From Malassezia furfur (Eukaryota), in NCBI GenBank assembly GCA_052055015.1, contig JBQJIT010000078.1: DNA of 33,962 nucleotides; one strand, 5' to 3'. Below, in pieces: positions 1 through 33,962 of the stretch (positions within the stretch are counted from its first letter, which is position 1; the number at the start of each line of letters is the position of its first letter). Made by a program: the position numbers and the translations under genes. Below the pieces are notes generated by a model, which was not told the DNA's origin, did not search any database, and saw nothing but the letters and a program-made list of their open reading frames with translations.

Positions 1-1770
1 CTGCTCAAAGTCGCCCAGCACCAGCGCCTGCGTCACCAGCCGGTCGGGGTCGTCGCGGCCCGCGGGGTGGATGCGGAACGGCGCGTCGCGCACCACCGGC
101 GCACGCGGCGCACGCGGCGCCAGCGCGTTGGGGTCGAACGGATCGGCGCCCGCGAACGGATCGGCCTCGGCGCCGTCGGCCGCCGCGCCCTCGGCGCCCT
201 CGTCCACCGGCTCGTCGAGCTCCGCGAGGCCCAGCGCGCCGACGGCCTCGGTCACCTTGGCCGAGATGTCCGCCTTCGCAAAGCCGAGCAGCTCGACCAG
301 CTCGTCGCGCGAGCCGGCGTGGAAGAGCGTCTGGAGCGCTTTCCAGTTGGGCACGTCGACCGGGCGCGTCGCTGGGTCCTGGCTCTGCTCCGCACAGAAC
401 TCGACGAGCGTGTTGTTGTTCAGCGCGTCGTACAGGCGGCGCGCACGCTCGGCAATGTGTGGCTCCGTGCGGATGTCGTGGATGTGCACGGGGAAGGTGC
501 GCGCCGCGTTCGCGGACGTGTTGGCGCTCCCGCCGACGCTCACGAGCTGCCCGCCAAAGCCAAACGCGACCGACGCGGGGCGGCGCAGCCACTTGGGCGG
601 GTGCTTGAGCGACATGCCGCCCGACGGCACCGCATTCTGCTCGCCGAGCGTGCTGAACAGGTCGTCGGGGTTCGTCGCGGCCGGCACCTCGGGCACCTCG
701 TCGCTGTTGGTCGACTGCAGCGACTGCATCGTGATGCGCCCATCGAAGCTCGCCGTGGCCAGCACATTCGGGTTCGCCGGGCACCACTGCACATCAAACG
801 CCCAGTTGGCGCTCGGCGGCATCTCGGCGACCATCTCGCAGCTCTGCGGGTTCCACACCGTGGTGCGGTTGTCCTTGCCGCACGCCGCGAGCAGGTCCTC
901 GTCCTGCTGGCACCACGACAGGCCCAGGATGCCCTTCTCGTGGCCGGTCAGCACCTTTTCGGGGGCGCGCGAGTTGCGCAGGTCCCACAGCATGATCACG
1001 GGGCTCGTGTCGTCCTCGCTCGCGGTCGCGAGGCGCGTCGCGGCCGACGGGTGCCACGCCACGGCACTCATGCCGCGCCGCCCGCCCGACGCCAGCGCGT
1101 TGCTCACGCCGCCGGGGCCAAAGCCCGTGCCGGCGGTGCCTGCGCCGCCGCCGTACGCCAGCGCAACCACCTCGCGCTTGTGCCGCAGGTCCCACACAGA
1201 CGTGTAGCCGTTCGACGAGGCCGTCGCCAAGACGTGCGACACCTGCGTGTTCCACCCGAGGCTCGTGATCTCGTCGATGCGCTGCGACCGCGCGCCGGGC
1301 GTAAACGGCTTCGTGGGACGGTCCATGTCCCACACGTAGATCTCGCCGTTCACCGCACCGCTCGCAAGCAGCTTGTCGTGCAGCCGGTTGAATGCAAGGC
1401 CACGCACGGGGCCCTTGTGGATCGTGTTCTGCGTCACCAGCGGCTGCTCCGCGCGGCTCAGCAGGGCCTGCACATCCCAGATGGCCAGCTCGCCGTTCTC
1501 GAGACCGGCGGCCACCAGACCACGCGGCTTGCTCGCATTCGCACAGCCCCACGCAACACGGTTGAAGCGCGCGCTCGCAGTCGCCGACGCCTGCATCACC
1601 GGCGTCGCGCCGGCGTCCTGCAGCGGCAGGTCCCACAGCTCCAGCACGCTGTCGCTGCTGAAGCTCTCGTCGAGCGCACCAGCCATCGTACCCGTCGCGA
1701 TCATCGGGCTACCAGCATAGTTTTGCGGCGACCACGAAAAGGCCGCCGTGCGCGGCACACAGGCTTTCAT
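1..1770 (-). CDS. SEC31: COPII coat subunit Sec31, N-terminal WD40 region; 3' end runs off the window
   Basis: Manual translation from ATG 1770 gives MKACVPRTAAFSWSP..MIATGTMAGALDESFSSDSVLELWD, then WD repeats (GYTSVWDLR, IMLWDLRNSRAPEKVLTGHEKGILGLSWCQQDEDLLAACGKDNRT). Absent from the ORF track because it has no stop in the window. Confidence 0.95.
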   Translation of the reverse strand, partial: MKACVPRTAAFSWSPQNYAGSPMIATGTMAGALDESFSSDSVLELWDLPLQDAGATPVMQASATASARFNRVAWGCANASKPRGLVAAGLENGELAIWDVQALLSRAEQPLVTQNTIHKGPVRGLAFNRLHDKLLASGAVNGEIYVWDMDRPTKPFTPGARSQRIDEITSLGWNTQVSHVLATASSNGYTSVWDLRHKREVVALAYGGGAGTAGTGFGPGGVSNALASGGRRGMSAVAWHPSAATRLATASEDDTSPVIMLWDLRNSRAPEKVLTGHEKGILGLSWCQQDEDLLAACGKDNRTTVWNPQSCEMVAEMPPSANWAFDVQWCPANPNVLATASFDGRITMQSLQSTNSDEVPEVPAATNPDDLFSTLGEQNAVPSGGMSLKHPPKWLRRPASVAFGFGGQLVSVGGSANTSANAARTFPVHIHDIRTEPHIAERARRLYDALNNNTLVEFCAEQSQDPATRPVDVPNWKALQTLFHAGSRDELVELLGFAKADISAKVTEAVGALGLAELDEPVDEGAEGAAADGAEADPFAGADPFDPNALAPRAPRAPVVRDAPFRIHPAGRDDPDRLVTQALVLGDFEQ

Positions 1771-1884
1771 GTTGTCCCAACACTGCGCGATCGCCGTCGC
1801 AGCCTACACGCGCACGCCGGGTCGGCCTCGCACGCCGTTTGCTGGCACGCACGTGGCACGCACGTGGACGGCCGCGCTTCGACC

Positions 1885-3377
1885 ATGCGCCGGCGCGAGG
1901 AGGAGTACGTGGACGGCGCCGAGTTTGACGACTCCGACGAGCCCATCGAGGAGCTCTCGGACGACTCGGACGAGTACGAGGGGCTTCCGTCGCTGCCGTC
2001 GGCGCCCCTCCGCTCGGTCATCGCGGAAAAATCGGCCGCCAAGCGCAAGCAGGAGCAGGAACACGCGGGGCGGCCCAAGTCGGCCCGCACCAACAAGCGG
2101 CCCCTGGAGTCGGGCGGATACAGCTGGGAGGCGGCATACCAGCGCAGCTGGGACCATGTTCATGAAGATGAGAGTGGAAACCTCGAAAGCGCCGTCCGGC
2201 GCATGCTCGCGAGCAACAAGCGCAAACGCGCCCTGCGCGACGCAACACCTGTCCAGCGCGGCATCATTCGGCACTTTGTCCTCGTGCTCGATCTGAGCTC
2301 GGAGATGGCTGAGCGCGACCTGCGCCCAAATCGGTACGTCATCCGCGTCCGTGCACACCGACTCACACCAGGTTCGAACTCACGCTGCAGTACGCGCGCA
2401 AGTTTGTCGCCGACTACTTTGACCAGAACCCGATCGGGCAGCTCGCCGTCGTGTGCACGCGCGATGGGCTTGGCGAGCGCCTGTCACTCATGGGCGGCAA
2501 CACGGTCAATCACGCAGGGATTCTCGCGAATAAGCGGAAACTCGAGCCGCGCGGCGAGCCGAGCATCCAAAATGCGCTCGAAATGGCGCGCAGCTGCCTC
2601 GTGCACCTGCCCAACTCGAATACGCGCGAGATTTTGTACATATCCGCGTCACTCACGAGCGTCGATCCGGGCAACATCTTCCACACGATCGACCAGCTCG
2701 TCCAGGACCGTATCCAGGTGTCGGTGATTGCACTCGCAGCGGAAATGCACATCCTCAAGGAGATGTGCGTCAAAACGGGCGGCGACTTTCACGTCGTGAT
2801 GAACGAGGACCACTACAAGGAGCTACTTCAGCGACATGTGCCGCCGCGCATCATCTCAGAGCACCCGGCCCAGCAGGACTACGACGCGGATTTGCTTGTG
2901 ATGGGCTTCCCACGTCGCCTGCCGTTCAACGCACCGGCATCGCTGTGCTCGTGCCACGGGCGTGTCATGCCCAGCACCAAGACCCAATCGCACCTCGAGG
3001 GTGGCTCGGCCGCATCGGGGTACACATGCCCGCGGTGCTCCGCCAAGGTATGCCAGGTGCCGACCGACTGCTCGGTGTGTGGCATCACGATCATTATGAG
3101 CACGCACCTCGCGCGCTCCTATCACCATCTCTTCCCGGTTGGCAACTACCGCCCAATTCCGTGGGAGGAAGTGACGGACGCGTCACCCCCCGCCTGTTTC
3201 GCATGTGCATTGCCCTTCCCCCCGAAACCCGCGGAGACGGGCGGAGAGAGTGTGCCGGACGAGTCGGCGCTGGCGCCCTCGTCGCGCTACAAGTGTCTCA
3301 AATGCACACACGAATTTTGCCTCGAATGCGACGCCTTCGTTCAGGAACAGCTCCACACCTGTCCGGGCTGCACATAG
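1885..3377 (+). CDS. SSL1: TFIIH subunit Ssl1/p44 (vWA plus zinc fingers); intron 2334-2371 (38 nt)
   Basis: QRGIIRHFVLVLDLSSEMAERDLRPNR|FELTLQYA..YFDQNPIGQL, GEPSIQNALEMA, CPRCSAKVCQVPTDCSVC, HLARSYHHLFP, C-terminal FCLECDAFVQEQLHTCPGC. A GTACGT..CTCAC..CAG intron joins the two frames. Confidence 0.95.
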
Positions 3378-3498
3378 CTGCACGGACTGGGCATGGCCTT
3401 TGCGCCGCTGCGCGGGCCGCCCGATACCCCCGTAGTCTGCCGCGTTCAGGGCACACAATTTTTTTTTCCACGCGCACAGCCCTTGTGCGGGGCTACGG

Positions 3499-3537
3499 GC
3501 CATTGGTCCTAAAACCCTATCTGGCGCTGCCATTGGT
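3499..3537. promoter_or_regulatory. Two identical GCCATTGGT motifs (reverse CCAAT boxes) 30 bp apart upstream of PRM10
   Basis: GCCATTGGT at 3499-3507 and 3529-3537. Binding by a HAP/NF-Y complex is inference. Confidence 0.4.
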
Positions 3538-3703
3538 TGCACGCGTGTGGAGGTCCGGCGGCAGCCACATGGCGGGCGCGAAGGTGACCTCACAGTACGG
3601 CGGTACGCTCCGCGCTACGTTGGCGACGGCTGCGACAGGCACCAAGACGTTTCGGCAGCGGTGCCGCATCGACCTTGTGACCTGTACACACAGTGACTGA
3701 ACG

Positions 3704-6700
3704 ATGTCCGCTTCGTCCCACTCCCCGCCCTTGCGTGGCGATGAGCGCGATATCCCTGAATCCGACATTATCCAGGCCTACTCGCTCGACGATACACTCG
3801 GATCGAAGCAGCCGCCGAGCTACGAGACCGACGATGGTGGCGCTTCTGTTTTCTTCCCACATATTCCCGCCGAAAGCACGCATCATGCTGCGCCGGCGGT
3901 TCCCACCGGCGAGGTCGGCGGCATGGCGCAGGCTGAGGCTGTGCCGGTCACGTCCGAGGCTGATCCCCTGACGCGGACCTCGAACGACTCGCGCCGCGTG
4001 CGCTGGGGCGAGACACTGACTCAGGCGCAGTCGCACATGCACCAGCCGGGCGGGCGCTCGCGCGGCCCAACCGTGTCGGTCAAGCCTGCGCCGACGACGC
4101 CGTCGGGCGGTCCGATGTCGCCGAGCAAGGGCGGCGGCATCAAGCGCCTCAACCACCCCGGACAAATCAACCTCGAGGGCCTGCGTGCCAATATGCCGAC
4201 GGAGAACATCCCCCTCGAGCCCATTCACAACGGCGCGGACGCTCGCACGGACGCCATGGCACTTGAGGGAGACGATAACGACCGGTTTTTGGCGCTTTCG
4301 CACGAGCTGAACCAGCTCGACGAGGCCGACGAGGCCGATATCAGCGACGACCGAGGCATGCTCGGTGGCGACCCGCACGACCGCCGCCCGCGTGGCCGCG
4401 CCGAGGTCGACCACCTGATGGGCACCGACTCACATACCCACACGTCGGGCAGCATATCGGGCAGTGCATCGGACACGAGCTACGACCCGGCCGAGGAGCT
4501 TGACCACCTCGACCTGATTGAAGGCGAGACCGACGGGATGCCGTCGATGCCGAAGCGCTCGCGCACGAAGCGCCAGCGCCCGTCGTACCCCAAGAAGAAG
4601 GGCTGGTCCAAGGTGCGCCAACTGTTCGGCATCGAGCATTCGGATGCCGATAGCGACGATGCCATGGAGAAGGGACAGGTGTCCTCGGACGCGACCAACA
4701 CGAAGAGCGTGCCGGTGCAGACGTCTACAGGCGTACGTGGCACGCGCGGCCGCAACCGTCCGTCCGCGCTGGAGCGCAAGGCCGCTAAGCTCGTTCGGGC
4801 GCACAAGCTGTACAGCCACAGCAAGGTGCAGACGCCCGACCAGGAGGGTTTGTTGCGCGTGCGCCACGACCACCTGCCTGACTCGGAGGCGTCTACGCCG
4901 GATGCCACCGAGACCGCCCAGCACATGGACGCGCGCCCTGCGCCATCCAGCGGCGTGCTGGGTCAGCTGCTGCAGCTCTATGAGCAGCAGCGCCTCGAGC
5001 AGGAGGCGGCGCTCAGCGGCACCGCTGGCACGCCGAGCGTAACAGACAGTGATGCGATCACCGGCGATGAGACCGTGCTCAACGAGAAGCAGCCTACGTC
5101 GACGGTGGTACCGGCCGATCATATCCAGATCCCTGCTGACCAGCAGGGCACCCCCGGCACTGCACAGCAGCGCCCGGTGGTGCGCACGCCGGGCGGCCGG
5201 CAGTACTACGCGAGCGGCCGCCCTGCGGCGGCTCTGTCCCCTGGCGGGGGGCGCATAGGCGGTTTCAGCACCGTCGGCAACATGGGCCAAAAGATTGTCA
5301 AAGGCGTTGCGGCCGAAGCCGGACTCGACATGGACGAGCGCCCCAAGGCGGCGCGCTCTGCGGCGGGTACGATCGGTGCACTGATCGCTACGACGGGCAA
5401 CCTGATCGGCGCCGTCAGTCCGAACCATGCACAGCTTGGTCCGAACCCCAAGCGCCCGGGCTACACGCTTGACCGCTACATCCTTCCTGAGATGAACGAG
5501 AAGACACTGCGGCGCACGGCCAAGATTGTGCGCGACGCGGCGCCCGTGCCTAAGAGCATGCGCGACGCACGTACGCCCGGGCCCCAGACACCTGGCGTGC
5601 ACACGCCCGGCGTCTGGACGCCGGGCGGTCTGTCGGGCAAGGCCGGCAGCGAGAACTTTAACCCATACTTTGCGGCGGCGGACGTGTCGGAAAAGTCGGG
5701 AGCGCCGTCGATGGTGTCGTCCACCAAGAAGAGCAAGATCGGCACCGAGATGAGCAATGCGTCGCACCGCATGTCCTATCTGGGCCATGCCGGGAAGAAC
5801 ATGCTCAAGGGCTCCTTCCGCCCCATGCCAACGAGCAACTCCGAGACGGGCGGGGATCGCCAGGACTACTTTGGCGACGCGGCGACGCAGGAGGAGATAG
5901 CCAAGCGCGAGTGGCAGCGCAAGCTGCGCAAGCGCAAGGCGATCAGCAAGAAACAGGAGATCTACATCACCATGCACGTCGCGGCCATCCTCAAGCGCCA
6001 GGAGTTCTTGCTCAAGTTTGCACGTGCAATGATGATGTTTGGTGCGCCGACGCACCGCATCGAGGCACAGATGCAGCAGACCGCCAACGTGCTCGACGTC
6101 AACTGCCGCTGCATCTACCTGCCGAACCTCATGCTCCTCTCGTTCGGCGACGAAACCACCCACACGACCGACACGCGTTTCATCAAGCAGGGCAGCACGC
6201 TCGACCTCACCAAGCTTACGGATATGCACACCATCTACTGGAACGTGGTCCACGACAAGATCGGCGTCGAGCGCGGCACCAAGCAGCTCGACGTGCTCAT
6301 GCGCCGGAAACCCTACTTTGGCAAGTGGCGCCAGACGCTCATCGGCGGGCTGGCCTCCTTCTTTATCACGCTCGGCGACGTTGGCTTCGGCGGCTCGTTC
6401 CTCGACGCATGTGCGGCATTCGCGCTCGGCGCCTTCCTCGTGTTCTGCCAGCAGCACATCACCTCCGAGGTGTACTCCAACGTGTTCGAGATTGTGTTTG
6501 CCACGCTCAACTCGTTCATTGCCATGGCACTGCATATTGCGCCAACCGGAGACGCGGGGAGCAAGTCGGGCGACGGCGACTTGTTCTGCTACAACTCGAT
6601 CATCTCGGGCTCGATCGTGCTGATTCTGCCCGGTTTCATTGTGCTGACCAGTGCGCTCGAGCTGCAGTCCAAGAGCATCATCTCGGGCTCGGTGCGGTTA

Positions 6701-7459
6701 GTGTACGCCATCATCTACTCGGTACTGCTCGGTATCGGCATCAAGTTCGGCTCGATTCCTTTGTCGGTGGTCAAGCTCAATGAGCAGCGGAACGGTGGGC
6801 ACAAGTTTGACGTGAGCCAATGTGCAGGGCACAGCTCGGACCGCTGGTACACACACACACTGCCCAAATGGTGGGGTTTCCTCACTGTGCCCTGCTATGC
6901 GATCATGCTTTCCACGCGCAACCAAGCCAAGCTCACACGCAAAGAGTTCCCGGTGATGGTGACCATTGCGTGCGCCGGCTGGGTCGTGGCCAACTTTGCG
7001 AAGCTGATCGATATGAAGCACACCGGCATCCACGGCTCGGCTACAGCCAACTACCTTACGAAGCAAATTGCACTCGTTGGTGCCATGGGCTCGTTCACCG
7101 TGGGTGTCTTGTCCAACCTGTATGGCCGCTTCTTCGACGGGCGCAGCTTCGTCGTGGCAGTGCCCGGCGTTCTCTTCCAGCTGCCCACCGGTCTGGCCTC
7201 TGGCAACATCAACTTCATTACCTATGCCCAATCGAGTGCAAATGACACTTCATCGGATACGAACACATCATCGTCCAACTCCTCGCAACAACTCAACAAC
7301 ACGATGAACAACTACAGCGAAGTCACCGACGGTTTCTCGATCGGCGCCCAGCTTCTGAACGTGTCGCTGGGTATGACGATTGGCCTGTTCTGTGCAACAA
7401 TCTTCATGCACTTCCTCAGCGGCCGCCGCAGCCGTGGCACGGGCATGATCTCGTTCTAA
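3704..7459 (+). CDS. PRM10: Pheromone-regulated membrane protein Prm10-like (ThrE/DUF1212 family): long disordered N-terminus, polytopic C-terminus
   Basis: 1251-aa intronless ORF with ITMHVAAILKRQEFLLKFARAMMMFGAPTHRIE, SIVLILPGFIVLTSALEL..IISGSVRLVYAIIYSVLLGIG and VPGVLFQLPTGLA. Confidence 0.85.
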   Translation: MSASSHSPPLRGDERDIPESDIIQAYSLDDTLGSKQPPSYETDDGGASVFFPHIPAESTHHAAPAVPTGEVGGMAQAEAVPVTSEADPLTRTSNDSRRVRWGETLTQAQSHMHQPGGRSRGPTVSVKPAPTTPSGGPMSPSKGGGIKRLNHPGQINLEGLRANMPTENIPLEPIHNGADARTDAMALEGDDNDRFLALSHELNQLDEADEADISDDRGMLGGDPHDRRPRGRAEVDHLMGTDSHTHTSGSISGSASDTSYDPAEELDHLDLIEGETDGMPSMPKRSRTKRQRPSYPKKKGWSKVRQLFGIEHSDADSDDAMEKGQVSSDATNTKSVPVQTSTGVRGTRGRNRPSALERKAAKLVRAHKLYSHSKVQTPDQEGLLRVRHDHLPDSEASTPDATETAQHMDARPAPSSGVLGQLLQLYEQQRLEQEAALSGTAGTPSVTDSDAITGDETVLNEKQPTSTVVPADHIQIPADQQGTPGTAQQRPVVRTPGGRQYYASGRPAAALSPGGGRIGGFSTVGNMGQKIVKGVAAEAGLDMDERPKAARSAAGTIGALIATTGNLIGAVSPNHAQLGPNPKRPGYTLDRYILPEMNEKTLRRTAKIVRDAAPVPKSMRDARTPGPQTPGVHTPGVWTPGGLSGKAGSENFNPYFAAADVSEKSGAPSMVSSTKKSKIGTEMSNASHRMSYLGHAGKNMLKGSFRPMPTSNSETGGDRQDYFGDAATQEEIAKREWQRKLRKRKAISKKQEIYITMHVAAILKRQEFLLKFARAMMMFGAPTHRIEAQMQQTANVLDVNCRCIYLPNLMLLSFGDETTHTTDTRFIKQGSTLDLTKLTDMHTIYWNVVHDKIGVERGTKQLDVLMRRKPYFGKWRQTLIGGLASFFITLGDVGFGGSFLDACAAFALGAFLVFCQQHITSEVYSNVFEIVFATLNSFIAMALHIAPTGDAGSKSGDGDLFCYNSIISGSIVLILPGFIVLTSALELQSKSIISGSVRLVYAIIYSVLLGIGIKFGSIPLSVVKLNEQRNGGHKFDVSQCAGHSSDRWYTHTLPKWWGFLTVPCYAIMLSTRNQAKLTRKEFPVMVTIACAGWVVANFAKLIDMKHTGIHGSATANYLTKQIALVGAMGSFTVGVLSNLYGRFFDGRSFVVAVPGVLFQLPTGLASGNINFITYAQSSANDTSSDTNTSSSNSSQQLNNTMNNYSEVTDGFSIGAQLLNVSLGMTIGLFCATIFMHFLSGRRSRGTGMISF

Positions 7460-7720
7460 ACGAACCCGCGCCACGCTCCCTGCGCCGTACCCGATTTTGT
7501 AGACCGCGCCGCGCGGAAATCACACTGTACGGCCGATGACAAATGCACGCCGCGAGAGTCGCCGGACCCGATTTTTCGGGCCCCTCCGCACACGCCGCGC
7601 GCGATCGCGTAGGGCCCTCCGCGCGCAAGAATGCGGCAAGCCACGTAGCATCGTATGCAATCAGACACTACAAACGCTAGATCCCTCCTATGCCTGTGTT
7701 GCGCATAAGTCGCCTCCCGT

Positions 7721-8370
7721 TCAGGGAACGTAGTGCGCGTGCTCGTCATGCTTCTGGTAACGAATACCGCTGCGATCAGAAAATAAAACGTACCAGTATG
7801 GGCAGCCCTTGGGACCCGGCTTATCCTGTGGTTAGGAGCGCACCGCGCACAGTACATACCAGGTTGATGTATACACGGGGGTGCCCCAAAGGACCGTCGC
7901 CTGAAAGTTAGCATGCGCAAGTCCCCGGCATACGTACCACCATCACACGACACCACACGCTTCGTCGTGAACTGAACAGGCACATTGCTGATCAGCTCCA
8001 TCGCCGACAGCGGCGCCGGCTGGAACTCCATCGCGACTTGCTCAAAGCGCGGGCCCTTCATGGCCTCGCCCTTGGACCGCTGGTCCTCCGACCAGGTCGT
8101 GGGGTAGTTCGGCGCTTGGCTCACACCATACTCGGCGACTTCAGGGGGCGTCTGGGGCTCGGCAATACGCGTCTCCTTGCCGGACACAAGGTAGTCACCG
8201 TCCACCTGCGGGCGCACAAAGTCACCACGCAACTTCGTACGCTCGTCGTGCTCCGTGGCAACGGTGGTCGTCGTCTGAGTCGCGACCTTGCTCTTCATGC
8301 GCACACCCATAAGGGCGGTGGGCGCACGGCGCACCGAACGCAGCGGCGTAGCTACAGCCCGGACAAACAT
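7721..8370 (-). CDS. NDUFS6: Complex I zinc-finger subunit (NDUFS6/13 kDa-A, zf-CHCC); introns 7901-7937, 7826-7859, 7770-7793
   Basis: Spliced product has an Arg-rich presequence, QAPNYPTTWSEDQR..AMKGPRFEQ and [35 protein letters not shown]. All three introns are GT..AG with a branch motif. Confidence 0.9.
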
Positions 8371-8429
8371 GCTGGAACCTGGACGTTGGAGAGTCGTCCG
8401 CGCGATTAGGTGAGCCCTGCCCTGTGGTG

Positions 8430-8437
8430 TCACGTGA
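8430..8437. promoter_or_regulatory. TCACGTGA E-box in the divergent NDUFS6/CGR1 promoter
   Basis: Palindrome near the middle of a 119-bp divergent gap. CACGTG recurs in other promoters of the window. Confidence 0.5.
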
Positions 8438-8489
8438 TCCATGGGACTTTTTTGTGGATGCACGCCGCGGCGGCGTGCATCGTATCGCG

Positions 8490-8849
8490 ATGTCTACCAG
8501 CGAGCGCACGTCCACGTCGACGCCCAAGACCGAGGTGCCAAATGAAAAGCTGAATATTTCGGGGAAGGTGAAGAGCAAGGGATGGGAAGTGCGGCAGCAG
8601 CAGCGCCTTCGCCAACAGGCGATCAAGCAGCGCGAGCGGGAGATGGCACAAGAGAAGGAGGACGAGGCCAACCGGAAGCGTGAGGTCCGTCGAGAGCGTG
8701 AGCGCAAAGCGGAGGAAAAGGCACGGTTGGAGGCGATGGCGGCCAAGGTGAGTACTGAAACTGGGTGCGCCGACTTACGCCAGATGAGCAGGAAGAAAGC
8801 ACTACGTCAGGCACGCCGTATGGGCCGCACCAAGAAGGTCTCGCACTAG
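8490..8849 (+). CDS. CGR1: rRNA-processing protein Cgr1; in-frame intron 8748-8783 (36 nt)
   Basis: Small basic coiled coil KGWEVRQQQR..AIKQREREM..KAEEKARLEAMAAK|MSRKKALRQARRMGRTKK. Intron GTGAGT..CTTAC..CAG. Confidence 0.85.
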   Translation: MSTSERTSTSTPKTEVPNEKLNISGKVKSKGWEVRQQQRLRQQAIKQREREMAQEKEDEANRKREVRRERERKAEEKARLEAMAAKVSTETGCADLRQMSRKKALRQARRMGRTKKVSH

Positions 8850-8991
8850 GCTCGTATACGAGACTATGCACATATCTCCTCGATGTATACTGTAGAATAG
8901 CTCGTGAACGACTCACCCGCACCCAACGTGGTAGGATCGGCGGGAGGCCGCCAGGTTTCAACCTCCACATTCAAGCTTCGCATCCGAGACC

Positions 8992-9685
8992 ATGCCGGAT
9001 CCCCGAAGCGAGGCACCTGCTGCGCCTACAGCGGCATCGGATGCCGATGCCCCGTACCTCGTCGAGTCGTACCAGTATGGTACGGATGCAGGAGCCAAGG
9101 ATCAGCTCCCTACGTATACGTATTCTACGGCGTCGACAGGCGAGCGGCCCGCAGGTCAGCCCCGATCGTGGGACGAGGCAGCGCGTGCCAAGGCAACGCC
9201 GATCCAAGGCAGACCTGCGCAAGACTCTGGCCACATCTACATTGACGTGGATGCTGAGGCGCAGGATCGCAGCACGATACCGTCGCATGGCGTTGCGCCC
9301 ATCAACACGACCATCACTGGATATGCCACGGCGCTGGGCTGGGACCTGAGCAAGCTGTGCGTCTTTCCGTACATTTTCCCGCCTTTTACAAGTATGGTGG
9401 TGCTGGTGTGGGAGACGCAAAACGTACGTGCATGGCTTACGACAGGATCTGGTGCGATTCCACGGCTATCAATCGGCGCTAGCCAGCGCGTGCGTGATCG
9501 GCACAACCTTTGTACTGCGCGCCATTTTGGGGTGGACCACGCTGGCGTGGCTTCTTGTACGGATATCGCTCGTGATCTCGTGGTATTGTGGGTATATTGC
9601 GCATCAGTCTGCCACGGCACTGGAGCGTGAGCCCTTCCTGCCGTATGTGGGGCCGATGGCCGTCGCGTATGTGGGGGAGGAATAA
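8992..9685 (+). CDS. Small membrane protein, DUF4870/Tic20-like; intron 9424-9445 (22 nt)
   Basis: Removing the 22-nt intron restores VLVWETQN|DLVRFHGYQS, followed by two hydrophobic helices and PFLPYVGPMA. Confidence 0.7.
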
Positions 9686-9744
9686 TGCTGTCCCCCCAAG
9701 TTCCTTGTGTACATCAGTAGTTGCCTACATTCCTACAATCTAGC

Positions 9745-11175
9745 CTAAGCCACGATGAAAAAGAGGGTGGCAGCAGCGACGGCCACAGCCATCACCTTGC
9801 GGAAGTGGGCCAACGGGGACAAGGTGTAGTCCACGTACACAAATCCGTTCAGTTTTGAGGTGCACCGCGCACGCTCCAGCACCACGGCAGGGCGGCCAAT
9901 GGTGTCAAGGTACGTCGGGTACACGTCGATGCTCTGCTTGTCCATATCGAACGGCAGTGTGACGTCGATGTCCTTGGCGCCTTCCGGGAGCACAATGCGC
10001 AGCTTCGCATGGTCCACCGCCGTTTGGATAGGAGCAGTGAGGTACGGCACCGCGACGCGGAAGCGATGAGACCCAGGGAGACGCTTGATGAGGCCCACCG
10101 TGCTCATGCGCTGGTTCCAGCCGACCGTAAACGTGTAGTTCCACCCGCCGAGCACAGGGAAGCGGGGCTGAAGATCGAGCCGGCGCGGCATCAGTGGCCC
10201 GCCGGTAGGCGGACCAAAGCTCGACGTCGACACATTTCCGGTCGCATCCACATAGTACACGTCGCGTGCCGCAGGTGGCAGCAGCACAGGCACCGAATGA
10301 ATTTGCGCGGCAACCTCGACGGACGGGTTCGACCACATGTTGACCATGTGCTTGGCACGGCTAAAGTGGCCCTTGAGCTTCGCACCGTCGTTGCGCATCC
10401 AGATGGTGTCCGACGTCGCCATGTTGTCACCCCAGTGACTGATCTCAACGTGCCGATCGTAGTTGACAAACGTCAGCACAGGCCGGTCGTACTCGTAGTG
10501 CACACGGCCCTGCGTCACCTCGGTGGTACCAGGGACGAATGCGGGTAGGTTAGCCGAGGGACCGTACGTAATTGCCTTGGGCTTGATCTTTGCACCATCC
10601 TTGGGCGCGAACGAGACCACATTGGTCCCCGGCGTCTTGATCACGACGGTGCCCGACTGCGTGGGGTACGCCGGACGCAGCGACACATCGCCGGTCCACA
10701 CCAGCAGCTGCTTTTCGGCCTGGGCAATCGCCTTGGGGAGCGGCTGCGCATCGTGCAACACATTGGCAAACACGCGAACACGCACATCCGCACCCGACTG
10801 GACCATATCGCGCGGCAGCAGCGCAGCGTACCAGTGCTCGCCCAGCTCGGCCTTCACTGGCCCACCGCGCTCCACAGGCACGCGCACACTGTCCTTCTTG
10901 CTCGACAGGAGGCTCGCGGACGCGCGGATGTATGCGAGCCCACGCTCTTCCTCCTCCGACAGGTACAGAACGAGCGGGACGGTGTCGTCAGTCGCATACG
11001 AGGCCGCCTCGCCGGTGGGCTGCGCGGTGATGTCCCACTCGATCTGGGTGACCGCACCGCCCAATTCCACCTGCTTCACCACCGACTTTTGCGTCCATCC
11101 AACGGCTGCTTGGCACTGCGCAACGGCCGCACAAACGAGGGCCAAGAGGAAGACATACATCCAATTCCTCGACAT
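9745..11175 (-). CDS. OST1: Oligosaccharyltransferase subunit Ost1 / ribophorin I
   Basis: Signal peptide MSRNWMYVFLLALVCAAVAQCQA, then RHVEISHWGDNM, NDGAKLKGHFSR, YYVDATGNVSTS, PRFPVLGGWNYTFTVGW, TYLDTIGRP and a C-terminal TM helix. Confidence 0.93.
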   Translation of the reverse strand: MSRNWMYVFLLALVCAAVAQCQAAVGWTQKSVVKQVELGGAVTQIEWDITAQPTGEAASYATDDTVPLVLYLSEEEERGLAYIRASASLLSSKKDSVRVPVERGGPVKAELGEHWYAALLPRDMVQSGADVRVRVFANVLHDAQPLPKAIAQAEKQLLVWTGDVSLRPAYPTQSGTVVIKTPGTNVVSFAPKDGAKIKPKAITYGPSANLPAFVPGTTEVTQGRVHYEYDRPVLTFVNYDRHVEISHWGDNMATSDTIWMRNDGAKLKGHFSRAKHMVNMWSNPSVEVAAQIHSVPVLLPPAARDVYYVDATGNVSTSSFGPPTGGPLMPRRLDLQPRFPVLGGWNYTFTVGWNQRMSTVGLIKRLPGSHRFRVAVPYLTAPIQTAVDHAKLRIVLPEGAKDIDVTLPFDMDKQSIDVYPTYLDTIGRPAVVLERARCTSKLNGFVYVDYTLSPLAHFRKVMAVAVAAATLFFIVA

Positions 11176-11313
11176 GCTGCCCCAGGACGTGTGCATGTCG
11201 CGCAACGTGGTCGCTCTTCGCACGGGCAGCGCCCACACACCGGCGACGCCGTGGGGTAGATCCGCAATAAATTTCAGGTGATCGACCGACGCGTCTCCAC
11301 CACGTTCACAGCG

Positions 11314-11785
11314 ATGTCGACCACGAAGGACACGAAGCCGAACGCCAGCGAGGCACAGGACGCACAGAAGCCCGAGGGAGCAGAGAAGCCGAGTATCCCG
11401 TCGCTCGGTGCGCTCGACGAGGACGACGAGTTTGAGGAGTTCGAGACCGAAGGTGCGTCGCGGCGCACGACTGACTCCGCAGACTGGCCCGACTCTGAAA
11501 CGGTGCCGAATAGTGCGCAGAACAGTGGCTTCGCGCCAACCGATGGCGCGTCCGTTGCGCTCGATATGAGCGGGTCCGCGCGGTCGGGCGGCGACCACCT
11601 CTGGGAGGACAACTGGGACGACGACGACATTGAGGACGACTTTAGCAATGCACTCCGGTACGTACACAAGCGCCGCACTACGTGAGCTATCTGGCTCCGG
11701 ATGTGTGCGCGTAGCACGGCCGTACAGGACTAACCGCAGCGCCGAGCTCGCCAAGTCAAGTGCGCCCGAGGCGATGGCGACGTAA
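11314..11785 (+). CDS. SEM1: Proteasome/TREX-2 subunit Sem1/Dss1; introns 11453-11482 (30 nt) and 11658-11739 (82 nt)
   Basis: [18 protein letters not shown] ... [26 protein letters not shown] matches the Sem1 signature. Confidence 0.92.
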
Positions 11786-12017
11786 TTGCTGCGCCGCCTC
11801 TGTAGCTTTGCCACTAGGTATCATGGAGATACGAGGAACGCTATACCCTCCTATGTTATACGCCCTGTGCACTGCTCTGCCCGCTGCCGCCACGCGCCGC
11901 CGCCCACCGCGCCACGCACGCCAACGCGCACCGTGCCCTGGCCAGACCCTCCCCCAGAGCCTCGTCACGTGCGTATGAGCACGGGCGGCGCGCGCGAACG
12001 CCTGGTTCGTTGACGAC

Positions 12018-12668
12018 ATGCAGGCAGCCGGCGAGCAGGGGAACGCAGAGGCGGTTGCTGCCGCGGACTCGCACTTGTCCGAGTACGAGTCGCGTGATCA
12101 TGCTGCGTCTGAGGTGCGCGAGGCCGACGGCGAGGATGCCGAGCTCGAGGCCATGAAGCAGCGCGTCGCCGAAATGGAAGCGGAGGCGGCCAAGCTGCGC
12201 GAAATGAACGACGCTGCCGAGAACGAGCTGGGTGGCGCAGGTGCGGCCAGCGCCTTCCCTACCGAGGAAGAGAAGATGGAGGTGGACAGCCGGAGTATCT
12301 ACGTGGGCAACGTACGTCCCTCGGCACTGACGCAGGTCGACTATGGCGCGACGCCCGAAGAGATCCAGCAGCACTTCCAGAGCTGTGGCACAATTAACCG
12401 CGTGACCATCCTGTGCGACAAGTTCACGGGGCACCCCAAGGGCTTTGCGTATGTCGAGTTTGCCGACCCATCGTTCGTGGAGAACGCGTCGGTGCTCAAC
12501 GAGTCGCTTTTCCGTGGGCGCTTGCTCAAGGTCACGCCGAAGCGGACCAACGTTCCTGGCCTCGCGGCGCGTGGCCGCGGGCGCGGGCGGGGGTACCGTG
12601 GCGGATACCGTGGACGCGGTGGTTACCGGCCGCGCGGGTCGTGGCGCGGACGCGGCCGTGGGTACTAG
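12018..12668 (+). CDS. PAB2: Nuclear poly(A)-binding protein Pab2/Sgn1 (coiled coil, RRM, RGG tail); in-frame intron 12312-12335 (24 nt)
   Basis: [74 protein letters not shown], and an RG-rich C-terminus. Confidence 0.92.
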
Positions 12669-12699
12669 ACTCGCACACGCAGCGCGTAGGAATTCTAGG

Positions 12700-13687
12700 C
12701 TATGAGAACGGCGACAGCAATTCGAATGCCGGCGCCGAGGTCCACTGCAGATAGGACCGGGGGTCATGCACCACAGGCAGCCACGAAAATAGACTCGACA
12801 TGCCATCCGTGTTCGCCGAGCCTCCGCTGGAGAAACGCGGCAGCTGGATGGGCGTCGGCGACGTCTGCTGCCGAATTTCGTCGACAATCGCCTGCGCACG
12901 CCGCTGGCCCAGCTCCTTGGCCGATGGCGAGACCGAGGATGATGTCGATGTCTTGGAAGACGCGACATTGTCCTTGTTCTCGTCGTAGGGCGTCGTATTC
13001 GCTGCATTCGGAGCGAGCGAGTGCGTGGGTTGCTCGAGCGTCTTGCTTTCCTGCTCCTTGGTGCGCTCGTGGTCGCTGCTCTCGAGCGCCCAGCGCATCT
13101 CTTCAACGAGCGGCTTGTTGTCGAGCCAGCCGTGGCGCGCCGCGAGCTTCCACAGGAGCTGCACCGACTCGTTCAGCGAGTAGAGCGTCTGCTCCTGGCC
13201 GGAGCCTGCGGGCGACGGCGCCGGTGCGTCAATGGTCGGTGGATGGTTCCCGTGCGGAATGGTCTCCTTGAGCAATTGGATCTCCTGCCGAAGCTCCTCG
13301 ATGTGGTCGTCGATGCGGTCGCGCGCATGCGCTCGGCTTCGTGACCCTCGGTATGTTTCCCCCACAATTAATGCGGCAGCCACAAAGAAGAGAAAGCCCT
13401 CAGAGATGGCGTTGGCGCCATTCGTGATGGCCTGATGTGAGTGCATTCGCGTACCTTGGAGTCGTTCAGCGGGCGGATCTTGAGCTTTTCCGAGCCCGGC
13501 ACGAGGTTGGCACGCAGGCGCATTTCCGTGCGGTGCATCTTCTGGGCAAGCTCGATGCAAATCTGCGTAAGCGCGCGTGGCGTACCTTGCGGAACGTCTC
13601 ATCCTGCGTAGCACGCTGCTTGAGACTTGTCGCAATGGGCTTCGCGAGCGTACGGATCGCAAGCGTGACGAGTTTCGCGGTCGCCAT
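12700..13687 (-). CDS. OPA3: OPA3-like mitochondrial protein; introns 13563-13585 and 13432-13454 (23 nt each)
   Basis: MATAKLVTLAIRTLAKPIATSLKQRATQDETFRK|ICIELAQKMHRTEMRLR..KIRPLNDSK|AITNGANAISEGFLFFVAAALIVGETYR. Confidence 0.88.
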
Positions 13688-13822
13688 CGTTCGGACGCAG
13701 GCGGCGGGGGCAAAGGACGTGGCGCCTCCACAACACGGACCAAGTCCGCACGCGCCACCCGCGCTGCGCGGTCGGTGGCGCCCTGCTCGGCTCGGGGTGC
13801 GCTGGTTGTATGTCTCTATACT

Positions 13823-15541
13823 CTATCCGGACCACTCGATGGTCTTCAAATCAATCCCGTCCTGCACCATCTCCCACAGGGGACTCAGCTCACGCAGGCG
13901 GTTGACGACCGCCACAATCTTGTCGCACACAAAGTCGATCTCCTCGGCGGTCGTGAAGCGGCCAATGCCGAAACGCAGACTCGAGTGCGCATTCGCATCA
14001 TCAAGGCCAAGCGCACGCAGCACGTACGACGGCTCAAGCGACGCCGACGTGCACGCCGAGCCAGACGACAGGCAGATATCCTTGAGCGCCATCAGCAGCG
14101 ACTCGCCCTCAATGTACTGGAACGTGAGGTTTGTGCAGCCGGGGTAGCCCTCGGGGTCGCCGTTGAGCAGCACCATCTCGACACGCGACATGATGTTGTC
14201 GCGCAGGCGCTTGGCCAGTGCAGAAATGTGCGCGTGATCGTACTGTTGGTCAGCCTTGTTCACCCATGATGCCTGTGCGACGCGTCTCAAGTTCCCTGCA
14301 GTAGCCAGGGCCGCACACATCGGCGCTGCGCGCCTTCGTGATGAAGCACGCCACCTCGACCCACAGCGGACAAGGCCCGTGCAGCGTGTCGGTGGCGTAC
14401 AGCATGCACCAAGTGGCCCTGTGTGGTCTCATCTTTGACACGCGCACAGGCTTTGTATACGTACCGCCATCTCCTCCTTGGCGAGGCGCGCGGCCTCGCC
14501 GAAGCCAACAACGAGCGGCGTAGCGAGCGTGCCGCTACGCAGGCCACGCTCCTGGCCACCGCCCGAGATGATCGCCTCCAGACGCACACGCGGACGGCGG
14601 CGCACAAAGCACGCACCAATGCCCTTGGGGCCGTACAGCTTGTGGCTCGACATGCTCATCAGATCAATGCCGGCCTCGTTGACGTCGATCGGAATTTTGC
14701 CGAGCGCCTGTGCCGCGTCCGTGTGGAAGAAAGGCTTGGGCGTACCGCGGCCGAGCTCCTTGGCGAGGTCCGCGCCGTACGTCTTGAGCAGCTGGCCAAT
14801 CTCCTTGATCGGCTGGATCACGCCAATCTCGTTGTTCACCGTCATGATCGACACAATGGCCGTCGTCGGACGCAGCGCGGCCTTGAGGTCGTCCAGGTTG
14901 ATCTGGCCGTTGCTCTGCACCGGCAGGTAGGTCACCTCGAAGCCCTCCTCCTGGAGCGCACGGCACGAGTCGAGCACACACTTGTGCTCGGTCTGCGTGG
15001 TGATAATGTGGTTCTTCTTCGACTTGTAGAAGCGCGCCACACCCTTGAGCGCCATGTTGTTGCTCTCGGTGGCGCCCGAGGTGAAGATGACCTCCTTGGG
15101 GTCGGCGTGAATCAGATCCGCAATGTGCTTGCGGCCCTGCTCGGCGGCCGACTCCGTCTCCCAGCCATAGGCGTGGGTGCGCGAGTGGGGATTGCCAAAC
15201 TGGTTGATGTAGTAGGGCAGCATGGCGTCCAGAACACGCGGGTCGGTCGGCGTCGTCGACTGCGCATCGAGGTAGATGGGGCGGCTAGCCGGGCGCTCGC
15301 CCGTCTCGCCCTCCATCGCATGGCTAAAGATCTCCTCGCGGCTCACGGGATGCATATCGCCGTCCGCCTCGTCGTTCGCCACACGACCCTTCGCGCGGTT
15401 GGCGTTGACAATCATCGCCATCGCCGGCTGCGACGACGGTGCAACATAGCCACGCCGAAGAACAGGCGCCCGTGCACCAAGCGCCTGGCGGTATACTGGC
15501 CTTGTGGCAGAGATGCCCCATCGGAGCGAGCTAGCGAGCAT
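13823..15541 (-). CDS. NFS1: Cysteine desulfurase Nfs1; intron 14243-14464 (222 nt)
   Basis: [39 protein letters not shown]-lysine motif [10 protein letters not shown], catalytic SSGSACTS. Splicing gives EEMA|YDHAHI. Start assumed at MLASSLRW (presequence). Confidence 0.95.
14271..14451 (-). other. Nested-stem structured RNA element inside the NFS1 intron (candidate intronic ncRNA or splicing regulator)
   Basis: Inverted repeats 14271-14279/14443-14451, 14281-14290/14435-14444 (one mismatch; shares 14443-14444 with the first stem), 14306-14312/14415-14421 and 14348-14355/14391-14398. Confidence 0.55.
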
Positions 15542-15664
15542 GCTGGCCGGTGTCGAAAACGTAGCGGCCACTGCGCCGACCCCAAGTTCGGCCGAACTGT
15601 CGCGTGGCACAAGGGGCCTGCGCACACACCGGCCATAGTATGAATACAGACGTGGGCTATCGCG

Positions 15665-16710
15665 CTAAAACGTCTCGGTCTCATCCAACGGCTCCGCCTG
15701 AGTGTGTGAGCACGGAGTTGTGGCGTGCATACGTACCTGGTCAACCACATCGGGAAGCTCGAAGCCCTCCTCGGTCTGGTACAGCACACCTTGGATCTGC
15801 TTCAGCGTCTCGGTCTCGGCGGCCACCGCCTTCTCGTCGCTGTCCGACGCCTCGGCGGTCCGCGCCAGGTCCGCAAGGCGCTCCTGCACCAGCACCTCGA
15901 CGTCCCGTAGCTTTCCAAAGTAAAAGTCGCGCTCGCGCTCCAGGCTGTCCACGCTGACTTTCATCTCGTCAATCTCCGCAGTGAGCTGGTTGATCGTCTC
16001 GTTGGAGATCGCCGCAGACGATGCACCGCGTCCCGGCGCACCACCGCGCGCCATCGACATGCGCCGTGCCGCGGGGTTCGCAGCGGCCGCCGTGCGCGGC
16101 GTACTCGCACCCCCGGCCACACTCGGGCGCGGCGCAGCACTAGGGCGCGGCGCCACACTCGGACGCGGCGCCGTGCTGTGCCGCGGCACGGGGGGGACCG
16201 TGCCTTGTCGCGACACAGTCGACTGCCGCGACGCGGTGCCTGCACGCGCGCCCATACTCTGCCGGCGCCCGGCCATGCTCGCCGCCGAGCCCGCCCGCGA
16301 CGGCGCCGCAGCGCGCCGCGCATCCGCATCGTATCCGTCGCCTGCGTAGTTGGTGTCCCAAAATTTCTTGAGCCACTGCAGAAACTCGAGGTTGTCCTGC
16401 ATCTTGCAGCGCACTAGCCGGTCGACGGGGATCGGCTTGTCGATGCGGTTACGCTGGAACACGGTCTGCAGGATCTTGTAGTTGGCCATCGACTCATACT
16501 CATGCTTGGCAGCGTAGTTGATGCGCGACATGGGCACGTTGCCTGCGCGTCAGCACACACACCTACCGTAAATGGAGTCAATCACCTGCGCATAGGCGGC
16601 GCCTGCGTCAGAAACACACACATACCATTTCCGCACTGCTCTACCTTTGTGTAGTTGAGTGCAAGCAGCTCATTGATCCACGCGATCAGTTCCGTACGCG
16701 AAGCCGACAT
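15665..16710 (-). CDS. BIM1: Microtubule end-binding protein EB1/Bim1/Mal3; introns 16603-16625, 16543-16566, 15698-15736
   Basis: MSASRTELIAWINELLALNYTKVEQCGNG|AAYAQVIDSIYG|NVPMSRINY, CKMQDNLEFLQWLKKFWD, LERERDFYFGKLRDVE, and an acidic ETETF C-terminus. Confidence 0.95.
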
Positions 16711-16786
16711 GACCACGACGCGGACGAGCCGAGGAACGACACCAACACTTGCGCCGCCGCGCGTGCATCACGTGATCCAGCACGTG

Positions 16787-17975
16787 TTACGGTACGCTAT
16801 AGAGCCAAATGGGCGTCGTGCGCGCGGCAGCCCCCGCGCCAGGGCCGCTCGCGGCCATTTCGGTGCCGCTGTACGCCAACAGCAGGCGCGACGGGTGCCA
16901 CGCCACTGTATTGATCGTAGCCGAGACGGGAATTTTGTGGGCGACTCGGTTGGATGCCATAGACATCTGCGGTGAGCCAGGCATAGTACGCACAATATGC
17001 AGCGCGGCGTCTTCGCCGCCGGCCGCGAGCCACTCGCCATCGAACGAGAAATCGAGGCTGCGCGCAGGGAACTTGAGCGAGGAAAAGACGTGCAGCGACT
17101 CCCACTCGGCCGCGTCCCAGATGGCAATGGTGCTGTCGGCCGCACCCGTCGCGACGACGCGCGACGTCGGGTCCCAGTTAATGCAGAACACAGCGGCAGG
17201 GTGCACGGGGCGCGTCATGACGCACTCCCAGTCCATCGAGGCATCCAAATTGCCCTCACGCAGCTGCGTAGGCACGCGCAGGAAACGGATCTGTCCGCTG
17301 CCCATCGGCAGCAGCAACAGGGAGCCGTCCGGTGACCACGCCAGCTCATTGATCTGCGTCAGCCGTAAGTGTGCGTACCTCTTCACGGTCCGTAGCGCCA
17401 TCTTTGATGGTGCGCACCAGCGAGCCCTGCTGCGCGTCCACAAGCACCACCGTCTCGCTCTTGTCACCGGCCGTCAGGTAGCGTCCGTCGGGGCTGTATG
17501 CAAGGTTGATATTGCTCCCCGGCGTATGAATTACGTTGGCTGCTGCCGGCGCACGCAGGTCCCATAACCGCACCGTCTTGTCCGTGCTGCCCGTTGCCAA
17601 CAGCGCAGGGTGCGCCGGGTTGCAGGCGACGGCCGAAATCTGGTCGCTGTGTCCCACGAGTTCTTTGCTACTGCGCACGTCGTGCTGCGTCAGAAAGGCC
17701 ACGTACGCTTCGCTCGGGGTACCACACACGCGCGATGCGGTCGTGCCCACCGCTAACGAGCGCGTCGCCGTCCGAGGTCCACGCCAGCGCACGGATCCCC
17801 AGACGGTGCCCGCCGCGCAGCTCTTTGGGCGTAGGCGACGAGGCGAACGGCGGATACTGCGTCAGCCCACGGCACCTACCGACATCCCGCGACGCGTGAA
17901 GAACGATGCATCCGAGTACTCGTCCTCAATCGCGCCCGCACGCCGCTCCGGCGCGCTGTGTGCCATGGCGGCCAT
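16787..17975 (-). CDS. TEX1: THO/TREX WD40 subunit Tex1/THOC3-like; introns 17857-17879, 17685-17706, 17354-17378, 16967-16993; start may be 17966
   Basis: Spliced WD40 protein: ELVGHSDQISAVACNPAHPALLATGSTDKTVRLWDLR, GSNINLAYSPDGRYLTAGDKSE, VATGAADSTIAIWD, RSLDFSFDGEWLAAGGED, INTVAWHPSRLLLAYSG. Confidence 0.82.
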
Positions 17976-18012
17976 CGCGTACCCAAGTTTGCCTCGGCCG
18001 ATACTACTCACG

Positions 18013-19538
18013 CTACTTGGGCCGTGCGAGGGCACGAAGCAACTCGCGCGCGTCGGCGTGCGGCACGGCCGGCTCGGGCGGCCCACCCTCGCTCGGCGCA
18101 CGCACGCCGGCGAGCAGCGCATCCAGGCGCTGCTGCTCGCTCGGCTCCGTGGCATCTTCCTCGCCTTGCGGCACCGCAAACGACGCGAGACCGGCCGAAG
18201 TCCGCTCATGCAGCGCCTGCGACGCCCGCGTCGCGACTTGGCCTAGGTACTTGGCCGCCAGCGCATCCAGCTGCACCGCAGCATGCAGCCGCATCTCGAT
18301 TTCGTCCGCACGAAGCTCGAGGGTGCGCAGGTGCGCGTCCGTCTCGGTGCCGGGGATTTCGCTGCCCGGCTCCTGCGCGCGCTTGGCGAGCGCCGCGGCA
18401 TTTAGGTCGTGCGCGGTCTGCAAAACCTCGTCGGCAAGCGCCAGCTGCGTGCGAGTCGCCTCGTCAAGGTCTTCTGCGGTCCACAGTACACCGCTCTCGA
18501 CGTCCTCAGTGGCCCGGCTCGCGAGCGCCGCGTCGATCTCGGCAGCGATCGCGTCGTCCTCGTCGGCGTCGTCGTCTGACGCAGGCGCGCGCCGCTTGTC
18601 TTTGGCACTTTGCTCATGCACCTCGGCCGCGAGCTGCGTGTAGCGCTCGGCCTCGGCCTGGATGCGCTGCAGGTTGTCTTCCTGAGCCTCCCACGCTGCC
18701 AGCTCGGCGTGGAGTTGCTGCTGCATGCCCTCGAGCTGCTGCGCGGCATGCGCATTGGACTGGTTGCGCGGGTGGGGCTGCAGCGACCGTGGCTCGTGGC
18801 CCTTGGACTGGTTCAGCCAGCTGATCCCGATCAGGCCGTCGTTCAGGTCACGGAGGGTATCGTCAATTACCTTGCGCAGCATCGGCGCCGTCTCGGCGAG
18901 TTTCTGCTTCTCTTGCTCGCTCAGTGCACGTGCGGCATGGGGGGGTATCGCGTGCAGCAGGGCGAGCTCGGCGTTGTGCGCCGCCGCCTTGCCGAGGCGC
19001 GGCATGGGCGCCTCACCGAGCGCTTGGGGGATGCTGCGGTGCAGCGTCCAGTTCAGCAGGTGTTTCATCCGGACCACGGGCGGCGCTTGGTCACTCAGAT
19101 GACGGTACAGCGCCTGGTCGGGCACGTCAATGTGGGGGTATGCAGGCGTGCCGTCGCGCAGGCTCGACATGCGCCGCAGGCCCTTGACGTTGATGCTGTT
19201 GCGTCGCGCGACCGGCGGACGCGTCGGGCGTGCCGGGCGCGGCGCGACAGGCTCGGGCGCGGCGCGGGCAGGTGCCCGGCTCGGTCCCGGCTGGGAGGAT
19301 TCGCGGATAAACACGAGATCGTCGACCACCTCTTCGCGGAGCGCTGTGTGAGCGGGCGCGACCTACCTTTGCTCGGCCGGGGCGCGTCGGTGTCGTGGTG
19401 TGCGCTGCGCTTTTCCCGTGCGGGCGCGACGCGCTCGATGTGTGCCGAAAACGAGTCGTCTGCCTGTGCGCTGCCAGCGCGCTGTGTTGCGCCCTCGGCG
19501 TGCGCGCGCCGCCGCGGGCTCCTCCGCACTCCGGACAT
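18013..19538 (-). CDS. DSN1: Kinetochore Mis12/MIND complex subunit Dsn1/Mis13; intron 19344-19366 (23 nt)
   Basis: RRNSINVKGLRRMSSL (Aurora B-type sites), PHIDVPDQALYRHLSDQAPPVVRMKHLLNW, QPHPRNQSN, then a coiled coil. Confidence 0.8.
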
Positions 19539-19602
19539 GACGCGAAGCACGGAGCGCGGCGCGTGTTTGCGCGCTCGTCGGCACATATCACGTGATTAGA
19601 GC

Positions 19603-22600
19603 CTATGATGGGGTATCCCAAGCACGGTCTTGGGCGTACTGGTCCAGGATGTGCACGATGCCCGTCGTAAGCGCCTCGAACTCTTCGATCTCGCGCTTCG
19701 ACAGGCTGCGGTCGACGGGTGTTTTGTTTTGCAGGAGCTGGTCGAGGTTGTCCTCGCCGTCTTCATCGTCCGAGTTCCACGAATCGAGTGTGGTGTTGGC
19801 CGCAAGCAGCAGTTCGCTGCCCGGCTTGTTGTCCACGCGCGCCTCGGCTTCTGCCTGGTCGCGCGCCTGCGCCTGCGGGGGACGGCGTTTGCCGATGCCT
19901 TCGAGTACACGCAGCATGCACGCGTCCATCACCGCCTTGAGCCGCTCGAGCGTGTCGAGCGCGTCGTAGCTGCCCGACACGGGCAGCCAGTTGTCGCACT
20001 CGAGGCCGTGGCCGAGCGCGCGCGCCTCGGTCGCGCCGAACAGGATGTAGTTGAGTAGATCGAGGCGTGTGCACCCGCGCAAGAAGGTCATCGCATTGCC
20101 GCTCGACCCGCTCGTGATCGTCGACGTGTTGCGCACCTTTTCGGCGAACGCAAAGAGCTCCTTTTCAGCGCCCACTGACACCTCGGGCTTGTCCTTGGTG
20201 AACTTGGCGTGGCACACGCTCGACGGGTGCACGAAACACGACTTGTCCTGCGAAGTGCGATACGATTTTTCACCGGCCTTGATGGCAAAGTTGGGCGAGT
20301 TGGCCACGGCAATCAGCGACACGAGCAGCGGAAGGCTGTGTGCGTTGATGTTGAATTCGGGGTCCGTCTCGCGCACACGCCGGCGGTACTTGGGCGTCAT
20401 CGAGGTCGAGTTGCGGATGACCTGGATGATTTGGGCCTTGTCCAGACTCTGGAACAGGTTCTGCTTCACCTGCAGAATCTGCATCATCGTCGGACGGCTC
20501 AGCATGTTGGTCGTCAAAAAACGATTGGCTTGTGAGGAACTGACGGATTGCAATCGTGTCCATTCCGTAAACGCGTTCAGCACACAGATGGGGTCGGAAC
20601 GGAACATGGGGGGGCAGAAACTGTCTTTGATTTCGTTCGCCTCTTTCTTCAAGTGGATCGGCGCCATGAACGGGTCGCGGTTCGTGAGGATCGCCGCGAG
20701 CGTCAGCACCGGGTCGAGGCAGCGGAAAAAGGCGCCGTATAGGCACATTTTGCCGATCGACACGTCCAGCGGCAGCTGCAGCAGCACCTTACCGAGCGAC
20801 GTGAGGTTTTGGTGGTAGTCCAGTGCGCCGATCCGCTCAAGGTCCTGCATCGCCGCCCGCACACGCTCGACGGCGGGCGGCTCGATCGCGGCCTCGAGCA
20901 CATCCTCGACACTCATGCCGGGAATGTCGAGCGCCTTGATGTGCATCACGACGTTGCTCAGATCGACGCGCTTCATCTCCACGGTCTGGTTCACAGCGAG
21001 CGCATCGTAGCGCGCGCGGGACAGCACACCAAAGTACTGCCCAGGGCGGTGACGGCCCGCGCGGCCCGCACGCTGGTTCAGGTTGGACGTGCCCACCCAC
21101 GCTGACACGAGGCTCGACAGACGGCGCTCGGGGTCGTAGCGCTTCTCCTTGACGCGGCCCGAGTCGATGACGTACACCACGTCGGGGATCGTGATCGAGG
21201 TCTCGGCGATGTTGGTCGCCAGGATGATGCGGCGGATGTTTTCATGACGGACAGGCTCAAACACGGCCTGTTGGTCCTGGACGGGGACCGAGGAATGGAG
21301 GACATGAATCTCGTATTGGTTGGGGTCGTTCAAGGGCAGACCCAGCAGCGGCTGGGCCGTGGTGTTCAGCAGGATTTGGTGCACTGCCTTGATCTCGTCC
21401 CAGCCCGGCAAGAAGACCAGCACGTGGCCATCGTCCGAGCGCGTCAGCACGTCGGCAATCATGAGCGCAATCAGGGGGTACGGCAGCTCCAGGTCGTCAA
21501 TCGCCGCCGAGACGCCCGGCACCACACCACCACGCTGCGTGATCTCGCGGTGGATGTAGTCGCGCACATTCTTCTCCTGCCACACCCATCCGCCGCGGTT
21601 GCGGGGCAGTTGCAGCGCCTGCAGGTGCGCGTATGTCTCGTCCAGGTAGTTCTTCTCCACCGGGAAACTGCGTCCAGGGATGTCGACGACCGGCGCCGGG
21701 CGGTGGTTCGCCGAGAGCTCCGCAAAGTAGTTCTGGAACAGCGTCGGGTCCACCGTCGCGCTCATCAGCACCAGCTTGATTTCGGGCTTGCCGAGCCGCT
21801 GGCGCTCCGCCAGCAGACGCTTGATAACCACCAGCAGCAGGTCGGTCTCGACGTCACGCTCGTGCACCTCGTCCATCACCACGTGCGTGATGCTGTCCAG
21901 GAACGTCTCCGTCTCGGTGCCGGCCTGGCCATTCACACTCTCGCCCAGCGCCGTCTGCAGGCGGCGCAAAAAGACACCCGTCGTGCAGAAGGTGATGGAG
22001 CCATTTGGCTGCGGCAGCTTGTGGTCAAAGCGCACCTGATAGCCGACGGTCTGGCCCACCGACTCCCCGCGCTCCTTGGCGACGCGCTGCGCGACACTGA
22101 TGGCAGCGATACGGCGCGGCTGCGTGCACACAATGTTGCAGCGCGAGCCTTGGCCACGCAGGATGTAGTCGTCCAGCAGAATCTGAGGGACCTGCGTCGT
22201 CTTGCCCGAGCCGGTCGCGGCCATGCACACCGTGACCTGGTTCAGCTCGATCTTGACCAGCAGATCGCCCGACTTTTGCATCACCGGCAGCGAATGCCGC
22301 TGCGCGCGGATCTGCGCCACACGGTCCTCCACCTGGTAGGCGTTCAGCGCCGAGAGCATTTTCGTCGACTTTTCTTCGTGTTGCTTCGCGCTGAGCTTAG
22401 GGAAGGGACGGTACTCGCGGCGCGGCTCGACGGCCTGCTCCCTGACGTGGTATGCGGCTGTCGTGCGCGGACGCTTGGAGTACACTTCGGAGCGCCGCGC
22501 ACTATCGTACAAGTTGCGCATCTGCTCCTCGAGCTCGTTTGAGATGTGGAAGGACACGTGCGGGGCCCGGCCGATTGACATGCCGGGCTTGTACGTCGCA

Positions 22601-23465
22601 TCGAAACGCACCCATGCCTCATGGTCATCCAGTTCCAGAATGCGCGCGGTGTCGAGCATGGCGGCATTTTGCGCCACCTTCTTGCTCGGCGCCGCACCTT
22701 TGCCAACTTCGGTGCCACCCAGGGAGATAATGGCCTGCCAGCCCGTCGACACGTTGCGTCGGCCGCGCTTGTCGCGCAGCTCATTCATGATCACCTCGGG
22801 CTTGCCAAAGTGGCCCACATGGCACACGTAATCCAAGAACTCGCGCGCACGCTCCAGCGAAATGGTCGTCCCGTCGGAAAGTGTCACATTCAGATCGCCG
22901 CCTTTCTTGGATGCGACGGTGCCGAGCAGACCCGGCGGAGGGTGCTCGATAAAGTCGCGGTCAAGCAGCATCAGCATGCCATGCAGCGCCGCTGTCCGCT
23001 CGGCCTCTTTCTGCGTTTTGCCATCGCCAATCGCGATAATGTTCAGCTCCTCGTCGAGAACAGCGGTGCAGCGCACAATCGTATCGCGCTGCCCAGCAAC
23101 ATAGCCTTCGATCGAGACAAACTTGGGTGGTACGCCCATGCGCGATTGGGTGTACAAGCACAGAACATTTTTCGGGTTATCAACCCACTGGGGCTTCGCG
23201 CGGTCAAGCAGGTGCGCATAGTGCATGCGGATCACATTCTGGAAGAAGAGAGGATGCGGGTGAGTGGGCAAGATTTTGGCAGGTGCTTTACTGCGGCCAC
23301 TGGACGATCAGCTTAGGACACGTACTTCTTCTTGCCTCCACGTTTCGAGGACGACTTCCCTCCCTTACCTAGGCCGCCACCGCTGCCGCCACTGCTCCAG
23401 CGTGTGCCACCCGCCTTGGGGGCATTACCCGCTGGACGAGCACGCCAGTCAGCATTATCGGCCAT
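19603..23465 (-). CDS. DExH/RHA RNA helicase with two N-terminal dsRBD-like domains (DHX30/DHX9-like), ~1278 aa; intron 23300-23325 (26 nt)
   Basis: [34 protein letters not shown] and an HA2 region. N-terminal PKNVL..GDGKTQKEAERTAA and GKGAAPSKKVAQNAA. The upstream exon MADNADWR.. splices in frame. Confidence 0.88.
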
Positions 23466-23526
23466 AGTAGGGAGAGAAGAAAACGAAAAAAAGCTCCTAG
23501 GAAGGAGGCGTTGCGAAGAAGAGAAA

Positions 23527-23836
23527 AACGCTCGGTTCGATCGTAAAGGGAATTCAGTCAGATAGAAGATTGCCAGAGAGGCCTTAGCCATACACTGGGC
23601 TTAGAGTCTCGGTAGAAAAAGGGATTGGGGCGTTAATCAATGACGGCCCTAAGCACCAAGATGGACGAATTCTTCTAGCTTCGGAGGAAGGTTTCGCTTT
23701 CTTTAATCGCTTCCTCCGAATTATCTCGCGTGGCGCAGTCAGTGATGAGGGTGACCCCTCCGCAGCTATTCCCAGATATTGCCTGGGGGCTCTAGAGCGA
23801 ATCAAAGGCCCCGATCGACTCGGATAGTGTTATTTT
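23527..23836 (+). ncRNA. Candidate ~300-nt structured non-coding RNA, family unassigned (RNase MRP/P-like topology possible)
   Basis: Terminal helix, a long-range helix 23599-23610/23786-23798, a perfect 11-bp stem 23680-23690/23710-23720 and several hairpins. G-U pairs favour the + strand. Ends in TTATTTT. Confidence 0.5.
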
Positions 23837-23872
23837 AAGATTGCGAAGCACGTGCTTTATAAAAAAAGGTTT

Positions 23873-25272
23873 CTAAAGAACGGCAATATCTTTGGCCAAA
23901 TCGCCCAGCGCGGCACAACACGCTAAAATTGGGCCACGTGCTAGGGCAGGAACCTCTCGGAGAATCTGGCGGTTAGTGTTCGATCAATGTGGGGACGTAC
24001 CGCGAGAGGCTGGAGCGTTGGACGCCCTGCAGCCATAGCAAAAACTTTGTAATCATTTCCATGCTGCATGACTTGATCAGGGTCATCAACACCGGGAGGG
24101 AGGGGGCGCGGTAGCTCGCCATCCACGATCGCGACGGGCAGTGGGACTGGTGGAGGCGCAGCGCTTTGGAAACTGTGCCGATATCCCTGGTCCAACTGTC
24201 TCACAATATCGCTGTAGGCAAACCACTCGTTGTTGGCCGTATCCAGGATCTCACTCGGTACGTAGGTCGCTTTGTAGCGCATTTTTGTACACGTGTGGAT
24301 ATAGTAACCTGTGTGAATCGCATGCACCTACCCATGTAGTACCATTGGACAGATGGATGAGCGTCGCGGTGCAAACGCCTTGCCAGGGCAATCTCATTCA
24401 ACCCGCTAATTTTTCCGAGTTCCCAGTGCTCAAACTTGGGGTCGTAGAAAAGATAGACGCTGCTGACGCAGCTGGGTAACAGGTCCAGGACGCCCACAGC
24501 AATGAGCTGGCCTCGGTCTGCGTTAGTCGACAACCGCGTACATCGGTACTCTTGATGAAATGTGCTGTACTCGGGATAGACATTGTCCTCTTCATTTTTC
24601 TGTTGTTAGCATTCAGCCTACCGGAAACGGAGAATCAACCAAGAATTGTTCCCAGCCGTTCCGCGAGCTAATTTCCGATTCGGGCTCGCGGTGCACATGC
24701 GCCTGGTATTTGCGGAACAGGGCATATTTTTCGTCCGTGCTACTCGCAGGGACGAGCCGAACCTGAATGCGTTCGGGCAATGCTTCCTTATACGGCTGCT
24801 CCGCATAGGCCTTTGCGCCGCCATCCTGGTCGAGGACCAAAGCGAGCCGCTCTTCCAAGTCCCAAGGATGGTCGGATGCCCATTTACCTTTCCATTTGGC
24901 CGGCTTGGGATTGGGCGACAGATCCCAGTACAAATTGTTGAGCGTGCGCTTTTGTTTCCGCGACGGCGTAAACTGCGCGTGACTCACGCTGGGTTAGCAC
25001 GGCACCTACCGAATGGGATGGTGAACGCAGCACGTTCTTGAATTGTCTGGCTTGTACAAAATCGTGCCAGAACGGCGCCAGCCACGGTCAATGAGCGCCT
25101 GGTAGGTTGCTGGCGTCAAACGCAACCCCTGCGTAAGCCCTCGGCGTACCCATGCAAAGTACGAATAGCTCGTGTCCTTGCGTGACTTTTTTCCTCCTTG
25201 GTCCGCGCAGTAGCCACATGACGACTTTTCGTAGCCAACCGGCTGAACAATGCTAAGCTCGTCTACGCGCAT
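23873..25272 (-). CDS. ATE1: Arginyl-tRNA-protein transferase Ate1; introns 25129-25149, 24989-25009, 24600-24621, 24518-24541, 24309-24331, 23966-24000
   Basis: [89 protein letters not shown]. The last intron gives a final exon [18 protein letters not shown]. Confidence 0.92.
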
Positions 25273-25338
25273 TTGGCCGCACGGTCGACAGTGGTAGCAA
25301 CTCGCACGCGCACGGTCGTTGGACTCCACCTCCACTCC

Positions 25339-27420
25339 ATGTCCAGCACTGGAGTACCGAGGCGGGGTCGCTGGGCTGCGACGCGCCGGCGTACGTCGCA
25401 GGCCAAGTCGGCGGCCACCACGTCGAAATTGCACCAGAGTGTCATTTCAAATGATGCACTCGAAACGCGCATCCAGAACGAGATGTCACCGTTTCCTCCG
25501 ACATTTACCGAGAACGTGTCGCGGCGCGAAGTGCCTCGGCCTGTGGAGGAGGGCCTGCCGAGCTTGCGCGACGTCGCACTGCGCATTGCAGGACAGCATT
25601 TCTCGACGCACATTCTGCCTACTCCCGAGGTGTTTGAGCGCTTGCAGGGAACCCTGCGAAGCGCTCCGAAAACGTTGCGCAAGCGGCGAAAGATGGACGA
25701 CGATTATACCCCCGAAGACGACGATGTGCAAGTGCAGTCGGACACGCGCCCGCCTCGCATTGCCATGACGTATACACAGGCGCTGTACTTGAGTGAGATG
25801 AACCGCGACCTGCTCAAGCACCTCCCCCCCGTCATGGTCGATGCGCTCTTCGATGCTATTTGCCTGTACTCGCCATGGTCACTGACGAAGGAGGTGTTCT
25901 CGACGTATTTTCTACCGCATGTCGCCCCCGAAAAGACGCGGCAGGGGAGTGTGCAGGGCGAGGTTCCGCCGCTGCCCCTGGATGCTCGCGTGCGCACTCG
26001 CATCTTTCTCCCTGCCTCGCTACCGCTGTTTTCCCAGGACCACAAAACGGCCTCGCTCTTGCTCTCCGTGTTGGCAGGCGCTTTGGCGTTGTCGCCCAGC
26101 GCCGCACGTCTGACTTCCGTTATCCGCGAACTCGACCTACACGGGCTCACGCGGCTGCAGAATGCTTCCCTGGTACGGTTACTTCGTGCGCCGCCAAGCG
26201 CACCCAACGCACGGCCCACGCCGTGGCATCTGCGGCACGTCGCCCTGCCCGGATGCACGGCGATTGGTGACGCGGCCGTTGCGGCACTCGTGCGTGCCAC
26301 AGGAGAAACGCTTGAAGAGCTTGACCTGGCGATGACGTCGGTGAGCACGTCGTCGCTCCGCGAGATCGGAATGGCCTGTCCCCACCTGCGCTCGTTGCGC
26401 GTCGCGTGGTGCGAGAATTTTGCCGAAGATACCTTTTCGGAGGCGGTGAGTGTTGCGGTTGCCCAGTGTGCGGATGCCAAACCGCCGCGCATCCCGTTCC
26501 AGCTGCTCGTTTCGGTGGATGTGTCGCACACCTCGGTCGGTGACTTGGCCATCGGCGGTCTGCTCCGGCTGTGTGGTTCACAGCTCCGCTCACTGGATGT
26601 GGGGTACACCAACGTTGGTGGGAGTGGAAGCCTGGACATGCTCCGTCTCGGGCTCGGCCTGCCTAACACCAGTGCCGCGCATCCCTCGCCGCTGGAGCAT
26701 CTGGGACTGGGCGGATTGTGTGTACACAGCACGTCGCTGCTTGACCTGGTCGAGCACTTGCTTTCCGAGCAAGGTTCACTATCGTCGCTAGACCTGGACG
26801 ACCTCGTCGAGTACGCACGGCGGCACCAGTCCAACCTACAGGGCCGCACCGGCGTGTCGGGTGCGACGCTCCACCGACTTGCCGAAGCCGTCGCAAGCGC
26901 CGTGCGCCGGCGGCAGCAGCCGTTTGTGCGGTTCTCGGCGCGCGGTGACAAACGGCGCGCATCTGTACCTGGGCACTGGGCCGTGCCTGGCGCGGCGCGA
27001 GACGCAACAACACTCGGTGCGACGACGCTCGGTGCAACCCTCTTCCGCCTAATGACTACCTGCCGCGTACGTGCCTGACGACTCACGCAGTTCCTTGCAC
27101 TCAATGGCCTGCAGCTCGATGCCTACGATCTCGACGAGCAGGGCGGCGTGCCGCCGGCAGTGCACACGCTGCACCTGAGCAGTACAGGACTGCGCGACGA
27201 CGCGCTCGATGCGCTCGTCCCCTGGACCGGCGCGCTCGAATCGCTCTACTTGGATGATACCCCCGTGACGTGTAGGTTACCTGCTGACGCAGCCTCGGCC
27301 CTGGACCGCCTTGTACACCACAACCCGCACCTAGTGCTCATCAGCCTGTCGCAGTGCCGCGGCATCCCCGTACGCGAGCGGCGCAACTATTTCCAAGCCT
27401 GTAGCGAACGTGCTGAATAA
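25339..27420 (+). CDS. Leucine-rich-repeat (RNI-like) protein of unknown function; introns 27067-27090 and 27272-27292
   Basis: Repeats such as LRHVALPGCTAIGDAAV, LEELDLAMTSVS, LRSLRVAWC, LRSLDVGYTNVG, LESLYLDDTPVT and LVLISLSQCRGI. N-terminal LPSLRDVALR motif. Confidence 0.75.
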
Positions 27421-27453
27421 TGTGAAACCGCCCTTTTTTGGTTCTCGACTGCA

Positions 27454-30400
27454 ATGCGTGCCGTGGGGGAGGTCGAGTACGAGTACCTCTCGTGCGCGGT
27501 GAACCGCACGACGCACGTCGCGGACTGGCTCACGGTCCGCAACGACGAGCAACGCGCCGATGTGTACGTGTTTGGCGTGCACAAGGGCTTTGCCGCCGTC
27601 ACTGCACCCCAGGACCTGCACTCGTGTGCCGGGCACCGCGAAGGATGGGGCGCCCCGGCCGACGTGTACGTGCTCAAAGCGGCGCCCGCACACGATACCC
27701 ACGCCGCGCTCATCGTCGGGCACTACAACGGCGCGCTGCACGTGTTCCAGCCGAAGCTGCGCGACGGGCAGGTCGCCTGGACGCACGACGTCCAGCTGCC
27801 CCAAGCGCACGCATCCTCGGTCACGGCGCTCGGTGTGCTGCGCGACCCCGCGTCGGTAGCGCGCGGCGCTGACCTCTTTGTGTCTGGCAGCACCGACGGC
27901 ACGCTCAAGGTCTGGCACCTCGCGCGGGGACCGTGCATGCAGGCGACGCTCGTGCAGGAGATTGCGCTGGGCGGAAAGTACCCGCTGGACATTGCGCTCG
28001 TGCACCTGCCCGACGCGGGTGCCGAGCCCGTAACGCTCATGGCCGTCGCGCTGACCGACAAGAAGGTGCATGTGTATGTGCGCGAGGCCGGCGCCTTTAC
28101 GCTGCGCCTCGCGCTCGAAGGCCACGAGGACTGGGTACGTGCGCTCGACTTTGCCGTTGCGCCGCGCGGCCAGGACGGTGTTCTGGACGTGCACCTGGCG
28201 TCCGCATCGCAGGACAACAACCTGCGTCTCTGGCGCATCCAGGCGGCGTCGGCGGCCGACGTGCCCGACACCGACACCACGGACGCCTTCGAGGCCATGG
28301 CGCGCGAGCTGGTGCCGAGCACGGACCAGGCGATCAATACCAAGAAAAACTGGCTCACGCTCCACGATGCCCGGCGCTGGGCCATCTCGCTCGATGCGCT
28401 GCTCGTCGGCCACGACGCATGGGTCACGGGCGTGCGCTGGCTGCCGGCCCTGGACGCCGACGCACAGCAGGCCGCGCTGCTTTCGAGCTCGATGGACAAT
28501 AGCATGATCGTCTGGTCGCCGCGGGAGCCGGGAACATCGACGTACCCCCGTCTTGCCGACGATGCCGCGTCACAGGCACTGTGGCTTCCGGTTGCGCGCC
28601 TCGGCGACGTCGGCACGCTGAGCGGCGGCTTCCTCAGCGCGCTTTGGCATCCCGCCGGCAACGCGGTCCTCACGCACGACCGCCACGGCGCGACGCATCT
28701 GTGGGCGCAAGATGCGTCCACGGGGCGATACGCGCCGTGTGCGGTCGTGTCCGGCCACGCGGGGGCCGCGCGCGGCGTCGCGTGGGAGCCGTACGGCGAC
28801 TACTTCCTTTCGACAGGGTACGTGTCTCACTAACGCAGCGTCGACCGCACGACGCGCCTCCACGGCACCTACTGTACGCGCGGCGATGACGAGGATGCCT
28901 TGCCGCCGCGCTCGTGGCACGAGATGGCGCGGCCGCAGACGCATGGCTACGACCTGCAGGCGGTCGCGTGGCTCGACCGCGCGGCATTTGTGAGCGCCGC
29001 GGACGAAAAAGTGATGCGTGTGTTTGGCGCACCGCGCAACTTTGTCGAGAGCGCGCGCGCCTTGCACATGGTGCAGGAGCATGTGCACGCGACGCATGTC
29101 GTCGTGCACGATGCCGGTGCGCCCGACGCGTGGCAGCATCCCATGCGACTGGACGGCGCCATCGAGGCAGCACTCGCCGACGACCCGACAGCGCTTGCGG
29201 TCCTTGTGTTTAGCGATGCGCTTGCGGGCGAGGCGCCTGCCGTGTCGCTCCATGCCGTCGAGTACTTCCTGCAGCAGGTGTACACCAAGGCATGGGGCAT
29301 CGCGGCCCGCCGCGACCGCTTGCAGACGGACATTACCGTGTACCTTGTCCCGAGCGCACTGTCCAACGCCGCGGGGCACACCGCGGCCGAGCTGTGGGCC
29401 AACACGTACGGCCGCGCCGTCACCGCCGTGTGGGCGGTCGGCGACGCAGCGCAGGTCGACTGGCTGGCACCGGTGCTGCGCGCGCGGCCTATCCCGGTGC
29501 CCGCGAGCGACTCGACGCCGGGCGATGCGCAGGGCACGTCGTTCCCCCGTGCGGCGACCGTGGCGCTGGGCGGCACGTTCGATCACCTGCACATTGGGCA
29601 CAAGCTGCTGCTCAGCATCGCGGCCCTGTGCACGACGCGGCGCCTCATTGTGGGCGTGACCAGCACCGAGCTGCTCGCGAAAAAGAAGCACCGCGCGTAC
29701 GTCGAGCCGATCGCCGTGCGGCTTGCGGCTGTGCGCCACTTCCTGCGTGCATTTCGCCAGGCGTTTGGCGCGCTTGAGCTGGACGTCGTGCCCATCAGCG
29801 ACGTGTGTGGCCCGGCGGCGACCGACCCGACCTTGGACCTGTTGGTGGTCACGGAAGAGACGGCAAAAGGCGCAGATACCATTGCAGAGGAACGGCGCAA
29901 GAACCAGGTGCAGGCAGTCGATGTGCACATCGTGTCGCTGGTGGACGCAGCCGACCACTCGGACAAGGTCGGGAGTACGGCGATCCGTGGCTGGCTCGAG
30001 GCGAAGCAGATCGCGCCAGGGCATGAGACGCCGCTGGACGTCGACCTCGCCGCGGCACTCGCTGCTGCGCCTGCGTCTGTCGACGTGCCGGCGCTTGGCC
30101 TGTCGAACCGCGCGGCCGATGCGGTCGAGGCGGATACGGCACCGGCCCCGACGCCCGTCCTGAGCACGCCGCCGAACCCCGAGCAGCTGCAGGCCGCAAC
30201 ACTCTGGCTCGAGCTCGAAAAGCTGTACGGACATGGCTACGAGCTGCTGAGCGTCGATGCGGATCCGCGCACGCGGCTCATCGCGAGCACCTGCAAGGCG
30301 ACGACACCGGCGCATGCGGTGGTGCGCCTCTTTGACGGGCGCGAGCGGTACAAGCCACTCGCCGAGGTGCTCGAGGGCCACACGCTGTCGGTGACGCGCG

Positions 30401-30918
30401 TGCGCTTCTCACCCTCGGGCGAGTACCTGCTGACGAGCAGCCGCGACCGCTCGTGGCGCCTGTTCCGCCGCGCCGGTCCGCGGTACGAGCCGTACGCCGG
30501 CGAGCGTGCACACGCGCGCATCGTGTGGGACTGTGCGTGGAGCGTAGATGGGCGCACGTTTGCGACCGCATCGCGCGACAAGACCGTCAAGGTGTGGCAG
30601 CTGGACGCGGCCTCCGCGAAGCGGTACGCCCCCCTCGCTACGATCGAGCTCGAGGACGCAGCGACCGCCGTGGCGATGGGCGATGGCGACGTGCTCGCCA
30701 TTGGTCTCGAGCGTGGCGAGGTGCGCATCTACGAGCCGGATGCGACCCGCACGCACTGGACGTGCGCAGCCGCCCTGCCCTGGCACCACACAGGGACCGT
30801 GCACCAGCTGGCCTTCCGGCCGCGGGGTGCGTGGCAGGACACCTACAACCAAGTACCCTACATGCTGCTCTCTGCGGGCGAAGATGGGTGCGTTCGTGTG
30901 ATTTCGTGGCATAGCTAG
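27454..30918 (+). CDS. ELP2: Elongator subunit Elp2 (WD40) with an internal Cab4/PPAT-like nucleotidyltransferase insertion, ~1147 aa; intron 28818-28838 (21 nt)
   Basis: [95 protein letters not shown]. The insert carries [17 protein letters not shown]. Confidence 0.92.
29075..30060 (+). other. Phosphopantetheine adenylyltransferase (Cab4/CoaD-type, HIGH family) domain embedded in ELP2; borders approximate
   Basis: [19 protein letters not shown] (core at 29569-29601), [70 protein letters not shown]. Confidence 0.85.
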
Positions 30919-31304
30919 CGACCGTACTTTTGCAACTCCCATTCGCGGTTGTCCAGTGGGCACACTTGCCGCGTCTTGAGCCAACGCGAGATGCAGTGGA
31001 AGTGGAAAGCGTGCTGCGTGAGTGGCGCGACGTACGTTGCACTGGCCCCAAGCCACGGTGCACTCCTCGGTGGTGGCCGAGCCCTGGTTGGCCTGGCACT
31101 CGATGCCTGCGTCAGTCGCGCGCGTGCGTACACAGCTCCATGATGTGATTCCGGCAGATCGCACACTGCGTTAGTCGCGCCACGTACGTTGTCGACCTGG
31201 ATGTCCCAACTCCAGAGACACACGCTGTTCCACTGCGTCAGCCGGGAGGCACGCACCTTTTTCACCTGGAAACGAGGCGTTTCCTGCGGCGTGTCGACGT
31301 CCAT
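30915..31304 (-). CDS. RBX1: RING-box protein Rbx1/Hrt1; introns 31233-31256, 31166-31187, 31107-31131, 31014-31035
   Basis: [82 protein letters not shown]. Confidence 0.96.
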
Positions 31305-31426
31305 GGCGACCCAGACGAAGCAACCGGTGGTGGAGGCACGGTGGAGGCGCGGCGCCACCGCGCGGGTGCCGCGTGGAGGCAGCGCACGCGGCGGCGGCCT
31401 TCCCCTCCACCTGGACGACGGACGCG

Positions 31427-33962
31427 ATGGCGAGCGAACGCACGCCGGCGCCGGGTGCGTCGCTGGACGAGATGCGCGAGCGCTCGCGCCAGGAGTATCT
31501 GGCGAAGCGCGCACAGCAGCAAGTTGAGCTGCTGCGCCGCGAGATCCAGGACGAAGAGACATTCTTCCGTGGCGTGCAGCTCACCAAGAAGGAGCAGCGC
31601 GAGCTGGAGCACAAGCGCGAGCTGCTGCGTCTTGCCGAGGAGCACGCTGCGCTCGATGCACCGACCGAGACCTATGTGCTTCCCGAGGACTACCTCACCG
31701 AGCAGGGGCGTGTCGACCGCAAGCGGAAGCAGGCGGCACTGCACGACCGACGCTGTACGTTGCGCACCGCTGACCCAGACGACGACCGCAGCCACCGCAA
31801 ACGCGCCCCGCCCGAGACAGATGCATTTGAGCGCGAGCAGATCGAGCGCTCGATGCTGCTGCAGGAGCCTGCGTCGCGCGCGGAGGACGACGCGTTCGAC
31901 TTTGTGATCGACGAGTCGCAGACCATCCAGTTTATCCTGGACAAGCAGAAACACGGCGCCGTCGAGCCGCAGCGCTCGGCCAAGGACATTGAGCTTGAGC
32001 GCCGGCTGCACGAGGCCGAGGAGCGTGCGTCGTCGATCGAGGCGACGCGCAAGTCGCTGCCGGTGTATGCGCTGCGCGAAGAGTTCCTCGCCGCGCTGAA
32101 GGAGCACCAAATTCTGATCGTCGTTGGTGAGACTGGCTCGGGCAAGACGACGCAGCTGCCGCAGTTCCTGCACGAGGCGGGATACACGCGCGACAACCAG
32201 ATCGTCGCCTGCACGCAGCCGCGCCGCGTCGCAGCGATGAGTGTTGCTGCGCGCGTCGCCGAAGAGATGGGCGTGCGGTTGGGGCGCGAGTGCGGCTACA
32301 GCATCCGCTTTGAGGACTGCACGTCGGATGACACGGTGGTCAAGTACATGACGGACGGCATGCTCCTGCGCGAGTTCCTCACGAACCCCGACCTGGGCAA
32401 CTACTCGGTGATTATGATCGACGAGGCGCACGAGCGGACGCTCAACACCGATATTCTGTTTGGCCTGATCAAGGACATTGCGCGCTTCCGGCCGGACCTC
32501 AAGGTGCTCATTTCGTCTGCGACGCTCGACGCGGAAAAGTTTAGCGTGTTCTTTGACGACGCGCCCATCTTCTTCGTCCCCGGACGCCGCTTCCCGGTGG
32601 ACATTCACTATACCCCCCAGCCCGAGGCGAACTACCTGCATGCAGCGATCACGACCGTCTTCCAGATCCACACGACGCAGCCGCGTGGCGACATCCTCGT
32701 CTTCCTCACCGGGCAGGACGAGATCGACGTCGCGATGGAGAACCTCGAGCAGACGACGCGTGCGCTAGGCGGCAAGATTGCGGAGCTGATCGTGTGCCCC
32801 ATCTACGCGAACCTGCCGAGCGACATGCAGGCGCGCGTGTTTGAGCCGACGCCGCCGGGCGCGCGCAAGGTGGTGCTGGCGACCAACATCGCCGAGACGT
32901 CCATCACGATCGACGGCATCGCGTTTGTGATCGACCCAGGCTTTGTGAAGCAGAACTCGTACAATCCGCGCACCGGCATGTCGGCGCTGAGCGTCGTGCC
33001 GTGCTCGCGCGCCTCGGTGAACCAGCGCGCGGGGCGTGCGGGGCGTGTGGGGCCGGGCAAGTGTTTCCGCCTGTTCACCAAGTGGGCGTACAGCAACGAG
33101 CTCGAGGAGAACACGGTGCCCGAGATCCAGCGCACGAACCTGGCGAATGTCGTGCTCCTGCTCAAGTCGGTGGGCATCCACGACTTGCTGAATTTCGACT
33201 TCCTCGACCCGCCGCCGACCGACACGCTGATCCGCTCGCTCGAGCTGCTCTATGCGCTCGGCGCGCTCAACGACCGCGGCGAGCTCACCAAGCTCGGGCG
33301 GCGCATGGCCGAATTCCCGGTAGACCCGATGATGAGCAAGGCCATTCTGGCCAGCGAAGAGTACCGGTGCACCGAGGAGGTGCTGTCGATCGTCTCGATG
33401 CTTGCCGAGAGTGGCAGCCTCTTTTTCCGGCCGAAGGACAAGAAGCTCCACGCGGACCGTGCGCGGCAGACGTTTTTCCGGCCGGGCGGCGACCACTTTA
33501 CGCTGCTGGCGATCTGGGAGCAGTGGGTCGAGAGCGGGTACAGCAGCGCGTTCTGCCTCGAAAACTTCCTGCAGCCCAAGACGCTCGGCCGCGTGCGCGA
33601 CATCCGCGACCAGCTGCTGCACCTGTGCGAGCGCGTCGAGCTGGTGCCGGAGTCGAACCCGAACAGCGCCGACCTCACCGGCATCCAGAAGGCGATCGTG
33701 TCGGGCTACTTTATGAACACGGCGCGCCTCCAAAAAGGCGGCGAGACGTACCGCGCCATCAAGCAGAACAGCAGCGTGTACGTACACCCGTCGTCCTGCC
33801 TGTACAAGCACGTGCCGCAGCCACGCTTCCTGTGCTACTACGAGCTCGTGGAGACCTCGAAGAACTTTATGCGCCAGGTCATGGAGATCCAGTCGGAGTG
33901 GCTCATTGAGGTCGCGCGGCACTACTTCTCGCGCGACGACGTGCAGGACAACACCAAGCTGC
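31427..33962 (+). CDS. PRP2: Spliceosomal DEAH helicase Prp2/DHX16 (S. pombe Cdc28); intron 31755-31778; 3' end runs off the window
   Basis: [112 protein letters not shown]. Confidence 0.9.

Follow-up and report, generated by a model that had tools for sequence, protein, structure and literature searches.

The window that we analyzed, a 33,962-nt stretch of Malassezia furfur DNA, carries on its + strand a gene in which the Elongator subunit Elp2 is interrupted, in frame, by a segment resembling phosphopantetheine adenylyltransferase (PPAT). This Elp2-PPAT gene starts with an ATG at 27454, contains a 21-nt intron at 28818-28838, ends with a stop codon at 30916-30918, and encodes a product of 1147 aa. 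The raw sequence presents two stop-to-stop open reading frames (ORFs), 27421-28833 and 28834-30918, that are in the same frame with only one TAA between them. That TAA sits within GTACGTGTCTCACTAACGCAG (28818-28838, +, 21 nt), which was assigned as a spliceosomal intron with GTACGT as donor, CTAAC as branch site, and CAG as acceptor; candidate introns of 21-24 nt bearing these signals occur commonly across the window. Joining 27454-28817 to 28839-30918 gives 3444 nt, or 1147 codons plus one terminal stop, and the removal restores exact colinearity with orthologs, the protein at the spliced junction matching intron-less Elp2 orthologs residue for residue. Exon 1 (27454-28817, +) encodes aa 1-454 and two bases of Gly455, and covers the whole first (N-terminal) WD40 propeller together with the beginning of the second; it was recognized by its ATG, WD40 Pfam matches, and a GHEDWV motif, and is colinear with the 1147-aa Elp2 of M. 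yamatoensis. Exon 2 (28839-30918, +, stop codon included) encodes the remaining second propeller, interrupted by a Cab4-type module, as defined by the ORF, Pfam matches, and alignment to yeast Elp2.

Multiple signals identify the scaffold as Elp2. Both exon products have matches to WD40 and propeller families in Pfam, giving two consecutive WD40 propellers, and the best PDB matches are the yeast, mouse, and human Elp2 proteins (E 2.6e-58 to 4.1e-51, in a ranking that sets aside WD40-repeat proteins whose scores are sums over many repeats). Characterized Elp2 proteins (S. cerevisiae 5M2N and 4XFV; mouse 8AVG_B; human 8PTX_B) have the same two propellers, are colinear over their full length outside the insert, and share motifs with the Malassezia protein, in which GHEDWV, GDEK, SRDR.W, VPxLGLSN, and EKLYGHG are all retained. 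Both H223, D225, and W226 of the HEDW patch and the V, P, L, G, L, S, and N of VPxLGLSN (P872-N878) are invariant in 42/42 aligned rows; in yeast Elp2 the HEDW motif (residues 201-204) is important for tRNA modification, according to one study (PMC5286394). The alignment to yeast Elp2 (5m2n_A, E 2.6e-58) falls into two blocks, in which yeast residues 428-471 match positions 25-68 of the exon-2 product and residues 489-733 match positions 410-632. The Elp2 segment directly before the insertion (28990-29055, +; yeast ~452-471 in the 5m2n_A alignment) is kept in fused and unfused Elp2 alike, and Elp2 resumes at 30067-30915 (+) with the VPALGLSN loop (yeast 495-502, inside loop 484-532) and the remaining WD40 blades, which align to yeast 489-733. 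In typical Elp2, the two motifs that flank the insert are separated by a short variable loop only. Yeast Elp2 has ~17 residues between 471 and 489, a host loop of ~472-488, whereas the Malassezia protein has a folded enzyme module of ~340 aa, linkers included, in the same place.

Domains and motifs of the inserted module

The insert begins with a poorly conserved linker that lacks a conserved Met (RALHMVQE; 29056-29079, +), followed by an alpha/beta N-domain (29080-29505, +), a variable linker delimited by the alignment and the AF2 model (29506-29550, +), and a Rossmann-type PPAT domain of the archaeal/eukaryotic type (29551-30006, +); a second poorly conserved linker, 22-48% identical among Malassezia (30007-30066, +), returns the chain to Elp2. 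Profile, sequence, and fold all bear on the identity of the C-terminal half. The Pfam families of the exon-2 product occur in the order WD40 - CTP_transf_like - WD40, with PF01467 (CTP_transf_like) at aa 243-383 scoring 35.4 bits (cut-off, 21; E 1.5e-8) and spanning profile positions 2-131 of 133. With phmmer, the only PDB sequence match below E 0.1 was 3do8_A, entitled “Phosphopantetheine adenylyltransferase” (E 5.2e-10). The AF2 model of the insert is a compact two-domain unit (pLDDT 85.3, pTM 0.86), and VIA-align superposed its PPAT half on 3do8_B with Z 15.1, rmsd 2.6, 122 aligned residues, and 31% identity; the next folds were 3glv_B (Z 11.3) and the cytidylyltransferases 5x3d_A and 2b7l_A (Z 10.7-10.8), so that the closest solved fold in this comparison is a PPAT and not another cytidylyltransferase. 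This archaeal-type PPAT, 3DO8 of Archaeoglobus fulgidus, shares the fold and motifs of the C-terminal half, but it is a single 148-aa domain with neither the N-domain nor a WD40 context.

The module carries an HxGH-type nucleotidyltransferase signature (29569-29604, +) and a C-terminal nucleotide-binding motif, KVGSTAIR (29965-29988, +). An HxGH signature together with a C-terminal motif of the ISSTxxR type is what we take to be defining for archaeal/eukaryotic PPAT (Cab4 and the N-domain of COASY). Residues G190, G191, T192, F193, D194, H195, H197, G199, H200, and K201 of the first motif are invariant in 29/29 sequences, as are K322, S325, T326, and R329 of the second in the 29-sequence alignment. 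Among Malassezia, the PPAT part is 54-81% identical, compared with 43-68% for the WD40 parts, and is the best conserved portion of the protein; judged from these alignments, the PPAT part and its catalytic motifs are under purifying selection.

The N-domain has a USP-like (HUP-class) fold, assigned from the predicted structure and from homology to the N-half of stand-alone proteins described below. It occupies residues 27-168 of the AF2 model, in a block with pLDDT mostly 72-96, and VIA-align matched it to USP proteins at Z 8-9.3 (3qtb_A, Z 9.3, rmsd 3.2, 119 aligned; 3s3t_A, Z 8.7). Pfam gave no Usp (PF00582) match at E <= 0.01 in the window protein or at E <= 1 in 24 stand-alone homologs, in which the N-domain matched no Pfam family at all, and an ESM Atlas search with the N-domain returned no usable match. 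We therefore rejected membership in the Usp family and call the domain USP-like because the resemblance is at the level of fold only. Foldseek aligns tandem HUP-class proteins, which likewise have two Rossmann-like HUP domains in tandem (ethanolamine-phosphate cytidylyltransferase 3ELB/4XSV; UspE 4R2K and 5CB0), over the whole module, but the superposition is poor (rmsd 15-21, TM 0.19-0.28), and these proteins resemble the module in domain classes only.

A reading of the locus from the sequence alone (hereafter, the sequence-only reading) had described one open frame continuing after the 21-nt intron, intact nucleotidyltransferase motifs within a PPAT/Cab4-like insert, and a return to Elp2 beyond it. 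The frame and every feature quoted for it were found where that reading had placed them, the quoted motifs are present and backed by invariant catalytic residues and a PPAT fold, and yeast Elp2 aligns on both sides of the extra segment. Its identification of the enzyme stood as regards PPAT and had to be widened in extent: The insert is not a PPAT domain alone but a whole two-domain protein of the Cab4 type.

Fused and stand-alone relatives

In a homologue search, at least 29 of the 120 rows listed combine PF01467 with WD40 families, and 2 more (P0018 and P0067) are fragments with part of the insert; the nine named rows are from eight Malassezia species and Kalmanozyma. An exhaustive HMMER search added, among the best 150 of 3716 matches, 17 fused forms or fragments of them, the named ones belonging to Tilletiaria, Meira, Violaceomyces, Pseudozyma flocculosa, and Ceraceosorus, and three fragments were confirmed as WD40 + PF01467. 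The insertion site was identical in all fused rows that were aligned (12/12). Among these homologs, all of which are predicted proteins, fusion at one site is shown to be conserved across Malasseziales, Ustilaginales, Violaceomycetales, Georgefischeriales, Exobasidiales, and Ceraceosorales. Because the fused form is found in Ustilaginales, Violaceomyces, Tilletiaria, Meira, and Ceraceosorus, these predictions place its origin before Malassezia and indicate that it is not specific to compact genomes, which disfavors the compaction-driven fusion that the sequence-only reading had offered as one explanation. On the evidence of these proteins, the Elp2-PPAT fusion is old and conserved in smut and Malassezia fungi, and we found no description of it in the literature searched, in which “PPAT” matched mostly journal DOIs and “CAB4” plant chlorophyll-binding genes.

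In Tilletia, Elp2 and PPAT are separate genes. Stand-alone proteins of 319-364 aa (Tilletia, 344-364; Agaricomycotina, 319-350) are colinear with the insert from their Met to their C-terminus, have the same layout of USP-like N-domain and PPAT, and are 32-40% identical to it. The difference lies in the gene: Each stand-alone PPAT has its own start and stop, whereas the Malassezia module lies within Elp2 and lacks both. Some of these relatives are named pantetheine-phosphate adenylyltransferase, for example, in Moniliophthora roreri and Psilocybe cubensis, and from such names and one Lachancea match, rather than from the yeast sequence itself, we infer that yeast Cab4 is their ortholog. PPAT fused to another protein has a precedent in COASY-type PPAT-dephospho-CoA kinases (PF01467 + PF01121), which were among the closest matches to the insert in a word-indexed search (P0122 and P0123; 36-39% identity across the PPAT part). 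However, the COASY fusion joins two consecutive enzymes of one pathway end to end, whereas the Malassezia PPAT is nested in a scaffold from an unrelated pathway.

That word-indexed search, run with the insert only, gave 10 matches, each over 39-52% of the query, and carries no weight as evidence of absence because it failed to pick up the Tilletia proteins recovered by HMMER. When a Tilletia stand-alone protein was used as the query against proteins of 189-602 aa, the best 120 of 258 matches comprised 5 Tilletia proteins, 2 fragments of fused genes, and 113 others that were from Agaricomycotina, Pucciniomycotina, Tremella, or Lachancea or were without a name. None of these best 120 of 258 was a named stand-alone PPAT from Malassezia, Ustilaginales, Meira, Tilletiaria, Violaceomyces, or Ceraceosorus, in a search that is likewise word-indexed, has limited sensitivity, and lists some rows without a species name. 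On this search, the nested module is probably the only PPAT of the cell. As for history, trees favor a nested position of Tilletia and therefore a secondary fission, by which Tilletia may have taken the nested fusion cleanly apart into its two genes, although AU tests do not reject the alternative in which unfused Tilletia is ancestral (p = 0.158 for Elp2 alone; p = 0.0546 for Elp2 and PPAT concatenated).

Interpretation of the nested architecture

We consider it likely, with a probability of roughly 80%, that the locus encodes one bifunctional Elp2-PPAT polypeptide of 1147 aa, in which a surface loop on the second propeller holds a complete Cab4-type module. The recurrence of the same architecture and site in many independent assemblies supports what was the core of the sequence-only reading, a Cab4/PPAT-like enzyme lying in frame inside an Elp2 loop. 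Under the bifunctional reading, a whole CAB4 gene would have entered the ELP2 loop once, early in Ustilaginomycotina; the module would be an active PPAT, converting 4'-phosphopantetheine and ATP to dephospho-CoA; and the Elp2 part would still function in Elongator, the enzyme being suspended at the base of the loop that extends to the Elp1/Elp3 interface. In yeast the adjoining loop packs on Elp1/Elp3, and a module of 340 aa at this site might in principle interfere with assembly. The protein offers a clear example of an entire enzyme lodged inside a WD40 loop.

A more ambitious proposal, which we regard as improbable, is that the fusion serves as a functional tether, such that PPAT works with Elongator by supplying or sensing CoA, dephospho-CoA, or acetyl-CoA near Elp3 or by making Elongator a dock for the CoA-synthesizing enzymes; in either case, tRNA U34 modification would follow CoA metabolism. 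PPAT makes dephospho-CoA, the direct precursor of CoA, and Elp3, the catalytic subunit of Elongator, uses acetyl-CoA to modify the wobble uridine U34 of tRNA. Mapped by the yeast alignment, the insertion site is directly N-terminal to yeast Elp2 loop 484-532, at the loop base, and this loop, according to PMC6620098, cannot be seen in free Elp2 and adopts an ordered structure where Elp2 meets Elp1 and Elp3, Elp3 bearing a KAT domain that uses acetyl-CoA. Tethering would also fit the retention of the fusion across several orders, and the PPAT fold can bind CoA and acetyl-CoA, because solved bacterial PPATs have been deposited with them bound (titles of 3l92 and 3x1j). However, Tilletia manages without the fusion, its long retention requires no functional coupling once the stand-alone gene has been lost, and our literature search found no paper connecting Cab4/PPAT and Elongator. 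Read as a “Rosetta stone,” the fusion would mark PPAT (Cab4) and Elp2 as both physical and functional partners, and the enzyme, at the base of the loop clamping the Elp1/Elp3 interface, would provide Elongator with a local sensor or source of CoA-pathway metabolites, a suggestion that we hold to be as doubtful as tethering itself. If it were true, these fungi would adjust wobble-uridine modification, and through it translation, to their CoA status, and a weaker, non-covalent contact between Cab4 and Elongator would occur in unfused fungi such as yeast and Tilletia. The fusion, kept as widely as it is, is a natural hint that CoA metabolism and tRNA modification may be connected, which is directly testable in tractable yeasts; on a coupling of PPAT and Elongator activities we make no claim.

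Somewhat less probable again is a catalytically inactive module, a structural or regulatory domain of Elp2 in cells whose real PPAT is encoded elsewhere. The feature that could be read this way is the SST motif, which reads GST: The counterpart of the stretch KVGSTAIR is ISST in 3do8 and K(M/I)SST in Agaricomycotina, and the first Ser is Gly in all Ustilaginomycotina, with the other motif residues invariant. Yet GST is common to the stand-alone Tilletia enzymes as well, and the invariant HxGH block, the high conservation of the PPAT part, and the lack of a named stand-alone PPAT from a fused lineage among the best 120 of 258 matches all argue against an inactive module.

We give very little credence to a nested gene, in which the insert is removed as a long intron or transcribed separately as CAB4 from its own promoter. 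It has in its favor that the insert equals a complete gene product and that frames stay open by chance at high GC content (65-74% here). The Elp2 frame has no stop across the insert (29056-30078), and 0/5000 shuffles kept that frame open; because one antisense frame here is likewise free of stops, openness alone is weak evidence. GC content by codon position in the insert (0.71-0.76, 0.43-0.52, and 0.83-0.85) agrees with that of the flanking Elp2 exons. Against a nested gene, the Elp2 reading frame runs uninterrupted through both junctions in all fused sequences examined, across lineages that are 32-68% identical and differ by many indels, and the boundaries have no conserved Met or stop, both of which the stand-alone Tilletia proteins possess. 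Splicing out of the insert also finds no signals: The 21-nt intron is the sole combination of donor, branch, and AG within 120 nt (<=120 nt) in the gene, and no CTRAY branch motif occurs between 28830 and 30430, in keeping with the sequence-only reading, which had seen no branch-point/AG signals that would remove the insert. Further, introns in the window appear to be 21-37 nt long, and those of M. restricta have a median of 30 nt as given in Table 1 of PMC9241646. A chimeric contig or annotation artefact, for which nothing spoke, can be practically dismissed, since the same architecture recurs in many independent assemblies, from NCBI genomes of at least 14 named species as well as ENA and Logan contigs.

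If the locus encodes the bifunctional polypeptide, there are consequences for genetics and annotation. The Elp2 gene is dispensable in yeast. It probably becomes essential in the fused fungi because it would carry their only PPAT, which is relevant to genetics and to drug-target thinking for the skin yeast Malassezia. Database names have been misleading in both directions: Tilletia PPATs that stand alone carry the name “Elongator subunit elp2,” and fused proteins are named Elp2 only, and this step of the CoA pathway is therefore hidden from metabolic reconstructions.

The Elp2 frame and its 21-nt intron

Two stop-to-stop ORFs occupy 27421-30918 (+ strand) in one shared frame, and the single TAA that parts them lies within a 21-nt intron at 28818-28838 (+ strand; GTACGTGTCTCACTAACGCAG), with GTACGT as donor, CTAAC as branch site, and CAG as acceptor. 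Splicing of 27454-28817 to 28839-30918 yields 3444 nt, with 1147 codons and one terminal stop, and the resulting junction agrees residue for residue with intron-less orthologues. The same signal pattern occurs 24 times in a scan of the whole window, nested alternatives included; most matches are 21-37 nt long, and several coincide with ORF breaks in adjacent genes. For Malassezia restricta, a median intron length of 30 nt appears in Table 1 of one study (PMC9241646), and annotation as described in another permitted introns as short as 15-20 nt (PMC6473144). Because the junction matches orthologues, similar short candidates occur in the window, and M. restricta introns are short, the intron that the sequence-only reading placed before the long Elp2 frame is credible.

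Pfam identifies WD40/propeller families in both exon products, and CTP_transf_like (PF01467) at residues 243-383 of the exon-2 product (35.4 bits; cut-off 21). Among PDB sequences, the Elp2 proteins of yeast, mouse, and human stand out as true relatives (E from 2.6e-58 to 4.1e-51). The yeast alignment is split (yeast residues 428-471 with exon-2 residues 25-68, and 489-733 with 410-632), leaving ~340 residues at the insertion site in the window protein versus ~17 in yeast Elp2. Searched alone, the insert (~29056-30078) has one clear PDB sequence match, 3do8_A “Phosphopantetheine adenylyltransferase” (PPAT; E 5.2e-10). Both the Pfam check that the sequence-only reading had proposed and the split alignment thus confirm its observation of an Elp2 frame with an in-frame PPAT-like insert.

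There are no stops in the Elp2 frame across the insert, and none of 5000 shuffles was open. One antisense frame (minus strand, 29056-30078) is likewise stop-free over the entire insert, so that at a GC of 0.62-0.74 an open frame alone is weak evidence, as are long ORFs in general in this 65-74% GC DNA. Codon-position GC is the same in the insert as in the flanking Elp2 exons. Within the gene, donor, branch, and AG signals occur in combination only at the 21-nt intron, and a motif scan spanning the insert (28830-30430) found no CTRAY, which agrees with the original view that no branch-point/AG signals would remove it.

A complete PPAT module and its fold

Among the HMMER matches listed, Tilletia horrida, T. 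indica, T. walkeri, T. maclaganii, and Agaricomycotina (with T. controversa added by a second search) contribute stand-alone proteins, 319-364 aa long, that match nearly the whole insert, from a first Met just past the Elp2 boundary to a C-terminus just before Elp2 resumes. Family relatives carry the name pantetheine-phosphate adenylyltransferase in Moniliophthora, Psilocybe, and Leucoagaricus. In Pfam, T. horrida Elp2 (P0112, 893 aa) has WD40 only, and a Tilletia PPAT (P0142) has PF01467 only. Judged by these alignments, the insert is a complete Cab4-type PPAT; its proposed PPAT identity stands, and the module is wider than first described, since a whole stand-alone-type gene product aligns.

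An AF2 model of 29002-30120, built from an alignment with 28 fused homologues (pLDDT 85.3, pTM 0.86), aligns at residues 186-315 with archaeal PPAT 3do8_B (Z 15.1, rmsd 2.6, 122 aligned, 31% identity), and Foldseek likewise ranks 3do8 top. Residues 27-168 align with universal stress proteins (USPs; 3qtb_A, Z 9.3; 3s3t_A, Z 8.7; several others, Z 7.3-8.7). This N-domain has no Pfam family in the window protein or stand-alone homologues and no Atlas match, and is predicted to be USP-like by fold only. The residues of GGTFDH.H.GHK, GVT, GPA, and T.ET, and the K, S, T, and R of K..ST..R, are invariant in 29/29 sequences. In KVGSTAIR, Gly takes the position of a Ser in Agaricomycotina and 3do8; the stand-alone Tilletia enzymes have Gly there too, as in the window module. 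Identity to the window among Malassezia is 54-81% in the PPAT part; the WD40 parts show 43-68%, the N-domain 23-37%, and the C-linker 22-48%.

A Pucciniomycotina yeast protein, P0139 (Pseudohyphozyma bogoriensis, 1738 aa, “N-glycosylase/DNA lyase”), has a PPAT domain at 123-278 that is 52% identical to the window PPAT part; a merged gene model is the probable explanation, with a different PPAT fusion as the alternative.

Distribution, history, and predicted place on Elongator

Among the best 120 of 700 matches to the exon-2 product, 29 combine PF01467 with WD40 families, two (P0018 and P0067) are fragments containing part of the insert, and 89 are ordinary Elp2 (713-893 aa, 33-50% query coverage). 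Named fused forms among the matches listed come from M. yamatoensis, M. psittaci, M. vespertilionis, M. cuniculi, M. pachydermatis, M. nana, M. caprae, M. sp. CBS 17886, and Kalmanozyma brasiliensis. When the insert was searched exhaustively with HMMER, the best 150 of 3716 matches added further fused forms, those with names being from Tilletiaria anomala, Meira miltonrushii, Violaceomyces palustris, Pseudozyma flocculosa, and Ceraceosorus bombacis; three shorter rows are WD40 + PF01467 fragments. The insertion site is identical in all 12 fused Elp2 aligned with three unfused ones. Nearest named relatives among the matches listed are M. yamatoensis and M. psittaci (63-64% identity), sister to the window protein in every tree. 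Being old and widespread among Ustilaginomycotina, the fusion is no by-product of Malassezia genome compaction; of the readings suggested from sequence, domain insertion is supported, and compaction-driven fusion is disfavored.

The architecture is visible in public protein records, which bear only Elp2 names and so hide the PPAT, and literature searches found no description of an Elp2-PPAT fusion. Conversely named, the stand-alone 358-364-aa PPATs of T. horrida are “Elongator subunit elp2” in NCBI/UniRef, presumably by name transfer from fused proteins. They form two clusters, P0135 (four records) and P0145 (three records), which share 52% and 50% identity with the protein from T. indica and are either two paralogues or two divergent lineages sharing one species name. 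P0283 (1243 aa), recorded as the fern Adiantum nelumboides, falls in the Elp2-PPAT cluster of Meira miltonrushii P0133 (clustered at 90% identity) and is probably fungal DNA in that assembly.

In the PPAT-module tree (without Ceraceosorus P0143 and P0132, which the motif filter missed), every Ustilaginomycotina sequence, whether fused or from Tilletia, falls in a single clade (SH-aLRT 99) that is unresolved inside. With the module removed, the Elp2 tree makes T. horrida sister to Tilletiaria (90) within a non-Malassezia clade (92). A concatenated tree of 20 fused taxa, T. horrida (P0112 + P0135; P0145 excluded), and eight Agaricomycotina having both proteins also puts Tilletia within the non-Malassezia clade (UFBoot 92/SH-aLRT 95). 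A single clade of all fused taxa was not rejected by AU tests (p = 0.158, Elp2 alone; p = 0.0546, Elp2 + PPAT concatenated). Tilletiales fall among other exobasidiomycete orders in the rDNA trees of PMC7451774. We favor, as an unproven history, one early gain followed by clean fission in Tilletiales.

With a Tilletia stand-alone protein as query and targets of 189-602 aa, the best 120 of 258 matches comprised five from Tilletia, two fragments of fused genes, and 113 from Agaricomycotina, Pucciniomycotina, Tremella, Lachancea, or without a name; none was a named stand-alone PPAT from a fused lineage. That the nested module may be the sole PPAT in fused fungi is supported, short of proof.

The insertion site corresponds to yeast Elp2 ~472-488, and the invariant VPxLGLSN motif to 495-502. 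Yeast loops 242-254 and 484-532 are described as becoming visible at the Elp1/Elp3 interface (Dauden et al. 2019, PMC6620098), and the module would therefore hang from the N-terminal base of loop 484-532. In PMC10018365, too, Elp2 clamps Elp3. The window protein retains HEDW (yeast 201-204; PMC5286394) and other Elp2 motifs of known or likely importance. That the module is functionally coupled to Elongator is an attractive hypothesis for which the support is solely positional.

Other short introns and neighboring genes

Introns of 21-24 nt are at the extreme low end among fungi. Candidate spliceosomal introns of this size (GTACGT/GTAGGT ... CTGAC/CTAAC ... CAG) are common across the window: the signal-pattern scan placed them, for example, at 27272-27292 and 12312-12335 (+ strand) and at 31166-31187, 31233-31256, 24989-25009, and 17685-17706 (- strand), and another at 27067-27090 (+) contains the in-frame stop that breaks the ORF upstream of Elp2. 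Genes are packed very tightly around Elp2 (27418-27456, 30915-30918). The upstream LRR-protein gene has its stop at 27418-27420, 33 nt ahead of the Elp2 ATG at 27454, and the Elp2 stop (30916-30918) overlaps that of a convergent RBX1-like gene (ORF end 30915), which encodes an RBX1/APC11-type RING-H2 protein (30918-31172, - strand) and has two mini-introns. Beyond it, a DEAH-box RNA helicase gene (31571-33961, + strand; DEAD, Helicase_C, HA2, OB_NTP_bind) runs past the window end.
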